From Nanobdellati archaeon (GTDB taxonomy: Archaea; EX4484-52; WAPT01): a stretch of 64,000 nt of DNA. Under the pieces are notes generated by a model, which worked only from the letters and a program-made list of their open reading frames with translations, had not been told where the DNA came from and did no database searches. Below are positions 1-64,000 of this stretch, in pieces (within the stretch, counting starts at the first letter, position 1; every line of letters starts with the position of its first letter). The position numbers and the translations under genes were made by a program. Where the stretch lies: the NCBI GenBank assembly GCA_015520605.1, contig WAPT01000001.1, positions 1 through 64,000 of the forward strand. The letters run 5' to 3'.

Positions 1-223
1 CGTTTGCTTGATTTTTTGTGTATGGTGATCGTCTTGCCTACTGATTTCCTGTATTGGAAAAAATAATAATGCTGCCCGTGATGATGCAAAAATTTTTCCG
101 TTTTTTGTCGGGTTTAACCAGATTTATAATCAGTCCTGTGCATTTATTTTGAGGGAGGCTTGCCCCGCCCCGGGTTTATCACACCATTGATGATGGGCGG
201 GATCGACGGGAGACGGGAGATAA

Positions 224-238
224 GAAAAAATTTATAAA
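224..238 (+). promoter_or_regulatory. BRE/TATA promoter of the P-type ATPase (probably leaderless mRNA)
   Basis: GAAAAAA-TTTATAAA ends 25 nt before ATG 264, the usual archaeal TATA-to-start spacing. Confidence 0.6.
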
Positions 239-263
239 GGGATGATTTGCATAAATCTTTTCC

Positions 264-2708
264 ATGAAACAGAACGGTCAGAGTAATCATAAGGATGATG
301 ACAACAATGTGGACGCGGAACTAGATTCCGTTTTAAAATCACTTGCCTCAGATCCCACAAAGGGGCTTAGTTCCACCGAGGCCGAACTTCGTCTGAAAAA
401 ATACGGGTATAACGAGATAAAAGAAGAGAAAAAACACCCTCTCCTAAAATTTTTATCATACTTCTGGGGTTCGATTCCTTGGATGATAGAATCCGCAGCA
501 ATTCTCTCAGCCGTGATTCATCACTGGGTTGATTTCACGCTGATAGTTGTGCTGCTGTTCGTGAACGCAATAATAGGGTTTCTGGAGGAATACAAGGCTG
601 CTAACGTCATTGAACTGTTAAAGAAAAAAATGGCGATCAGGGCGCGAGTTCTTAGAGACGGCAAATGGCAAACGATAGATGCCCGAATGCTCGTGCCCGG
701 AGACATAATGAGAATTCGTATAGGCGACATCGTACCCGCTGATGCGATGATAACAGATGGTGAGTATTTGCTTGTAGATGAGTCCGCACTGACGGGGGAG
801 TCGCTACCAATCGAAAAAAAGAGGGGGGATAAAATCTATGCGGGTTCTGTTATAAAGCGAGGGGAAGTGAACGCGGTTGTCACCGCCACTGGTGAACGCA
901 CCTATTTTGGTAAGACAGTAGAGATGGTCAAGAGTGTAAAGGAGAAATCTCATGTGCAGAAAATAGTAATCGATATAGGTGATTACTTGATTGGCCTTGC
1001 CGTATTTCTTATTCTGTTCATAATAATAGACGCCCTCAGAACAAACCAATCTTTAATAGAAACGCTGAGATTTTCTCTCGTTTTGCTTGTGTCCTCTATA
1101 CCGGTGGCAATGCCCGCCGTTATTTCGGTTATATTGGCCAGAGGGGCAATGGTGCTGGCAAAAAAGAACGCCCTGGTGACCAAGTTAACATCAATAGAGG
1201 AGCTATCATCGGTGGATGTCTTGTGCTGTGATAAAACAGGAACCCTAACAAAGAACGAATTGACAATCGGAGAAGTTTCTCTTGAGGGGAGTTTCACCGA
1301 GAAGGATGTGATCATATATGCAGCGCTTGCGTCTCGATATGAGGATAATGACTCGATAGACCTGGCAATACTCAGGAAAATGGAAGAAATGGGATTAAAA
1401 AACGAAATAAATAAATTCAAGGTTCTGAAGTTCACACCTTTTGATCCGGTTATAAAAAGAACGGAAGCTGAAGTGCAGAAAGGGGACAAACACATGCATG
1501 TTGCTAAGGGCGCGCCACAAGTTATAGCAAAGCTGTGCGAACTGTCTGAAGAGGAACAAAAAAACCTTAAGAAAAAAATCGATAAATTCGCTGAGAAGGG
1601 GTACAGATGTATCGGTGTCGCTGTTAAAGAATCAACGGGGAAGTGGAAATTTGTCGGTTTGGTTTCCCTTTACGACCCACCGCGTGAGGATTCGTTCAAA
1701 CTTATCCAGAAGATAAAAAATCTGGGCATACGCGTAAAAATGATAACAGGAGATCATATCGCGATAGCTAGGACGATAGCCGTGCTTCTCGGGATCGGAA
1801 ACAAAATATACTCTATGAAAGATCTGTTAAAATTAAAGAAAAAAGAGGAATTTACAGAGTTCGTAGAGGAGGCGGATGGATTCTCGGAAGTTTTTCCCGA
1901 ACATAAATTCAAAATAGTAGAAACATTGCAGAGAAAAGGTCATTTTGTCGCAATGACTGGTGATGGTGTTAATGATGTTCCCGCGCTTAAAAAGGCCAAC
2001 TGCGGAATAGCCGTGTACAACGCAACAGATGCCGCACGAGCCGCAGCAGACATAGTTCTGTTAAAGCCGGGGCTGGGCGTTATTCATGATGCTATAGTCG
2101 AAGCCAGAAGAATATTCCAGAGAATGAAAGGTTATGTTATTTATCGTATAACCGAGACCATCAGAATATTATTTTTCATGACACTATCCATACTGATCTT
2201 CCATTTCTATCCTCTCACTGTGCTTATGCTTATCCTGTTGATCCTGTTAAACGACATCCCGATCCTGTCCATCTCTTACGACAATGTGGTGGAACAGAAA
2301 ACACCTGCGCGGTTCAAACTCAAGGAGGTTCTGTTACTGTCCACCGTGCTGGGGGCCACGGGACTGACAAGCTCGTTTTTACTGTATTATTATGCAATTG
2401 AAGGTCTAAAATTACCCCTTCCAATCCTCCAAACGTTGGTGTTCCTGAAACTGGTCATAGTCGGACATGCAACACTTTTCATAGCCAGAAATCGCGATCA
2501 TTTCTGGAAAAAACCATATCCATCCAAGTATGTTCTCATGGCTGTTTTATCGACAGATATTATCGCAACAATAATTTCTGGTCTAGGGATACTCATCCCA
2601 GCTCTTGGATTTAAACTCGCCATCGTGGTGTGGCTATACGCACTTGCATGGATGTTTATTGAAGATTTCATAAAAGTATACATCATTCGCAAGGTGGGAG
2701 TTTACTGA
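264..2708 (+). CDS. P-type IIIA (plasma-membrane-type) H+-transporting ATPase
   Basis: TGES, IPVAMP (M4), DKTGTLT phosphorylation site, PFDP, KGAPQ, DPPR, MITGD, GDGVND and the M6 motif LLNDIP with the proton-acceptor Asp. 814 aa with multiple TM segments. Confidence 0.93.
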   Translation: MKQNGQSNHKDDDNNVDAELDSVLKSLASDPTKGLSSTEAELRLKKYGYNEIKEEKKHPLLKFLSYFWGSIPWMIESAAILSAVIHHWVDFTLIVVLLFVNAIIGFLEEYKAANVIELLKKKMAIRARVLRDGKWQTIDARMLVPGDIMRIRIGDIVPADAMITDGEYLLVDESALTGESLPIEKKRGDKIYAGSVIKRGEVNAVVTATGERTYFGKTVEMVKSVKEKSHVQKIVIDIGDYLIGLAVFLILFIIIDALRTNQSLIETLRFSLVLLVSSIPVAMPAVISVILARGAMVLAKKNALVTKLTSIEELSSVDVLCCDKTGTLTKNELTIGEVSLEGSFTEKDVIIYAALASRYEDNDSIDLAILRKMEEMGLKNEINKFKVLKFTPFDPVIKRTEAEVQKGDKHMHVAKGAPQVIAKLCELSEEEQKNLKKKIDKFAEKGYRCIGVAVKESTGKWKFVGLVSLYDPPREDSFKLIQKIKNLGIRVKMITGDHIAIARTIAVLLGIGNKIYSMKDLLKLKKKEEFTEFVEEADGFSEVFPEHKFKIVETLQRKGHFVAMTGDGVNDVPALKKANCGIAVYNATDAARAAADIVLLKPGLGVIHDAIVEARRIFQRMKGYVIYRITETIRILFFMTLSILIFHFYPLTVLMLILLILLNDIPILSISYDNVVEQKTPARFKLKEVLLLSTVLGATGLTSSFLLYYYAIEGLKLPLPILQTLVFLKLVIVGHATLFIARNRDHFWKKPYPSKYVLMAVLSTDIIATIISGLGILIPALGFKLAIVVWLYALAWMFIEDFIKVYIIRKVGVY

Positions 2709-3057
2709 ATGTGAAAAGGAAGGAATACTCCAAAGTTAAGCAAATATTTCCGCCCGCGGAACTTTAGCAACAAAGGTAAGTTTTCGGCGCAAACGTCTTG
2801 GCTGTATTGACGGTGGGTGGGTTTTTGAGATTGTGGTTGGTACCCAGCTAAGCGAAACGGGAAGCGGGGAGCCGAGAGCAGTATGGTTCGATGAAAAGGA
2901 TCATGACGGGTGTTGTTCAGAGTAATTTTCAGTTCAAAAATAAATCTTCTACCGAATCATTTTGAAAAGTTGTTAGTAGTGTGCCACATTTTTTGTTAAG
3001 ACAATCCGTTCTAAAACTCAGAAAAAGTTATATAGATGTTAAACCCCATAGTTTGAC

Positions 3058-3588
3058 GTGGAAAGAAAAAAAAATGGAATAAGAATTATGATGTTTGCAG
3101 TCATTCTGGGAATTACGTTTGGGCTATTTATTGGAATAAGAAGTTATTATTTAAAAAATATTAAGAACCCAAGTTCTGAACAAGATACTGAATGTTTAGG
3201 TAAAAATTTTGTTATAAGAGGTGAATTCTCAAGGTTTGATCCCTCACAAATGATTATGGCGATATATTTGGAAAACACGGGAGTTAAGGACATCAGCGTT
3301 AAAAAAGTGGAGGTAGATGTCGCTGGTAACTTGATGGTGGAATCATTAAAACACCCTATCATAATAAAAAGTGGTGAGGGGAAATACGTATATATAAACC
3401 TTACCGCATTTTTTCGAAACCCAGACAGCAAACATCTTATCAACGATGAAAATGGTCCTGAAAAAATCGTGGTATATGGTGATTGTAACAAAGCTCATGT
3501 GTTGAAACGACCGCCTTTGGGATGGGCGTTCTTTTCGTATGCCGGAGATGAACCACTCATTCCCGAGAAGGAGGGTGGAGCCACATGA
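3058..3588 (+). CDS. Membrane-anchored hypothetical protein, possible class III signal (pilin-like)
   Basis: MERKKNG followed by a hydrophobic helix. Beta-rich body with LENTG. Stop overlaps the start of the next pilin gene (ATGA). Confidence 0.6.
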   Translation: MERKKNGIRIMMFAVILGITFGLFIGIRSYYLKNIKNPSSEQDTECLGKNFVIRGEFSRFDPSQMIMAIYLENTGVKDISVKKVEVDVAGNLMVESLKHPIIIKSGEGKYVYINLTAFFRNPDSKHLINDENGPEKIVVYGDCNKAHVLKRPPLGWAFFSYAGDEPLIPEKEGGAT

Positions 3589-4040
3589 AAAAGAAAAAAG
3601 CCATTACTCCTTTCCTTGCAAGTGTTCTTCTAGTCGTTATAGTGGTAGGCATGGCCATAATTATCGGGAACTGGATGAAAACAACCGCAAAACAACAGAC
3701 AAAAGACATTACTGAGAATTCGGGAATTGAGTGTACCGATAAAACCATAAATATCGATGAGGTCGTATATTCAACCACAGATCAAACCCTCACAATAAAA
3801 GTGAGAGCTACCGGGACAGAGAACATTAATATTGGAAAAGTAAGTGTTCTTCTTGAAAATTTTAGTCTATTGACTTATGTCAACGGCGTTAATTTTTCGG
3901 TCGGTACGCTATTCCCGGGGGATGTAAGATATATAATCCTTGAAAATGTATCCTCAGTACCCCGAGAAGTAAGGGTAATACCGAAGGGATGCGGAATGAA
4001 TGCCGTAACGGTGGAAAGAAATTATTTTATAATACAATGA
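3585..4040 (+). CDS. Archaeal type IV pilin/archaellin-like protein
   Basis: Class III signal MKKKKA|ITPFLASVLLVVIVVGMAIII, small beta-rich C-domain, SD GGAGGGTGG upstream. Confidence 0.85.
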   Translation: MKKKKAITPFLASVLLVVIVVGMAIIIGNWMKTTAKQQTKDITENSGIECTDKTINIDEVVYSTTDQTLTIKVRATGTENINIGKVSVLLENFSLLTYVNGVNFSVGTLFPGDVRYIILENVSSVPREVRVIPKGCGMNAVTVERNYFIIQ

Positions 4041-4059
4041 AATGACATTATAATTTATT

Positions 4060-6465
4060 ATGGTATTATCTAATAAAAAAGAAATGCTGGAATGGGTTCC
4101 GTTATTTTTATTTCTTATTGTTGGTGTCCTACCAGCGGTCGGTCTCGCACAATACACGCTCAACATTACTTTTCTTTTGAACACCTCTAAAGTTAATCCG
4201 AGAGAGATCATTCATGTTTCCGGTATTGTCATGAATTCTAGTGGGACTGGAGTTGCCAGGGTGCCATTACATTTGCAACTCGACGGTTCGGACGTGTTCA
4301 CCATTCTAAATTCCAAAGGATATCTGGAAGGGGAAAACGGTGTATGGAAATACTGGAGAGAAATACTAATAAATGGTAGCATTTATGACTTATATAATTA
4401 CACATTACCGATTATAGTAGATACGCACCGGCTTATCGCTCAGGGTAAACTCAAAAGTGACTGTTCCGATCTTAGATTTATCGATAGTGCAGGAAGGGTT
4501 CTGAAATACTGGATAGAAAGTGGGTGTAACACACAAAACACAACGGTTTGGGTTAAGATACCCTACATCCCTGTGTATAACGAAACCAAGATATTTATGG
4601 TTTACGGGAATCCTAATGCCACTGCGGGAGGTGTGGATCCATCAGACCTTTTTATTTTTTATGATGGATTTGATTTTGGCTTAACTGGCTGGACCCTATC
4701 CACTTATGGTTTATGTAGCAGTAGCAGCTACAACCTGAGCAACGATTACTATTCATCCCCGCCATATGCTATTAAAGTTTACTCGGATCCATCATGGGGC
4801 TCCTTTCCATGTATAGTAATGGCCAACAAAGATTTTGTGGTAACTCAGAACGGCAGTTATGAGATCAGGGTGAAGTACAGAAACGACATTCCATTTCTAG
4901 GCAGTAATCTTATTTATTCGGTGGTGAATGTTGATGGGACCAACATCATTTACGATTCTTATAATGGGAGTATTCTAAAAGGCGGTTCTGAGATCGTAAC
5001 GCTTAATGCTGGAACTCATGATATTAGTGTGGGAGTTGATGCGAGATGGGTAAATGGATCTGCTTATTTTGACGACATAATAGTTAGAAAGGTCGTCAAT
5101 CCCGAGCCCACGGTTATCGAGATTGGTGATGAGATGAGATTCGTGACGACTAACGATAGTGGCGAATACAGCTTTGATTTCGTTGCTCCCCAGGAAGGAG
5201 GAACGCACATTTTGAAGGCTGAAGTTTTCGGAAAAAATGGAGAATATGGATGGAATGCAAGTGAATTTGTTGTGAGAATAGGAATAATTAATCAGAGTGC
5301 TATTTTTGTAATTAATAATAGGACGTCCGTAGATATAAAAAATGCAGTAGAATATCCTCAACTAAATATCTCCGCATATGTTTTCAGAAATCGTGATAAT
5401 CCCATAGAAAGGGTGTGGGTGACAGTTCATTCTCCTTTAGGCACAACTAGTGAAATAAATCTAACAAATTTAACTGCCCCACGCGAGGATTCCGGAGTGT
5501 GGGGTGCAATCGCGAATTTGAACGTTAGTTTCCCATCAATTGAAATAGGAAAATACACTCTCAGTTTTCATGCAATTTCTAAATTAAACAACGGTGAGGA
5601 AGTATATGAACAAATGCCATCACCTTCAGCGGATATAGAGATTACCGGAATTCCCTTTGAAATTTGCACCTCTAAAGTACAATATCATTTTATAAATGAA
5701 TGTTATGAGAACCTTTCATCAATTTTCAAGGAAAATGAAAACATATATTTTGTGATGAAAATCGGATCAAATACTGATCCGGTTTCCGGTCTGAAACCAA
5801 CGGATTTCATATTAAAAGATAGTGTAAAAAACTTATCTGCAGAATTTCAACAAAATTTAATAGAAATTTCTCCCGGTACATACATTAGCAATATTTCCGC
5901 ATCCTCCATAGGAGTGGGTAGGTACATACTTGAAGTGGAGGTTTACAATGGCAACGTGTTAATTTCCTCCACCTCTCTTTCCGTGTACATCCAGCCATCC
6001 AAAAAGCACAAATTGCCCAACATAACGGTGAGTGTTGAATCCCGACCCAACTTTATCGATACGTTCGTTCATGGTTGCGGGATGTTTGGAGAAGTGAACT
6101 TATCGGGAAGATATGCACTCACGGGCCTTGTCTTCTGCGATGGTCACGCAATTTATTATGAGAACTCAAGCGATCATCTTGAAGTTGTGAAATCCGCATC
6201 CCCTCACAGAACGTTGCTAATCTTCACGAGAGATGCCCCCCAAAAGGTTGTGAAAAAACTCTCAAAAATTGAAAACGGGAAGTTTGATTTCACAGCCTTC
6301 GGGTATAAAAGCGACAGGGATCGAACCTTAAGGATCATTATCCGGAGAAATTTCGAGATCGAAAATTTTATGATTCTCCGTCCGGGTAGGTATACTCTAA
6401 GGATTACGCATATGGGTCTCCTTGGCAATGTGCCACGCCTATCTATAGAACCTTCATCCTCCTGA
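4060..6465 (+). CDS. Secreted DUF2341-family surface protein
   Basis: N-terminal signal peptide. DUF2341-type motif series WKYWREI...DCSDLRF...YWIES...VWVKIP...MVYGNPNA. Ig-like beta segments and many N-x-S/T sequons. Confidence 0.75.
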   Translation: MVLSNKKEMLEWVPLFLFLIVGVLPAVGLAQYTLNITFLLNTSKVNPREIIHVSGIVMNSSGTGVARVPLHLQLDGSDVFTILNSKGYLEGENGVWKYWREILINGSIYDLYNYTLPIIVDTHRLIAQGKLKSDCSDLRFIDSAGRVLKYWIESGCNTQNTTVWVKIPYIPVYNETKIFMVYGNPNATAGGVDPSDLFIFYDGFDFGLTGWTLSTYGLCSSSSYNLSNDYYSSPPYAIKVYSDPSWGSFPCIVMANKDFVVTQNGSYEIRVKYRNDIPFLGSNLIYSVVNVDGTNIIYDSYNGSILKGGSEIVTLNAGTHDISVGVDARWVNGSAYFDDIIVRKVVNPEPTVIEIGDEMRFVTTNDSGEYSFDFVAPQEGGTHILKAEVFGKNGEYGWNASEFVVRIGIINQSAIFVINNRTSVDIKNAVEYPQLNISAYVFRNRDNPIERVWVTVHSPLGTTSEINLTNLTAPREDSGVWGAIANLNVSFPSIEIGKYTLSFHAISKLNNGEEVYEQMPSPSADIEITGIPFEICTSKVQYHFINECYENLSSIFKENENIYFVMKIGSNTDPVSGLKPTDFILKDSVKNLSAEFQQNLIEISPGTYISNISASSIGVGRYILEVEVYNGNVLISSTSLSVYIQPSKKHKLPNITVSVESRPNFIDTFVHGCGMFGEVNLSGRYALTGLVFCDGHAIYYENSSDHLEVVKSASPHRTLLIFTRDAPQKVVKKLSKIENGKFDFTAFGYKSDRDRTLRIIIRRNFEIENFMILRPGRYTLRITHMGLLGNVPRLSIEPSSS

Positions 6466-6543
6466 TCGTAGACAGGAATCGTAGAGAACGGACATCTTAT
6501 TGCTCGTTCAATTATAATGATATCCCTTGTTTTAGAATATATT

Positions 6544-9153
6544 TCATAACCTCACGGAAACTGTTGTGATTTCAAATGGATTTAAAGATATAACCAAGTT
6601 ATTTTCAGAAAATTTAATGTTTTTTTTTGATTTTTTATATTTCCTTTCTAAAATATCCACAATGCTTGCATCTTTTACTTCCTTGAAAAGTTTCAAAACG
6701 GCTCGTGTTTCACGACCCGCTGTTTCATAAATCCTTGCTATGATTTTTCCTCCGTCTTCACTCCTTTTAAAAGCGCTGAGAACCACATTGGAAGGTTCCA
6801 CTTCCAGAAAAGACCTGCTGCTACTGCATTTTATTTTCTTTTTTAGGATCATCATCCTGTGGTTGAATTGATAAGCGTGTATGTACGGCTCGGACTTTCT
6901 CCACCCTTCCGTATAAGGTAGTAAAGCGTACTCAAAAACATGTTCTCCGAGCTCGGTAGCGTTTACTGGAATAATCGGACCTGCCTTTCCATCGCAGGAC
7001 AGAACATTTACGGACCTTAGCAGAGTTAGATAAATGCTACCATCTCTGATTTCATTTTCAGGGATTCCTTTATTGATTACAGTCACCCCCAACCCGTCAT
7101 CATCCTCATAAGCTATCCACCTCAAAGCCGGATACACGCCGGAGGGCGCTTCCTTATATCCTGTAAAATCATCGTAAAACAGGTTGGCTTTCCTTTCCAC
7201 CACACCAAACTGTGTCTCACACCAGTAAGTTTTGTTATTTATGGGTGTTGTGAAGCGGACTCTCAGTCTTATTCTCGGGTGCTTGTTGAGAATGATTGTC
7301 GTGCAGTCTATTCTCGGCAAGTCCCTGTAAATGACGATTCTTTTCCTGAAGCTAAGTGTGTTGTGTCTCCACAACAAAGGTTTGAAGTGCTCCACAAGTC
7401 TGTAGGGCCATCTTAGAGAAAAGTAATCACCCACAACATCTATGATAGCTCTGAGGTTGGAAGCTGTGATTTTCACCTCCTTTATTTTGAACTCGCCGTA
7501 TTTGATTCCATCTCCACTTTCTGTCTTTATGGGATTCTTCAGCAGCTGTCTGTGAGAGTAGAGATCTCCTGATTCTTCCTCTATAACGAGCTCATTACCT
7601 CCAAAAATCCTTTTTTTGTTCATCCAAACTTCAATCATGCCGTTTTCTTTGTTTACCTTCACTTCAAAAAATTTGTTTCGAATTGTGCTTTCGCTCACAT
7701 GGATTTTGTCCCGGGTATTTGTGTTTTTACCCGTCTCTATTACTCTGTACGCTCTGTAGCCCAGCGGTGGAACATCCGCAATGAAACCAAGTTTTACTTT
7801 TTTAATAGAGCCGTCTCTGTGTTTTTCGGAAGCGATAACTTCCACATCAACCTTCTTATCCCCGCTTTCCAGAAGAACTCCACAGTTCTCACGTATTCTC
7901 CCGGCCTCAAGCTCCAGCTCAACTTCCACCCAATCAATAACTCTCCACGGAAGCGGGTTAAATACGACAAAATCCGCACCCATTTCTCTGTTGGAGTCGC
8001 TTTCTACAATTGATGATAATATTTCTCGCATCATTTCTTCACATCTCCTATCTATAAGAGAAGCGCAACGCTCCGCTTCCTCAAGAGCAGCATCTGTGCT
8101 TGTGCCTGATATCACATCGTGGAAAGCTAAGAACAGCAGCTTTTTCCAGCAATCCTCCAGATATTCTGGATAGCGTCCAGTCAGTAAAAAATTCACTGTG
8201 GCAAATTTCTCTAAGGTTATGAGCTTGCACTCCAGTGCGCGGAGCGTCTTTTTTATTTTTATCCTGCTTGAGGCCGTATCGGGAAAAATTTCTGAGTACT
8301 TACAGGAATACATTTCCCCCTTTCTCACAACCAATTCATTCCGATATTTTTCCAGTGCTCTGAAAAACTCTGAAGGTGTTGAGATCCTCATCTCCGCATC
8401 TTCGTGCTCCTTATTCCATTTTTTCACAGCTTCAACTATCTCCTCACGCGGAAGGGTGACTCCGCTACCGCAAGGCATGAGTATGTGTGGCGATGCAGCC
8501 ACACCTTTCAGAAATCTGTAGGATTCTTCCAGCCTGTCCAGATTCAGACCCGCTCTGTAACCTAAGGGCATAAAGTGAGCAAGAATTCTTGTTCCATCCA
8601 GAGCTTCCCAGATAAATTCAGAGGGTTTAATCTCGTGGGATCCGCGCCTGAATGCAACATATTTGTATCCTGCTTTTCTGTAAATTTGGGGGAGTTGTGC
8701 GTTCAGCCCGAAGCTGTCAGCCTGCCACATAACTTCAACACCCTTCCCGAATTTTTCCTGCACATACTTCTTGCCCACAAGGATCTCTCTGATGAGCGTC
8801 TCCTCCTGCGGAATCATCGTATCCGCCATTAAATACTCCCCGTCTGCAATCTCAATTTTACCTTCCTCTATGAATTTCGCGAGTTTTTTGAAAAGTTCCG
8901 GTTCTCTCTTTTCTATTTCTTCCAGAAGGTGTGTCTGCTCCAGAAGAAACCTGAATTCCTCATATTTTTCAAGAAGCTCAACAGCTTTTTTCAGTATCAT
9001 AATGTTGATACGGAGGTAATCCTCCTTGCTGAAGATCCAGACCGCATCGTAGTGTGTGTGAGGCACAAGGTAGATTATATTTTTCTTCTTTTTCCTGCCT
9101 TTTTCGGTTCTCCCTCCCGCACAGGTCTTCCGTGTTTTGTTCGAGTTATCCAT
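6544..9153 (-). CDS. Glycoside hydrolase family 38 alpha-mannosidase
   Basis: Zn-binding HTHYDAVW, nucleophile region WQADSFG, EFIWEALDG, FHDVISGT, FNPLPW, LTLLRS, and C-terminal RIYETAG / LNPFEITT. Confidence 0.93.
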   Translation of the reverse strand: MDNSNKTRKTCAGGRTEKGRKKKKNIIYLVPHTHYDAVWIFSKEDYLRINIMILKKAVELLEKYEEFRFLLEQTHLLEEIEKREPELFKKLAKFIEEGKIEIADGEYLMADTMIPQEETLIREILVGKKYVQEKFGKGVEVMWQADSFGLNAQLPQIYRKAGYKYVAFRRGSHEIKPSEFIWEALDGTRILAHFMPLGYRAGLNLDRLEESYRFLKGVAASPHILMPCGSGVTLPREEIVEAVKKWNKEHEDAEMRISTPSEFFRALEKYRNELVVRKGEMYSCKYSEIFPDTASSRIKIKKTLRALECKLITLEKFATVNFLLTGRYPEYLEDCWKKLLFLAFHDVISGTSTDAALEEAERCASLIDRRCEEMMREILSSIVESDSNREMGADFVVFNPLPWRVIDWVEVELELEAGRIRENCGVLLESGDKKVDVEVIASEKHRDGSIKKVKLGFIADVPPLGYRAYRVIETGKNTNTRDKIHVSESTIRNKFFEVKVNKENGMIEVWMNKKRIFGGNELVIEEESGDLYSHRQLLKNPIKTESGDGIKYGEFKIKEVKITASNLRAIIDVVGDYFSLRWPYRLVEHFKPLLWRHNTLSFRKRIVIYRDLPRIDCTTIILNKHPRIRLRVRFTTPINNKTYWCETQFGVVERKANLFYDDFTGYKEAPSGVYPALRWIAYEDDDGLGVTVINKGIPENEIRDGSIYLTLLRSVNVLSCDGKAGPIIPVNATELGEHVFEYALLPYTEGWRKSEPYIHAYQFNHRMMILKKKIKCSSSRSFLEVEPSNVVLSAFKRSEDGGKIIARIYETAGRETRAVLKLFKEVKDASIVDILERKYKKSKKNIKFSENNLVISLNPFEITTVSVRL

Positions 9154-9213
9154 CCCCTCCGACCCCGTTTAAGGCTAAGAACTGGTTTCTTATTGAGGGA
9201 TTAACGTGAAGCT

Positions 9214-10170
9214 CTATATGAATTCTGGGTACTCCTCTCTGTAAGCAGCGTGTGCGGCCATACCGTTCAGCATGCACACAATCCTTTTTATTCTGAAATT
9301 TACCACTTCCAGAAGCTCTCCGACCGTTTGCTCCATCGTGCGGAACTTTATTATGTGCAACCGCCTTTTTCGGGCTTCCTCAACCAGAAATTCGTTTATT
9401 TTTGTACATGCCTCAAAATCCTCTTCTATGAGCTGCCTATCAGTTTCTCCTTCCCTCAGTCTTTTTGAGAAGAACATTTGACGGTACGTTCCCTTTTCAG
9501 GTGCTTTCAGAAACACCTGTATCACATTCGGTTTTTTAAGCAGATCTGACTCGAGAAGCCATGGAGTGACATGCACACCCTCAATGGCGACATCCTTTTT
9601 ATCTTTGATGGATTTTTTCACGAGCTCGACTATGAAAGGACTTAGGAATTCGACCTGCTTCACAAACCCTTCTATCTCTGGATGTTCCGTGACTTCATGA
9701 CCCGGAAGTTTTTTCCACACACGATAAGACGGTAGATGGAGAATCGGGTCTTCCTTTATCAGAACCTTCAGCACACGCCTTATGGCATCAGTGGTTATTG
9801 TTCGGGAAATTGCCAGACGAAAACCCACATCAGTTAAAGACACCGTTTTTCCCACACCGGGAGGGCCGCCGACAAGGATTTGGAGGGGTTCAGCGATACC
9901 CCTCCTCCTGAGAACATTGTACCTGTGCCAGAGCTCGTATCTTTTCGTGAATTTGGAACCACAGATATTGGTAAGCGCATTCTTTGTTATCTCAAAAAGC
10001 TCTTCCGCAGCTATGCTTTTTCTGCCAAAAACGCTGTCCTTAACGTACTCCATAACTCTGACAGCATCCTCGAAAGGCACGCCCGTTTTAAGAACCGATC
10101 GGAAGATAAGATTCTCAGAGAACCTCAGCTTAAATCCGTTTATCTTCACGAAAGGTAAGTGACTTTCCAT
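9214..10170 (-). CDS. 2-phosphoglycerate kinase family protein (ATP-cone + P-loop kinase)
   Basis: N-terminal ATP-cone-like segment (FSENLIFRSVLKTGVPFEDA), then GGPPGVGKT, TDAIR and IEGVH. Confidence 0.8.
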   Translation of the reverse strand: MESHLPFVKINGFKLRFSENLIFRSVLKTGVPFEDAVRVMEYVKDSVFGRKSIAAEELFEITKNALTNICGSKFTKRYELWHRYNVLRRRGIAEPLQILVGGPPGVGKTVSLTDVGFRLAISRTITTDAIRRVLKVLIKEDPILHLPSYRVWKKLPGHEVTEHPEIEGFVKQVEFLSPFIVELVKKSIKDKKDVAIEGVHVTPWLLESDLLKKPNVIQVFLKAPEKGTYRQMFFSKRLREGETDRQLIEEDFEACTKINEFLVEEARKRRLHIIKFRTMEQTVGELLEVVNFRIKRIVCMLNGMAAHAAYREEYPEFI

Positions 10171-10340
10171 ACGTTTTAATACTCAGAACACACTCATTAA
10201 AATATCTTTCTATCTTGAGATGGTCGCTCCTTTCCGCGGAAGACAATGTGTCTCCAAAAAGCTAAAATAATCTTTATATACTTGTACGACCCCATAAGAA
10301 AATAACGCCATGCAAATGCGGAAGAATCAGGTGATGAGAA

Positions 10341-11483
10341 ATGAAAATAACCACGAGCATACCTAAACTTGATGAGCTTTTAGAGGGGGGTTTACCTGTC
10401 CATTCAACTGTGCTCCTGTTCGCGGATCCTCTCGCAGACGCGGCAACTTTCGCGCAGCAAATACTCTCCCACAGACTGGAGGAAGAAGATGTGGGAATAT
10501 ATTTGAGTACTAACAAGCTTCCAAAAGATGTTGAGAACAATATGTATAAACATGGGTTCAAAACACAGGAAATAATTTTCATAGACTGTCTGTCTTTCAC
10601 CTTGAAAAGGAAAAGTGATGCAAAATATACTCTTGATGAGATTATAACCAGCGGTAGGCCTGCATGGGAGAAAACAAAGGAGTTGTGGAAGAAGGCCATT
10701 CAGGAAGAGAAGGGTCAGAAACTAGCAGTCTGGGACTGTCTTGAAACATTCATGGGATTCGTGGATGAAATAATAGAGTTTGTTAAGGAATGTAAAAAGT
10801 TGAATGAAGAAAACAAAACAACATCTGTATTTATCCTTACAAACTGGGGTTATGATCCCAAAGATATCGAGAGGTTAAAGGAATCTTTTGACCTGGTTAT
10901 AGATCTCGCCACAGTATCGAAAAAACTCATGTATCTGAACTACTACAAAGTGGATCACAAGCCTGCGATACCCTTCAAAATCACTCTGACAGGAGTCACT
11001 CTCTACATACCAAAGATATTGATTACGGGGCCTTACAATGCAGGGAAGTCCACAATGGTTAAGGCTCTTTCGGAGACCGCAGTGAGCATAGACAGGTTGG
11101 GTACAACCATAGCCTTGGATCACGGATATGTGGAAAAGAAGGGGTTTGCCTGTAATATTTTTGGCACCCCGGGTCAGGAAAGATTCGACTGGATAATGGA
11201 AGTCCTCTCTAGGGATGTGTGGGGTGTGATACTTATTGTGGATTCGACCAAACCGGAATCATTTCCCAGAGCGCTGGAAATGTTGGAAAAGGTAAAGAAG
11301 GAGAACATCCCGTTCATAGTGTTTGCAAACAAGCAGGACTTGGAGGGTGCACTTCCGCCTGAAGAAATAAAAGAAAGGCTTGGTGTTCCCATAGTGATCG
11401 GGGGATCCGCGAAAACAGGAGAAAATGTAGAAAAAGCTCTAATAACCTTATTTGAAGAAATCCTTAAAAGGAGAGTGTTTTGA
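10341..11483 (+). CDS. Fusion of an inactivated KaiC/RAD55-like domain with an MglA-like small GTPase
   Basis: N-terminus TSIPKLDELLEGGLP with a degenerate Walker A (ADPLADAAT). C-terminus has G1 GPYNAGKST, G2 TTIALD, G3 FGTPGQERF, G4 NKQD and G5 SAK. Confidence 0.9.
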   Translation: MKITTSIPKLDELLEGGLPVHSTVLLFADPLADAATFAQQILSHRLEEEDVGIYLSTNKLPKDVENNMYKHGFKTQEIIFIDCLSFTLKRKSDAKYTLDEIITSGRPAWEKTKELWKKAIQEEKGQKLAVWDCLETFMGFVDEIIEFVKECKKLNEENKTTSVFILTNWGYDPKDIERLKESFDLVIDLATVSKKLMYLNYYKVDHKPAIPFKITLTGVTLYIPKILITGPYNAGKSTMVKALSETAVSIDRLGTTIALDHGYVEKKGFACNIFGTPGQERFDWIMEVLSRDVWGVILIVDSTKPESFPRALEMLEKVKKENIPFIVFANKQDLEGALPPEEIKERLGVPIVIGGSAKTGENVEKALITLFEEILKRRVF

Positions 11484-11558
11484 CCTTCCAAAAATCTTTA
11501 AATAATCCAAAAACCACAGTTTATACTGTACTTCAAAAATCAAAGGAGGGGTTGAAAG

Positions 11559-11933
11559 ATGCCTAAGGAAGAAGAATTGAAGGAAGCACTCTCAGATCTC
11601 AAAAATGTTTCAGGTGTGGTGGGAAATGCTGTTGTGACTCCTGATGGCTTGCTTGTATTTTCAGATCTTCCAGAGACAGTAAACAAGAGGGCTCTAGCAG
11701 CAATGGCAGCGGCTATTGTGGGTACGGGCATGCAGGTGACTAAAGAGCTTAACATTGGAGCTTTAAGCCAAGTAATGGTGGACGCTCAAGAGGGTAAATT
11801 CATCTCCATTAGTGTAGGTTCTGATGAAGATTCTCCGATTCTCTCAACGCTCGTCCAGCCGAAAGCGAACTTAGGTTTGGTATTGCTGGAAATGGAAAAG
11901 GCGGCGAAAAAAATCCAGAAAATCATGGCATGA
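11559..11933 (+). CDS. Roadblock/LC7 (MglB-like) protein
   Basis: VVTPDGL, LAAMAAAI and ANLGLV motifs. 124 aa, adjacent to the GTPase. SD AGGAGGG and a separate TATA (TTTAAATA, 11497-11504). Confidence 0.92.
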   Translation: MPKEEELKEALSDLKNVSGVVGNAVVTPDGLLVFSDLPETVNKRALAAMAAAIVGTGMQVTKELNIGALSQVMVDAQEGKFISISVGSDEDSPILSTLVQPKANLGLVLLEMEKAAKKIQKIMA

Positions 11934-12600
11934 CCTCTATTCCGCTTTCACTTATTTTGAATTTAAGAGTTATTGGTAGGTTTCTCGTTTCCCTCATTCT
12001 GTTTATTTTTAACAGTCTTATATCATTCTCCATAATGAAATTTATCGTTCCGTCTGTAAGGCTGTTAAGGGCTGTGACGACGTCTGGTGTGTGCATACCC
12101 TCCTCCACGGCTATCAGTATGGTCATGCCTGCTCCTTTCAGCCTGGCAGATAGCATGGAAATGAATCTCAGACAGAGGTCTTTCGGCACGAAGAGGAACA
12201 TGGTCGAAAGTGAGTCCATCACAACCCTTTTCACATTCTGATTTCTCATTTCCGTCAGGGCCTTTGTTACAGCTATGGTGAAGTTGGTGAGATTTGCTGG
12301 ATTGACCACCTCCTTTCCCTCTTCAACCCCCATCTGCCAAGAATATGCGTCTATAAACTTCAGAGGCTTCCCGTTTACATCCCACCCAAAAGATTTCATG
12401 CTGTTGATTATTTCCTCGGGAGATGCATTAAGAGTGATGTGTATTGCTCCCTCCCCATTCTTTAGTCCCTCATAAATGAACTGGTTACAGAAGGTTGTCT
12501 TACCTGCCCCAGGCACTCCCACGAGGAGTATGGATGCTCTTTCCGGTAGTCCACCACCCATAGCTTCGTCGAGCTTCTGAATTCCGGTGGCTATTCTCAT
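11923..12600 (-). CDS. Single-domain KaiC/RAD55-like RecA-superfamily ATPase
   Basis: TGIQKLDEAMGGGLP, Walker A GVPGAGKT, FIDAYS, Walker B VVMDS and the RMR arginine-finger region. Confidence 0.9.
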   Translation of the reverse strand: MRIATGIQKLDEAMGGGLPERASILLVGVPGAGKTTFCNQFIYEGLKNGEGAIHITLNASPEEIINSMKSFGWDVNGKPLKFIDAYSWQMGVEEGKEVVNPANLTNFTIAVTKALTEMRNQNVKRVVMDSLSTMFLFVPKDLCLRFISMLSARLKGAGMTILIAVEEGMHTPDVVTALNSLTDGTINFIMENDIRLLKINRMRETRNLPITLKFKISESGIEVMP

Positions 12601-12748
12601 ATCATCACCTCTGCAAGAGGAGTTAGCTCCTTCATCATTTTTATGATTTTCATCTTTTTTTATGATTTAATGTTTTCATAATAAAAGTATATAAATAAGT
12701 TCCCGATTCAAACTGAATACAACCGACTGCCATCTCCGCAACTGGGAG

Positions 12749-14011
12749 GTGATACATATTGCGAAAGTGAGCGTAACAAGCTTCGTGTGCGAATCCATGA
12801 TACCAGCAGTGGAGATCATGGCGTCAAAAATACTTGCCGATGGCCACGAAATAGTTAAGGAGGAACATGCAGATATAGTGATTGTGGCAAGCTGCGCCCT
12901 CACACGGGAAATGATAAGGAAGTGCCTGTCGAGGGCACAGCAGGCAAGTACAATGGGTAAAAATGTTCTGATTATTGGCTGTCTCCCCGAAATAGGCGAG
13001 GAAAACATACTTGGGGTTGTGCCCTCGGCCAGCATTGCCGGAGTGAACTCCTTCCACCACATCGAAGATATTCTCAAAAAGATGGAGGAAGGATACAGGG
13101 TAAGGAGATTGAACGATCCACCAAGAATGCCCTTAAGTACCGTTATGTGGAGACGTGTAAATCCCCTCACCGCTTACATACCGACCGGGGAGGGCTGTTC
13201 CAGACGATGTGAGTTCTGCATCTGCAGGATAACCAGAGGATCGCAGATATCTTATCCTCCGGAGAGCATAATAAATGCTGTTGCGAAAGCTGTTGAAAAT
13301 AATGCAAGAGAGATTGTGCTCGTTTCCGAAGATGCTGGAGCATACGGAAGGGATATGGGAATAACGCTGCCTTCCCTGTTAAGAAAGATATTCACAATAA
13401 AAGGCGATTTCAAAATACGGTTGGGATACATAAACCCTGCGTCTATTTTGCCGTACTTTGATGATCTTCTATCCTGTCTTTCCCACCCGAAGATGTACAG
13501 ATTTATGCATCTCAATATTCAGTCCGCCTCCCAGAAAGTTCTTGAGAGTATGAAAAGGGACTACACTCCGGAGGATGTTGCAATGATTTTCAACAGGATC
13601 AGAAAGGAGTTTAATGGCTTTACGATAATAAGCGATATCCTTGTGGGTCATCCCGCCGAGAACGATGAGGACTTCGAGGAAACTGTAGAATTCCTCAAAA
13701 AGCTCAAGCCAGACTCCATTAACGTTTACGCCTACTCCCCTCACAGGGGTGGTGAGGGTAGCTTACAACCCTCCTGGAAGGTCAAGCAGAGATATGAAGA
13801 GATGCTCGCTCTCAAATCCCGGCTTGAAATTGAGAGTTCAAAAAGATGGATAGGGTGGAGAGGTGAGGTTACAATAATTCAAAACGATGGCAACATGGCT
13901 CTAGGAAGGAATTATGCTTATCGGGATGTCGTATTCAAAAGTTCTCTTACACCCGGGGAGAAAACCAAGGTGGAAATAAAAAACCATAAAGGCTACACGC
14001 TATTAGCCTGA
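12749..14011 (+). CDS. MiaB-like tRNA methylthiotransferase (archaeal MtaB/CDKAL1 type)
   Basis: N-terminal UPF0004 Cys residues (VC, ASC, IGC), radical SAM GCSRRCEFC, SEDAGAYG, QSAS, SDILVGHP and a short TRAM-like C-terminus. Confidence 0.82.
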   Translation: MIHIAKVSVTSFVCESMIPAVEIMASKILADGHEIVKEEHADIVIVASCALTREMIRKCLSRAQQASTMGKNVLIIGCLPEIGEENILGVVPSASIAGVNSFHHIEDILKKMEEGYRVRRLNDPPRMPLSTVMWRRVNPLTAYIPTGEGCSRRCEFCICRITRGSQISYPPESIINAVAKAVENNAREIVLVSEDAGAYGRDMGITLPSLLRKIFTIKGDFKIRLGYINPASILPYFDDLLSCLSHPKMYRFMHLNIQSASQKVLESMKRDYTPEDVAMIFNRIRKEFNGFTIISDILVGHPAENDEDFEETVEFLKKLKPDSINVYAYSPHRGGEGSLQPSWKVKQRYEEMLALKSRLEIESSKRWIGWRGEVTIIQNDGNMALGRNYAYRDVVFKSSLTPGEKTKVEIKNHKGYTLLA

Positions 14012-15867
14012 AGCTTCCTCTTTACTGTTTCCGCGACCTCCCTGCCGTCAGCCCTTCCTTGAAGTTTTTTCATGACTTCCCCCATCACCGCTTTAAAGTT
14101 TGCAGGTATCTTCCCTTCATTTATTATTTCATCCACAACTCTCTCTATCTCCTCGCGTGATGCTTTGAGAAGGTTCTTTTCTCTTACTATAGTCTCCGGA
14201 CGTTTCCCTTCGATGACACAATACTTGATTATCAGAGGCACGGAGTCCCTGCTTATCTTTCCATCGTTCAGGAGTTCGAGCAACTCTAAGATATCATCGT
14301 CGCTCAGCAAACTAACGTCAACACCTTCCCTGCTTTTAACCTCAGGGATAGTATTGACGAGTATTGCGGCTATTGTCTTTGCACTCAGATTTGAGAATGT
14401 TTCGATGGCCTTCTCAAAAAGATAAAAGTAGTCTGAGTTCAAAAGCTGGTTCGCGAGCTCCTTCCCAAGTCCGAGCGAAATGAACTCCTTGATTTTTTCC
14501 TCCGGCGTTTTAGGAAGGGATGCTCTCATCTCCTCTATCAAGTCGTTGGAAATGAAGACGGGAGGCACGTCTGTTTCTGGATACATCCTTGCAGCTCCAG
14601 GTAGAGGTCTCATGTATGCTGTGTCTCCGTTCTCAAGAGCGCGTCTTGTCTCTTCTGGAACGCGCTGCTGAAGTAGGAGTACTCTCTCTCTCACAACTTC
14701 CAGAGCTTTCTCGGCTTCTCCTCTCTCCTCCTCGCTATTGTAGACCACCATTACAACGAGGTCATCATCACTGCATTCCATTTTTTTCATGAGGGCTGTT
14801 ATCTCTTCCTTGCTGATGCGATACTTTTCCAACTTTTCGTCGGTGTGGATTATCCCTTTCATTTTCGTTTTTGCTTTCACGTAGTCGGCAACTTCCCTCC
14901 CAACAGTTCTGAAAGAATTCAACTCTCTGACAAAATAGCCAGCCATCCCCTCTATTTTCATTGCGAGGACCTTCTTACCTCTGACGATCCTGCTTTGAGA
15001 AGTTGTGAACACATCGCTAACATCAACGAAGAATGAGAACTTTATTTCCCTCTTTTTCAGCTCTTCCACGAGCTTTATCAGGCTGAGCTGCCTTTTGACT
15101 TCTTCCTTAACAAGACTCTCCAGAATGGAAAGATCCTGCACACCCTTAACTTCAATCCTGGCTCCTCCTTTCACCGATATGTTCACATCCTGTCTTATGC
15201 TCCCTATACCTCTCATCACCTTACCTGTGAGTCTCAACAACGTTCCGAGGGTTCTTGCGGCTTCCACCACTTTTTGCGGGGTGTCAAGCACAGGTGCTGT
15301 TGCTATCTCTATGAGAGGTATCCCGAGTCTGTTGAGCCCGTAAAGAACATGGTCATCGCCTTTCTCCAGAATTTGCGCGCTCTCCTCTTCAAGACATATC
15401 GTGGTTATGGGCACTTCTCCAAAGCTACACTTTAGCCTGCCATCCATACCTATCATAGCTGTCCTCTGGAACCCGCTGGTGTTGGAGCCATCTATAACTA
15501 TCTTCCTCATGAAGTGCACCTCATCAACAATCTCCGCGTCAAGTAAAAGCGCTATCTCAAGGGCTATGCGTAGCGCTTCCTCATTTACGTTATGTGGTGG
15601 CTCCTCGTCACACTCTACAAGGCATGAGCTTTTCCTGTACATCCTGTAAATGTACCTTCTACCCTTCTGAAACTCGTGAAGCGCTGCTGGATCTATCTCT
15701 CCAAGCTCGCTTTTACTCACCCTCAAATACCTGAAAAACTCGCCGTCACTTTCGTCTTCAAGCAAGGATTGGCAGTTACAGAAGAGCTTCCTCGTTTTCA
15801 GTCTGCGGTGGATCTCAATCCCGCATTTCAATCCAACGGAACTGTAATCAATATCTTCCACGCCCAT
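13993..15867 (-). CDS. gatE: Glu-tRNA(Gln) amidotransferase subunit E
   Basis: GLKCGIEIH, KLFCNC, RKIVIDGSNTSGFQRT, RQDVNIS, RPLPGAARMYPETD. Confidence 0.97.
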   Translation of the reverse strand: MGVEDIDYSSVGLKCGIEIHRRLKTRKLFCNCQSLLEDESDGEFFRYLRVSKSELGEIDPAALHEFQKGRRYIYRMYRKSSCLVECDEEPPHNVNEEALRIALEIALLLDAEIVDEVHFMRKIVIDGSNTSGFQRTAMIGMDGRLKCSFGEVPITTICLEEESAQILEKGDDHVLYGLNRLGIPLIEIATAPVLDTPQKVVEAARTLGTLLRLTGKVMRGIGSIRQDVNISVKGGARIEVKGVQDLSILESLVKEEVKRQLSLIKLVEELKKREIKFSFFVDVSDVFTTSQSRIVRGKKVLAMKIEGMAGYFVRELNSFRTVGREVADYVKAKTKMKGIIHTDEKLEKYRISKEEITALMKKMECSDDDLVVMVVYNSEEERGEAEKALEVVRERVLLLQQRVPEETRRALENGDTAYMRPLPGAARMYPETDVPPVFISNDLIEEMRASLPKTPEEKIKEFISLGLGKELANQLLNSDYFYLFEKAIETFSNLSAKTIAAILVNTIPEVKSREGVDVSLLSDDDILELLELLNDGKISRDSVPLIIKYCVIEGKRPETIVREKNLLKASREEIERVVDEIINEGKIPANFKAVMGEVMKKLQGRADGREVAETVKRKLQANSV

Positions 15868-15891
15868 TTCGCTTCACCGTGCTTTCCAGAT

Positions 15892-16464
15892 TCAGCTTAT
15901 TGCCTTCGCCACCTCCTCAAGGAACTTTTTCGCAAGCTCATGACTCTCTTTAGCGAGCTCCTTGCTCCTCTCAAAAAACAACGAGCCATACGCTCTGGAA
16001 ATGAACTTGGATGCGTTCCTTAAAATATCTGCCGAATCCCTGTAAGTTGGAAGTCTGGATGCTGTGATTATGAATTTTATCAGTCCGTGAGGGGAACATC
16101 TCTCCACATTTTCAGCATCACTAACAACTCTCTCTTCCAAACTCTCAGGCATGCCTTCTTGTGCCCATACTCTGAAGTCGTGCTTTTTTATCGCGCTGCA
16201 TATTGCGGCTCTCCTATCAGCAGAGACACTCAAATCCTTCAGAATTCGTTCTGCTGCTACAGCGCTTTCCTCAGCATGGGTCATTACATTTTTGCCATCA
16301 AAAGCAACATCATGGAGAAGGGCAGCCACCCTCACAATCGTTTTGTTTGCTCCGACACTTTCTGCAATCTCTTCGGCAAGCTCCATCACTCTGAGCGCGT
16401 GAGGGTAACCGAAAAGAGCGTCATGCCCAAGTCTAGCCTTCACTATACGGTGTAGCTCTTCCAT
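15892..16464 (-). CDS. HD-domain phosphohydrolase
   Basis: H...HALRV...AALLHD...KKH...SDAE. Immediately upstream of gatE on the same strand. Confidence 0.8.
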   Translation of the reverse strand: MEELHRIVKARLGHDALFGYPHALRVMELAEEIAESVGANKTIVRVAALLHDVAFDGKNVMTHAEESAVAAERILKDLSVSADRRAAICSAIKKHDFRVWAQEGMPESLEERVVSDAENVERCSPHGLIKFIITASRLPTYRDSADILRNASKFISRAYGSLFFERSKELAKESHELAKKFLEEVAKAIS

Positions 16465-16705
16465 AGCTTAGCTAAAGGGGAGATAATTTAAAATGTATTT
16501 GGACATACCTTTTCTAGTTTACGGAGCAATAAAAATTTTAGAAGATTTAGAAAAACTTGTTTTAATTCTCACCTAAGAGTCCTAAAGTGATGATTCCATA
16601 TAGGAGTTGGATGTTTTCTTGAATGGGTGGAAGAAAAGTTCGAAACATCATACCTCAGAGCGGGGTGCGATTATCCAAGATTTATTAAAAAATTTTTGTT
16701 CTAAA

Positions 16706-18070
16706 ATGAAAGGCATGACCACTTATTCTAAAAGGGTCGAGGAGTTACTTGGAAAAGCTGGGGCTGATGAAGGAGACATTGTGAAGGTTGAGCTTAAAAC
16801 TGGAAAAACTTACGAAGGTCTGCTGATGCCGCGAACAGGCTTTGGCAATAAAGACTGTCTTATCTTGAAGCTCAAAAACGGTTACAACATAGGAATTCTT
16901 ATGGATAAAATCAAAAGCATCGAAGTTATTAAGAAAGCTGAGAAAAGAAAAGCAACACCCTCTACAAAATCCAGAAAAAAAACAGGTAGCAGGAAGTTAA
17001 AGAAGGTTTCCATACTCCATACCGGAGGCACGATAGCATCACGTGTGGATTATGAAACTGGAGGGGTTAAAGCTCTCTTCACTCCAGAAGACCTCATAGA
17101 TCTCTTCCCCGAAATTGAAAATTATGCTGAGATAAGCTCAAGACTCATAGCCAATGCCCTAAGTGAGAATCTGAGGTTTGAGCATTATAACATCATGATA
17201 GATGCGATAGTGGAGGAGATAAAGAAAGGTACGGATGGCATAATTCTGACTCACGGCACGGACACGATGGCTTATACCGCCTCAGCATTAGCTTTCGCGT
17301 TCGAGAACCTCCCTGTCCCGATAATTCTTGTGGGTGCGCAGCGCAGCTCGGACAGGCCGAGCAGTGATGCTGCCATTAACCTTATAGCTGCTGTGCAGTT
17401 TATAACCGGTACAGACTTCTGCGATGTGGGTATATGCATGCATGCAACAACCAGCGATGACTTCTGCCACATACTCCCAGCTTGCAAAACTCGTAAGATG
17501 CACACTTCAGCAAGGTATGCTTTTCAGGCCATAAACTCCCTACCATACGCTAAAGTGTGGCCGAAGGAAGAAAAAATAGAGTTTTTGAGGGACGATTACA
17601 GGAGAAGAAGCGATGTAAAGGACAAGCTAATCGTCAGAAAATTCAACCCTGCTGTGAAGGTGGGTGTTCTCAAAGCTCACCCAAACATGCTTCCGGAGGA
17701 AATAATGGTGTTTAAGGGCTTTGACGGCCTGGTTATAGAAGGTACTGGACTGGGACACATAGGGATAGAGAGCTTTGATGAGCACAGCAAGGAGAATGAG
17801 CGTGTGAGGGAAGCTCTGCAGGAGGTTATAAATAGTGGGGCTGTCGTTGTGATGACTTCCCAGTGTCTCCATGGTAGAGTTAATATGAACGTTTACAGCA
17901 CCGGCAGAAAGCTCGTTGAGATGGGGGTGCTCGGAAACCTCACGGACATGCTTCCCGAGGTTGCATTCATAAAGCTTGCATGGCTGCTCAGCAACTATCC
18001 GAAAGAAAGGGTAAAAGAGCTCTGGTACGAGAACCTGAGAGGGGAGATCTCCCATAGAACCCTGCAGTAA
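16706..18070 (+). CDS. gatD: Glu-tRNA(Gln) amidotransferase subunit D
   Basis: LKLKNGYNIG, TGGTIASRVDY, HGTDTM, GAQRSSDRPSSD. Start moved from TTG 16607 to ATG 16706 (or 16715) because TTTATTAA lies at 16681. Confidence 0.96.
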   Translation: MKGMTTYSKRVEELLGKAGADEGDIVKVELKTGKTYEGLLMPRTGFGNKDCLILKLKNGYNIGILMDKIKSIEVIKKAEKRKATPSTKSRKKTGSRKLKKVSILHTGGTIASRVDYETGGVKALFTPEDLIDLFPEIENYAEISSRLIANALSENLRFEHYNIMIDAIVEEIKKGTDGIILTHGTDTMAYTASALAFAFENLPVPIILVGAQRSSDRPSSDAAINLIAAVQFITGTDFCDVGICMHATTSDDFCHILPACKTRKMHTSARYAFQAINSLPYAKVWPKEEKIEFLRDDYRRRSDVKDKLIVRKFNPAVKVGVLKAHPNMLPEEIMVFKGFDGLVIEGTGLGHIGIESFDEHSKENERVREALQEVINSGAVVVMTSQCLHGRVNMNVYSTGRKLVEMGVLGNLTDMLPEVAFIKLAWLLSNYPKERVKELWYENLRGEISHRTLQ

Positions 18071-18074
18071 ATCA

Positions 18075-19511
18075 CTACTCAATTGTCTTTGCAAGGTATT
18101 TCTGGTAAGCGGAATAAAGGGCTCTCTTGCACACGCTTGTGTTTATGCACTCAAAGCCGAAGACATACTCAAGTGTTTTTTCATTAAAATAATCTTCAAG
18201 CTCTACTCCAAGCTTTCTTGCCGCAGCTATCCAACCTGTATAGCTCAGCCCGTACCTATATGCTTGGAGCAGCATCTTTCCAACCTTCTCATCTCCGATA
18301 CTAAGCAAGGTCTGTATGGCTGCTCTTTTGGGGTTGGTAAAGTGTGCTCTTACTCTAAGCTTTTTCCTCAACAGTTTGTTCCTTCCACTGAGAACATCCA
18401 CACCCTCAAAGGGTGCGAACTGCAGTGGTGTGTGCGGCTTTGGAATGAAGATGGAAAATGTGCACTTAACTCTCATCCCCGCAAGAGAGGAGCACAGGTT
18501 TACAAGATCGGCGCAAGCTTCAAGATCCTTGTCCTGCTCAGCGGGCAGACCCACCATAAAATAGAGTTTGAGATTTCTTGCTCCGCACAGCTTTGCTGTC
18601 CTCGCAGCCCTCAAAACATCCTCATCGCTGAACTTTTTGCCGAGCTCAAATCTTATCCTTTCGGAACTTTCCGGAGCGATTGTAATCGTTCTTGGCTTTA
18701 TCAGCTTTAGCACATCTCTATATTCGTGGATGTCCGAAACATGAATGGACGGCATGCCAATCTCATAACCCGCCTTACGAAGGTAGGTGATTATATCTGG
18801 TAATTCTGGATTTGAGAAGGGATCCGAGCCTATAAGCATTACCTTCTCAACACTTCCCTTCTTTACTCTACTCAAAGCTAACCTGATATCATCCAGACTT
18901 CTGTATCTGCACCTCCCTCTAGTCCATCCAATGAGGCAGAAGAGACATCTCCTTCTGCAACCTCTCTGCACCTCTATCATTACCGTTCCATCCACAGTGG
19001 CAAGAGGTGATCTCTCACCCTCCAGATCACATACTGCTGTCTTTATCTCACATCTCCCTTCATAAAAAACATTTTCATGCCACACCACCGTGTCCATAAT
19101 CTCTTGGAGTGTTAGGGTTCCCTTCCTTTCCTTCTTCTCCTTCAGAGTACGGAAAAGCGCCTCTCCATCTCCTATGAAAAAGAAATCAGCAACATGCTTT
19201 AACGGTAGAGGGTTGACTGTTGTTGGACCTCCAACAAGAAGTTTTGGAAAGTCTCTATTTTCCTTTTGAAGACTCAGCCCCCCTTTATCTATCATCTGAA
19301 GAAGTATCGGATAATTGTTCTCGTAGTGAGAGCTAACCATTATCAGCCTGTGTTCCGACATTAGCCCGAGGTTTATGGAGTCTGCAAAGTAAACCCTGCT
19401 TCTTATTCCGAGTCTCTCGAGTTCTTCTTGCAGGAAATGGATGGATAGCGCCTCTCTTCCGACTTTTTTCTCCGCTGGATAAATTATACCAACCACATCG
19501 TTCATTTTCAA
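18075..19511 (-). CDS. Radical SAM protein (B12-binding-like N-terminus), function unknown
   Basis: EVQRGCRRRCLFC, FIGDGE, TIAPES, KLYFMVGLP, FIPKPHTP. Confidence 0.85.
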   Translation of the reverse strand: MKMNDVVGIIYPAEKKVGREALSIHFLQEELERLGIRSRVYFADSINLGLMSEHRLIMVSSHYENNYPILLQMIDKGGLSLQKENRDFPKLLVGGPTTVNPLPLKHVADFFFIGDGEALFRTLKEKKERKGTLTLQEIMDTVVWHENVFYEGRCEIKTAVCDLEGERSPLATVDGTVMIEVQRGCRRRCLFCLIGWTRGRCRYRSLDDIRLALSRVKKGSVEKVMLIGSDPFSNPELPDIITYLRKAGYEIGMPSIHVSDIHEYRDVLKLIKPRTITIAPESSERIRFELGKKFSDEDVLRAARTAKLCGARNLKLYFMVGLPAEQDKDLEACADLVNLCSSLAGMRVKCTFSIFIPKPHTPLQFAPFEGVDVLSGRNKLLRKKLRVRAHFTNPKRAAIQTLLSIGDEKVGKMLLQAYRYGLSYTGWIAAARKLGVELEDYFNEKTLEYVFGFECINTSVCKRALYSAYQKYLAKTIE

Positions 19512-19535
19512 TGATTTTTCAAGTAAATTTTAATT

Positions 19536-20246
19536 TCAGCTCGCTTCTCTTGTTTCCAGCTCGAGATAATCAGCATAGCTGGGGAGGGTTATGAGAAGTT
19601 CAAACTCCGTATCATTGACCACAAGATGTGCTATCACCCTTCCTCGCGGTAGATTATTTCCGTACATTTCGGCATAAATATAGCCTGTAGCATTTTCAAA
19701 CACACTATCCACAAGGACCCTCACCGTGCCATTAAACGTAACGTTTTCCTTTAACAGTTTTACACCTGCGATGATCCTGCTCATATTTATCTGCTGCCAG
19801 TTATCGGGGGTTCCTGCCTTGGTTATGTTCACCTCAAGATATGAGTTCCTCATTGTGATCACATTCCCATTATCCACCACACTAACATCGTCACCTTCCG
19901 CTATTATGATGTTCCCTTCCCGAATCATAGCACTCCTTGCCACAAGCGGAGTGTCTGTTTTCATCCTGAACTCTATTAGATTTGAGCGGTTATCAATGAT
20001 CAGCACACCCCTCCTTATAACCAGCGGGACAACTCTGGTGGAACCCTTACCTTCAGCGATGATTTCCTGGAGCGATGTCGCGAGATCATGCATCATGGTC
20101 TTAGCACTTTCAAACGCCGCTTTGTCCCTAAGTGATTGAACGTAGGGAGTTATCGTGCTTATTAGGATTGCTATCACAACGATTGCGATGGTCATGTAGA
20201 GCGTTCCCGCAAGAAGGGGCGATACAGCCTTTCTTTTTCTCAGCAT
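19536..20246 (-). CDS. Type IV pilin-like protein
   Basis: Class III signal MLRKRKA|VSPLLAGTLYMTIAIVVIAILI and a GKGSTR motif after the long helix. Confidence 0.8.
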   Translation of the reverse strand: MLRKRKAVSPLLAGTLYMTIAIVVIAILISTITPYVQSLRDKAAFESAKTMMHDLATSLQEIIAEGKGSTRVVPLVIRRGVLIIDNRSNLIEFRMKTDTPLVARSAMIREGNIIIAEGDDVSVVDNGNVITMRNSYLEVNITKAGTPDNWQQINMSRIIAGVKLLKENVTFNGTVRVLVDSVFENATGYIYAEMYGNNLPRGRVIAHLVVNDTEFELLITLPSYADYLELETREAS

Positions 20247-20372
20247 GATTTTTTGTTAGATTCCAACAAATATATGTGTATGTGTATTCGCGCTCAGAGT
20301 GATCTTCACGATCAATCAAGAATTGATGGCAAGGTCGCAGCTGCTGAGATTCCGGAAATGCAAGTCCGTTTT

Positions 20373-20597
20373 TCACTTCACATGGATATCGACAATTTCA
20401 CCCAGCCGGATCACAGATTTTATTATTTCTGACTTGTCGGTAAAAAGGCTTACCATTCCGTCCCTGTGTTTCTTTAATACAATCTCCACTCGTTTTTCCA
20501 CCGGACTGGCAAACACAGTTCCGTTGGGAAGCTCTATTTTTTCGTAACCTTCCAGTTCCAGCTCCGGTTCATTCTTCAGCACAATCTCCACGATCAT
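20373..20597 (-). CDS. Small hypothetical protein (74 aa)
   Basis: Protein-like composition. A minus-strand TTTATAA lies about 24 nt upstream (20621-20627). Confidence 0.65.
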   Translation of the reverse strand: MIVEIVLKNEPELELEGYEKIELPNGTVFASPVEKRVEIVLKKHRDGMVSLFTDKSEIIKSVIRLGEIVDIHVK

Positions 20598-20662
20598 TAA
20601 CTTTACTAGTAGTTAAACGTTTATAAAGATTTTAAATATTTCACACGCAACCCGCGGATCTC

Positions 20663-20705
20663 AAAACAGGGACATCGCGAGATATTCCCGTAGCATCATC
20701 CCTGT
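20663..20705 (-). terminator. Hairpin plus U-tract after the pilin-like operon
   Basis: Minus strand reads ACAGGGA...TCCCTGT with an inner CGGGA/TCTCG stem, ending in TTTT, about 15 nt after the stop at 20720. Confidence 0.35.
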
Positions 20706-20719
20706 AGTGTGTGACCGGT

Positions 20720-21304
20720 TCAGCAGGGTGTGAGTGTTCTTGTGGTGATGATCCTGGTGTTTCCCGCAAGATCGGTGGCGATCACCACAATACCTCCGTA
20801 ATATTCTGTCTTCATCTCAGCGCGGAAGCACATGTCTGTATCCACACTATATACCCTAAAAGTGATATTTGCGGGAAGCGTTATGGAATAAGTCACCTCC
20901 TCGCGTTTCACATCCCAGGGTAGAAGGGGCGATGCAAAGACAATATTCCCATTCACATCCAGATAAAAGTTGGTTGTGTTTTCATTTCCATTGAAGAAAA
21001 GAAGGTCATAACCTGTGCCGTTTCTCTCCACCTCAAAAACGAACACGCTGACATTTTCACCTCTCTCTTTTAGTAGGGAAGATACCTCATCGTAAAATGA
21101 GACCACGGCATATCCATCGGTTTGCTTATCAGCCAGCATCGCTACCAGCGATTGGTCGAGGAATGTTCTGAACGCTTCCCTGCTCGTTGAGATGGTCAGA
21201 AAACTCGTTCTTCTTCCCATCCGAGGTACGGTCAGCAGTGATGACAGAACGAGGATGACCATTAAAGCCCCTATGATGAGCCACTGTCCCTTCCTCACTT
21301 TCAT
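20720..21304 (-). CDS. Minor pilin-like protein (class III signal)
   Basis: MKVRKG|QWLIIGALMVILVL. Start overlaps the upstream gene's stop. Confidence 0.75.
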   Translation of the reverse strand: MKVRKGQWLIIGALMVILVLSSLLTVPRMGRRTSFLTISTSREAFRTFLDQSLVAMLADKQTDGYAVVSFYDEVSSLLKERGENVSVFVFEVERNGTGYDLLFFNGNENTTNFYLDVNGNIVFASPLLPWDVKREEVTYSITLPANITFRVYSVDTDMCFRAEMKTEYYGGIVVIATDLAGNTRIITTRTLTPC

Positions 21305-21930
21305 TCGATTACCACCCTGATCTCGGCGTAATTTTGAGCATCCATAACCACGGGATAATAAACCTGTGCCACGTTATCAGTATCCTGGGTGTTGTTCCCA
21401 CACACAGATTCCTTTCTCACCACGATCCAGGCCGGGTTGGTGCAAGAAACGGAAAGGTATACCAGCCCCTCCAGACTGGGTGGAATTTCGATTCTGTAAA
21501 GTCTTGTGACCGTATAGTTCCCGAGTGTTGTGGAATTAACCTTAAAAAAGCACGATGTCAGGGTGGTCTCCACCGGGATGACGTCTATGTATGCTGTTTC
21601 GTTCTCCGCTATAATAAGATTAAGGGATGTGGAAAGGTTCGCAACTATGGCTTTTAAGCTCAGCATACCGATGTCAACATAGACCTTTTTTACCCCCACG
21701 TACGGTTGAACTATTCTCTTTATGCCTCCGGCATCACAGCTGATGGTATAATTTTGCAGCAGTGAAGCCCGTGCTGCGAAATCCATAATCTTCGAAAGCT
21801 TTTCGGTGTATATCCAATTGTCCCCCGTTTCTTTTTCCGGTAGAAGCAGCCACACCACAAAAGAGATAAGCAGCATTCCTGCTATAACACCCTCAATTAT
21901 GTGAATGTAGCCCTTACGTCCTATCTCCAT
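21301..21930 (-). CDS. Minor pilin-like protein (class III signal)
   Basis: MEIGRKG|YIHIIEGVIAGMLLISF. Confidence 0.75.
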   Translation of the reverse strand: MEIGRKGYIHIIEGVIAGMLLISFVVWLLLPEKETGDNWIYTEKLSKIMDFAARASLLQNYTISCDAGGIKRIVQPYVGVKKVYVDIGMLSLKAIVANLSTSLNLIIAENETAYIDVIPVETTLTSCFFKVNSTTLGNYTVTRLYRIEIPPSLEGLVYLSVSCTNPAWIVVRKESVCGNNTQDTDNVAQVYYPVVMDAQNYAEIRVVIE

Positions 21931-23120
21931 AACCTGATCACCATATCGACCGGAGTTATTGTTCCGTTCTCATAAAGCAATATGCCGGTGTATTTTCTCA
22001 CCCAGATGTTGGTGAAGAGAGGTTCCTTTTTCCCGAATGTGAAATTCCCGATGGTTACATTGAAATCGAAGCCTGTAACCCCCGAGTCCTCCTTTATTTT
22101 CTCATATGTGCTGTTCTTGATGCTGTTTAACGTGTTATCGCTCCAGATTCTCAACAAATAACGTCCTGCAACCGCCGTGGAGGAGTTGGTGAACAGCAAA
22201 TTCTCACAATCTCCACAATTAACAGCACCATCACAGAAGTATATTTCTGTTCTTTTTGTGTTCTCAAAGCTCACCCGTATGGTCAGGGTTCCAACCCTTA
22301 CATTGCATGCGGAACTGTCGGTCAGAAAGTTCATGTTTACGCCCGTGTTGGTATCGTAAAGGGAAATGAAACCGGTGCTCACAGCATAATTCCAGCCGTT
22401 TACCAATGTGGTTGATGATGACCCATCATACAATGTATCAAAGTCCCTTACAAGCACGAATGTGTAATTCTGGGGGTTCTCGGATATCAGCCATAGTCTC
22501 GGTGAGTAGGCATCCATGATGAGTTCCGTTGTGTTGAAGTCCAGCTCGATGAACGAGCACCCGTAGATAGAGCGCTGAAAGTTTGAGGGCATGAGCACGG
22601 GTTGAAATAGATAATTTGTGCCGTTGAAGTCCAGGGACGTTATGGAAGCTGTGCCGTATCCCACTTCTAGATACGTGTTCAGTATGCTATTCGTCCCTTC
22701 CCCGAGGTCGGACACGCATCCGTATGTTTTTATATCCCCGGAAGATACGCAGAGAAACGGCAATCCCGTGGTCACCACACTCCTTATTTTCCCGTCATGC
22801 ACACCGACGGGAAGTGTTCTATTTTTCTGAAAGCATGTGGTTATGGATGAGTTAGCGGCTGTAAACTCAACTGGGTAATGCTCAACGCGGCATCCATTCA
22901 CGACCCCCATATATGCCTCTGCGTCCGTGCTGAAAGCTTCGGCGACCCTTAGTATCTGGGCTGCCGCTAATCCTGGATCGTGTCTCTGAAAGGTGACCAG
23001 ATACTTCGCGTTAAGAAATTTTAATGAAATTGTGAGCGTTGTCAGAAAGATGATCATTGCCAGAGTCCATTCAAAATATGTTGTGGCCTTTCTCGAATCT
23101 CTTATGGTTGTTCTTCTCAT
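21921..23120 (-). CDS. Large minor pilin-like/adhesin protein (class III signal)
   Basis: RDSRKA|TTYFEWTLAMIIFL with Glu at +5. Body rich in Asn/Thr/Ser/Cys with many sequons. SD GGAGG upstream. Confidence 0.72.
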   Translation of the reverse strand: MRRTTIRDSRKATTYFEWTLAMIIFLTTLTISLKFLNAKYLVTFQRHDPGLAAAQILRVAEAFSTDAEAYMGVVNGCRVEHYPVEFTAANSSITTCFQKNRTLPVGVHDGKIRSVVTTGLPFLCVSSGDIKTYGCVSDLGEGTNSILNTYLEVGYGTASITSLDFNGTNYLFQPVLMPSNFQRSIYGCSFIELDFNTTELIMDAYSPRLWLISENPQNYTFVLVRDFDTLYDGSSSTTLVNGWNYAVSTGFISLYDTNTGVNMNFLTDSSACNVRVGTLTIRVSFENTKRTEIYFCDGAVNCGDCENLLFTNSSTAVAGRYLLRIWSDNTLNSIKNSTYEKIKEDSGVTGFDFNVTIGNFTFGKKEPLFTNIWVRKYTGILLYENGTITPVDMVIRLWR

Positions 23121-23143
23121 GCTCCCAAAACCCCCTCCTCCCG

Positions 23144-23704
23144 TTATCTTATTCTTATGTTTATCATAGTCGAATTGTACACCTTCCCTTCATTTCTCAA
23201 TACAAGCGTTGTGGATCCCTCCGATAAAAACAGATTTCTTTCGAATGAACACGATTCGCACGGTATCATGATCCTGATCACAAAGTCTTTCGATAACCAG
23301 TCCTGCCCGTACCCGAACGTCGGGACGGCATCATCCGGAACCTCGCCAAAGTAAATGGACTTGCTCCTCCTTTCTATCTTTGAGTTATCTTTGGCTGTAA
23401 AAAAAATGTACATCTTGGATTCCAGTGGAGTAACAACGCTAACACCTGCTGATGTGTTCTGCCAGCTGGAATTATAGGTGGAGAAAAGCAGGATTCCGGC
23501 AGAATAGCTGTCAGTATTTCCGTAAACTAAGGGTACCTCATCGCTCCTGTGGGTTTCGGTGAAGTTGCTCAAAATTTCAACTGAAAGCGACCGTGCTGAG
23601 ATGTTCTGCGCCTTAACAAAGACGGACAAGAGCGTGATGAGCACAGCTCCGACTATGACAAGCATGAATGAGATGAGAAGCGCTGAAGCTCTTGCTGTTT
23701 TCAT
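23144..23704 (-). CDS. Membrane-anchored/secreted protein, first gene of the pilin-like operon
   Basis: N-terminal hydrophobic helix after MKTARA. The body resembles the C-terminus of CDS 4060-6465. Confidence 0.7.
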   Translation of the reverse strand: MKTARASALLISFMLVIVGAVLITLLSVFVKAQNISARSLSVEILSNFTETHRSDEVPLVYGNTDSYSAGILLFSTYNSSWQNTSAGVSVVTPLESKMYIFFTAKDNSKIERRSKSIYFGEVPDDAVPTFGYGQDWLSKDFVIRIMIPCESCSFERNLFLSEGSTTLVLRNEGKVYNSTMINIRIR

Positions 23705-23769
23705 GAAGAGGTAAATGGATTCGGAACAATAAAAAATTTGACAACCACATGCTTTATTTGGTGATAAAA

Positions 23770-25095
23770 ATGAATGAGAGCGTTTTGCTTGAAAACTGTT
23801 CGTGGATAGTGACGCAGAACGGAAATCGGGATGTTTTGAGGGACAAATACATAATCATCGAGGACGGTAAGATAAAGGCGATTACGGGTCATGTTGAAAG
23901 TAGCAGAAGATTCGACAGGGTCATAGATTGCAAAGGCAGGGTTGTTCTTCCCGCACTGATAAACGGGCACACGCATGCCGCAATGACCCTTATGAGAGGG
24001 TACAACGACGATGCGGAGCTTCACGAATGGCTGGACTCAGTGTGGAGGGTCGAGGCAAAGCTGACAGGAAGGGATGTTGAAGCCGGTACGTTGCTTGCCT
24101 GTCTTGAAATGCTTAAAACGGGCACGTGCTGCTTTGTGGACATGTACTTTTTCATGGAGGATGCTGCAAAAGCTGTTGAAAAAGCTGGGATAAAGGCCTT
24201 GCTTGGCTACGGCATGCTTGATTTTGGTAATGAAGAAAAGAGAAAGGAAGAGCTCAAGGAGTGTAAAAGGCTCCTCGAGCTTCTCAAGAAAAAAAGCAAC
24301 AGAAGACTAAGAGGTGTTGTGGCCCCCCATGCAATTTATACATGCTCCGCTGAGCTACTGCAGGAAGCCATGGAAATAGCAAAAAGTTATGGCGTGCTTT
24401 ACACAATTCACCTTTCCGAAACAAGAAAGGAGGTGCACGAGTGCTTCAGAACTCACAGAAAGTATCCAGTTGAGTATCTTGATGACCTCGGAGTGCTCAA
24501 TGACAGGTTTGTTGGGTTCCATGCAGCTTGGCTTACAAGAAACGAGATATCCCTCCTTGCGAGAAAAGGTGGGGGGGTGGTGCATTGCCCTGTGTCTAAC
24601 ATGAAGCTGGCGACGGGTGGTGCTTTTCCGTTCAGAGAGTACCTCAAAGCGGGAGTGCTCACAGCGCTTGGCACGGATGGAGCGTGCTCAAACAACAGCC
24701 TGAACATGCTTGAGGAGATGAAATTTGCCGCACTCCTACAGAAGTGGTTCAGATGGAACGCAAGGGAAATGAGCGCACAGCAAGCTTTGGACATGGCAAC
24801 TGTAAACGCGTCAAAATTGTTCCGGCTCAATAATGGTAGTGTCGAACCCGGAAAAGATGCGGATCTCCTCGTTCTAAATGCAAGCTCATGCTTTATGCTC
24901 CCTTATCATAATGTGGTTTCAAACATCGTTTACGCTTCTTCCTACTTCACCGTTGAGCACGTGTTGATCGATGGTGAGGTTGTGATAGAGCAGGGGAGGC
25001 ATACCGCTTTAGATGAAGAGGAGGTTATAAGCACCTTCCTGAAGAGGGTCGAAAGCCTAATGGAAAGAGCCGAAACGGGGGATGAGAAGCAATGA
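23770..25095 (+). CDS. Amidohydrolase, 5'-methylthioadenosine/SAH/5'-deoxyadenosine deaminase family
   Basis: INGHTH, APHAIY, HLSET, HCPVSNMKLA, LGTDG. Start set at ATG 23770 after SD GGTGA. Confidence 0.88.
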   Translation: MNESVLLENCSWIVTQNGNRDVLRDKYIIIEDGKIKAITGHVESSRRFDRVIDCKGRVVLPALINGHTHAAMTLMRGYNDDAELHEWLDSVWRVEAKLTGRDVEAGTLLACLEMLKTGTCCFVDMYFFMEDAAKAVEKAGIKALLGYGMLDFGNEEKRKEELKECKRLLELLKKKSNRRLRGVVAPHAIYTCSAELLQEAMEIAKSYGVLYTIHLSETRKEVHECFRTHRKYPVEYLDDLGVLNDRFVGFHAAWLTRNEISLLARKGGGVVHCPVSNMKLATGGAFPFREYLKAGVLTALGTDGACSNNSLNMLEEMKFAALLQKWFRWNAREMSAQQALDMATVNASKLFRLNNGSVEPGKDADLLVLNASSCFMLPYHNVVSNIVYASSYFTVEHVLIDGEVVIEQGRHTALDEEEVISTFLKRVESLMERAETGDEKQ

Positions 25096-25763
25096 GAGCT
25101 CTTGCTCTTCTCTCCGGGGGAAAGGACAGCTGGTATGCTGCCTACCTGGCATCACTCATGGGTATGGAGTTAAAGCTAGCGGTAACCTTCATCCCGGAAA
25201 GCAAGGACTCTTACATGCTGCATTACCCAACTCTTGACCTCGTCCCTATTCAGTGTAAACTTGCCCGTATATCCCAGCTCAGTTTTGGTGTGTCCGGAGT
25301 GAAGGAGAAGGAAGTTGAGGAAATGACATCCCATCTCAGAAAATTGGTGGATGAGTATGATATAAAGGCCTTGGTTTGTGGCGCGGTTCAAAGCGAGTAC
25401 CAGAAAATGCGCGTGGAGTTCATCGCCGAAGAGTTAGGATTGATTAGCTACGCCCCGTTATGGAAGAAAGATGAGCGCAACCTTCTGGAGGAGATTGTAA
25501 GAGATGCGGGCTTCAGATTCCTTGTGGTGAGGGTTGCCGCCGAAGGATTAGAAAATTGGATAGGAAAGATTGTTGACAACCGGAATTTTGATAGCTTCCT
25601 GAACGATTTGGAAAAGGCGAGGGCAAATCCAATAGGAGAGGGAGGAGAGTACGAAACTCTCGTGATTTATATGCCGCTCTTTTCGAATGAGATTAGAATC
25701 AAAGGGTTTGATGTACTAAAGTATGGAAATTCCAAAGAAATCAAGATAAAAGGTGTGAATTAG
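25092..25763 (+). CDS. dph6: Diphthine-ammonia ligase (Dph6-like PP-loop ATPase)
   Basis: LSGGKDS, SYMLH, SEYQ, APLW, GEGGEYET. Confidence 0.88.
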   Translation: MRALALLSGGKDSWYAAYLASLMGMELKLAVTFIPESKDSYMLHYPTLDLVPIQCKLARISQLSFGVSGVKEKEVEEMTSHLRKLVDEYDIKALVCGAVQSEYQKMRVEFIAEELGLISYAPLWKKDERNLLEEIVRDAGFRFLVVRVAAEGLENWIGKIVDNRNFDSFLNDLEKARANPIGEGGEYETLVIYMPLFSNEIRIKGFDVLKYGNSKEIKIKGVN

Positions 25764-25871
25764 TGTTTGCATTTGAATGCCCTTCTAGCTGGCTCGTTTT
25801 AAAAATAAAAATCTTTTCATCACATTATACCCTCAAGAGGTGTTAAGGTGTTAAGATAAAGAGGTGTTAAG

Positions 25872-26417
25872 ATGGGGGGACACCCTACCTCAATTCACAA
25901 TGTTGTGGCATCATGCCAGACTGATTCTAAAATTCCGCTGGCAAAGCTTGCCAACGAGATTGAAGGTATAGAGTATGAGCCGGAGCAGTTTCCTGGGTTG
26001 GTTCTCAGACTGAACGAACCAAAGGCTGCAGCGCTCATTTTCAGTTCGGGCAAAATCGTATGCACGGGAACAAAATCTCCGGAAGAGGCGAAGAAAGCCG
26101 TTAACGCTCTGGTTGACCTCATGCGGAAGGTGGGAATAAACATCAACGAGATCAAGGCGGTGGACATTCAGAACATAGTGGCATCATCATATCTGGGTAA
26201 AGAGGTCAATCTCAACAAGATAGCCTACGAACTCGATGACTGCGAGTATGAGCCGGAGCAGTTTCCCGGGCTTGTGCACAGGATGGATGAAGAGAATGTT
26301 GTGTTCCTCATTTTTACTTCCGGTAAGATCATATGTACTGGAGGTAAGAGTATAGAACAGATAGAAAGGAGCATAGAAAAGCTCAAGCAGAAACTAAAAG
26401 CAATAGGCGCTCTTTAA
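25872..26417 (+). CDS. tbp: TATA-box binding protein
   Basis: Two repeats of NxVAS...YEPEQFPGLV...LIF(S/T)SGKI(V/I)CTG. Confidence 0.98.
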   Translation: MGGHPTSIHNVVASCQTDSKIPLAKLANEIEGIEYEPEQFPGLVLRLNEPKAAALIFSSGKIVCTGTKSPEEAKKAVNALVDLMRKVGININEIKAVDIQNIVASSYLGKEVNLNKIAYELDDCEYEPEQFPGLVHRMDEENVVFLIFTSGKIICTGGKSIEQIERSIEKLKQKLKAIGAL

Positions 26418-26518
26418 CTGGAACCATCAGCTTTTTGAATTTTAGGAATGACCAAACTCAAAAATAGTTCTTCTCACGCTTCCAAACAAATTAAAATGTT
26501 GGACGGAAATCTCTCCTC

Positions 26519-28534
26519 ATGGCTCTGGAATATGATGAACTTGTTCAAAGACTGGAGCTGTTCTTCTCTGAAGCAGCCTACAAGGAAATTCTCGAAGCAG
26601 CTCAAAAGAAAACGAGCGCGATCATAGATTTTCAGAAGCTTGAGCTTTTTGATCCCGACCTGGCTGACTTTCTTGTTGAGAACCCGGACGAGTTCTTCAA
26701 AGCTGTTGATGAAGCCCTCCTCGCGATTGATCTTGGTGAGGAGTTTGAAGGTAAGCTAAACGTCAGATTTTCCAATCTGCCTGAGGATTACGTTATTCCT
26801 ATTAAGCACATAAGGAGCAAGCACATCAACAAGTTTATAGGCATTGAGGGTGTAATAAAACTTGCATCGGAGGTAAGGCCGGAGATAACTGCAGCCACGT
26901 TTGAGTGTGGGTACTGCGGTCAAAGGATAACCCTCCTGCAGGAGAAACCAACACTTAAAAAACCAGCTATGTGTGACTGCGGGAACAAGAAGCATTTTGA
27001 GCTTGTGGATAGAAGGCTTGTCGATATTCAGCACGTGGTCGTGGAGGAAATACCCGAGAAGGTTGAGGGAGCTCAGCCATCCAAAATATCGGTGTTCCTG
27101 AAAGATGACCTCGTTGATCCGAAGTTCCAGAAGAGAGTGGTTCCCGGAGCTAAAGTAAGGATGAGCGGAATATTGAGGGACAAACCTCTCGGGTTCGGGA
27201 CGGAGAAGGAAACTAAAAGGAGAGATCTCTACATCGAGGCTAACTACATAGAACCGCTCGAGCTTGAGTATGAGGACATAGAGATAACGGAGGAGGACGA
27301 AAAGGAAATAAAAAAACTTGCCAAAAGGCCGGACATTTACGAGTTGCTGATAAAATCAATAGCCCCATCGATTTATGGTTATGAGGATGTGAAGGAAGCG
27401 ATAGCACTGCAATTGTTCGGTGGCGTCAGGAAGGAGAGGAAGGATGGAACTGTAACGAGAGGGGACATTCACATTTTGCTGGTGGGAGATCCCGGTGCGG
27501 GTAAATCAGCCCTGCTGAAATATGTGGCCAAGTTGGCACCAAAAGCGAGATATGTGGTTGGTAGGGCAGCTACAGCTTCTGGTCTTACAGCAACGGTGGT
27601 GAGGGACGAGTTCCTTAAGGGCTGGGCTCTCGAAGCCGGGGCGCTCGTGCTGGCGAACAAGGGCATAGCCGTGGTGGATGAGATAGATAAGATGAGTGCT
27701 GAGGATAGAGTTGCCATGCACGAGATTATGGAGCAGCAGACGTGTACTGTGGCTAAAGCAAACGTGCAGGCCACGCTCCAGGCACAAACTACAATACTCG
27801 CTGCGGCAAATCCAAAATTCGGAAGATTTGATCCGTTCACACCCCTTCCGGAACAGATAGGACTGCCTGAAACCTTGCTTTCCAGGTTTGACCTTATCTT
27901 TGCAATAAGAGATGTACCCGATCCGGAAAGAGATAAACAGCTTGTGAGACATATCCTCAAGCTGCACGAGGATCCTGAGAGTGAGGAGCCACCCATAGAT
28001 CCACAGCTCCTCAGAAAATACATAGCCTATGCAAGAAACAACGTGTTTCCCGGGATTACGAAGGCTGCTGAAAAATACATAGAGAATTTTTATGTCGGTC
28101 TGAGGAATAAATACTCCCAGGAAAATACCGGTGGTGTGCCTATAACCACAAGGCAGCTTGAAGCCATAATAAGGTTGGCTGAAGCTTCTGCAAGGGTGCG
28201 GCTCTCCAAAAAAGTCACGAAAAAGGATGCCGAAAGAGCTGTGAGAATAATGAAGAACTATCTTATGAAGCTCGGGCTCGATCCCGAAACGGGCTACCTG
28301 GACATAGATAGAATAGAGACGGGGATCTCCTCAAGCCAGCGCAACAAGATAAAGCTGCTCCTTGCATTGATAGAAAACCTCCAGAACGAAAGTCCTGAGG
28401 GTATGGTCAGCGTGTCCGACCTCCTCGCGGCAGCGGAGAGCAGCGGGATAAGTGATGCCGCAGAAATACTGGACAAGCTGAAGAGGAGCGGAGAGATATT
28501 CGAACCGCGCGCAGGCTATATAAAGAAGGTATGA
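26519..28534 (+). CDS. mcm: MCM replicative helicase
   Basis: Zn-finger Cys cluster (CGYC...CDC), Walker A GDPGAGKS, Walker B DEIDK, SRFD, TTRQLE and a C-terminal winged helix. No intein. Confidence 0.98.
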   Translation: MALEYDELVQRLELFFSEAAYKEILEAAQKKTSAIIDFQKLELFDPDLADFLVENPDEFFKAVDEALLAIDLGEEFEGKLNVRFSNLPEDYVIPIKHIRSKHINKFIGIEGVIKLASEVRPEITAATFECGYCGQRITLLQEKPTLKKPAMCDCGNKKHFELVDRRLVDIQHVVVEEIPEKVEGAQPSKISVFLKDDLVDPKFQKRVVPGAKVRMSGILRDKPLGFGTEKETKRRDLYIEANYIEPLELEYEDIEITEEDEKEIKKLAKRPDIYELLIKSIAPSIYGYEDVKEAIALQLFGGVRKERKDGTVTRGDIHILLVGDPGAGKSALLKYVAKLAPKARYVVGRAATASGLTATVVRDEFLKGWALEAGALVLANKGIAVVDEIDKMSAEDRVAMHEIMEQQTCTVAKANVQATLQAQTTILAAANPKFGRFDPFTPLPEQIGLPETLLSRFDLIFAIRDVPDPERDKQLVRHILKLHEDPESEEPPIDPQLLRKYIAYARNNVFPGITKAAEKYIENFYVGLRNKYSQENTGGVPITTRQLEAIIRLAEASARVRLSKKVTKKDAERAVRIMKNYLMKLGLDPETGYLDIDRIETGISSSQRNKIKLLLALIENLQNESPEGMVSVSDLLAAAESSGISDAAEILDKLKRSGEIFEPRAGYIKKV

Positions 28535-28547
28535 AAGGTAATGAAAT

Positions 28548-29297
28548 ATGAAGAAAAAAGCTCCAGCTGTTAGGTGCAGAATAAAGGACGTTCTTAAAGG
28601 AAAGTATGTACCCACAACCGATCTCACCCCTGGGTATGTCCTCCTGCCTATTGGTGTAAGAGCTTATAAAGTCATGCTTCACGGTGTGGTCACCCAGATC
28701 TATATCAATGAGTCAAGAACTTACGGTTTCCTTGTGCTGGAGGACGGCACAGGAAGAATAAGAGCCAAGTTCTTCAGCGGGATAAAAATGCTTGAAAATA
28801 TCAACCGGGGAGATAGCGTAGCTGTCATCGGAAGGATCAGGGAGTACAATGAGGAGAGGTATCTTGCCGTTACGGGTATCAGAAAACTGCAAACTCCAGA
28901 GGAAGAAGCTACGTTCAGACTCGATATGGCGGTTAAGCTGAGCAGAATGCTTGATGCTGCAAAGAGCATAGCTAAAGCAATAAAAAGTGCCGAGAGTTTG
29001 GATGAGGCTCTGAAGCTGTGCGGACATCACCCAGAGTATCTCGTTGCCGGGGTTTATGAGCTCGAGAGGTTTGTGGAGGAGAAAAGTGCTGCCGAGAGCA
29101 GGAGCGCTGATGAGAAGGATCTGAAGGAAATCATATTAAGTATTATAAAGGATAATGATGAGGGGGATGGTGTGGATTACGTCAAGATAATACAGCTTGC
29201 GGGCCTTCCAGAGAGCGTGGTAGAAAGGGTGATAAATGAGCTGCTCGAAGAGGGATCATGCTACGAACCAAAACCAGGAAGGATAAAGATGGTCTGA
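28548..29297 (+). CDS. RPA32/Rpa2-like OB-fold + winged-helix ssDNA-binding protein
   Basis: OB fold (LEDGTGRI...VIGRIREY) and C-terminal wH (LLEEGSCYEPKPG). Confidence 0.8.
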   Translation: MKKKAPAVRCRIKDVLKGKYVPTTDLTPGYVLLPIGVRAYKVMLHGVVTQIYINESRTYGFLVLEDGTGRIRAKFFSGIKMLENINRGDSVAVIGRIREYNEERYLAVTGIRKLQTPEEEATFRLDMAVKLSRMLDAAKSIAKAIKSAESLDEALKLCGHHPEYLVAGVYELERFVEEKSAAESRSADEKDLKEIILSIIKDNDEGDGVDYVKIIQLAGLPESVVERVINELLEEGSCYEPKPGRIKMV

Positions 29298-29308
29298 GGT
29301 GGTGAAAG

Positions 29309-29731
29309 ATGGCCGAAATGGACATAATGGATTATGATGCTCTGCTGGAAAGGGCAAAGAAACAGCTTCCGGAATCCGTTCTCGTTAAGGAAAGGTTCGA
29401 GATTCCTGTGCTCAGATCCATAATAGTAGGTAACAGAACCTTCATAAAGAAGTTCACGGATGTGTGCGATTATATAAGAAGGGATCCGAAACATCTCCTG
29501 AAATTCTTAGCAAAGGAGCTGGGTACTCAAGGTGAGATTGAGGGCGGTGATGCTGTTTTCCAGGGCAAATTCAGCAATGCCGTAATAAACAAGAAGTTTG
29601 AAAGATATGTCAAGGACTATGTGCTGTGCCACGAGTGTGGCAAACCGGATACAAAGCTCTTCAAGGAGGGCAGGATAATGATGCTCAAGTGTGAGGCGTG
29701 CGGGGCCATAAGACCTGTGGAGAAAATATAA
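29309..29731 (+). CDS. eif2b: Translation initiation factor aIF-2 beta
   Basis: YDALLERA, ERFEIP, RDPKH, and C4 Zn ribbon CHECGKPDT...CEACGA. Confidence 0.96.
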   Translation: MAEMDIMDYDALLERAKKQLPESVLVKERFEIPVLRSIIVGNRTFIKKFTDVCDYIRRDPKHLLKFLAKELGTQGEIEGGDAVFQGKFSNAVINKKFERYVKDYVLCHECGKPDTKLFKEGRIMMLKCEACGAIRPVEKI

Positions 29732-29741
29732 GGGCAGGCCT

Positions 29742-30056
29742 ATGGAAAAGTTCTATCTCACTGTAAGGGATAGCCCGCACGGTAGTGTAGTTGCAGTATG
29801 TGACAAGGAGATTTTCGGAAAGAAATTCGAAGAAGGGGATCTAGTTCTCGATCTCACGACCGCCTTCTATTTTGAAGAGGGAAAAACCACCGAAACCGAG
29901 GATGTTGAGTTGATCGTGAAGAAAGTAAGAGAGGCCTTTACCTCAAACATAGTGGGTAATAGTATTGTTGATGCGCTTCTGGAGAGAGGAATCATAAAGA
30001 GAAGTGGTGTAAAGAGCATAGCTGGAGTTAAATATGCCATGACATTTAAAATATAG
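29742..30056 (+). CDS. DUF424 family protein
   Basis: VVAVCDKEIFGKKF...FY...NIVG. A typical neighbour of aIF-2 beta/NMD3. Confidence 0.85.
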   Translation: MEKFYLTVRDSPHGSVVAVCDKEIFGKKFEEGDLVLDLTTAFYFEEGKTTETEDVELIVKKVREAFTSNIVGNSIVDALLERGIIKRSGVKSIAGVKYAMTFKI

Positions 30057-30074
30057 AATATATCACTGTGTTCT

Positions 30075-30812
30075 ATGAGAAAGAAAAAACTCGTCAGGAT
30101 CTGTGCTAAGTGCGGAAAGCGGGTTGAGGAGTTGCATGAAGGTTTGTGCGAGGAATGTTTCTCCATTATGAAAGGTTTGAGGAGATCCCAAAAACAGGAA
30201 ATGGTCGAGGTTAACTGGTGTAGGTGCGGTTTGGTTTCAGCTTGCAAAAAAGAACTCGGTTTTGCCTCAACATTCGGGGAGTTGCTGGAACTCGTGCTCT
30301 CACACAGTTTGGATAAAGAAGCTCGAGATGCTGAGCTTACCTTTGAGGTTGAGGAGGTTCAAAACATGGGTAGGGATGTGTATAGAGTGGTGGGTGTTCT
30401 CGATGGAAAGGACAGGACGGTGGTTGAAATCAAGCTAACCCGTAAGCTCTGTGAGAGCTGCAGGTACAGATCTGGCGGGTATTATGAAGCGACACTACAG
30501 CTAAGAGGTGATGAAGACTTTCTTGCTAATATGCTGGAGCTTGTTGAGGATATAGCGAATAAATGGAGAGAGTTCGACAAAAAATCTTTCATAACCTCCA
30601 TGGAAGGAGTTAGGGGCGGGATAGACGTGAAACTGGGATCAAAAAGACTCGCCAAGAAAATCGTTAGCCAAGCTAAAAAATATAAAAAAGATATCATTAT
30701 AAAATGTTCGAAAAAGTTAAAAACTGTGAAGGACGGAAAGAAAATTTACAGGTACACATTTGCGGTAAAGGTTGATAATTATGGGAAAAAGAGGACAAGA
30801 AAGGGACGGTAA
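30075..30812 (+). CDS. NMD3 family ribosome biogenesis protein
   Basis: CAKCG...LCEEC, LCESC...GYYEATLQLRG, GGIDV. Confidence 0.9.
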   Translation: MRKKKLVRICAKCGKRVEELHEGLCEECFSIMKGLRRSQKQEMVEVNWCRCGLVSACKKELGFASTFGELLELVLSHSLDKEARDAELTFEVEEVQNMGRDVYRVVGVLDGKDRTVVEIKLTRKLCESCRYRSGGYYEATLQLRGDEDFLANMLELVEDIANKWREFDKKSFITSMEGVRGGIDVKLGSKRLAKKIVSQAKKYKKDIIIKCSKKLKTVKDGKKIYRYTFAVKVDNYGKKRTRKGR

Positions 30813-31131
30813 TAAAGGTATTCTGACAGATGAGGAAATAGAAAAGAAGGTGATACTGCCCAAAGGCAAACAGGTCTTCGGAGTTGTGGAGTCAAGGCTC
30901 GGGTATGGGAGGATGAATACAATCTGTTCCGACAAAAAGATAAGAGTTTGCCGCGTACCCGGCAGATACGCGAGGAGGATCTGGATCAGAGAGGGTGATG
31001 TTGTTATCGTTGAACCATGGCCCATTCAGGGCGATAAAAAAGGTGACATAATTCACAAATACAGACCGGTGGAGGTGGATTGGCTCAGGAGGAAGGGCTT
31101 TCTGAAAGGTTTGGAAGAATTCATAATTTGA
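30781..31131 (+). CDS. eif1a: Translation initiation factor aIF-1A
   Basis: LG.GR...CSD...RVCRVPGR...IWIREGDVVIVEPW...KGDII.KY. Confidence 0.96.
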   Translation: MGKRGQERDGNKGILTDEEIEKKVILPKGKQVFGVVESRLGYGRMNTICSDKKIRVCRVPGRYARRIWIREGDVVIVEPWPIQGDKKGDIIHKYRPVEVDWLRRKGFLKGLEEFII

Positions 31132-31189
31132 TTTGATTTTTCAAAAATAATGGAAAAGTATATATATCAAGAAATACTCTATATTCAAC

Positions 31190-32854
31190 ATGGTGTTTTG
31201 TGCGAGAGGGATTTATGATAAAGTAATGATTGTAGGTATCGTATTGTCTGTCATTTTTTGCGCTTCCACCGCGTTCGCACTCGAGAACCATAATTTAATG
31301 TTCTGGAATGGTGATATGCAAATATTCTTGAACAAAAATGTCTATTCTGCCGGAGAGAATCTAAAAGCGACAATCAGAATTTCTAATGGTGAGAATTATT
31401 TTATCACGGATGGAAAAATTGTTATTGAGATTGTGTACGGATGTGACACGCCCACATATCCTGCGCAGGTTTCCGATTGCGACGATGTTATTTACGAAAA
31501 GGTGCTTAGAGACATTCACATCCCTCCGAAAGGAAACAGAGAGATAAATTTCAGCTACTCATTACCGCAGGATCTGCGTGAGGGTACCTACAGGGTTGAC
31601 GCATACTTTACTGCAAATAGAGCACCGGTAAAGGGGATTCACTTCATCTTTCTGCCGGGAGCTTATCAGGACTTCCGGGTGGAGAACACGGCGGGAGACT
31701 ACCCATCTTTGAAGATACTGAGGACAAAAACAGTTTTTAATGGTGAGCGTGGACAGGTCGCTGCTCCGGTCCAGCCGGGTGGTGTGATCAACGGGACTGT
31801 GTGGGTTGAAGCTCTCGACGACAGCGCGATAGGTAAGAACTACATGCTGAGATTGCGGTTGTGTTCATGGGATGACACCAACTGCGATGGATATAACCTA
31901 ACGAAACGGTTTTATCTGGACTCGAAAGTTCAAAGTATATGGGTGAAAATGAAAGCCCCGACCAAACCGGACGCATACGCCATAAGAATTGAGATAGTGG
32001 ATGAAAACGAGAGGTTGCAGTCCCTTTACAGAAGCAGGATAATCGTGACCGGGATAACGGCCAAGATAAGGAAGGTTCAGCTCGCTTCAGTGGTGTTGAG
32101 GAAAGGTACACCCACGGAACTCAATGTGCTTGTGGGTACATCTCCGGATCATTATACCGAACCCGAGGTTAGAAATGTTGTTTGTGCGGTGAAGATCACC
32201 GATAAACCATCCGAAAAACTTGTGTTTACTGGTAAAAAGACCATAGAAAAACTCTCTTCAAAAGACAACATAATTTTCGTTCCCCTGAGTTTCTCGATAA
32301 CCCCGAACACGGATACGAAAAATTTCAGGGTGTGTATCGAGCTGCGTTCTGAAGCGGGAAAACTTTTTGATAAATATTGTTTTGATGTGAACGCCAACGA
32401 CTATAAGGATGTACTTCTACCCGATTATAGTGCCAAGCTTTTGAAATACTTTGAGAACAACCGCACAGCGGTGCTTGAAGTCTGCGCTAGGTACAGCATT
32501 ATTGATAAGGATGCCAACATAATGGCCGATCTTCTTCTTTACAAAAATAACGGAATCATAAAAATGGTTCGCAATGTTAAAATAAATGGATGTAAGCTGT
32601 TCTCCTTCGATAAAATTGAGGGAGAGCCTGGCGTTAATTACACGTTGGTTTTAAACGATAAGGTAAACGATCTGCAGTATATTTTTAACTTCTCACCACG
32701 GAGCGCTTCAGAAAATACGGCAGTTCCGGCATCCCGGGAACAGAGGACGGGAATCGGTAACGGTAAACTTGTGCTGTGCATAATGTCCCTTGTCGCTGTC
32801 GTGGTTATTATCGCTTTTATCATGAGGAACTGGAAAGGTGGTGAAAATGCATGA
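31190..32854 (+). CDS. Secreted, C-terminally anchored Ig-like surface protein
   Basis: Signal peptide ending ASTAFA, beta-sandwich-like segments (LPQDLREGTYRV), C-terminal TM followed by RNWK. Confidence 0.75.
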   Translation: MVFCARGIYDKVMIVGIVLSVIFCASTAFALENHNLMFWNGDMQIFLNKNVYSAGENLKATIRISNGENYFITDGKIVIEIVYGCDTPTYPAQVSDCDDVIYEKVLRDIHIPPKGNREINFSYSLPQDLREGTYRVDAYFTANRAPVKGIHFIFLPGAYQDFRVENTAGDYPSLKILRTKTVFNGERGQVAAPVQPGGVINGTVWVEALDDSAIGKNYMLRLRLCSWDDTNCDGYNLTKRFYLDSKVQSIWVKMKAPTKPDAYAIRIEIVDENERLQSLYRSRIIVTGITAKIRKVQLASVVLRKGTPTELNVLVGTSPDHYTEPEVRNVVCAVKITDKPSEKLVFTGKKTIEKLSSKDNIIFVPLSFSITPNTDTKNFRVCIELRSEAGKLFDKYCFDVNANDYKDVLLPDYSAKLLKYFENNRTAVLEVCARYSIIDKDANIMADLLLYKNNGIIKMVRNVKINGCKLFSFDKIEGEPGVNYTLVLNDKVNDLQYIFNFSPRSASENTAVPASREQRTGIGNGKLVLCIMSLVAVVVIIAFIMRNWKGGENA

Positions 32855-35800
32855 ATCGAAAAACATGATGGGTGTCGGAATCATTATTTTGGTAAGCATG
32901 TTTTTTGGCATTGCGATTAGCTCGAAAATTTCCTTTGGGTGGTGGAATGATGATTGGAAATACAGGATACCGATAAACGTGAGCTATGATGGATCCTCAG
33001 AGATCGATAATTATCAGCTCAAATTGGTGATCAATTATCAGGAGGGCATGCAATGCGATTTTCGAGACATACGGTTCACACAAGTTATTAACGGTGATGA
33101 GATCGAGATCCCCTACTTTATTGAGAATTATACTGATTGTCAAGAAGCATTTGTTTGGATTAAGATGATAAAATTGACTCCCGGAGAAAATACAGTGTAT
33201 CTTTATTTTGGAAATCCTAATGTTTCCTCAAAGAGTTCCAGTAGCGATGTGTTCCTCGGAAAAATAAGCAACGTTGCCGGGTGTTGGTACTTTGATAAAG
33301 AGACAAACAACATCGTCATAGATTGTTCGGGAGTGGGGAACCCGATGACTCTGTACAATGGTGCTACCCTGGGGGATGGAAAATACGGATATGCCCTCGA
33401 GCTGGACGGCAATGACGATTATGCAAGCTCAGACCTTAACGGAATCAACTTCCAAAAAAATGAGATCGCAATCCTCTTCTGGTTGCTTGATGATATGGAA
33501 AGCAATGGCAATAGGGAATGGTTTATAAATAAGCTGACCACTCAACCTTCCACGGGTTTTGGATTTTATACAACAGACACAGACGAGAACAACCTTAGAA
33601 GGCTCGTTTTTTCTGTCGGTAGTACTGCGGCTTCCAAAGAAGTCAGCATCATGATACCGTCTCACACATGGGTGAGTGTTGGGGGAGTTGTAAGACTCTA
33701 TAACTCCACCCATTATAGGGTTGAGTTATGGATAAACGGGAGTATGGTTAATTATACCTACATAGAAGACGCCTCGCTTAAACTGGAGAATACGGAGCCG
33801 CTAACGATAGGTATGTTCAACAACAGCTTCTATGCTTACGGAAGGGTGGACGAGCTCTATATTTTCAACACATCTTTAGACGGAAACACTATAGAACAAC
33901 TTTCGGTTGCTCGCGGTGTGGTTCTGCCAGAAGAGCCGCTAACCTTATATCTTACACAATACGCATCCCCGCAGCCAGCATACACCATCGGAGCCATCGA
34001 GAAGTATCTCAAAGCTGTTGGTGAGCCATGTACAAGTGACGACGAATGTGAAACTGGACACTGCGCTGTCGATTACGATGGGAATGGGGCATGGTGCATG
34101 CCCAAAACATCCTGTGCTCATAATGGTATAGAGTATAAGGACGGTAGCTATGCACCGGAGTGTTTATCCAAGACATCCACATGGAAATGTTCTGCTGGAA
34201 CATGGCAGGAATTCAATTGTGGCAGGTGGAGTGTGTGTAAGAGCGGAAAATGTTTATTGAAGGATAGTGATGGGGATGGTGTTCCGGATAGGGACGATCT
34301 GTGTCCCGGAACTCCGGCTGGGTGTAAAGTGTATGCCAACAATGGATGTCCGAAGGTACCGTTCAAATACCACATAAAAAACAATATATCCTCATCATGT
34401 CCCGGATCTTCCATACCCGTAGATCCCGAGCACTACTGTCTGAGCACATCCCAAGACCCAAAGATCAAATTTTATGTTGGGACCGTGCTTGCAAACTCTG
34501 AGCCCTACTGCGATCCTCTGTATGGCACTGAGGGATGGCATGATGTAGAAGACGGAAGAAATTATTGCGAATTCCCAATCCCTGTAAGCATAAACCCCGG
34601 AAAATACACATTGTATGCCGAGTATGAGCTTGGGGGGAGAACCTACAAGGATGTCGTAGAGTCCGGGTTCGTGGTGAAAAGTTCGTGTTCCACGAGAACC
34701 CGATGTAACCATGGGGGGCACATGGAATCCAACCCCACGTACAACATCGCATTCTCTAACGGCCAGTGTGAGGTGTCCGGAGGCATCTATTATTGTAAGA
34801 ACGGAACCACCGTTTCACTAACCTCAATATCCAGAGTTGTCCCGCACTGTAGTGATGGTGCATACGCGTCAGCAAGACCTCCTGGATTGCTCGCATGGGT
34901 GTATTCCGGTAACGTATTTTTGGCTGAAAAAGACAACAAGTACGCTGGATGTTCGCTGTGGAATCCTTCAGTTAACGACAGGAGATATTTATTCAGTCTA
35001 AAAGTTGGGTTTAGGTGGGCGTGCAACATTGGATGGGCAAGCGGGGCGAAATACAACCATATAAACAACATATACACATTTAAAAAACCTGGCAAATACA
35101 TGCTTTACGTTGATTTGATAAACGCTGTGTGTGATTCTCCAGATTATATCTGTCCGACCAACTGTAGTGGATACAAGTGTTTATGCTACATAGGAACTAT
35201 GAAAGGTGATCAGTGGGGGTTCCTAAACCTCGGAAAATACGAAATTGCGGTAGTTGACCCAGAGCTGAAGTTTATAAGCACTCCCAGTAGCCCCATCAAA
35301 CTGGATGGGTCTCCATCGATAACCTTGACATGGAAAATCAGGAATACCGGCATTGGCGATATCGACGTTAAAGTAGCTCCCGTATGTCCGGCGGGGTGGA
35401 AATGCGTGGTTGATCCAACCCGTGTCAGAAATGTGAAGGAAAACAACAATGTTACAATTACACTCACGGTCTACAACAAAAAGCCACCGGCAATGGTAAA
35501 TGCCAAGCGGATTCCAGTTGGAATAAACATAAGTTATTTTGATTCTTACGGACTCTATCCAGAAAAAAGAACAGGAAATTCCGTAATTCTCATCCTAGAT
35601 AATCGGCCCCCGGTCGTGGGGTTCAGCGCACCTTCGGGATATGGCTGGAGCGCTTCGGATCTGCCATTCAAAATAACCTGCGATGACAACCCATACACCA
35701 GCTACGGAACTTATGGCGGATGCAATAAAATATATTATCTGGTCGTGAATTCGTCTCAAAAATGTCCGCAGGATCTGAACAGTTATAAAGTATATTCATC

Positions 35801-36842
35801 TAACCCTCAGGAGACGCTAACGTTTTTGGGCAAAATAACATGCCCTGAAGGAACCGTTTGCAAAAAGAAGGTCTGCTATGCGGCGGAAGACAGATTTGGG
35901 TACAGGAGTCCGATAACTGCTAGCGATGAGTTCAGGATTGATAAACAGCCACCGGTCATCAACGCCACGGTTCTACCCTCCCCTGTGCTCTCATCGTTCG
36001 GCCCAGAGAAAGAAAAGGTCTTCATCATTTTAAGATGTGACGATGGTGACGGGAGCGGATGTGCTATAACTAAAATCTCCAGCACAGCACTTTTCTCCTC
36101 CAAACCATGTGAGTTGCAAGGAGATGGCGAGACCATATGCGAATTTATCGCTCCCGACTGTACTGGTTTAATCAGCAGAACACAGCCCTATTCTGTAGAA
36201 AGTGAAGACATGGTTCACAATTCAATTTCACATACTTACGAATATGAAGTCAAATTTAATACAGGATGCAGTTGTTACACAGGCAACGAATGTTATAGCG
36301 GTTCTTGTGTTGATGGTAGATGTAAGGGGGTTATAAATGTAACGCAGGGAGGAAATGTTGTTCAACCACAACGACCTTCATCCAACCCGATCGAAGTAAA
36401 TATTTCACACACGTCCCTTCGGTTGATGGTTGGGGAGGTTTATCGGGGAGTTATAGATGTCAAGAACAACAATAACTTCATGGACACTGTTGTGCTACAC
36501 ATAAACACCAATCCCGAATATCCATGGAAACACTGGGTGTATTTTGAGGGTGAAAAATTCTCCATGAACGGTGATCAGTTCGTTATCAACCTGAAGGGCG
36601 AGGAGGAAAGGAGAGTTGTGTTTATAATAGAACCCAACATGGTAACCATTTCGCCGATAACCGTGAATATTACCGCTGAAGGTTTGATCTCTGGAGGAAA
36701 GTCAACACAAACCATGAAAGTGGATGTTGTGGCACATGGAAGCAACGGGGCAAAAAGTTCACTACCTGGAATTGAGTTTTACAATGTATGGGTGATCGCA
36801 CTGATGGCTGCGTTCCTCTCCTATTTAAATTTCCGGAAATAA
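32847..36842 (+). CDS. Giant Cys-rich surface adhesin (DUF2341 + LamG + TSP3-like + Ig-like)
   Basis: Signal peptide, DUF2341 motifs, LamG (GCWYFD...LELDGNDDY...GRVDELYIFN), DSDGDGVPDRDDLCPGTP, two GxxCxxxxECxxGxC knots, and C-terminal LPGI-TM-RK. ATG 32847 follows SD GGTGGTGA. Confidence 0.82.
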   Translation: MHESKNMMGVGIIILVSMFFGIAISSKISFGWWNDDWKYRIPINVSYDGSSEIDNYQLKLVINYQEGMQCDFRDIRFTQVINGDEIEIPYFIENYTDCQEAFVWIKMIKLTPGENTVYLYFGNPNVSSKSSSSDVFLGKISNVAGCWYFDKETNNIVIDCSGVGNPMTLYNGATLGDGKYGYALELDGNDDYASSDLNGINFQKNEIAILFWLLDDMESNGNREWFINKLTTQPSTGFGFYTTDTDENNLRRLVFSVGSTAASKEVSIMIPSHTWVSVGGVVRLYNSTHYRVELWINGSMVNYTYIEDASLKLENTEPLTIGMFNNSFYAYGRVDELYIFNTSLDGNTIEQLSVARGVVLPEEPLTLYLTQYASPQPAYTIGAIEKYLKAVGEPCTSDDECETGHCAVDYDGNGAWCMPKTSCAHNGIEYKDGSYAPECLSKTSTWKCSAGTWQEFNCGRWSVCKSGKCLLKDSDGDGVPDRDDLCPGTPAGCKVYANNGCPKVPFKYHIKNNISSSCPGSSIPVDPEHYCLSTSQDPKIKFYVGTVLANSEPYCDPLYGTEGWHDVEDGRNYCEFPIPVSINPGKYTLYAEYELGGRTYKDVVESGFVVKSSCSTRTRCNHGGHMESNPTYNIAFSNGQCEVSGGIYYCKNGTTVSLTSISRVVPHCSDGAYASARPPGLLAWVYSGNVFLAEKDNKYAGCSLWNPSVNDRRYLFSLKVGFRWACNIGWASGAKYNHINNIYTFKKPGKYMLYVDLINAVCDSPDYICPTNCSGYKCLCYIGTMKGDQWGFLNLGKYEIAVVDPELKFISTPSSPIKLDGSPSITLTWKIRNTGIGDIDVKVAPVCPAGWKCVVDPTRVRNVKENNNVTITLTVYNKKPPAMVNAKRIPVGINISYFDSYGLYPEKRTGNSVILILDNRPPVVGFSAPSGYGWSASDLPFKITCDDNPYTSYGTYGGCNKIYYLVVNSSQKCPQDLNSYKVYSSNPQETLTFLGKITCPEGTVCKKKVCYAAEDRFGYRSPITASDEFRIDKQPPVINATVLPSPVLSSFGPEKEKVFIILRCDDGDGSGCAITKISSTALFSSKPCELQGDGETICEFIAPDCTGLISRTQPYSVESEDMVHNSISHTYEYEVKFNTGCSCYTGNECYSGSCVDGRCKGVINVTQGGNVVQPQRPSSNPIEVNISHTSLRLMVGEVYRGVIDVKNNNNFMDTVVLHINTNPEYPWKHWVYFEGEKFSMNGDQFVINLKGEEERRVVFIIEPNMVTISPITVNITAEGLISGGKSTQTMKVDVVAHGSNGAKSSLPGIEFYNVWVIALMAAFLSYLNFRK

Positions 36843-36852
36843 AAGGAATTTT

Positions 36853-37593
36853 ATGCCGGAGTTCAGGGAGGAGAGGGTATTTGATGAGAACGATTACAAG
36901 TACTTCTCAAAGGTCTTTGATTTCTTCACGTTTGATGCGATAAGAACGTTTGAAATAAGACGGGTCATAAAAAGGGCTTCGGGTGTTATAAAGGAGGGTA
37001 AAGAGTCCATCATCGTCCTGTGCGAGGGCCCTGAAAATGATTACCGCATCCTCAAAATTTACAAGATAGAAACTTCCGACTTTAAGAGAATGGAAGAATA
37101 CATAGTTGGGGATCCCCGCTTTAAATCTGTGAGAAAGAAGAAGAGGGATCTCATTTACCAGTGGTGCAGAAAGGAATTCTCCAACCTGAAAAAAGCTCAA
37201 AAAGCAGGAGTTTCGGCTCCAAAACCGTATGCCTTCATGAGAAACATGCTTATCATGGAATGCGTGATGGACGGAGATAACATAGCGAGATCCTTAGACG
37301 ATATGAATGAGGGTGAGCTTGATGATCCAGAGGAATTTTTCTGGAAAATTGTTGAAGAGCTGAGAAAGCTTTACAAGAATGCAAAGCTTATCCATGCCGA
37401 TATAAGCGAGTTCAACATATTGAAGAGTAACAACAAACCTGTGCTCATAGATTTCGCGCAGGCTGTTCTCCAAACGCACCCAATGGCCGATAGGTTTCTG
37501 GAGAGAGATGTGAGTAACCTCACTAAATTCTTCAGGAGAGCTTATCGGCTCAATTTTTCTTGCAATGACGTGCTTCAATACATAAAAAACTGA
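36853..37593 (+). CDS. rio1: RIO1 serine kinase/ATPase
   Basis: GKES, KIY, W.RKEF.NL, IHADISEFNIL, IDFAQAV. Confidence 0.93.
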   Translation: MPEFREERVFDENDYKYFSKVFDFFTFDAIRTFEIRRVIKRASGVIKEGKESIIVLCEGPENDYRILKIYKIETSDFKRMEEYIVGDPRFKSVRKKKRDLIYQWCRKEFSNLKKAQKAGVSAPKPYAFMRNMLIMECVMDGDNIARSLDDMNEGELDDPEEFFWKIVEELRKLYKNAKLIHADISEFNILKSNNKPVLIDFAQAVLQTHPMADRFLERDVSNLTKFFRRAYRLNFSCNDVLQYIKN

Positions 37594-37613
37594 TACAAAA
37601 GAAATTAACAATC

Positions 37614-38177
37614 ATGAAAGGTGAAGATGACGTGCATGACGACTTTCAGATATTCGAGGAAAGTTTAAGAATTCCGGAAGAAAGGGTGCCTGTGCTCATC
37701 GGCAGGAGGGGCCAAACCAAAAGAGAAATTGAAAAAAAGCTTGAGTGCGAGATAAAGGTTTCATCTGATGGAGAAATCGTGATAAGAGGCACACCAATCA
37801 ACCTCATGAAAGCACGGGAAATCGTTCTCGCGATAGGCAGGGGTTTCTCTCCCGAAAATGCGATGAAACTCTTTGACATCAAAGTAATGCTGGATATTAT
37901 TGACCTCAACGAGCTGCTTGGCAGAAATCAAAACAGGCTGATACGTCAGAGAGCAAGGATAATCGGCACGAAAGGCAGCGCAAAGAAACAGATAGAAAAC
38001 ATGACAAACACCATCATCTCCGTTTATGGAAAGACCGTAGCCATAATCGGTCCGCCATCGAACGTGAGAGTTGCGAGAGAAGCCATAGTGATGCTTGCCG
38101 AAGGTGCTAAGCACACCACCGTTTATAATTACATAAAGAGGAACACCCATGCCATAGATGACTATCCATTCAAGTAG
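37614..38177 (+). CDS. KH-domain rRNA processing protein (Dim2/Pno1/Krr1-like)
   Basis: LIGRRG, AIGRGFSPE.A, RIIGTKG, GAKH..VY. Confidence 0.92.
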   Translation: MKGEDDVHDDFQIFEESLRIPEERVPVLIGRRGQTKREIEKKLECEIKVSSDGEIVIRGTPINLMKAREIVLAIGRGFSPENAMKLFDIKVMLDIIDLNELLGRNQNRLIRQRARIIGTKGSAKKQIENMTNTIISVYGKTVAIIGPPSNVRVAREAIVMLAEGAKHTTVYNYIKRNTHAIDDYPFK

Positions 38178-38270
38178 CGAATTTTTTATTAATGGGGAAT
38201 TTCCCAACAGGAAGTATGGAGTATACCGAATGATGGCTGAGGAGGTAGGCTGTGTGTTAAGGTGTGAGAG

Positions 38271-40118
38271 ATGAGTGCCGACCCAAACAATTATGCAAGT
38301 GATATGTCGAGGCTTCAGATGGAGATCAGCGTCGCGGAGTTTTTTGAGAAAAACCGCCACCTCTTGGGTTTTGAGAACCCCACAAAGGCGATGCTTACTT
38401 GTGTGAGAGAAGCTGTTGATAACTCTCTCGATGCGTGTGAGGAAGCGAAGATTCTGCCGGAAGTCTATGTGGAGATAAAAGGTGTTAACGGTTCCGAGGA
38501 TCATTATCTGATCGTTGTTGAAGACAACGGCCCGGGAATAGTCAAGAGCGAGGTTCCTTACGTATTCGGGAAGCTTCTTTTTGGCTCGAAATTTCACAGG
38601 CTGAAACAGAGCAGAGGTCAGCAGGGCATAGGAATAAGCGGAGCTGTGCTTTACGCGCAGCTCACAACCGGAAAGCCCACGAGAGTATATTCACGGGTAG
38701 GAGATGGCAAGGTGTATGTGTTTGATGTCATGATAGACACCCAGAAAAACGAACCAAGAATTCTGAATTATATGGAGCTTGATAGCGAAGGACACGGCGT
38801 TAGGATAGAGATGGAAATAAAGGGTAGGTATGTAAGGGGAAGGCAGTCCGTACTTGAGTACCTGAGGGCTGTTTCCTTAATGAATCCGTTTGCCCAGATC
38901 GTATTTGTTGAACCGAACGGAAATGAGTTGGTTTTTGAGAGAAAAATCGAAGAACTTCCTCCTGAAGCCAAGGAAATAAAGCCACATCCGCACGGCATAG
39001 AGTTCGGGATGTTTCTTAGGATGTTAAAGGATACAAAGGCAAAAACCCTCGTGAACTTCTTTGTCAATGAGTTCTCGAGGGTGGGGAAAGATACCGCCAT
39101 GGAGATATGCGCGCTAGCGGAAATAAGCCCGGACAGGACACCGCAGAGGATAACGAGGGAGGAAGCTGAAAGGATATGGGATGTTGTGCAGAAGATGAAG
39201 TTTTATGCTCCCCCAACAAATTGTCTCTCTCCGGTGGGAAGCGAAGCAATAGAAAAGAGTTTAAAGGCGGAGTTTAACCCGGAGTTCGTGGCTGCGGTCA
39301 GCAGAAAACCCTCTGTTTATAGAGGAAATCCGTTTCTGGTGGAGGTCGGTATAGCCTACGGTGGGGATCTTGACCCTGAGGGCCCGGTCACCATTTACCG
39401 TTTTGCGAACAAGATGCCTCTGCTTTACCAACAGCCCGCATGTGTTATAACAAGGGCGATAGCGGATGTGGACTGGAAAAGGTATGGGTTAAGTCAACCA
39501 TCCGGATCCCTTCCTTACGGGCCTCTTGCCATAGCTGTGCACTTCGCTTCCGTCTGGGTTCCGTACACTTCTGAGGGGAAAGAAGCAATAGCAGCATATC
39601 CGGAGATCATGAAAGAGATAAAGCTCACATTGCAGGAGGTCGGGAGGAAACTCAGCACATATCTCTCTGCAAAGAAAAGGGAAAAGATGAGGCAGAGAAG
39701 GATAAGCATATTTATGAGGTATTCTCCTGAGGTTGTGGCTGCCATCCACAAGCTTACCTGTGTTGATGAAAAAACCGTAGAGGAAGCCATCACTAATCTT
39801 CTCAGGACAAAAGGTCTTCACAACAAGGAAGAAACGGAAGCTGTGGTTGAAGATGTTGTACAGGAAGCTGAAGAGGTGGAAGACATCATTGAAGGTGTAG
39901 AGGATAAGGATGTTGACTCGGGGCAGGAGAGCAAGGGTCTAAAGGAGAAAAGAATCGAAGATATTAACGAAGGTGTTAAGTTCCAGTCAAATCCACCTGC
40001 TGATGTTACTGAAAATGACTCGACTATAGAATCTCGGGAGGGTAAAAACGAAAACAAAGGTAATGATGAAGACGCATCCACACCATCAACCCTCAAGAAG
40101 TGGATGGTGATAGAATGA
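38271..40118 (+). CDS. top6B: DNA topoisomerase VI subunit B
   Basis: EFFEKN, EAVDNSLDA, EDNGPG, SRGQQGIG, RFANK.PL, VPYTSEGKE, followed by a long acidic tail. Confidence 0.97.
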   Translation: MSADPNNYASDMSRLQMEISVAEFFEKNRHLLGFENPTKAMLTCVREAVDNSLDACEEAKILPEVYVEIKGVNGSEDHYLIVVEDNGPGIVKSEVPYVFGKLLFGSKFHRLKQSRGQQGIGISGAVLYAQLTTGKPTRVYSRVGDGKVYVFDVMIDTQKNEPRILNYMELDSEGHGVRIEMEIKGRYVRGRQSVLEYLRAVSLMNPFAQIVFVEPNGNELVFERKIEELPPEAKEIKPHPHGIEFGMFLRMLKDTKAKTLVNFFVNEFSRVGKDTAMEICALAEISPDRTPQRITREEAERIWDVVQKMKFYAPPTNCLSPVGSEAIEKSLKAEFNPEFVAAVSRKPSVYRGNPFLVEVGIAYGGDLDPEGPVTIYRFANKMPLLYQQPACVITRAIADVDWKRYGLSQPSGSLPYGPLAIAVHFASVWVPYTSEGKEAIAAYPEIMKEIKLTLQEVGRKLSTYLSAKKREKMRQRRISIFMRYSPEVVAAIHKLTCVDEKTVEEAITNLLRTKGLHNKEETEAVVEDVVQEAEEVEDIIEGVEDKDVDSGQESKGLKEKRIEDINEGVKFQSNPPADVTENDSTIESREGKNENKGNDEDASTPSTLKKWMVIE

Positions 40119-41215
40119 GAGACGACGTTCCCGATGAGGAGATAATAGAGGCGCTTAGCGAAATTGGGAGGAAAGTGCTCATGCAGATGATGGAAGGCGA
40201 GAACCCTTACATCGAGATGAAGGTCAGAACCCTTTCCAATGTTTATTTTGACGAAAAAGAGAGGATAATAAAACTCGGTGACATGAAGCAGAGGAGATAT
40301 TTCCTGAATGCGGGGCAGGCCAAAAAGTTCATGCAAACTCTGCTCGTTGCTGAACGCATAAAGTGGCTACTGGAGCGGAACAGGAGCCTGAGCAAGAGGC
40401 AGCTGTTCTACACGCTGAAGCACACCATCCCGGGCACGAAGGAGAACACGTTTGACGAGCAGAATGAGAGCGACGAAATCCTGGAGGATCTCGAGGTAAC
40501 CATAGATGTGCTTGTGGAGAGGTTTAACATAATAGCCGATTCGAAAGGTGTTATGGCTGGACCGCTTGTGGTGGAGGACAAGGGCGACACGATAGATCTC
40601 ACCAAAATGGGTAGTGCCGGCTACGCTGTTCCCGGGATAGTTGAACCGGACGTCGTTAAATTTAAAGAGTGCTCAGCAGATTATGTTCTGGTTGTGGAGA
40701 AAGCCGCTGTGTGGAACCTGCTTAATGAGGACAGGTACTGGCAGAAGGAGAACTGCATACTGATAACGGGCAAGGGTCAGCCGTCAAGGGCTGAAAGGAG
40801 GATGGTTCACCGCCTCCATAAGGAGCTCGGCCTGCCCGTTTATGTTTTCACGGACATGGATCCGTGGGGGTATTACATTTATTCGGTTTACAAGCAGGGC
40901 TCCATAAACCTCGCGCATTTTTCCATGAAGTGCGGTGTTCCTGAAGCAAAGTTCATAGGGTTCTGCACCTCCGACGTTAATGAATTCAACATGCCGAGTG
41001 ACGCGTTCATAAAAATGAAGGACATAGATTTCAAGAGGATTAAGGAGCTCAAGAACTACGAATGGTTCAAAAACAGAGAATGGCAGAAAGAGCTGGACAG
41101 CCTGCGCAAGTTCGGTTACAAGATAGAGCAGGATGCACTGGTCATGAAGGGCCTTGAGTTCACCGCCAAGGAATACCTGCCAACTAAGATAGAAAACAAC
41201 ATGTTCCTGCCGTGA
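40115..41215 (+). CDS. top6A: DNA topoisomerase VI subunit A
   Basis: RQLFY (catalytic Tyr), DEQNESD, VEK, TOPRIM D.DPWG, K.EQDA. ATG 40115 follows SD GGTGA. Confidence 0.97.
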   Translation: MRDDVPDEEIIEALSEIGRKVLMQMMEGENPYIEMKVRTLSNVYFDEKERIIKLGDMKQRRYFLNAGQAKKFMQTLLVAERIKWLLERNRSLSKRQLFYTLKHTIPGTKENTFDEQNESDEILEDLEVTIDVLVERFNIIADSKGVMAGPLVVEDKGDTIDLTKMGSAGYAVPGIVEPDVVKFKECSADYVLVVEKAAVWNLLNEDRYWQKENCILITGKGQPSRAERRMVHRLHKELGLPVYVFTDMDPWGYYIYSVYKQGSINLAHFSMKCGVPEAKFIGFCTSDVNEFNMPSDAFIKMKDIDFKRIKELKNYEWFKNREWQKELDSLRKFGYKIEQDALVMKGLEFTAKEYLPTKIENNMFLP

Positions 41216-41230
41216 GACGGTGAATGATTT

Positions 41231-42058
41231 ATGAAGAGTGCACGCCATCTCCCGAAAAACATGCGTCTCTGGGATGGAAAGGGCTACATAGCCATAATGC
41301 TCTTTGGGCTTTTGCTGAACGGAAACCTAAGCACAATACACCCGAAACAACTTGTGGCTTTCACGCTTGCGTCCGTACTTTACGTTGGTTACGCGTTCAG
41401 CATAAACAACTGCTTCGACACGGACACAGATTCTTTAAATGCGCGCAAGAAATCTAAGAACCCTGTCGTGAGCGGAAAGATATCCAGAAAACTTGCGTTG
41501 ATCTTTTCCGCGTGCCTCATCACTGCAGGTATTCTGATCGTTGCTCTTGCATTCAACACGGATATGTTCATCACTTACGTCACGATGTGTGTGCTTGCAA
41601 CCCTCTATTCTGCACCGCCGAGACTTAAGGCAACGCCATTTTTGGATGTACTCTCACACGGTCTGTTTTTCGGAACGCTTCCTGTTTATTTTGGAGCGTT
41701 TTTTGACGGCACACTCACCCACACTGAGATAATGTCAGGAGTTGCGTTTTTCGTCTATTCCTGCTTCCTCCAGCTGAGAAACCTGTTGGAAGATTATGAG
41801 AGTGATTTGAAAGCCGGGTTACGCACAACACCCAGCATAATAGGAGTAAGGAACACTACGATCCTTACATTAACAAGTGGTACCTTAAGCAGTATGCTTC
41901 TTGCCCGGACACTCCTAAAATTTTGTCCATTGCTTCTGATTTTTCCAATCGTAACCACACTATTGTTTCTGTTCTTTGAGAAGGAAAAGATTAATAAAAT
42001 CTTGGACTTCATCATGACACTGTTATGTTTGCTTATAATTCTGAGCGTAAACCTCTAA
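41231..42058 (+). CDS. UbiA-family prenyltransferase
   Basis: NNCFDTDTD, NPVVSG, YSAPPRLK, second Asp-rich motif NLLEDYESD, multiple TM segments. Confidence 0.88.
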   Translation: MKSARHLPKNMRLWDGKGYIAIMLFGLLLNGNLSTIHPKQLVAFTLASVLYVGYAFSINNCFDTDTDSLNARKKSKNPVVSGKISRKLALIFSACLITAGILIVALAFNTDMFITYVTMCVLATLYSAPPRLKATPFLDVLSHGLFFGTLPVYFGAFFDGTLTHTEIMSGVAFFVYSCFLQLRNLLEDYESDLKAGLRTTPSIIGVRNTTILTLTSGTLSSMLLARTLLKFCPLLLIFPIVTTLLFLFFEKEKINKILDFIMTLLCLLIILSVNL

Positions 42059-42921
42059 GCGAGCTTAAGCCACTTAAATTTCTTCAGATGATGTTCGGGG
42101 TTTTTGCGGTGTTTTATCTCCTGAAACTGATGGAATATAATGAGGTTGTGGTGGCGATCAGAAATATGGAGCTGAGGTATCTGTTTCTGTGCGGCATGCT
42201 CTCGATGTCCCATCTTCTCCTTTCCTCCCTGAGGTGGTACATTTTTTTGCTCCCCAACCAACAGAGGAGACTGCGCTATCTTCAGATTATCAAGGCCAAC
42301 CTTAAGGGATATTCCATAATGTTCTCCATGCCGTTTGGCGCCACAGGACACCTTATAAAGCCTAAGCTTATACCGGGTGATTACAAAGACAACCTTTTTT
42401 CTCTGATCTTGAGCCAGACCATGGAGATAAACGCCCTGCTTGCTGTATTTCTCTTCTGGAAGTTCGGAATGAAGGGTCTGATTTTGCCCGTTGCGGCGTG
42501 TGTTGCCATACTACTCTTGAGAAAAATGAGAGAGACCACATTTTTAGTGAAGCTGTTTAACGGGTTCATTGAGAGGGTGCGGATCCCACACGATAAGGTT
42601 TTGGTGAGCGGGTTCATCCTTGGGGTTATGACCCTTCTTGTGCAGGCAGCGGGAATCATCTTCGCTTTTAGAGCAACGGGCTTGGATGTGGGAATGAGTA
42701 ATGCAATCCTCGCGGTTGTGCTCTGCCATGTATTCGGAGCTCTCTCTCCGTTTCCCGCCGGAATTGCTGTGGGTGAGATGGGGATAGTACTCGCCACGGG
42801 TCAAGAGACCCACGCGGTTATTGCTGCGTTCATTTACCGGTTCATTTTTCAGTATGTTTATTCCGCACTAGGATCCCTGCTGTTCATTAGGGAAGGGGTC
42901 AAGAAGGGTGTGCGCACATGA
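42025..42921 (+). CDS. Lysylphosphatidylglycerol-synthase TM / putative flippase (UPF0104)
   Basis: LRW, SPFPAGIAVGE, IYRFIF, multi-TM. Start is uncertain. Confidence 0.75.
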   Translation: MFAYNSERKPLSELKPLKFLQMMFGVFAVFYLLKLMEYNEVVVAIRNMELRYLFLCGMLSMSHLLLSSLRWYIFLLPNQQRRLRYLQIIKANLKGYSIMFSMPFGATGHLIKPKLIPGDYKDNLFSLILSQTMEINALLAVFLFWKFGMKGLILPVAACVAILLLRKMRETTFLVKLFNGFIERVRIPHDKVLVSGFILGVMTLLVQAAGIIFAFRATGLDVGMSNAILAVVLCHVFGALSPFPAGIAVGEMGIVLATGQETHAVIAAFIYRFIFQYVYSALGSLLFIREGVKKGVRT

Positions 42922-44111
42922 TGGTGGCTCTGATCAGTGACTGGTACTACCCCGTAATAGGAGGGGTTGCAAGCCACATGCATGCCCTCGCTTTGAAGCT
43001 GAAGGAAAAGGGGCTGGAAGTTGCAATAATAACCAACGACTGGAACACCGGGAAGGAGGAGGAACTTGAAGATAATGGCATAAGTCTAGTGAAAATAGGT
43101 GGAAAGACAAGCCCAATCGTGAGAGTTAACCTCTCCGTCATGCTGAATCCCGATCCGCTCTCTAGAGTTCTAAGGGATTTTGACGTGGTGCACGCACATC
43201 ATGCTTTTGTGCCCCTTTCATTCAAAGCTATCGGCTGTGCATCCTCGCTGAACCTGCCGACAGTTCTCACAAATCACACCATCTCCTTCATGTACGATTT
43301 CAGACTATGGAAGGTGATAGGAGGAAGGTTATCTATAATTAAGGGTAGCATAAACCGCGCAAACAGGATAATTGCTGTAAGTAGCGCTGCCGCAAAGTTC
43401 ATAGAGCACTTTCTGGACGAGGAGAACAGGGATAAAGTTGAAATCATCCCCAACGGTGTCAATACAGCAAGGTTCACACCACCTTCCCCAGAGGAGAGGG
43501 AAAAAATTAAGTCGGAACTCGGCATAGAGTCCGAAAAGGTTGTGCTCTACCTGAGCAGGATGAGTATAAGAAAGGGTCCTAACATCCTGCTCAAGGCGTT
43601 CAGCTCTCTTCTTGATGAGCTTGACAGCGAGACGAGAAAAACAACCCTTCTCATTATGGCCGGAAGCGGTGAAATGCTCCCTGCACTTAAAGCCCAAGCA
43701 AAAATGCTCGGTGTTGAAAAGAACGTCATGTTCACCGGAAAGGTTGGTGACGAGCTTGTGCCCAAACTTTTTAAAATCGCGGATATTTTTGTACTGCCTT
43801 CGATAACAGCTGAAGCTTTCGGAATGGTGATACTGGAAGCCATGGCCTCCGGCGTTCCCGTGGTGGCAACCAGAGTTGGAGGGATACCAGAGATCTTAAA
43901 GAGATCAAAGTGTGGTGTGCTTGTTGAGCCTCTCAGCGAGGTGGAACTGACTGTAGCAATGCTAAGACTGCTTGAAAATCCCGATATGGCCGCGAAAATG
44001 GGAAAGAAAGGAAGATATGCTGCCGAAAAATATTACAGCTGGGACGTTATCAGCAAAAAGGTTGTTGATGTGTACAGAGGTGTTGCTACCTCGCATCGCG
44101 GGTCAGTTTAA
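42918..44111 (+). CDS. GT4 glycosyltransferase, PIG-A-like
   Basis: SDWYYP..GGV.SH, IPNGV, SR...RKG, EAFGMVILEAMASG.PVVATRVGGIPE. Confidence 0.9.
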   Translation: MMVALISDWYYPVIGGVASHMHALALKLKEKGLEVAIITNDWNTGKEEELEDNGISLVKIGGKTSPIVRVNLSVMLNPDPLSRVLRDFDVVHAHHAFVPLSFKAIGCASSLNLPTVLTNHTISFMYDFRLWKVIGGRLSIIKGSINRANRIIAVSSAAAKFIEHFLDEENRDKVEIIPNGVNTARFTPPSPEEREKIKSELGIESEKVVLYLSRMSIRKGPNILLKAFSSLLDELDSETRKTTLLIMAGSGEMLPALKAQAKMLGVEKNVMFTGKVGDELVPKLFKIADIFVLPSITAEAFGMVILEAMASGVPVVATRVGGIPEILKRSKCGVLVEPLSEVELTVAMLRLLENPDMAAKMGKKGRYAAEKYYSWDVISKKVVDVYRGVATSHRGSV

Positions 44112-44153
44112 ATTTTTAAACATTTTGGAGATAGATAAAATTTAGGCTTCTGT

Positions 44154-44229
44154 GCCCCCGTAGCTCAGCAGGTAGAGCGCGCGGCTGTTAACCGCGTTGT
44201 CCCAGGTTCGAGTCCTGGCGGGGGCGCCA
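44154..44229 (+). tRNA. tRNA-Asn (GTT)
   Basis: Acceptor GCCCCCG/CGGGGGC, anticodon arm CGCGG-CTGTTAA-CCGCG, T loop TTCGAGT, encoded CCA, no intron. Confidence 0.97.
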
Positions 44230-44357
44230 TTTTGCTACTTCTAAAAATGATTAAAGAATTGTGCAAATTTTTCGAAAATTATAAACGTCACTTGCCGAAA
44301 TAATTTCTCGTTAAATAACGAAAAATTTATATATTTATGTGGAAAAGTAATTGTCTC

Positions 44358-45041
44358 ATGCGCAGAACAAAGATAATATGTACGATAGGTCCGGCATCCC
44401 AACACCTCATAGAAGAGTTAAAACAAGCTGGGATGGATGTTGCAAGGATAAACACTGCATACACCGATGATGTGAATATAGGCTTCAGGGATGTGCTGAT
44501 TGATGTAAGGCACTGGAGCGTTCTCGAGAGGCTGGAACTTCCAGAGAATGCCACCATTGCGCTCTCCTTTGTCAGGAGAAGATCATGCTTGGAAAACGCA
44601 AGAAAGATTGTTGATCTGCCAATTTGTGCCAAGATAGAAACAATGGAAGCTATCCAGAACTTGGAGGACATTGTGAAGGAAAGCGACATGATCATGATTG
44701 CCAGAGGCGATCTCGGTAAAGAGTTCGGAATTCATATGGTTCCGATGCTACAGCAGAGAATAATAGAGGTATGCAACCGCTATGACAAGCCATTCATAGT
44801 CGCAACGGAAGTACTTAAATCCATGGTTAATAACGCTGAGCCAACAAGAGCTGAGGCGGTGGATGTTTTCAATGCTGTGAATGCGGGCGCATGGGGGATC
44901 ATGCTGGCTGAAGAGACTGCAATAGGAAATTATCCTGTTGAGACGGCGAGATGGCTCGACGTTCTCATAAGAGCTGCCGAAAACCATAGGGAAGGCGGGT
45001 GTTTAGCTTTAAGTTTGCCACCGAGATCTCCCACAGGATAA
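44358..45041 (+). CDS. pyk: Pyruvate kinase, barrel-only (lacks B and C domains)
   Basis: RRTKIICTIGPAS, SFVR, AKIE, ARGDLG, PTRAE, ETAIGNYP. Only 227 aa from ATG 44358. Confidence 0.8.
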   Translation: MRRTKIICTIGPASQHLIEELKQAGMDVARINTAYTDDVNIGFRDVLIDVRHWSVLERLELPENATIALSFVRRRSCLENARKIVDLPICAKIETMEAIQNLEDIVKESDMIMIARGDLGKEFGIHMVPMLQQRIIEVCNRYDKPFIVATEVLKSMVNNAEPTRAEAVDVFNAVNAGAWGIMLAEETAIGNYPVETARWLDVLIRAAENHREGGCLALSLPPRSPTG

Positions 45042-45378
45042 CAGGACATTACAAAAAAGACGATTGTGAGCACCCACAAGCCATAGCATGAACGAGATAG
45101 CAAAAGTGAAAGGGGATTACTCACGACCAATGGTGTTCTAATCAACACAGGTGGATATTTTTGATCGATGATAGGATAATCTGTTATTTTTATACCAGTA
45201 AATATTCTTTCTTGGTGAGTGTTGCATTAAGCTATAAAACCGTTCACCGTCGTGAGGCGATGCGTCCTTTTTCAACTTACCTCCACGGTGATTTAAATTA
45301 AACAAGGTGACATATGCAGTATTCAATTGATTGATTCCCTATAAATTTAAAAATAATCAGAGAAAAAATCATCCTAGC

Positions 45379-45455
45379 GGGGCGGTAGCTCAGCCTGGGA
45401 GAGCGCGCGGCTGAAGACCGCGGTGTCCGGGGTTCGAATCCCCGCCGCCCCACCA
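45379..45455 (+). tRNA. tRNA-Phe (GAA)
   Basis: Acceptor GGGGCGG/CCGCCCC, anticodon arm CGCGG-CTGAAGA-CCGCG, T loop TTCGAAT, encoded CCA, no intron. Confidence 0.97.
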
Positions 45456-45491
45456 TGACTTTAAAAAATTTCTTTCATTCTCTATATTTCC

Positions 45492-46079
45492 ATGGCCGAG
45501 AATAAAAGCAGAAAAGAAAGCAACAAAATAATCGCACATGCTGAACTTCTCGGGACGAGAGTGGTTGTGTGGGATGAAGAAGAAGGAAATAAAATTTACA
45601 GTGAGAAATACTTTGGGAAGTGGATAGAGGAAGAAAAGGTTAAGTTTCTTCAATTAATGCTGGAGGAAGCGATGCTCCTGCTTGAAAGGGGTTTCATCGA
45701 AATAAAGGAGAGCGGGAAAGTTCTTGATGTCCGTGAATTTTACAGGAGATGCTGCGAGATTGATCCGGAACTCCCCTTCAAATACATAGTATATAGGGAT
45801 CTCAGAAACAGGGGATTCATAGTCAAATCTGGCTTTAAGTTTGGTACTCATTTTAGAGTGTATGAGAGAGGTGTGAATCCCTACAAAAGAGGTGAGAAAA
45901 GCTCGAGGGAACACACGAAGTACAATGTTCATGCTGTGCCTGAAAACATAGACTGGAGCCTAGCCGATTTGTCGAGATTCGTTAGGCTTAGCCAGAACAT
46001 AAGGGCAAAGCCATTGCTCGCAGTTGTAGATGAAGAGGGAAGCGTAACATATTACATCATAAAGCATGTGAGCCCTTGA
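45492..46079 (+). CDS. endA: tRNA-splicing endonuclease, catalytic subunit
   Basis: L.LEEA..L, VYRDLRNRG, KSGFKFGTHFRVY (catalytic Tyr), EH, and a catalytic Lys in IRAK. Single unit of 195 aa. Confidence 0.93.
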   Translation: MAENKSRKESNKIIAHAELLGTRVVVWDEEEGNKIYSEKYFGKWIEEEKVKFLQLMLEEAMLLLERGFIEIKESGKVLDVREFYRRCCEIDPELPFKYIVYRDLRNRGFIVKSGFKFGTHFRVYERGVNPYKRGEKSSREHTKYNVHAVPENIDWSLADLSRFVRLSQNIRAKPLLAVVDEEGSVTYYIIKHVSP

Positions 46080-46112
46080 AAAGTTCGTTCATAATCCATT
46101 CGTGAGTTAAAC

Positions 46113-46630
46113 TCAAACTTTCTTTTTGGTTTCTTCCCCGTAAAATTTGTGGTTCAGCTCATTCATAATCTCCAGTTTTGCACCCTCTCCTTTATAAAAT
46201 TTCAGAAATTTCAATCCTTCTGGTGGAGATACAGCATCGCCCCTCTCATCATAAATCAGAAGTACGGGAAATTCAAGCTTGTTTATTGCTTCAGCTGAGC
46301 TGTACTTCATGCTGTCCTTAATGTAATCCTTTGATTGAACGAAATCGTCATACATTAAAGACCTTTCCTCTCAAATTCTTCGAACCACATCCTTGCTCAA
46401 AAATCCCTCAGATCGGAAACTCTACCCGTTCAGTATACCACACCAACCACATGCCTCATTTTTTGAGACGCAAAGAACGACACGTAAAAACCTTGGCTGT
46501 GGCCGATAAGCACACGATTCTTCCGTTGACTTGTGTTGCAAGAGCCATGGAAATCAAATCTTATGACGTTCAAGCCTTTTAGAGATAAAGAATCATGCAG
46601 CCGTGACGAGATGATCAATATGATTGTCAC
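46113..46630 (-). pseudogene. Degraded alpha/beta hydrolase
   Basis: Fragment 46430-46630 carries VIRFDFHG and the nucleophile elbow GHSQG. Fragment 46113-46355 carries PVLLI...D.V...HKF. The two are separated by a stop/frameshift. Confidence 0.7.
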
Positions 46631-46633
46631 GGT

Positions 46634-48187
46634 TTATCGATCTCTACCTTTCAGCTCTTCAAAACTTATCTCTCCCTCAATCAGCTTTTCCAAAATGTCT
46701 GTAAGCTCATCAATTTTAACGCGCACCTGCTCTCTCGTATCCCTGTCCCTGATTGTCACAGTGTTATTCTGCAGCGTATCATAGTCGATGGTCACACAGT
46801 ATGGTGTGCCTATCTCATCCTGCCTTGCGTATCTTCGCCCTATACTTCCCTTTTCATCATAGAAAGCCACGAACTTCCTCTTCAGCATTCTATATACTTC
46901 CCTTGCCTTCTCCGGCAAACCATCTTTAGTCACGAGGGGGAACACCGCCACCTTGTAGGGTGCAAGTTTAGGATGAAGCTTCAGCACAACCCTTCCATCT
47001 TCCTCTTCATGATACGCATCTATTATGAAAACGAGGAATGCTCTATCAACCCCCTGTGATGGCTCAACAACAACATACGGGATAACTTTCTTTTTGCTTT
47101 CCTCATCAAAGTAGGTCAGATCCTTTCCGCTGAACTTCATATGTTGTTCGAGGTCGAAAGTCGTTCTGTTAGCCATACCGTGTATCTCCTTCCATCCAAA
47201 TGGAAAATGGTATTCTATATCCCAGGTGTCAAGGGCGTAATGACTCCTTTCTTCGGGTAAGTGCTGCCTTATCCTTAACTTTTCTGGATTAACACCCAGA
47301 TCTATAAACCACTTGCACATCTCGTAAAGCCAGTAGACATGCCACTTCGTTTTGATTATCCCCTTCTCAAGCGCTTCCCTAAGCTTCATTTTTCTGTGCT
47401 GCTCACCCATTTTTTGCATTTCAGCGGAGAGCACGTTCATCTCAAAGTCAAGGATCTCGTCTGTCAGATAGGGGCATTCATTTATTTTATCGGGATGTAC
47501 AAAGTATTCTATCTCCATCTGCTCAAACTCCCTCATCCTAAATAGAAAGTTTCTTGGGCTTATCTCGTTTCTGTAAGCTCTACCGATCTGCGCTATACCA
47601 AATGGGAGCTTCACCCTCGTGGTTTCAAGGATCAGCTTGAAGTTAACGAATATAAGCTGGGCTGTCTCCGGTCTCAAATACGCTATGCTGCGCTCATCCT
47701 CAGTCGGCCCGACAAAGGTCTTGAACATGAGGTTGAAGGTTCTTGCCTGAGTCAATTCACCACCACATTTCGGGCACTTTAAGTTGTGTTCTTTGATCAG
47801 CTGGTTTATCCTCTCAAGGCTTATGCCATCAACCGCAATTCCGAGAGCATCCTCAATCAAGTGGTCTGCCCTGTGCCTCGTGTGGCATTTTTTGCACTCA
47901 ACAAGAGGATCAACGAAACATTCGACGTGGCCCGAAGCTCTCCACACCATTGGATGGTTGATGGTGCACGCATCCATCCCAACGACGTCGTCACGCTGCC
48001 TAACAAATCTGTTCCACCACTCATCCTTTATGTTCTTTTTAAGTTCCGCTCCAAGCGGGCCGTAGTCGTAAAAACCAGCAAACCCTCCATAGATCTCACA
48101 GGAGGGATAAACAAAACCCTTCCTCTTGCAGAAGGTTGCTATCTTCTGTATAAATGATTTCATCTCTTTTTCGTTGACGTCCGGCAT
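46634..48187 (-). CDS. glyS: Glycyl-tRNA synthetase (alpha2, archaeal/eukaryotic type)
   Basis: EIYGG..GFYDYGPLG, LRPETAQ, RNEISPR, REFEQ.E, EPS.G.DR, SIGRRYARQDEIGTP. Probable start is ATG 48187. Confidence 0.97.
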   Translation of the reverse strand: MPDVNEKEMKSFIQKIATFCKRKGFVYPSCEIYGGFAGFYDYGPLGAELKKNIKDEWWNRFVRQRDDVVGMDACTINHPMVWRASGHVECFVDPLVECKKCHTRHRADHLIEDALGIAVDGISLERINQLIKEHNLKCPKCGGELTQARTFNLMFKTFVGPTEDERSIAYLRPETAQLIFVNFKLILETTRVKLPFGIAQIGRAYRNEISPRNFLFRMREFEQMEIEYFVHPDKINECPYLTDEILDFEMNVLSAEMQKMGEQHRKMKLREALEKGIIKTKWHVYWLYEMCKWFIDLGVNPEKLRIRQHLPEERSHYALDTWDIEYHFPFGWKEIHGMANRTTFDLEQHMKFSGKDLTYFDEESKKKVIPYVVVEPSQGVDRAFLVFIIDAYHEEEDGRVVLKLHPKLAPYKVAVFPLVTKDGLPEKAREVYRMLKRKFVAFYDEKGSIGRRYARQDEIGTPYCVTIDYDTLQNNTVTIRDRDTREQVRVKIDELTDILEKLIEGEISFEELKGRDR

Positions 48188-48282
48188 GTTTCTCCTCCCT
48201 GATTCTCTACGAGGATTCATCATATTGAATATCTTTAAATTTAAAAAACTGCAAATAATTATCGGGAAATGCCTGGAGGAGC

Positions 48283-49011
48283 GTGTTGATCATGCAGTAC
48301 AGGATAATCTCGAAACCGTCATACAGTCTTGTCGAATTATATCTGAATGGCGGGGAGGAGGTTATAGCGGAAGCCGGGGCTATGGCATACATGAAGAACG
48401 TGGATATAATAACAGAGACAAGAGGGATCGGTGGTGCTTTAAAGAGGAGTCTGCTCGGTGGGGAGAGCTTCTTTCTGAACAGATTCAGGTGTAATGATTC
48501 CACAGGACTTGTTGGGCTCGCTCCGCGCTTCCCAGGGGATGTTGAGATCGTTGAGATGAACAACAGCACGCTCTACGTTCAGAGCGGCTCCTTTCTTGCT
48601 GGGGCGCCAACGATCAACATCGACACAAAATGGAGCGGAGCGAAAGGGTTCTTCAGCGGGGAGGGGATTTTCCTTCTGAAGATCACCGGGAATGGAGGGA
48701 TTTTTCTATCATCTTTTGGCGGGATAGAGAGGATCGATCTGCAGGGAGATGAAATAACGGTTGACACGGGGCACATAGTCGCCTTTACGGACGGGTTGGA
48801 GTGGAGTGTTGGAAAAGCTGGAAATCTCAAATCTTTCCTCTTTAGCGGGGAGGGACTTGTGGCAAGGTTCAGGGGGGTGGGCAGCATCTGGATTCAGACA
48901 AGAACATTAGATTCCTTCCTTGAGTACATTGCCACGCGCATCCATAAAGACAGCGGCAAATCCGCGATCGCCCTCGGATTGCTCGGGGGAATCCTCAAGG
49001 CAAGGGAATGA
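48283..49011 (+). CDS. TIGR00266/AIM24 family protein
   Basis: AEAGAM, GGESFF.N, FFSGEG.F, VDTGH.VAF, SGEGLV, W.QTR. Confidence 0.9.
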   Translation: MLIMQYRIISKPSYSLVELYLNGGEEVIAEAGAMAYMKNVDIITETRGIGGALKRSLLGGESFFLNRFRCNDSTGLVGLAPRFPGDVEIVEMNNSTLYVQSGSFLAGAPTINIDTKWSGAKGFFSGEGIFLLKITGNGGIFLSSFGGIERIDLQGDEITVDTGHIVAFTDGLEWSVGKAGNLKSFLFSGEGLVARFRGVGSIWIQTRTLDSFLEYIATRIHKDSGKSAIALGLLGGILKARE

Positions 49012-49075
49012 TAACAATTTAAAAACGTGCCAGACTTATCTTTCAGAGTAATGAGTCCAATTGTGGTGCTGCTGA

Positions 49076-50173
49076 ATGGTGAAGCTTGATCCCTGGGGGT
49101 CAGCGCAGATAGAAAGCTATGAAAGGCTGATGAGAGAGTTCGGCATACTGCCGTTCAGCGATGTGTTAAATAAAGTTGTTGACCCACATCCTTATATGAG
49201 AAGGGGCATAATTTACGGTCACAGAGATTTTGAAAGGATTCTCGATGCCATGAAAAAAGGTAAAGGCTATGCGATGATGACGGGATTCATGCCTTCTGGC
49301 AAGCCCCACCTTGGACATAAAATGGTGATGAACCAGATAGTGTGGTACCAGAAGCGCAAAGCCATACTTTATGTTTGTGTGGCGGACATAGAAGCGTACA
49401 CGGTAAGGAGGATTGACAGGAACAAGTGTGTTAACTTCGGCCTCGAATATCTGTCTTATCTTGTGGCAAGCGGGCTTGAGCTTGATGATAACACTGTCAT
49501 TTACTTCCAGAGCGCGAAAAATGCTGGCTATCACGCCTTCAGCAAGCTTGCCGCAAGAAAGGTGACGTTCAACGAGCTTGAAGCGATATACGGAACGCTA
49601 ACTCCGGGCAAGATAGTCTCAGCACTGACTCAAGTTGCTGATATCCTACTTCCACAGCTTGAGCATGGACCGATACCCACTGTCGTGCCCGTAGGTTCGG
49701 ATCAGGATCCGCACATAAGGCTCACAAGGGACATAGCATCCCGCTTTAAAGCCGAATACCGGTTCATCTTACCATCATCCACCTACCACAAGTTCCAGAC
49801 AGGACTTGATGGAGGGAAGATGAGCTCCTCAAAGCCATCATCTTACATAGCTCTAAATGAGCGTGAGGAGGAGATAAGGAAGAAAATTATGAATGCTTTT
49901 ACCGGAGGGAGAGTAACGCTTGAGGAGCAAAAAAGGCTTGGGGGTAATCCCGAAATCTGCACAGTCTTCGAGCTCTTTGCCTACCACCTTGAAATGGACG
50001 ATAAGGCCTTAGAGGAAATCTACAGGTCATGTAAAGAAGGCAGGAGGCTCTGTGGCCCGTGTAAAAAAGAATGTATAGAAAAGCTCGTTGAGATGCTCCA
50101 CACTCTCAATGAGAAAAAGGAAGAAGCGATGGAAAGAGTAAAGGAATTTGTGGTGCTGCCCGATGGAGCTTGA
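49076..50173 (+). CDS. trpS: Tryptophanyl-tRNA synthetase
   Basis: LDPWG, TGFMPSGKPHLGH, VPVG.DQDPH, KMSSS. Confidence 0.96.
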   Translation: MVKLDPWGSAQIESYERLMREFGILPFSDVLNKVVDPHPYMRRGIIYGHRDFERILDAMKKGKGYAMMTGFMPSGKPHLGHKMVMNQIVWYQKRKAILYVCVADIEAYTVRRIDRNKCVNFGLEYLSYLVASGLELDDNTVIYFQSAKNAGYHAFSKLAARKVTFNELEAIYGTLTPGKIVSALTQVADILLPQLEHGPIPTVVPVGSDQDPHIRLTRDIASRFKAEYRFILPSSTYHKFQTGLDGGKMSSSKPSSYIALNEREEEIRKKIMNAFTGGRVTLEEQKRLGGNPEICTVFELFAYHLEMDDKALEEIYRSCKEGRRLCGPCKKECIEKLVEMLHTLNEKKEEAMERVKEFVVLPDGA

Positions 50174-51650
50174 GAGAAATGAAGCGCTGGTGTTGAAGGC
50201 TATAGTGGATGGACATGAATACAGTCTTGGAGAGCTTGTTGAAAAGACTCGCCTCGCTTTGCCTGCTGTGGTTAAAGCTATTGAGGGTCTGAAAAAGTAT
50301 GGACTTGTGAGCGTAAGGGAAGAAAAAAGTTCTGAGTATAGTCTCACAAATGAGGGAGAACTCTCCTTGAGGGAGGGACTCGTTGAAAGAAAACTCGTTA
50401 GGGAGCTTATTGACGCTGGAGGTAACAAAAAGGTGGAAGATATTGAAACCCAACCAAAGGAAGTGGCGATTGGATGGGCAATAAGGAAGGGGTGGGTGAG
50501 AATTGAAGGTGAGGGAAAAGAGAAAAGTGTTGTTCTCACCGACAAAGGCAAGGAGCATGCCGAAACTCCGGACGAGATGGAGCTTGCACTTGAAAAAATA
50601 AGGAAAGGTGAGGATGTTGACAGAAAAATCTTGGAAATGCTTAGAAAAAGAGGGCTTATAGAGCTGGAGGAAAAAGTGGAGAGGTTCGTCAGGATAACAG
50701 GGAGGGGTGCGGAAAAAGCGAGGGAAATAAAGGAAATTAAGGAAGAGATCACCGCTTTAACTCCCGAAATAATAAGGACAGGTAAGTGGAAGCACGCTGA
50801 AATAAAGAGGTATGATGTTAAGGATCCTGTTCGTGAAATTTATCCTGCCAAAAAGCAACCTTACAGGGCTTTTCTTGATGAGGTAAAAAGAAAGCTTGTA
50901 TCGATGGGTTTCAAGGAGATGGAAGGTCCCCTCATAGAGCTTGAATTCTGGAATTTCGATGCGCTTTTCCAGCCCCAAAATCACCCAGCAAGAACGTGGA
51001 CTGATACATACAGGCTGAAATATCCCAGCCACGGTAGGCTTCCATCCAAGAAACTGGTGGAGAGGGTCAAAAAAACTCATGAAAATGGCTGGAAGACTGG
51101 CTCGAAAGGGTGGGGATACAAATGGAGTGAGGAAATAGCGAGCAGGCTGATGCCGAGAGCACAAGGTACAGCGCTTTCTGCAAGAACTCTCGCCTCTCTT
51201 CCGGAGATTCCCGGCAAGTATTTTGCGATAGCGAGGTGTTACAGACCGGATAAGCTTGATGCCACCCATCTAATTGAGTTCAATCAGGTGGAAGGGATAG
51301 TTATAGGGAAGGGTCTGAACTTCAGGCACATTCTTGGCATCCTGAAGAAGTTTGCTGTGGAGGTGGCAAGAGCTGAAGACGTGAGATTTTATCCCGATTA
51401 TTACCCCTTCACCGAGCCATCCGTTCAGCTCTCAGCCAAGCATCCTGAGCTAGGCTGGGTTGAGCTGGGAGGAGCGGGGATCTTCAGGGAGGAGGTCACA
51501 AAGCCTCTCGGAATCGATGTGCCGGTAATCGCCTGTGGGTTGGGCATTGACAGGCTCGCAATGTTCAAACTTGGCATAAGAGATATAAGGTATCTTTTCA
51601 GCTACGACCTCAAATGGATAAGAAAGCACAGCTCGATCATAACCCTTTGA
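50163..51650 (+). CDS. pheS: Phenylalanyl-tRNA synthetase alpha subunit
   Basis: N-terminal HTH extensions, FWNFDALFQPQNHPAR, DATHLIEF.Q, YPFTEPS, GLGIDRL. Confidence 0.97.
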   Translation: MELERNEALVLKAIVDGHEYSLGELVEKTRLALPAVVKAIEGLKKYGLVSVREEKSSEYSLTNEGELSLREGLVERKLVRELIDAGGNKKVEDIETQPKEVAIGWAIRKGWVRIEGEGKEKSVVLTDKGKEHAETPDEMELALEKIRKGEDVDRKILEMLRKRGLIELEEKVERFVRITGRGAEKAREIKEIKEEITALTPEIIRTGKWKHAEIKRYDVKDPVREIYPAKKQPYRAFLDEVKRKLVSMGFKEMEGPLIELEFWNFDALFQPQNHPARTWTDTYRLKYPSHGRLPSKKLVERVKKTHENGWKTGSKGWGYKWSEEIASRLMPRAQGTALSARTLASLPEIPGKYFAIARCYRPDKLDATHLIEFNQVEGIVIGKGLNFRHILGILKKFAVEVARAEDVRFYPDYYPFTEPSVQLSAKHPELGWVELGGAGIFREEVTKPLGIDVPVIACGLGIDRLAMFKLGIRDIRYLFSYDLKWIRKHSSIITL

Positions 51651-51670
51651 GCTTGAAGGGTGGTTGGTTT

Positions 51671-53347
51671 ATGCCTACAATAGAGGTAAAGAGGGATGAT
51701 CTTGAAAGCCTTATAGGTAGGAAAGCTTCAAGCATCGAGGAACTGGAAGAGTGGCTGATGTGGGCGAAAGCAGAACTTGATGGTGTAGATGACAACATTC
51801 TCAAGGTTGATGTGAAGGACACGAACCGCCCGGATTTATGGAGTGTGGAGGGTATAGCGAGGGAGATAAAGGGAAGGCTGAAAATAGAGAGAGGTCTTCC
51901 ACAGTACAGAGTTGAAAGTAGTGATGTTGAGGTTTTTGTGGATAAGAAGCTTAAGGACATCAGGCCAGCCATAGCATGTGCCATAGTTAAGGGTGTGGAT
52001 CTCGATGATGAGGCCATAAGGCAACTCATGCAGCTTCAGGAAAAGATACACCACACCTTCGGGAGAAGAAGGGAGTACGTTGCGATTGGTGTTTCTAATT
52101 TCGATAAGATAAGTCCGCCCATATATTATAAGGCCGTAAAGCCGAAGGAGATAAAATTCCCTCCGCTGGGATATGATGAGGAGATGACGCCTGCGGAGAT
52201 TCTGGAAAAACATCCTAAGGGGCAGGAATACGGCCACCTCATAAACGGATTTTCACGCTATCCCATACTTGTTGATTCAAAGGGAGAAGTTATCTCGATG
52301 CCTCCGATAATAAACTCAAACACGATAGGGAAAGTTGATGAGCACACCAGAAATCTGTTTATAGATGTTACAGGGCTGAGATATGAGGATGTTCTCACGG
52401 CTCTCAACGTTATGGTGACCGTGCTCGCTGATAGAGGGGGCAGGATACACTCTGTCGTTATTCATAGTCCAGACGGAGATATAACAACTCCAGACCTCAC
52501 CCCAAAGGAGGTGGTGGTGGATGCTAACAAAGTGAGGGAGATACTGGGTGTTGAGATTTCGGATCATGAAATAGTTGAGCTCCTGAAGGATGCGAGGTAT
52601 GATGCAGAAGTTGCTACGGAGGGCAAAATTGTTGCGAGGTATCTCCCCACAAGGAACGACATTCTTCACTGGAGGGATGTTGCAGAGGATGTTGCAATAA
52701 GCTTTGGTTACAACGACTTCCTGCCGGAAGAGGTCAGAATAGGAACAACGGGCGAGCTGAGCAGGAGGGAGCTTCTATCTGATAAGATAAGGGAGCTGAT
52801 GATAGGCTACGGGCTGCAGGAGGTGATGACATTCACCCTCACCAACAAGGATGTGCTCTTCAAAAAGATGAACAGGAAGGAGGAAGATGTGGTGAAGATC
52901 GCAAACCCCGTATCCTCCAGCTGGACAACAATTAGGAACGCAATACTGCCCTGTCTCATTGAATTTTTATCACGAAACACTCATGTTGAATATCCCCAGC
53001 GTGTATTTGAGGTGGGAGAGGTTGTTGTAATAGATCCAAGTGATAAGGAAAGCGGCACGAGGACCAAAAGACATCTTGCAATAGCCATAGCCTCAAGTAC
53101 GGCATCCTTCACCGAAATAAAGGAGATCGTTGATTCATTCGCAAAGCAGCTCAAACTCTCGTTCGATTACGAGGAGACCGAGGATGGTGCTTTTCTGGAA
53201 GGGAGACGCGCAGCAATAATGCTTGAAGGAAAAAGGATAGGAGTTATGGGCGAGGTGCACCCCGCCGTGCTGAACAACTGGGATATCGAAATGCCGATGG
53301 TAGCAGCTGAGATTGATCTGGAGGAGATCTTTAGGGTTCTGAAGTAG
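51671..53347 (+). CDS. pheT: Phenylalanyl-tRNA synthetase beta subunit
   Basis: MPTI, NRPDLWSVEGIAR, S.PPIINS, R.DILH..DV.ED.AI, GEVHP. Confidence 0.97.
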   Translation: MPTIEVKRDDLESLIGRKASSIEELEEWLMWAKAELDGVDDNILKVDVKDTNRPDLWSVEGIAREIKGRLKIERGLPQYRVESSDVEVFVDKKLKDIRPAIACAIVKGVDLDDEAIRQLMQLQEKIHHTFGRRREYVAIGVSNFDKISPPIYYKAVKPKEIKFPPLGYDEEMTPAEILEKHPKGQEYGHLINGFSRYPILVDSKGEVISMPPIINSNTIGKVDEHTRNLFIDVTGLRYEDVLTALNVMVTVLADRGGRIHSVVIHSPDGDITTPDLTPKEVVVDANKVREILGVEISDHEIVELLKDARYDAEVATEGKIVARYLPTRNDILHWRDVAEDVAISFGYNDFLPEEVRIGTTGELSRRELLSDKIRELMIGYGLQEVMTFTLTNKDVLFKKMNRKEEDVVKIANPVSSSWTTIRNAILPCLIEFLSRNTHVEYPQRVFEVGEVVVIDPSDKESGTRTKRHLAIAIASSTASFTEIKEIVDSFAKQLKLSFDYEETEDGAFLEGRRAAIMLEGKRIGVMGEVHPAVLNNWDIEMPMVAAEIDLEEIFRVLK

Positions 53348-53355
53348 TAAAAAGC

Positions 53356-53568
53356 TCATTCATTCATCATTTTTCCTCGGGACTTAGAAGAGCTCTTACC
53401 ATTCGGAAGCACATCCTGAAGTGCTTTCAAAAGCTCCTCAGCCTGATGAATATCGAGAAACACTCTGCAGGAATCTCCGAACTGGATCACATAATCATAC
53501 CTCATACCGTTGTACTTTCTCACCACCACCTTATCAACATTGTCGAGAAGCACTGAACCTCTAAACAT
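53356..53568 (-). CDS. Small hypothetical protein (70 aa)
   Basis: Fills the gap between pheT and the GH130 gene. GCGGGGA SD-like sequence upstream. Confidence 0.55.
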   Translation of the reverse strand: MFRGSVLLDNVDKVVVRKYNGMRYDYVIQFGDSCRVFLDIHQAEELLKALQDVLPNGKSSSKSRGKMMNE

Positions 53569-53656
53569 GGATTATCCCCGCAGTTAGGAAGGAAGCGTGC
53601 AAAAATTATTAAAGATTCCTTCAGGCTATGTGCTACGCTTGTGTGGTTATTGTGTC

Positions 53657-54721
53657 TTACTCCATCCTTCCTTTGTCCAAGATGTGCATAAGCTCATCGA
53701 GAGGTATCCTTGCGATACACGCAAAGGAATCTGCTGCTCCGTAGGAAATCAGAATGCTGTCATCAACTTTAACGGCTCCGCAAGGGAAGATGGTGAGGGA
53801 ATTATCGCCGAAGAGTTCGTAGGGCTCACGCGGGCTCATTATGTAAAAAGGTGTGATCGCCTCCACTTCCATATTATTTCTGTTCATTAACATCGCGAAC
53901 ACGCTGTATCTCTCCAACTCCCTCTCCACCGCATGAAGAAAGATCAGGAGCTTCCCGTCAATTTCAAGCGGAGGTGTTCCCCACCCGACCTTGTCCTCAA
54001 ACCTCTCCTGCAGCAGTATTTCTCGAGTGTTCTTAACTTCAATCTCCTTTAGCCCTGAAGAGTTGAAATCGATTCCATCAACACCGCTCACTAACATGGA
54101 AAATCTACCCCTAAGATCGTGGGCTCTGTGAAAGAACATTACACCGTCTTTACTTCTCACAAAAAATGCATTTTTGTTGGACACAATACCAAGCTTTCTC
54201 GTTGATTCCTCCCCGAAATCGGTTGCGAATTTTTTCACCCATTCACCTTTCTCGAGTACTGCGGTAACCGGTATTGTTCTTCTAAGGGCTCCCCGAATAA
54301 AATAATTGTGAGTCCTGCCCGTGTAGGTCATTAGGAGTTTGTTGTCCATCCAGTAAACCCTTGGATCCTCAGCACCCATCACATCGTATTTGGTGTTCGG
54401 GTAGGTTACGATTTTTGCCCTCCATTTATCTCCGTTCTTTTCTTTTTGGTCTAGCTCAACAATCCCGCTGACGTATCTGTAGTAGCCAATAACAACCCTC
54501 GCATATATTTTGAGGGCATCATCCACAAGGACTACGGATGGGTTGAATATTGCTGCGGGTCTGGAAACGGGGAAGTTTTCTATCACAACTTTTTCAGAAG
54601 AGATCACAACCTCCCTTTTGGCTATATCTTTAGTTGTGTTTTCCCTTCTACCTCTTAAATCCAGAAAGGTGGGGAATGCGGATCCGGGAGTGCTTCCATC
54701 TTCAGCTTTTAGCCCTCCCAT
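53657..54721 (-). CDS. GH130 (DUF377) mannoside phosphorylase/glycosidase
   Basis: AIFNPS, GAEDPRV, MTYT, NKNA, FPCGAV, ISYGAAD. Start at ATG 54721 is more likely than 54802. Confidence 0.85.
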   Translation of the reverse strand: MGGLKAEDGSTPGSAFPTFLDLRGRRENTTKDIAKREVVISSEKVVIENFPVSRPAAIFNPSVVLVDDALKIYARVVIGYYRYVSGIVELDQKEKNGDKWRAKIVTYPNTKYDVMGAEDPRVYWMDNKLLMTYTGRTHNYFIRGALRRTIPVTAVLEKGEWVKKFATDFGEESTRKLGIVSNKNAFFVRSKDGVMFFHRAHDLRGRFSMLVSGVDGIDFNSSGLKEIEVKNTREILLQERFEDKVGWGTPPLEIDGKLLIFLHAVERELERYSVFAMLMNRNNMEVEAITPFYIMSPREPYELFGDNSLTIFPCGAVKVDDSILISYGAADSFACIARIPLDELMHILDKGRME

Positions 54722-54806
54722 CCTATCCACGCTTCCATAGCCATAATTATTGTTATAATTTCGTGCACAATATGCTGTACACGAACGTGTTTTGCACACC
54801 ACCGGA

Positions 54807-55580
54807 TTATCTTCTCAGGAAACCAAAAAGCCTAGCGAGTAGTCCCCTCCTCTCAACCGACGGAGGTGTCCATTCAATACCCGCAAGTTTCGCTGCAAGC
54901 GCTTTTATTTCAATGGCCGCCCTCGAATCCGGAGCGTACAAAACAAGAGGTGTTTTCGCTGCTATGGACTCATCAACTTTGGGTTCTTCCGGAACCATCG
55001 ATATTACCGGGTATCCGAGCAGGGACTCGACATCATCCACTGTAAGCTCATGCTGTGTGTTCTTTACCCTGTTGAGCACAACCCCCAAAATGTGTGAGCC
55101 GAATTCCTCAGCCAGCTTGATAACCTTGAGAGCATCAGTAACTGAGGGCAAGTCAGGGTTGGTCACCACCAGCACTTCATCCGTGGCTTCCATCCCGGTG
55201 AGTGGTTCCCTTCCAAGCCCCGCAGCTCCGTCGAGAATGACAAAGTCGTGAGTTCCCAACAGCTCAAGAAGTATCTCAGTCAGTTTTTCTGGCTTGGTCG
55301 ACTTAAGATCTGATATGGATATGCTCCCAGGGATTACTTTCAGTCCAGAAGGATGCACGTATATCGCTTCCTCGATGTTGGCCTCCCCCCTTAAAATGTC
55401 GTGTATGGTTTTAGGGTAGAGAGGCACACCGAGATGAAAACCGAGGTGAGGGGTCGTAAAGTTACCGTCTATGATTAGAGTGTTCATGCCAAACTCGTTC
55501 AGCGCCGCTCCGAGGTTTGCGGCCACAGTGGTTTTCCCCACACCACCCTTTCCAGAAGCAACACATATGAGCCTGGTCAT
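54807..55580 (-). CDS. minD: MinD-family ATPase (archaeal cell-division type)
   Basis: SGKGGVGKTT, VLNRV, and a C-terminal amphipathic helix GLLARLFGFLRR. Confidence 0.92.
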   Translation of the reverse strand: MTRLICVASGKGGVGKTTVAANLGAALNEFGMNTLIIDGNFTTPHLGFHLGVPLYPKTIHDILRGEANIEEAIYVHPSGLKVIPGSISISDLKSTKPEKLTEILLELLGTHDFVILDGAAGLGREPLTGMEATDEVLVVTNPDLPSVTDALKVIKLAEEFGSHILGVVLNRVKNTQHELTVDDVESLLGYPVISMVPEEPKVDESIAAKTPLVLYAPDSRAAIEIKALAAKLAGIEWTPPSVERRGLLARLFGFLRR

Positions 55581-56022
55581 CTCCCATCACCAATTTTACG
55601 GATTGTTTAATATATCGAGAGAAAGTAATTTAAAAGTAAAAGTCTTCCGCTTGGGCGAAAGAAAACCCTGAGAACAATCTCAGGGAGTATCCAAAGTTTT
55701 TTTACTTCGGTAGATAGCAACCCGATCAGCGCCATTAGAAATGATTTTTCGATAATAATGGGTCGTCGTTTTCGGCCAACATCATTCCCGCAGACGTAGC
55801 CATCCACGACTGCAAATAACTCAGCACGACTCTCCTTCTGTATTGCAAGAAGATCCGACAGAAGCTCCGACAGCACCTCATGAATTTTTTAGATAATTGT
55901 GCGAATGCACTCTAAGCTTTTGGAGAAAAAGATGCCTGTTCCATATTGGTCAGCAGGATGTGGTCTGTACTGCTTCAGAAGATGTTCCTAACCGCGGGCC
56001 ACCAAACTTCACACCACACCGC

Positions 56023-56985
56023 TCATTCCCGAAAAAACACACCCATAGCAATTACCCCAACCAGAACTGCGAACCAGAGAGTTAATGCCCTGAAAACCAG
56101 TGTTGCTGCTGTCGCGCTTGCCCTTTCCATTCCAGAAAGCGAGAGCAGAGATATCATTGAAAGCTCCGCTACACCGATTCCTCCCGGAAGCATGCTGATT
56201 ACCCCTGCAAGCGTTGAGAGCGCAAAGATAAAAACAGCCGAGCTGAGGGAAACTTTAAATGATAGCGCTTTCAAGATGAGGTAAAGACCAAGGCATTCCA
56301 TAAACCATGATCCCGCGCTCAACAAACTCATCAGTAACAAAGGCTTCAAGCCAAACATCCTCTGAACATCTTTGGCAAAATCATTATGTTTTATCCCTTT
56401 TCTCCTACGAGCGGGAACTCTGCTCAGGAGAACCTTGAGGAACATGTTCCTCCTTACAATTAGGACAAAGATCAAGAAGAAAAGAACAACCAATATAGAC
56501 GCCTTTAGAACTGAAGACAGTAAGCTTTTGTCATCCCCTATAGTAAGATAAGTAAGATTTCCTCTGGAGAATTCTATTCCAATGGCTCCGATCCCCAGAA
56601 GTACAGCCATGGCTATAACATCCGTCACCCTCTCCGCAAGGATGGCAAGAACACCCTTCCTCATTTCTACACCGTGCCTCTCCTTTAAAAGGTATGCCTT
56701 GACAACCTCACCAAACTTTCCGGGACTTAAGGTTAAGGATAGACCTGCAAGGAATATTTTAGTGTTGTCAGAGAACGGTACTTTCGCTCCGGCAAGCTTT
56801 GTGTAGTAGTGCCACTTAACACTTCTCAACAGATAGTTGGTCATGCTAAGCACACACACGAGAAGCACCACAGGAAGCTCTATGTTTATTATCAGCATGG
56901 ATGTCTCATTCCAGTTTGACCAGATCAGAAGAGAAAGATAAAGGAGAGACGCAGCAACGATAATAAATGATATGCGCATATTCAT
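56023..56985 (-). CDS. Lysylphosphatidylglycerol-synthase TM / putative flippase (UPF0104)
   Basis: LR..KW, SPGKFGE..K, ER..D, PGGIG.AE, FR.LTLW. Confidence 0.85.
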   Translation of the reverse strand: MNMRISFIIVAASLLYLSLLIWSNWNETSMLIINIELPVVLLVCVLSMTNYLLRSVKWHYYTKLAGAKVPFSDNTKIFLAGLSLTLSPGKFGEVVKAYLLKERHGVEMRKGVLAILAERVTDVIAMAVLLGIGAIGIEFSRGNLTYLTIGDDKSLLSSVLKASILVVLFFLIFVLIVRRNMFLKVLLSRVPARRRKGIKHNDFAKDVQRMFGLKPLLLMSLLSAGSWFMECLGLYLILKALSFKVSLSSAVFIFALSTLAGVISMLPGGIGVAELSMISLLSLSGMERASATAATLVFRALTLWFAVLVGVIAMGVFFRE

Positions 56986-57042
56986 TCAAACAAGGGTAAA
57001 AGTAAATTTTAAATAAGTGTTGACACTCATTATTACGGTATT

Positions 57043-57141
57043 ATGAAAATGATCAACAGGTTCTGTGCAAGGAATGGTAGAGAGAAGGCTGAGAGAGATC
57101 TCGATCTTCTTCTTCTAAGGCTAGTGGTACTACTACAGTGA
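57043..57141 (+). CDS. Candidate 32-aa Leu-rich mini-ORF (possible leader peptide), not in the ORF track
   Basis: ATG 57043 to TGA 57141 reads MKMINRFCARNGREKAERDLDLLLLRLVVLLQ. A TATA-like TTTTAAATA lies at 57007-57015. Confidence 0.35.
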   Translation: MKMINRFCARNGREKAERDLDLLLLRLVVLLQ

Positions 57142-57226
57142 TCATCTCACAGGTTCCTTCCTGCTAACTCTTCTTTTCACTCAGTTTTGTTTGATTTTTC
57201 TTAAAAAACTTCCGGAGGTGGTTGTG

Positions 57227-57598
57227 ATGTCCTCTCAACATACCTCTGCGGTGGAAAAGGAAAGGGCTGATGGCTGGCTGGATAAGATTTACAGGGAGAT
57301 GGCGAAGCTTGACCCATACATGAATGAGGAGGAGATGAGGGAAGCTCTTCCAGAATGGCAGCTGAAACCTATAGCAAACTTTTGGGGATGTCCAAGTAAT
57401 GGAGAATATAAGAATGTGGAAGAAGTTGCCAGCCAATGTTACCGTGTTTTTGAAGAAGCGTTCAGCGAGGCGATGAGGTTCGGAAACTACAAAAAGCCTA
57501 TAAGCGATGTTTATGCATGCGGTAACAGACTTACCATCTGGGTTGCAGAGGGGCAGAAGCAGATCGTGTTTGAAAGGGAGAACGGCACCATAATTTAA
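57227..57598 (+). CDS. Hypothetical protein (about 123 aa)
   Basis: Strong SD GGAGGTG (57214-57220) before GTG 57224/ATG 57227. Protein-like composition. Confidence 0.7.
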   Translation: MSSQHTSAVEKERADGWLDKIYREMAKLDPYMNEEEMREALPEWQLKPIANFWGCPSNGEYKNVEEVASQCYRVFEEAFSEAMRFGNYKKPISDVYACGNRLTIWVAEGQKQIVFERENGTII

Positions 57599-57643
57599 AT
57601 TAATTGATAGCCGACTGTGTAAAAGTGGTCCGGGGTGGTGAAG

Positions 57644-60490
57644 ATGGTGAATTTCAGAGAAATAGAGAAGAAATGGCAGGAGGTATGGGAAAAGGAAAAG
57701 GTATTTGAAGCTGACGTTGACAGCTCAAAGCCAAAGTTCTTCATAACCTTCCCGTATCCTTATGTAAATGGTGCTCCACACATAGGGCACGGATACTCGT
57801 TTTTGAGGACTGATGCATATGCAAGATACAAAAGGATGAGAGGCTTCAACGTTCTCTTCCCGCAGGGCTTTCATGCGACTGGCGAGCCAATAGTTGGTGT
57901 GTGGGAAAGGCTTAGAAATAATGATGAGAAGCAGATAGCCACGTTAAAGAAGAGCGGAGCGACTGATGAGGATATAGAGCGCTTCAAGGAAACTCCCGAG
58001 AACATCGTGCGGTTCTGGATGAAGAGGTGGATGGAAGACCTCAAAATGGTGGGCGCTTCAATCGACTGGAGGAGAACATTTGTTACGACAACCATGACCC
58101 TCCAGTACTCCCGCTTCATAGAGTGGCAGTACAACACCCTGAGAAAGAGGGGCTACATAAAGAAGGGTACCCATCCTGTCATCTGGTGTCCGCACTGTGA
58201 AAGTCCTACCGGAGACCATGACAGGCTGGAGGGCGAGGGAGAAAGTCCTGTAGACTATGTGCTCATAAAGTTCAGGCTTGTGGATGAGGATGCTTTTCTC
58301 GTTGCGGCAACTCTCAGATCCGAGACGGTATTTGGTGTGACTAACATTTGGGTTAAGGAAGATGCTGATTACGTCAAAGCGAGAGTTAATGGTGAAGTAT
58401 GGATCATTAGTAAAGATGCTGTTCCAAAACTTGCCGACCAGCTAAAGGAAGTTGAAGTGCTTGAGGAGATCAAGGGCAGGGACCTGCTCGGAAAGAGGTG
58501 TGCCAACCCTGTTAACGGTAAACATGTGCCGATCCTTCCAGCGGATTTTGTCGATCCATCTAATGCAACTGGCGTTGTGATGTCCGTTCCTGCACATGCG
58601 CCATTTGATTATGCTGCTGTTATGGATCTCCTGAAGGACAGAGATAAGCTTGTAAGATATGGTGTTTCAGCTGATGAGCTGGAACCCATAAGCCTGATAG
58701 ATGTGAAGGGCTTTGGAAAGCTTCCTGCTAAAGAAATCGTTGAAAAGACGGGAATAAGATCTCAGACCGAAAAAGAGAAACTTGAGGAGGCAACGAGAAA
58801 ACTCTACAAAAATGAGTTCCATCTCGGAAAACTGAAGGAAACATGCGGCGAATTTGCGGGAATGAAGGTCTCAGAAGTCAAGGAAAAAATAGCCGAGTGG
58901 TTGAAGGAAAGGGGTTATGCTGACGTCATGTGGGAGTGCACTGGGAGAGTTGTGTGTAGATGTGGGACCACATGCCACGTTAAGATCCTCAAGGACCAGT
59001 GGTTCCTCGCGTACTCTGATGAGGACTGGAAGAGGAAAGTTATAGAACACATAAAACGAATGAAATTCTACCCGGAGGATGTCAGGCAGCAGTTCATAAA
59101 CACCGTAGAGTGGTTGAAAGACAAGGCATGTGTCAGAAAAACAGGCCTCGGTACGCCCCTTCCCTGGGATAAGGAGTGGATAGTGGAGACCCTTTCAGAT
59201 TCAACAATCTACATGGCATACTACACCATAGCAAGAATAATAAATGAAAGGAAAATAGAGGCGGAAAAGCTCACAGATGAGGTATTCGACTACATCTTTT
59301 TGGGGAAGGGAAATGCCAACGAGGTGGCAAAAAACTCAGGGCTTGATGTTGAGACTCTGGAAGAAATGAGAAGGGAGTTTGAGTACTTCTACCCAGTTGA
59401 TCTGAGGAACAGCGGTAAGGACCTCGTGCAGAACCACCTCACATTCTATCTAATGCACCACATAGCAATATGGGACGGTATGCCTGAAAAGTGGCCTGTT
59501 GCCATAAGCGTCAATGGTAGGGTTATGGTTGAAGGAGAGAAGATGAGCAAAAGTAAGGGTAACATCATTCCGCTCAGAAACCTTGTGGAGGAATTTGGTG
59601 CTGATCCCGTTAGGCTCAACATAGTTTGCTCCGCTGAAGGGATGGAGGAAGCTGACTGGAGAGTTGAAAACATCAAGGGTTATGTGTCCAGGCTTGAATA
59701 TCTTGATGGCCTTGTGGAATCATTAAACGCCATGAAGGGTAAAAGTGTTACAAATGCTGAAAGGTATCTGAACAGCAAGCTTCAGAAGATGATAATTGAG
59801 GTCACAAACGCCTACGAGGAAATGAAATTCAGAACCGCAATAACGCATGTGCTCTTCTATGGTGTGAACCATCTCAAATGGTACTTCAGGAGAGTGGGAT
59901 GCATAGAGAGGGCAAATAGGGAGGTTGTTGAGCGCTTCCTCAAAGCTGTGATAAAAATGCTTTCTCCAATAGCACCTCACTTTTCCGAAGAGATGTGGCA
60001 CAGAATGGGGGAGAGCACGCTTATAGTCAGGGAGAGCTGGCCGGAAGCGGACGAGAGCTTAATTAACGAAAAAGCTGAAGTGCTTGAAAATTACCTCGAA
60101 TCGCTGATGGATGACATCAACAGTGTTGTGAGGCTTGTCGGTGCAAAACCCGAAAAGGTTAAGGTATACGTTGCATCTCAATGGAAACGTGATGTTTACG
60201 CACTTGTTCTCCAAAAGAAGGAAGAAGCGATGAAAATAATAGGGAACGATGATAGGTTTGCTGAAGTAAGGACCAAAGCAATTGAACTCGCTAAAAATCT
60301 TCTCAAAAAATATTATGAACTTGAAAAGACAATATTATTACAGGAGGATGAACTCGCGATACTTGAGGAAGCGAGAGAATTCCTTGAAAAGGAGCTTGGG
60401 TGTGAACTTGAGGTTATGAAAGAGGAAGATGCTAGCTCAACGAGAGCATCAAAGGCAATGCCTATGAAACCAGGTATAGAGGTGGTGTAA
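57644..60490 (+). CDS. leuS: Leucyl-tRNA synthetase (archaeal type)
   Basis: FPYPYVNG.PHIGH, CP1 editing domain (ATLR.ET, TGVVMSVPAHAPFD), SGKDL..NHL, KMSKS. Confidence 0.97.
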   Translation: MVNFREIEKKWQEVWEKEKVFEADVDSSKPKFFITFPYPYVNGAPHIGHGYSFLRTDAYARYKRMRGFNVLFPQGFHATGEPIVGVWERLRNNDEKQIATLKKSGATDEDIERFKETPENIVRFWMKRWMEDLKMVGASIDWRRTFVTTTMTLQYSRFIEWQYNTLRKRGYIKKGTHPVIWCPHCESPTGDHDRLEGEGESPVDYVLIKFRLVDEDAFLVAATLRSETVFGVTNIWVKEDADYVKARVNGEVWIISKDAVPKLADQLKEVEVLEEIKGRDLLGKRCANPVNGKHVPILPADFVDPSNATGVVMSVPAHAPFDYAAVMDLLKDRDKLVRYGVSADELEPISLIDVKGFGKLPAKEIVEKTGIRSQTEKEKLEEATRKLYKNEFHLGKLKETCGEFAGMKVSEVKEKIAEWLKERGYADVMWECTGRVVCRCGTTCHVKILKDQWFLAYSDEDWKRKVIEHIKRMKFYPEDVRQQFINTVEWLKDKACVRKTGLGTPLPWDKEWIVETLSDSTIYMAYYTIARIINERKIEAEKLTDEVFDYIFLGKGNANEVAKNSGLDVETLEEMRREFEYFYPVDLRNSGKDLVQNHLTFYLMHHIAIWDGMPEKWPVAISVNGRVMVEGEKMSKSKGNIIPLRNLVEEFGADPVRLNIVCSAEGMEEADWRVENIKGYVSRLEYLDGLVESLNAMKGKSVTNAERYLNSKLQKMIIEVTNAYEEMKFRTAITHVLFYGVNHLKWYFRRVGCIERANREVVERFLKAVIKMLSPIAPHFSEEMWHRMGESTLIVRESWPEADESLINEKAEVLENYLESLMDDINSVVRLVGAKPEKVKVYVASQWKRDVYALVLQKKEEAMKIIGNDDRFAEVRTKAIELAKNLLKKYYELEKTILLQEDELAILEEAREFLEKELGCELEVMKEEDASSTRASKAMPMKPGIEVV

Positions 60491-60491
60491 T

Positions 60492-61325
60492 TTGAAAATT
60501 CAGATGCCGAAACATCTGGAGTTTGTGGAGATCGATAGTGAGGCTCCTGAAAAAATCTTTGTGGATGGAAAGGAGATTATTGGTGATGTGAGGAGATTCA
60601 AAGAAATGGCAACGCTTTACTACGACAACATGGGGGATTGGGTAGACAACATGGACTTCAACACATCCCTCTACTACATGTTCAGGAACGTGTGCAAGGA
60701 GGAAGATCGCGCTAACATCGCTAATCACAAGCTGAGGTATGATATCACCATAATGCTTCCCCTCCGCTTTGGTTCCGGGCCAAAGGAATACAACAAGACG
60801 GTCGGACATTATCATCCCATAGTTCCGGGTGCGAGGATCAGCTATCCAGAACTGTATGAGGTTATCCATGGGGAGTGTTACTTCATAATCCAGAAGGTGC
60901 GCAACAAATATGAAGTGGTGGATGCGCTGATTATAAAAGCTGAGAGGGGTGACAAGATCATAATACCTCCCGATTATGGACACGTGATGGTGAACAGCGG
61001 AAGGGAGCTTTTGATTACTGCCAACTGGGTCTCCTCAGCATTCTCCAGCATTTATGAGCCCTACCGGGAGATGAAAGGTGCGTGTTACTACATTCTTGAG
61101 GAGTATCTTCAACCCAAGATAGTCAAAAACGAGGCTTACGACAACGTACCTGAACCAAAAATCGTCAGAAGCAGGGCTCACGAATTTTTAAAGATCGGAA
61201 AGGACGAATCCATGTACAGACTGGCCAAAGAGCTTGAGAAGCTGGATTTCCTCAACCATCCACAAAACCATCCCGCGCACTTTAACCCTTCAGTAATTTT
61301 TGAGGTCTTCCACCAGACTTCCTGA
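60492..61325 (+). CDS. Cupin-type archaeal glucose-6-phosphate isomerase
   Basis: LRYDIT, EYNKTVGHYHP, YPELYEV, IPPDYGH. Confidence 0.87.
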   Translation: MKIQMPKHLEFVEIDSEAPEKIFVDGKEIIGDVRRFKEMATLYYDNMGDWVDNMDFNTSLYYMFRNVCKEEDRANIANHKLRYDITIMLPLRFGSGPKEYNKTVGHYHPIVPGARISYPELYEVIHGECYFIIQKVRNKYEVVDALIIKAERGDKIIIPPDYGHVMVNSGRELLITANWVSSAFSSIYEPYREMKGACYYILEEYLQPKIVKNEAYDNVPEPKIVRSRAHEFLKIGKDESMYRLAKELEKLDFLNHPQNHPAHFNPSVIFEVFHQTS

Positions 61326-61535
61326 GGAAACGGATGCGAGCTTTATCTCAAGTTTTCTGACCTTTTTTTCCAGCCTTTCGAGTCTGCTGGAAAGCTCAAG
61401 CAGAGTCACCCAGATCTGTGCTATTGCCGGTTCCTCAGCATGCTGGTAAACACTCTCATATCTCTGAATTCTTGAGAGAAGAGATACGAGCTGCTTCTTT
61501 TTCTCAACATCAAGCTCAGCGACCCAATCCGACAT
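61290..61535 (-). CDS. Small helical/coiled-coil hypothetical protein
   Basis: 81 aa with a heptad-like stretch LERLEKKVRKLE. Divergent from the FKBP gene, with TTTAAA boxes in the shared gap. Confidence 0.65.
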   Translation of the reverse strand: MSDWVAELDVEKKKQLVSLLSRIQRYESVYQHAEEPAIAQIWVTLLELSSRLERLEKKVRKLEIKLASVSSGSLVEDLKNY

Positions 61536-61601
61536 GCTTATTTAAATTTTACCCATCTTTTAAATTATTCACCTTCGCTTTCATTTGCAACGTGGTGCTC
61601 T

Positions 61602-62378
61602 ATGGAAAAAGGGGACTTTGTGGAAATAGAATACACGGGAAGGGTTAAGAGTTCCGGAGAATTGTTTGACACCACTGATGAAGAAGTTGCAAAAAAAACA
61701 GGAATATACTCTGAACACACGAGGTACGGCCCCATAACTGTGGTAGTAGGAGCTGGACACGTTATAGAAGGGCTGGATGAAGCTCTTCTCACAATGAAGG
61801 AAGGCGATAAAAAAGTCATAGAGCTTCCGCCCGAGAAGGCATTCGGCAGAAGGGATCAGAAACTTGTTAAGGTTTTCTCTCTTGCGATGTTCAGGAAAAG
61901 GGGAATAACACCTAGAGTGGGGGAGGTTCTTTACTTCAATAATGTTGAAGGTAGAATTGTGGGTGTCTCTTCTGGGAGAGTTGTGGTCGATTTCAATCAC
62001 CCTCTTGCGGGAAAGAGCGTTGAGTACGAACTGAAGGTAATAAGGAAAGTTACGGATCCTACTGAAAAAGTTAAGGCCATCTTTAAGTATCACACCTTCA
62101 TGCCGGATGATGGGTTTGATGTTAAGATCGAGGGTAAGAAAGCGACAATTAAGGTTAAGATGATCATTGCAAAACAGATAGCAGATAGGATAAAGGAAGA
62201 AATAACGAAATACGTGAAAGAGGTTGAAAGCGTTGAAATTATAATGGGTGGTGAAGAAGAGAAAAAGGGTGAAAAGAAAGAAACTCGAGCAGATGGGAGA
62301 AGCGCCGAGATGCGTGAGGATTCTGAATCAAAGGATAATGAAAAATCGAAAAACGAAAAGGAACAACCTAAAACTTAA
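61602..62378 (+). CDS. FKBP-type peptidyl-prolyl isomerase (SlyD-like, long archaeal type)
   Basis: GDFVEIEYTGR...FDTT, VIEGLDEAL, PEKAFG, VDFNHPLAGK, charged tail. Confidence 0.94.
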   Translation: MEKGDFVEIEYTGRVKSSGELFDTTDEEVAKKTGIYSEHTRYGPITVVVGAGHVIEGLDEALLTMKEGDKKVIELPPEKAFGRRDQKLVKVFSLAMFRKRGITPRVGEVLYFNNVEGRIVGVSSGRVVVDFNHPLAGKSVEYELKVIRKVTDPTEKVKAIFKYHTFMPDDGFDVKIEGKKATIKVKMIIAKQIADRIKEEITKYVKEVESVEIIMGGEEEKKGEKKETRADGRSAEMREDSESKDNEKSKNEKEQPKT

Positions 62379-62433
62379 AAATTTAAGACATGATTATAAG
62401 ACATAATCAATACTCACCGGGGAGTGATGCAAG

Positions 62434-63546
62434 ATGGTGCAGGATATTAAGGATGTTGAAGGATCTTCTAAACCTGAAGTTGAGGCTCATGCTCGACAAA
62501 AAACGGAGGCGAATGGCGAGCTTGAAGAACTTTTGAAGACCAGGAAGGCCGAGATTGTCGTTGTTGGAGCTGGCGGAGCCGGATGCAACACGATCTCAAG
62601 GCTCATGCAAGTTGGAGTTGAGGGTGTGAAGACCATAGCGATAAATACCGATGCGCAGGATCTTCTGTACACCGATGCGGATGTTAAGATACTCATAGGA
62701 AAGGAGATCACAAGGGGGCTTGGCGCTGGGGCCAATCCAAAGATAGGAGAGGCTGCAGCCAAAGAATCCAAAGAGACAATAAAGAAGTCCCTTGAAGGAG
62801 CGGACATGGTGTTCATAACATGCGGTCTGGGTGGGGGTACTGGAACTGGTTCAGCACCGATCATAGCTGAAATAGCCAAGAAGCTTGGTGCGCTAACAGT
62901 TGCAATAGTGACCCTCCCGTTCTCCATGGAGGGAGCGCACAGAGCTGCAAATGCGAAAACGGGGCTTGAACAGCTGGAGGGGGTTGTTGATACCCTCATA
63001 GTCATACCAAACGACAAACTACTCGAGATCGTGCCTGACGTCTCTATAAATACAGCTTTTAAGGTTGCTGACGAGATACTGGTAAATGCTGTGAAGGGTA
63101 TAGCCGAGCTTGTTACGAAGCCGGGGTTAATTAACCTTGATTTTGCTGACATAAAGGCTGTGATGGATAGCGGGGGTCTTGCTCTTATAGGTATGGGTCA
63201 GAGCGACACCGAAAACAGGGCTTATGAAGCCGTGCAGAAAGCTCTTAACAACCCGTTGCTCGATGTTGACATAGAGGGTGCGAGAGGTGCCCTCATCAAC
63301 GTTGTTGGTGGTCAGGACCTGACGCTTAGAGAAGCAAAGGAGGTTGTTAACGCCGTTACCTCAAGACTCTCTCCTGACGCAAAGGTTATATGGGGTGCAC
63401 AGATAGATAGAAGCCTGGGAGAATCATTGAGGGTGATGGTCATAGTGACTGGCGTGCAGAGCCCACAGATCTACGGGCCTGAAAGACCGTTCAGTGAGGA
63501 GAAAAAGAAGGACATAGAAAGGAAGCTCGGCATAGATTTCATCTGA
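62434..63546 (+). CDS. ftsZ: Cell division protein FtsZ
   Basis: GAGGAGCN, NTD, GGGTGTG, NLDFAD, and C-terminal LGIDFI. Confidence 0.98.
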   Translation: MVQDIKDVEGSSKPEVEAHARQKTEANGELEELLKTRKAEIVVVGAGGAGCNTISRLMQVGVEGVKTIAINTDAQDLLYTDADVKILIGKEITRGLGAGANPKIGEAAAKESKETIKKSLEGADMVFITCGLGGGTGTGSAPIIAEIAKKLGALTVAIVTLPFSMEGAHRAANAKTGLEQLEGVVDTLIVIPNDKLLEIVPDVSINTAFKVADEILVNAVKGIAELVTKPGLINLDFADIKAVMDSGGLALIGMGQSDTENRAYEAVQKALNNPLLDVDIEGARGALINVVGGQDLTLREAKEVVNAVTSRLSPDAKVIWGAQIDRSLGESLRVMVIVTGVQSPQIYGPERPFSEEKKKDIERKLGIDFI

Positions 63547-64000
63547 TTTCCTCGTCAACATTCCTCTTATTTCTATTTTTTGTGAAAGAATCAGCAGCAA
63601 TTATGCCGGAAATGATAGCATCCACATTACCCCTACATATTCCGTTCATATCACCAAGCACATAGATTTCGCTTTCCACTCTATCTGTTTTAAGCCTCAT
63701 CGTGAAGGGGTCGACATTTATTCTGGACGGCTTCAGAATTATTAAGGGAGCATACATTAAAGTTGATGGTTCCGCAAGCCCGTTGATAACAGCATCCAGC
63801 TTCTTTATGCCGTCGTATATGTTATCCATAACTCTATCGGGATATGCAAAACTTATATCTCCAGGAGTCATATCATTGAACGTGAGGGTAGGTCGGACAA
63901 GTCTGTTGTTTTTATTCTTTTTTCCGTGCTTCTCCTGCCTTTCTCGTAATCGCCCAGCCTCTGTATTATGGGCTTACCACCGCCGAGCATAAGCGTGTTC
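63539..64000 (-). pseudogene. 3' part of an uncharacterised FAD-dependent oxidoreductase, frameshifted; continues beyond the window
   Basis: One frame reads LGGGKPIIQRLGDYEKGRRSTEKRIK. The adjacent frame continues NNRLVRPTL...TPGD...YVLGDMNGICRG...SG. The switch falls at A-runs (plus-strand T-runs 63909-63923). Confidence 0.6.

Follow-up and report, generated by a model that had tools for sequence, protein, structure and literature searches.

A candidate archaeal G-protein module of a KaiC-like pseudo-ATPase–GTPase fusion, a Roadblock protein and a KaiC-like partner

Three neighboring genes in the window (the whole stretch of DNA that was analysed, 64,000 nucleotides in length) raise the question of what a small GTPase does when it is joined in one chain to a KaiC-like domain with a degenerate P-loop, and whether the Roadblock gene and the second KaiC-like gene beside it belong to the same system. 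The preliminary description of this DNA had proposed that the two KaiC domains form a hetero-oligomer that links ATP/ADP status to the GTPase, with the output possibly directed to type IV pilin-like machinery encoded nearby. The three reading frames are found exactly where that description had placed them (Table 1). The reading favored here, to which we assign a probability of about 0.6, is that the trio represents a G-protein module of three components that is conserved in archaea and occurs once in this genome, with a mechanism that would involve the GTPase, the Roadblock protein and a KaiC-type scaffold.

Table 1. Features of the three-gene locus, in positions of the window
Feature	Position	Strand	Details and basis
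Gene 1 (fusion)	10341-11483	+	380 aa ORF
Gene 1, N-terminal KaiC-like pseudo-ATPase domain	10341..10985	+	residues 1-215; PF06745, AlphaFold model, hhalign
Gene 1, C-terminal small GTPase domain	10986..11483	+	residues 216-380; profiles, motifs, fold matches
Gene 2, Roadblock/LC7 (MglB/CvnB-like)	11559-11933	+	124 aa; PF03259
Gene 3, KaiC-like partner	11923-12600	-	225 aa, single-domain; PF06745
Convergent 3' end overlap of genes 2 and 3	11923..11933		11 bp; ORF coordinates
TATA-box-like element of gene 1, AATCTTTATATA, core TTTATATA	10269..10280	+	61 nt before ATG; congener conservation
TATA-box-like element of gene 2, AATCTTTAAATA, core TTTAAATA	11493..11504	+	55 nt before ATG; congener conservation

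Domains and motifs of the three proteins

The two halves of gene 1 are recognized by different families. Residues 4-192 match KaiC (PF06745) in Pfam with 42.2 bits (cut-off 26.6), and residues 225-375 match small-GTPase families (Arf, 53 bits; Ras, 50 bits; TIGR00231, 74 bits). The AlphaFold model of the full protein is confident as one unit (pLDDT 91, pTM 0.86), and a strand crosses the domain junction. The top PDB match of the N-terminal domain with Foldseek is PH0284 (2dr3; TM 0.79-0.81, rmsd 2.7-3.1 Å). The Walker A site of this domain reads ADPLADAAT in place of GxxxxGKT. The GxxxxGK[ST] motif is present in none of 21 aligned members of the fusion family: every one of the 21 has Asp, Asn or Glu instead of the Gly preceding the Walker A Lys, and the Lys itself, kept in 12, is lost in gene 1 of the window. 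The Walker B Asp is retained, Asn-Lys is found at the site of the Glu-Glu pair, and the finger position lacks an Arg in an alignment to the partner family. These features bear out the earlier assignment of a KaiC/RAD55 fold that lacks Walker A and the Arg finger. Judged from the alignments, gene 1 encodes a GTPase in permanent fusion with a complete KaiC-like domain, and the P-loop of this domain cannot be canonical.

The GTPase domain has all of the G1-G5 motifs, as had been described. G1 (GPYNAGKS), G2 (TT), G3 (GTPGQ) and G4 (NKQD) are present and conserved, and G5 (SAK) is present and weakly conserved across the fusion family. Both FGTPGQERF and the Thr-Thr pair (T255, T256) are invariant in 21/21 members. 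The model of the domain (pLDDT 88) gives Arf/Arl/Rab/MglA-like fold matches, with MglA (6izw) at rank 36, and a fold search with this domain alone does not separate MglA from Arf/Arl/Rab. By fold and sequence the domain is equally close to both, which counts against the module reading. According to the accessible parts of the survey by Wuichet and Sogaard-Andersen (2014; PMC4316618), MglA group 1 has TVPGQ in G3 and an intrinsic Arg finger beside the G2 Thr, whereas groups 2-5 have GTPGQ, not DxxGQ, in G3 and a Thr in place of that Arg. The GTPase of gene 1 is like groups 2-5 in its GTPGQ and Thr-Thr (PMC4316618, same parts) and lacks both the TVPGQ and the Arg finger of group 1, so that by its G2/G3 signature it groups with MglA groups 2-5. 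The label 'MglA-type' of the preliminary description is retained in the groups 2-5 sense, but not in that of the group 1 type of Myxococcus.

Gene 2 starts 75 nt downstream of gene 1. Its score to Robl_LC7 (PF03259), 41.3 bits against a cut-off of 23, agrees with the earlier identification as a Roadblock protein, and it is the single PF03259 match in the window's genome (G000). Its best solved relatives are Roadblock/LC7 proteins (7f8m, 7yh1 and 9jue; E 6e-14 to 1e-10), and CvnB5 (3leq) is a weak match (E 0.02). No match at E<=1 was found to MglB of Thermus or Myxococcus, which is counted against the module reading. An Asp-Gly pair of gene 2 resembles one in the MglB partners of groups 2-5, as these are presented in the accessible text of the survey (PMC4316618).

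Gene 3 is a clear member of PF06745 (129.4 bits, cut-off 26.6). It has a canonical Walker A motif (GVPGAGKT) and the Walker B Asp (VVMDS). In HMMER alignments with solved KaiC chains, its RMR is opposite the KLR of KaiC, the Arg-finger equivalent, and its TLNAS is opposite TFEE(S/T); Asn-Ala therefore replaces Glu-Glu, and the motifs named in the preliminary description are all in place. An hhalign alignment of the N-terminal domain of gene 1 to the partner family runs from end to end (probability 99.9%, E 1.2e-33, 216 columns), and Asn occupies the first of the two Glu positions in both. The window's genome has seven KaiC/RadA-family genes. Five of them keep Glu at the catalytic site, and gene 3 and the N-terminal domain of gene 1 are the only two members without it.

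The loss of the Glu-Glu pair extends to the relatives of gene 3. It is missing in 18/18 partner copies examined (the one in the window and 17 hand-picked from 15 of the 26 linked loci described below). Moreover, half of these copies (9 of 18) have lost the Thr/Ser that follows the Walker A Lys, and odd P-loops are frequent. Because of these losses, ATP turnover is unlikely as the conserved signal of the trio, and the earlier claim that the system links ATP/ADP status is weakened. Gene 3 of the window can probably bind ATP, with poor or no hydrolysis, as far as its motifs tell.

Gene 3 is also distinct from characterized relatives. It is not a two-domain circadian KaiC (about 500 aa), scoring 68-87 bits against the KaiC equivalog models (cut-offs 408-546), and no KaiB-like gene was found among the neighbors of the trio. 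Against the ArlH model (cut-off 215), both gene 3, with 58.5 bits, and gene 1, with 28.3 bits, fall short. Gene 3 is located outside any archaellum cluster, and PF00437 genes are absent from its contig.

Genomic setting and occurrence in other archaea

The trio lies in a 0.86-Mb genome (90.7% complete). The GC content around it (0.42-0.45) is within the range of the window, and its neighbors are housekeeping genes in mixed orientation. The convergent orientation of genes 2 and 3 and the 11-bp overlap of their 3' ends are as described before, and the same layout with the same overlap is found in two congeners (G032 and G033). With gene 3 in convergent orientation and a separate TATA box for each of genes 1 and 2, the arrangement does not by itself imply co-expression, a point that is counted against the module reading. 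A GGAGG ribosome-binding site follows the TATA-like element ahead of gene 2.

Genes 1 and 2 had been noted to have similar promoters. Their two TATA-like words are the sole matches to AATCTTTAWATA in the 64 kb (0.06 expected), a count that is post hoc because the pattern was built from the same two sites. The TATA core of gene 1 is conserved in both congeners against a diverged spacer, and the core of gene 2 is also conserved in the two. What the congeners keep is the TTTAWATA core, and not the AATC part; the two elements are therefore ordinary archaeal TATA boxes. A special promoter element shared by the two genes is rejected. A scan for bacterial promoters and terminators performed no better than on shuffled sequence.

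A search with the fusion finds 660 matches at E<=1e-3, and the best 120 of the 660 span 84-100% of the query. At E<=1e-30 the matches fall into 169 representative clusters; among the 150 listed, 94 have a length of 340 aa or more. Lineages of Methanobacterium, Methanosarcinales and Methanocellales are among those with related loci. An absence of linkage between gene 3 and the fusion in other genomes had been set beforehand as a refuting condition, and it is not borne out. Among 31 fusion loci of other archaea, 28 have a Roadblock gene directly beside the fusion and in the same orientation, and the remaining three are cut by contig ends. A KaiC-like partner is present in the cluster at 26 of the 31 loci, usually in one tight operon. 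The order is KaiC-fusion-Roadblock at 14 of these 26, Roadblock-fusion-KaiC at 10, a sensor operon at one and convergent at one; besides the window, both congeners and one distant lineage have the convergent layout. The stop and start codons of the partner often overlap with those of its neighbors in the module, and in one locus (L020) the genes of the trio overlap by 4 bp. The nearest relatives of gene 3 elsewhere (46% and 44% identity; E 3e-64 and 5e-62) are located directly upstream of the fusion in single operons (L001 and L002). In one representative (P0171), KaiC-like, GTPase and Roadblock domains are found in one protein of 527 residues. The comparison of neighborhood coordinates was manual, and coordinate agreement was the only basis for pairing contig numbers with contig names.

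Two loci count against the module reading. One (L003) has the fusion-Roadblock pair in a genome with no KaiC match at E<=1e-8, and the other (L006) has the pair with no KaiC-like partner on the visible contig. The distribution is also patchy: the module is present in 3/3 genomes of the genus and in 0/38 other genomes of the same order (completeness 57-95%). A stand-alone GTPase locus of Methanomicrobiales (L043) has no KaiC or Roadblock Pfam match among its neighbors, and a pre-fusion state is therefore not visible there. On the strength of these gene neighborhoods, the trio is a conserved module present in many archaea. The copy in the window contributes a rearranged gene order and a partner with a still-canonical P-loop.

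Mechanism and alternative explanations

The trio looks like a signaling switch. The GTPase domain of gene 1 would be the switch itself. By analogy with MglB and CvnB, a dimer of the Roadblock protein may dock on this domain and set its nucleotide state, as GAP and/or GEF. The dead KaiC domain and the KaiC-like partner may assemble into a scaffold by way of a protomer interface of the RecA type. The GTPase would then be gated or clustered by nucleotide binding or by the oligomeric state of this scaffold, and not by ATP turnover. In one locus (L005) the core of the trio lies in an operon with genes for a periplasmic binding protein (ABC_sub_bind) and a HAMP membrane protein, which suggests that interchangeable sensors feed their signals into the module; the trio of the window has no sensor gene with it.

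MglA controls pilus polarity in Myxococcus. An output to type IV pili, with the KaiC-like hetero-oligomer reading ATP/ADP through ATP hydrolysis and passing the signal by way of the GTPase to the neighboring pilus-like machinery, would fit this role of MglA, and would fit the Walker A, Walker B and Arg-finger equivalent retained in gene 3 of the window. Pilin-like genes do flank the trio, 6 kb upstream (3585-4040) and 7-11 kb downstream (19536-23704), as the preliminary description had observed. According to the accessible text of one study (PMC4858521), the type IV pilus loci of archaea often include genes for KaiC-family ATPases and for Roadblock proteins (arCOG02603). However, housekeeping genes in mixed orientation lie between the trio and the pilin-like genes, and none of the 31 genomes has a PF00437 (T2SSE-type) ATPase less than 10 kb from the module, a test that spans visible DNA only because many module contigs are short. 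Such an ATPase is on the contig of the module in only two of the 31, more than 50 kb away, and the four PF00437 genes of the window's own genome are on other contigs (C1, C7, C8 and C10) than the trio (C15). The pilus output is not upheld, and type IV pilus linkage as a conserved feature is rejected. Together with the changes at the catalytic site and the P-loop among the 18 partners, this makes a pilus-directed ATP sensor an unlikely reading.

It could also be that only the fusion and the Roadblock protein act together, and that gene 3 is a convergent neighbor, expressed from a promoter of its own, whose KaiC-type role has nothing to do with theirs. Its location on the opposite strand implies a separate transcript, paralogues are common in a genome with seven KaiC/RadA-family genes, and two of the loci above have the pair without a partner. 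Nevertheless, the partner is linked at 26/31 loci, both congeners and a distant lineage have retained the convergent layout, and the nearest relatives of gene 3 are directly upstream of the fusion. Gene 3 also shares with the N-terminal domain, alone among the seven family members, the absence of the catalytic-site Glu, and a bystander role is distinctly unlikely. A different architecture is conceivable for the fusion by itself, as a two-tier KaiC-like ring (CI on CII) in which the GTPase tier replaces the second ATPase, the Roadblock protein is a KaiB-like state-dependent binder, and the partner caps or competes. The model of the whole fusion can be aligned in Foldseek to full-length KaiC chains, with 406-450 columns covered, and both domains are modeled as one rigid unit. 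The rmsd of these alignments is 11.6-14.2 Å, however, with TM about 0.5, which corresponds to two P-loop folds matched serially and not to a shared architecture. KaiC rings are held together through nucleotide by the Arg finger and the P-loop, and the N-terminal domain has neither. We regard a ring of this type as highly improbable. Finally, the patchy distribution and a weak PADLOC match of gene 3 to mad8 (E 7.7e-7, residues 17-73) might point to anti-virus defense or another mobile accessory module instead of signaling. The mad8 match is confined to the P-loop region, the sole PADLOC match of the fusion has an E of 0.008, and the Roadblock protein has none. In addition, the conserved core includes no nuclease or other effector gene, the GC content is within the range of the window and the neighbors are housekeeping genes, leaving defense with hardly any probability.

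Relation to known systems and significance

The G-protein module favored here has features of several known systems. It shares with MglA/MglB of Myxococcus xanthus and Thermus thermophilus a Ras-superfamily GTPase gene beside a Roadblock/LC7 gene. As regards the criterion for groups 2-5 in the accessible parts of the survey, an MglB/Roadblock gene within four genes, the Roadblock gene is the next one downstream in the window and is adjacent at 28/31 loci. The survey started from a single-domain set and, in these parts, describes archaeal group 4 as lacking conserved neighbors (PMC4316618). In contrast to the single-domain MglA proteins of groups 2-5, gene 1 carries a KaiC-like N-terminal domain of 215 residues, and the trio adds a conserved third, KaiC-like component to the MglA/MglB pair. 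No link of the trio to a role in polarity or motility, as for MglA/MglB, is seen.

The actinobacterial conservons (CvnA-D, Mfp) are also multi-component operons, with a GTPGQ-type GTPase of the MglA family, a Roadblock protein and proteins for nucleotide-dependent input, according to the accessible portions of three reports (PMC13621833, PMC13343842, PMC11343762). A pattern search with FGTPGQERF retrieves many stand-alone actinobacterial GTPases. On the other hand, no CvnA-type histidine kinase is found among the neighbors of the trio, and DUF742/CvnC (PF05331) has no match in the window's genome at its level of completeness. Two KaiC-like domains stand in place of CvnA and CvnC, and the host is archaeal, not actinobacterial.

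ArlH/FlaH and CirA of Haloferax volcanii resemble the KaiC-like components as single-domain KaiC/RecA-like regulators that are not clocks. CirA and ArlH are described as archaeal KaiC-like regulators in the accessible part of one article (PMC10983859). They differ in that they act, by ATP binding and autophosphorylation, on a motor ATPase, and no ATPase of this kind is linked to the trio. The Roadblock/longin platforms of Asgard archaea and eukaryotes (Ragulator-Rag, TRAPP) likewise combine a Roadblock-fold protein with a small GTPase. In strain MK-D1, small GTPase genes are generally outside operons with Roadblock genes, to judge from the accessible text of its description, whereas the GTPase-Roadblock pairing of the trio is nearly invariant (PMC10933270). 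The C-terminal Roadblock domain of the Rag type is missing from the trio GTPase, with the triple fusion as the lone exception.

Makarova, Galperin and Koonin reportedly proposed a 'KaiC-like signalling hub' in 2017 that includes homologues with inactivated ATPase domains. A full-text literature search, which did not cover the contents of that paper, found no published account that joins KaiC, a small GTPase and Roadblock in archaea. The accessible portions of two papers (PMC4858521 and PMC3149612) mention the three separately and not as one system.

Small GTPases that work with Roadblock proteins are regarded as ancient and are placed close to the origin of eukaryotic signaling of the Arf/Rag type. 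We know of no archaeal pair of this kind with a known regulator set, input or output. The trio is a defined, compact and conserved three-protein system. With a single Roadblock gene and a single GTPase of this kind in the genome, there is no ambiguity about the partners, and archaeal G-protein switching therefore becomes testable at the bench. More tentatively, the trio may represent a widespread class of G-protein signaling that is archaea's own, in which two dead or crippled KaiC/RecA-type domains, one free and one joined to the GTPase, would serve as a nucleotide-binding, non-hydrolysing scaffold in place of the histidine kinase and exchange factor of conservons. This scaffold would couple interchangeable sensors to an MglA-like switch with its off-rate set by Roadblock, and the sensor-less copy in a genome of this small size would be the core machine stripped to its essentials. 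The value of the finding lies in the family rather than in the particular copy of the window. Most of the large archaeal KaiC-like family is unexplained; the trio would provide two of its members with a function and would reveal the purpose of pseudo-ATPase KaiC domains.

Composition and distribution of the trio

The three open reading frames lie exactly where the preliminary description placed them, and genes 2 and 3 are convergent, sharing 11 bp at their 3′ ends. In the gene 1 product, residues 4–192 match KaiC (PF06745, 42.2 bits, cut-off 26.6) and residues 225–375 match small-GTPase families (Arf, 53 bits; Ras, 50 bits) in Pfam, and the protein scores 74 bits against small_GTP of NCBIfam. 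The host genome (863 kb, 27 contigs, 90.7% complete) contains a single Roadblock gene and a single fusion, so their pairing is unambiguous. The closest named relatives of the proteins are from Aenigmatarchaeota and other DPANN metagenome bins. The trio is flanked by a 2-phosphoglycerate-kinase-like gene, which scores 162 bits against an NCBIfam cut-off of 343 and is therefore no equivalog, and by an MtaB-type methylthiotransferase, followed by GatE, an HD protein and GatD. GatE is also found near the module, on the opposite strand, in a Hadarchaeota locus (L029), probably by chance.

Coordinates of the trio and of other features discussed in the text (window positions unless a contig or locus is named)
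Feature	Position	Strand	Description
Gene 1	10341-11483	+	380 aa; KaiC-like and small GTPase (Pfam/NCBIfam)
Gene 2	11559-11933	+	124 aa; Roadblock/LC7, 41.3 bits (cut-off 23)
Gene 3	11923-12600	-	225 aa; single-domain KaiC-like, 129 bits
2-Phosphoglycerate-kinase-like gene	9214-10170	-	P-loop protein, divergent from gene 1
Pilin-like genes	3585-4040 and 19536-23704		Class III-type signal-peptide-like N-termini; on both sides of the trio
DUF2341 surface protein	4060-6465		801 aa; adjoins the upstream pilin-like gene
GatE, window	13993-15867		Opposite strand to module
GatE, Hadarchaeota	L029:2055-3959		Opposite strand to module
Other KaiC/RadA-family genes, host genome	C15:72976-73623, C19:29592-30350, C1:20378-21103, C19:74-703, C19:4465-5037
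T2SSE-type ATPase, host genome	C1:15313-16017
Operon of L005	6001-11086		Woesearchaeota
Tandem module of L024	G024 C1:11960-17827
Split fusion of L029	71-1293		Hadarchaeota bin

For the conservation of the trio, 31 loci matching both fusion domains (L001–L031) were kept from contigs of one genome per species. The lineages represented are Aenigmat-, Woese-, Parv-, Nano-, Nanohalo- and Altiarchaeota, together with Methanobacteria, ANME-2, Methanoperedens and other Methanosarcinales, Archaeoglobaceae and Hadarchaeota. The 31 genomes were searched with genes 2 and 3, and the coordinates were matched by hand. Roadblock is the immediate same-strand neighbour of the fusion in 28 loci; in the three without a visible Roadblock (L016, L029, L030) the contig stops on the side where it is expected. 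The suggested linkage of gene 3 to the fusion holds elsewhere as well, with a single-domain KaiC-like gene in the fusion cluster of 26 of the 31 loci. Among the other five, L030 has a probable partner, L004 and L016 are not judgeable, and L003 and L006 are without one: there is no KaiC match at E≤1e-8 in the whole 1.3-Mb genome of L003 (G003), and the partner is absent from the visible contig of L006. The N-terminal domain of the L003 fusion is truncated (match from residue 41), with Roadblock adjoining, and this module may be decaying or simplified.

The order KaiC-fusion-Roadblock is found in 14 of the 31 loci, and Roadblock-fusion-KaiC, frequently with a second KaiC, in 10. Gene 3 has its closest relatives in the KaiC genes of L001 and L002 (46% and 44% identity). 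The convergent layout of the window recurs in L007, where the final 127 nucleotides of the contig reappear unchanged at the start of a second one, which carries the Roadblock end and then two convergent KaiC-like genes. Both congeners of the host keep the window's gene order, orientation and 11-bp overlap, with protein identities of 91–96% for the fusion, 93–98% for Roadblock and 81–95% for the partner. The genes of L020 overlap by 4 bp, and one representative protein (P0171, 527 aa), the sole such case among 150 listed, runs from a KaiC-like through a small-GTPase to a Roadblock domain in one chain. The L005 operon is a sensor-equipped form of the module, in which the fusion and two small ORFs are followed by Roadblock and then by genes for an ABC-type periplasmic binding protein, a HAMP membrane protein and KaiC, with overlapping stops and starts between several of them.

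Two loci show further arrangements. L024 is a tandem module, with KaiC, fusion and Roadblock followed by a second fusion-length gene (a 392-aa frame at about 16302) and three more Roadblock genes around it. In L029 the fusion is present as two ORFs with a 13-nt overlap, one for the N-terminal domain (183 aa) and the other for the linker and GTPase (227 aa); a frameshift or an assembly error could account for this, or the split may be genuine.

A word-seeded search with the fusion finds 660 proteins at E≤1e-3. The 120 matches listed are 334–424 aa long with 84–100% query coverage, and their names, where given, are no more specific than 'GTP-binding protein' or 'ATPase domain-containing protein'. 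A profile search run exhaustively over 1.84 billion representatives finds 169 at E≤1e-30; among the 150 listed, 94 have a two-domain length of at least 340 aa. Within the host's order the module is patchy. All three genomes of the host genus, the window's included, carry the fusion, whereas none was found at E≤1e-30 in 38 same-order genomes (G034–G071) from seven sister families (completeness 57–95%), which suggests gain by transfer or repeated loss.

Similar promoters had been proposed for genes 1 and 2. The two 12-mers are the sole matches to their pattern in the window; those two sites supplied the pattern, so the test is post hoc. The spacers of the more diverged congener have drifted. Even so, TTTATATA upstream of gene 1 and CTTTA(A/T)ATA upstream of gene 2 are conserved, in register with the start codons and ribosome-binding sites, while the AATC part of the 12-mers is not. 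The conserved cores read as ordinary archaeal TATA boxes, and the two genes seem to have separate promoters.

The two KaiC-like components

The loss of Walker A from the KaiC fold of gene 1, where ADPLADAAT is found at this position, extends to the family. In an alignment of 21 fusions (37–73% identity to the window protein) no member has GxxxxGK[ST], and the Gly preceding the Walker A Lys is replaced by Asp, Asn or Glu in all. The Lys itself is kept in 12 of the 21 and is Ala in the window protein; the Walker-B-like Asp is nearly invariant. The predicted model of the fusion, built from this alignment, has a mean pLDDT of 91.0 and a pTM of 0.86. A strand spans the domain junction, and the protein is confidently predicted to fold as one unit. 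The top solved match is PH0284 (2dr3; E 1e-16, target TM 0.79–0.81, rmsd 2.7–3.1 Å), a KaiC-like protein of the RecA superfamily.

TLNAS of gene 3 had been placed at the catalytic Glu-Glu site, and HMMER alignment with solved KaiC chains agrees: the segment lies opposite TFEE(S/T), so that Asn-Ala occupies the position of the Glu pair. RMR aligns with KLR of KaiC, which we take to be the Lys/Arg-finger region. Seven KaiC/RadA-family genes are present in the 0.86-Mb host genome, two of them in the window; the catalytic-site Glu is kept by the other five, and only gene 3 and the fusion N-terminal domain are without it.

In a hand-picked alignment of 18 partners (the window copy and 17 others, drawn from 15 of the 26 linked loci), the Glu-Glu pair is missing from all. 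Its place is taken by Asp-x in 9 copies, Asn-Ala in 3, Arg/Gly-Glu in 3, Ser-Lys in 2 and Gly-Met in 1. Seventeen copies keep the Walker A Lys; the residue after it is Thr/Ser in only 9 and Glu, Asp, Leu or Lys in 8. A set of 15 closer homologues shows Asn at the first Glu position in 12 and a canonical Walker A in 13. With an intact P-loop, Walker B and Arg finger, gene 3 looks able to bind ATP; turnover is unlikely, and ATP binding across the partner family is doubtful.

The partner and fusion N-terminal domain families align end to end in a profile-profile comparison (probability 99.9%, E 1.2e-33, 216 columns) and share Asn at the first of the two catalytic Glu positions. They therefore look like paralogues whose divergence followed the loss of the Glu pair.

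The GTPase half and the type IV pilus

Motifs G1 to G4 of the GTPase are conserved in the 21 fusions, with GPxxAGKS/T as G1, two invariant Thr residues in G2 and invariant FGTPGQERF in G3. G4 is NKQD (NFQN in 3 members), and G5 is weak, with SAK in the window protein. The predicted fold of the isolated domain (pLDDT 88) matches Arl6, Arl2, Arf, Asgard ArfR and Rab structures at E about 1e-12, and Myxococcus MglA (6izw) ranks 36th at 3.8e-11; the fold is therefore undecided on subfamily. The MglA survey of Wuichet and Sogaard-Andersen 2014 defines groups 2–5 by GTPGQ in G3, Thr at the intrinsic-Arg position of group 1 and gene coupling to MglB/Roadblock (PMC4316618). The window GTPase has all three features, and those of group 1, which includes Myxococcus and Thermus MglA, are absent from it. 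The earlier designation 'MglA-type' is thus apt for groups 2–5 and not for group 1. The survey began with single-domain proteins and reports no conserved neighbours for archaeal group 4. A search with the FGTPGQERF pattern also retrieved stand-alone GTPases of Actinomycetota, Chloroflexota and Methanomicrobiales (49 of 80 kept loci), the company expected for this signature.

Type IV pilin-like machinery had been suggested as the output of the module. KaiC families and Roadblock proteins occur in pilus loci generally, as reported by Makarova et al. 2016 (PMC4858521), and the idea was therefore reasonable. Pilin-like genes do occur to either side of the trio, but for this module the idea finds no support: PF00437, the family of pilus ATPases, occurs in 30 of the 31 module genomes and in none within 10 kb of the module, a test limited by the many short module contigs. 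It is on the module contig in two genomes, 52 and 53 kb away, and in the host genome on contigs C1, C7, C8 and C10. The KaiC paralogue on C1 is about 4 kb from a T2SSE-type ATPase; thus a different paralogue, and not the trio, neighbours the pilus/archaellum machinery.

A possible mechanism

The analysis shows the domain make-up, the motif states and the gene linkage, and gives a rigid two-domain model. In the mechanism proposed here, the GTPase would be the switch, and the Roadblock dimer may regulate it as a GAP, a GEF or both, on the model of MglB and of CvnB from the actinobacterial conservons (PMC3199381, PMC11016934 and PMC13621833). The crippled partner would pair with the dead KaiC domain through a RecA-type interface, and together they would form a scaffold or a nucleotide-binding gate with no ATPase role; this hetero-oligomer is the least secure step. 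Sensors may be plugged in lineage by lineage, for example in L005.

The abstract of Makarova, Galperin and Koonin 2017 reportedly mentions KaiC homologues with inactivated ATPase domains, and this paper is the most likely to list a KaiC::GTPase fusion with Roadblock. No description of such a fusion was found in the full-text literature that was covered. The trio would be a switch of the MglA/Roadblock type that includes KaiC-like scaffold parts and has an analogue in the conservons. The trio is of real interest as a family, of which the window copy is a minimal, rearranged example.
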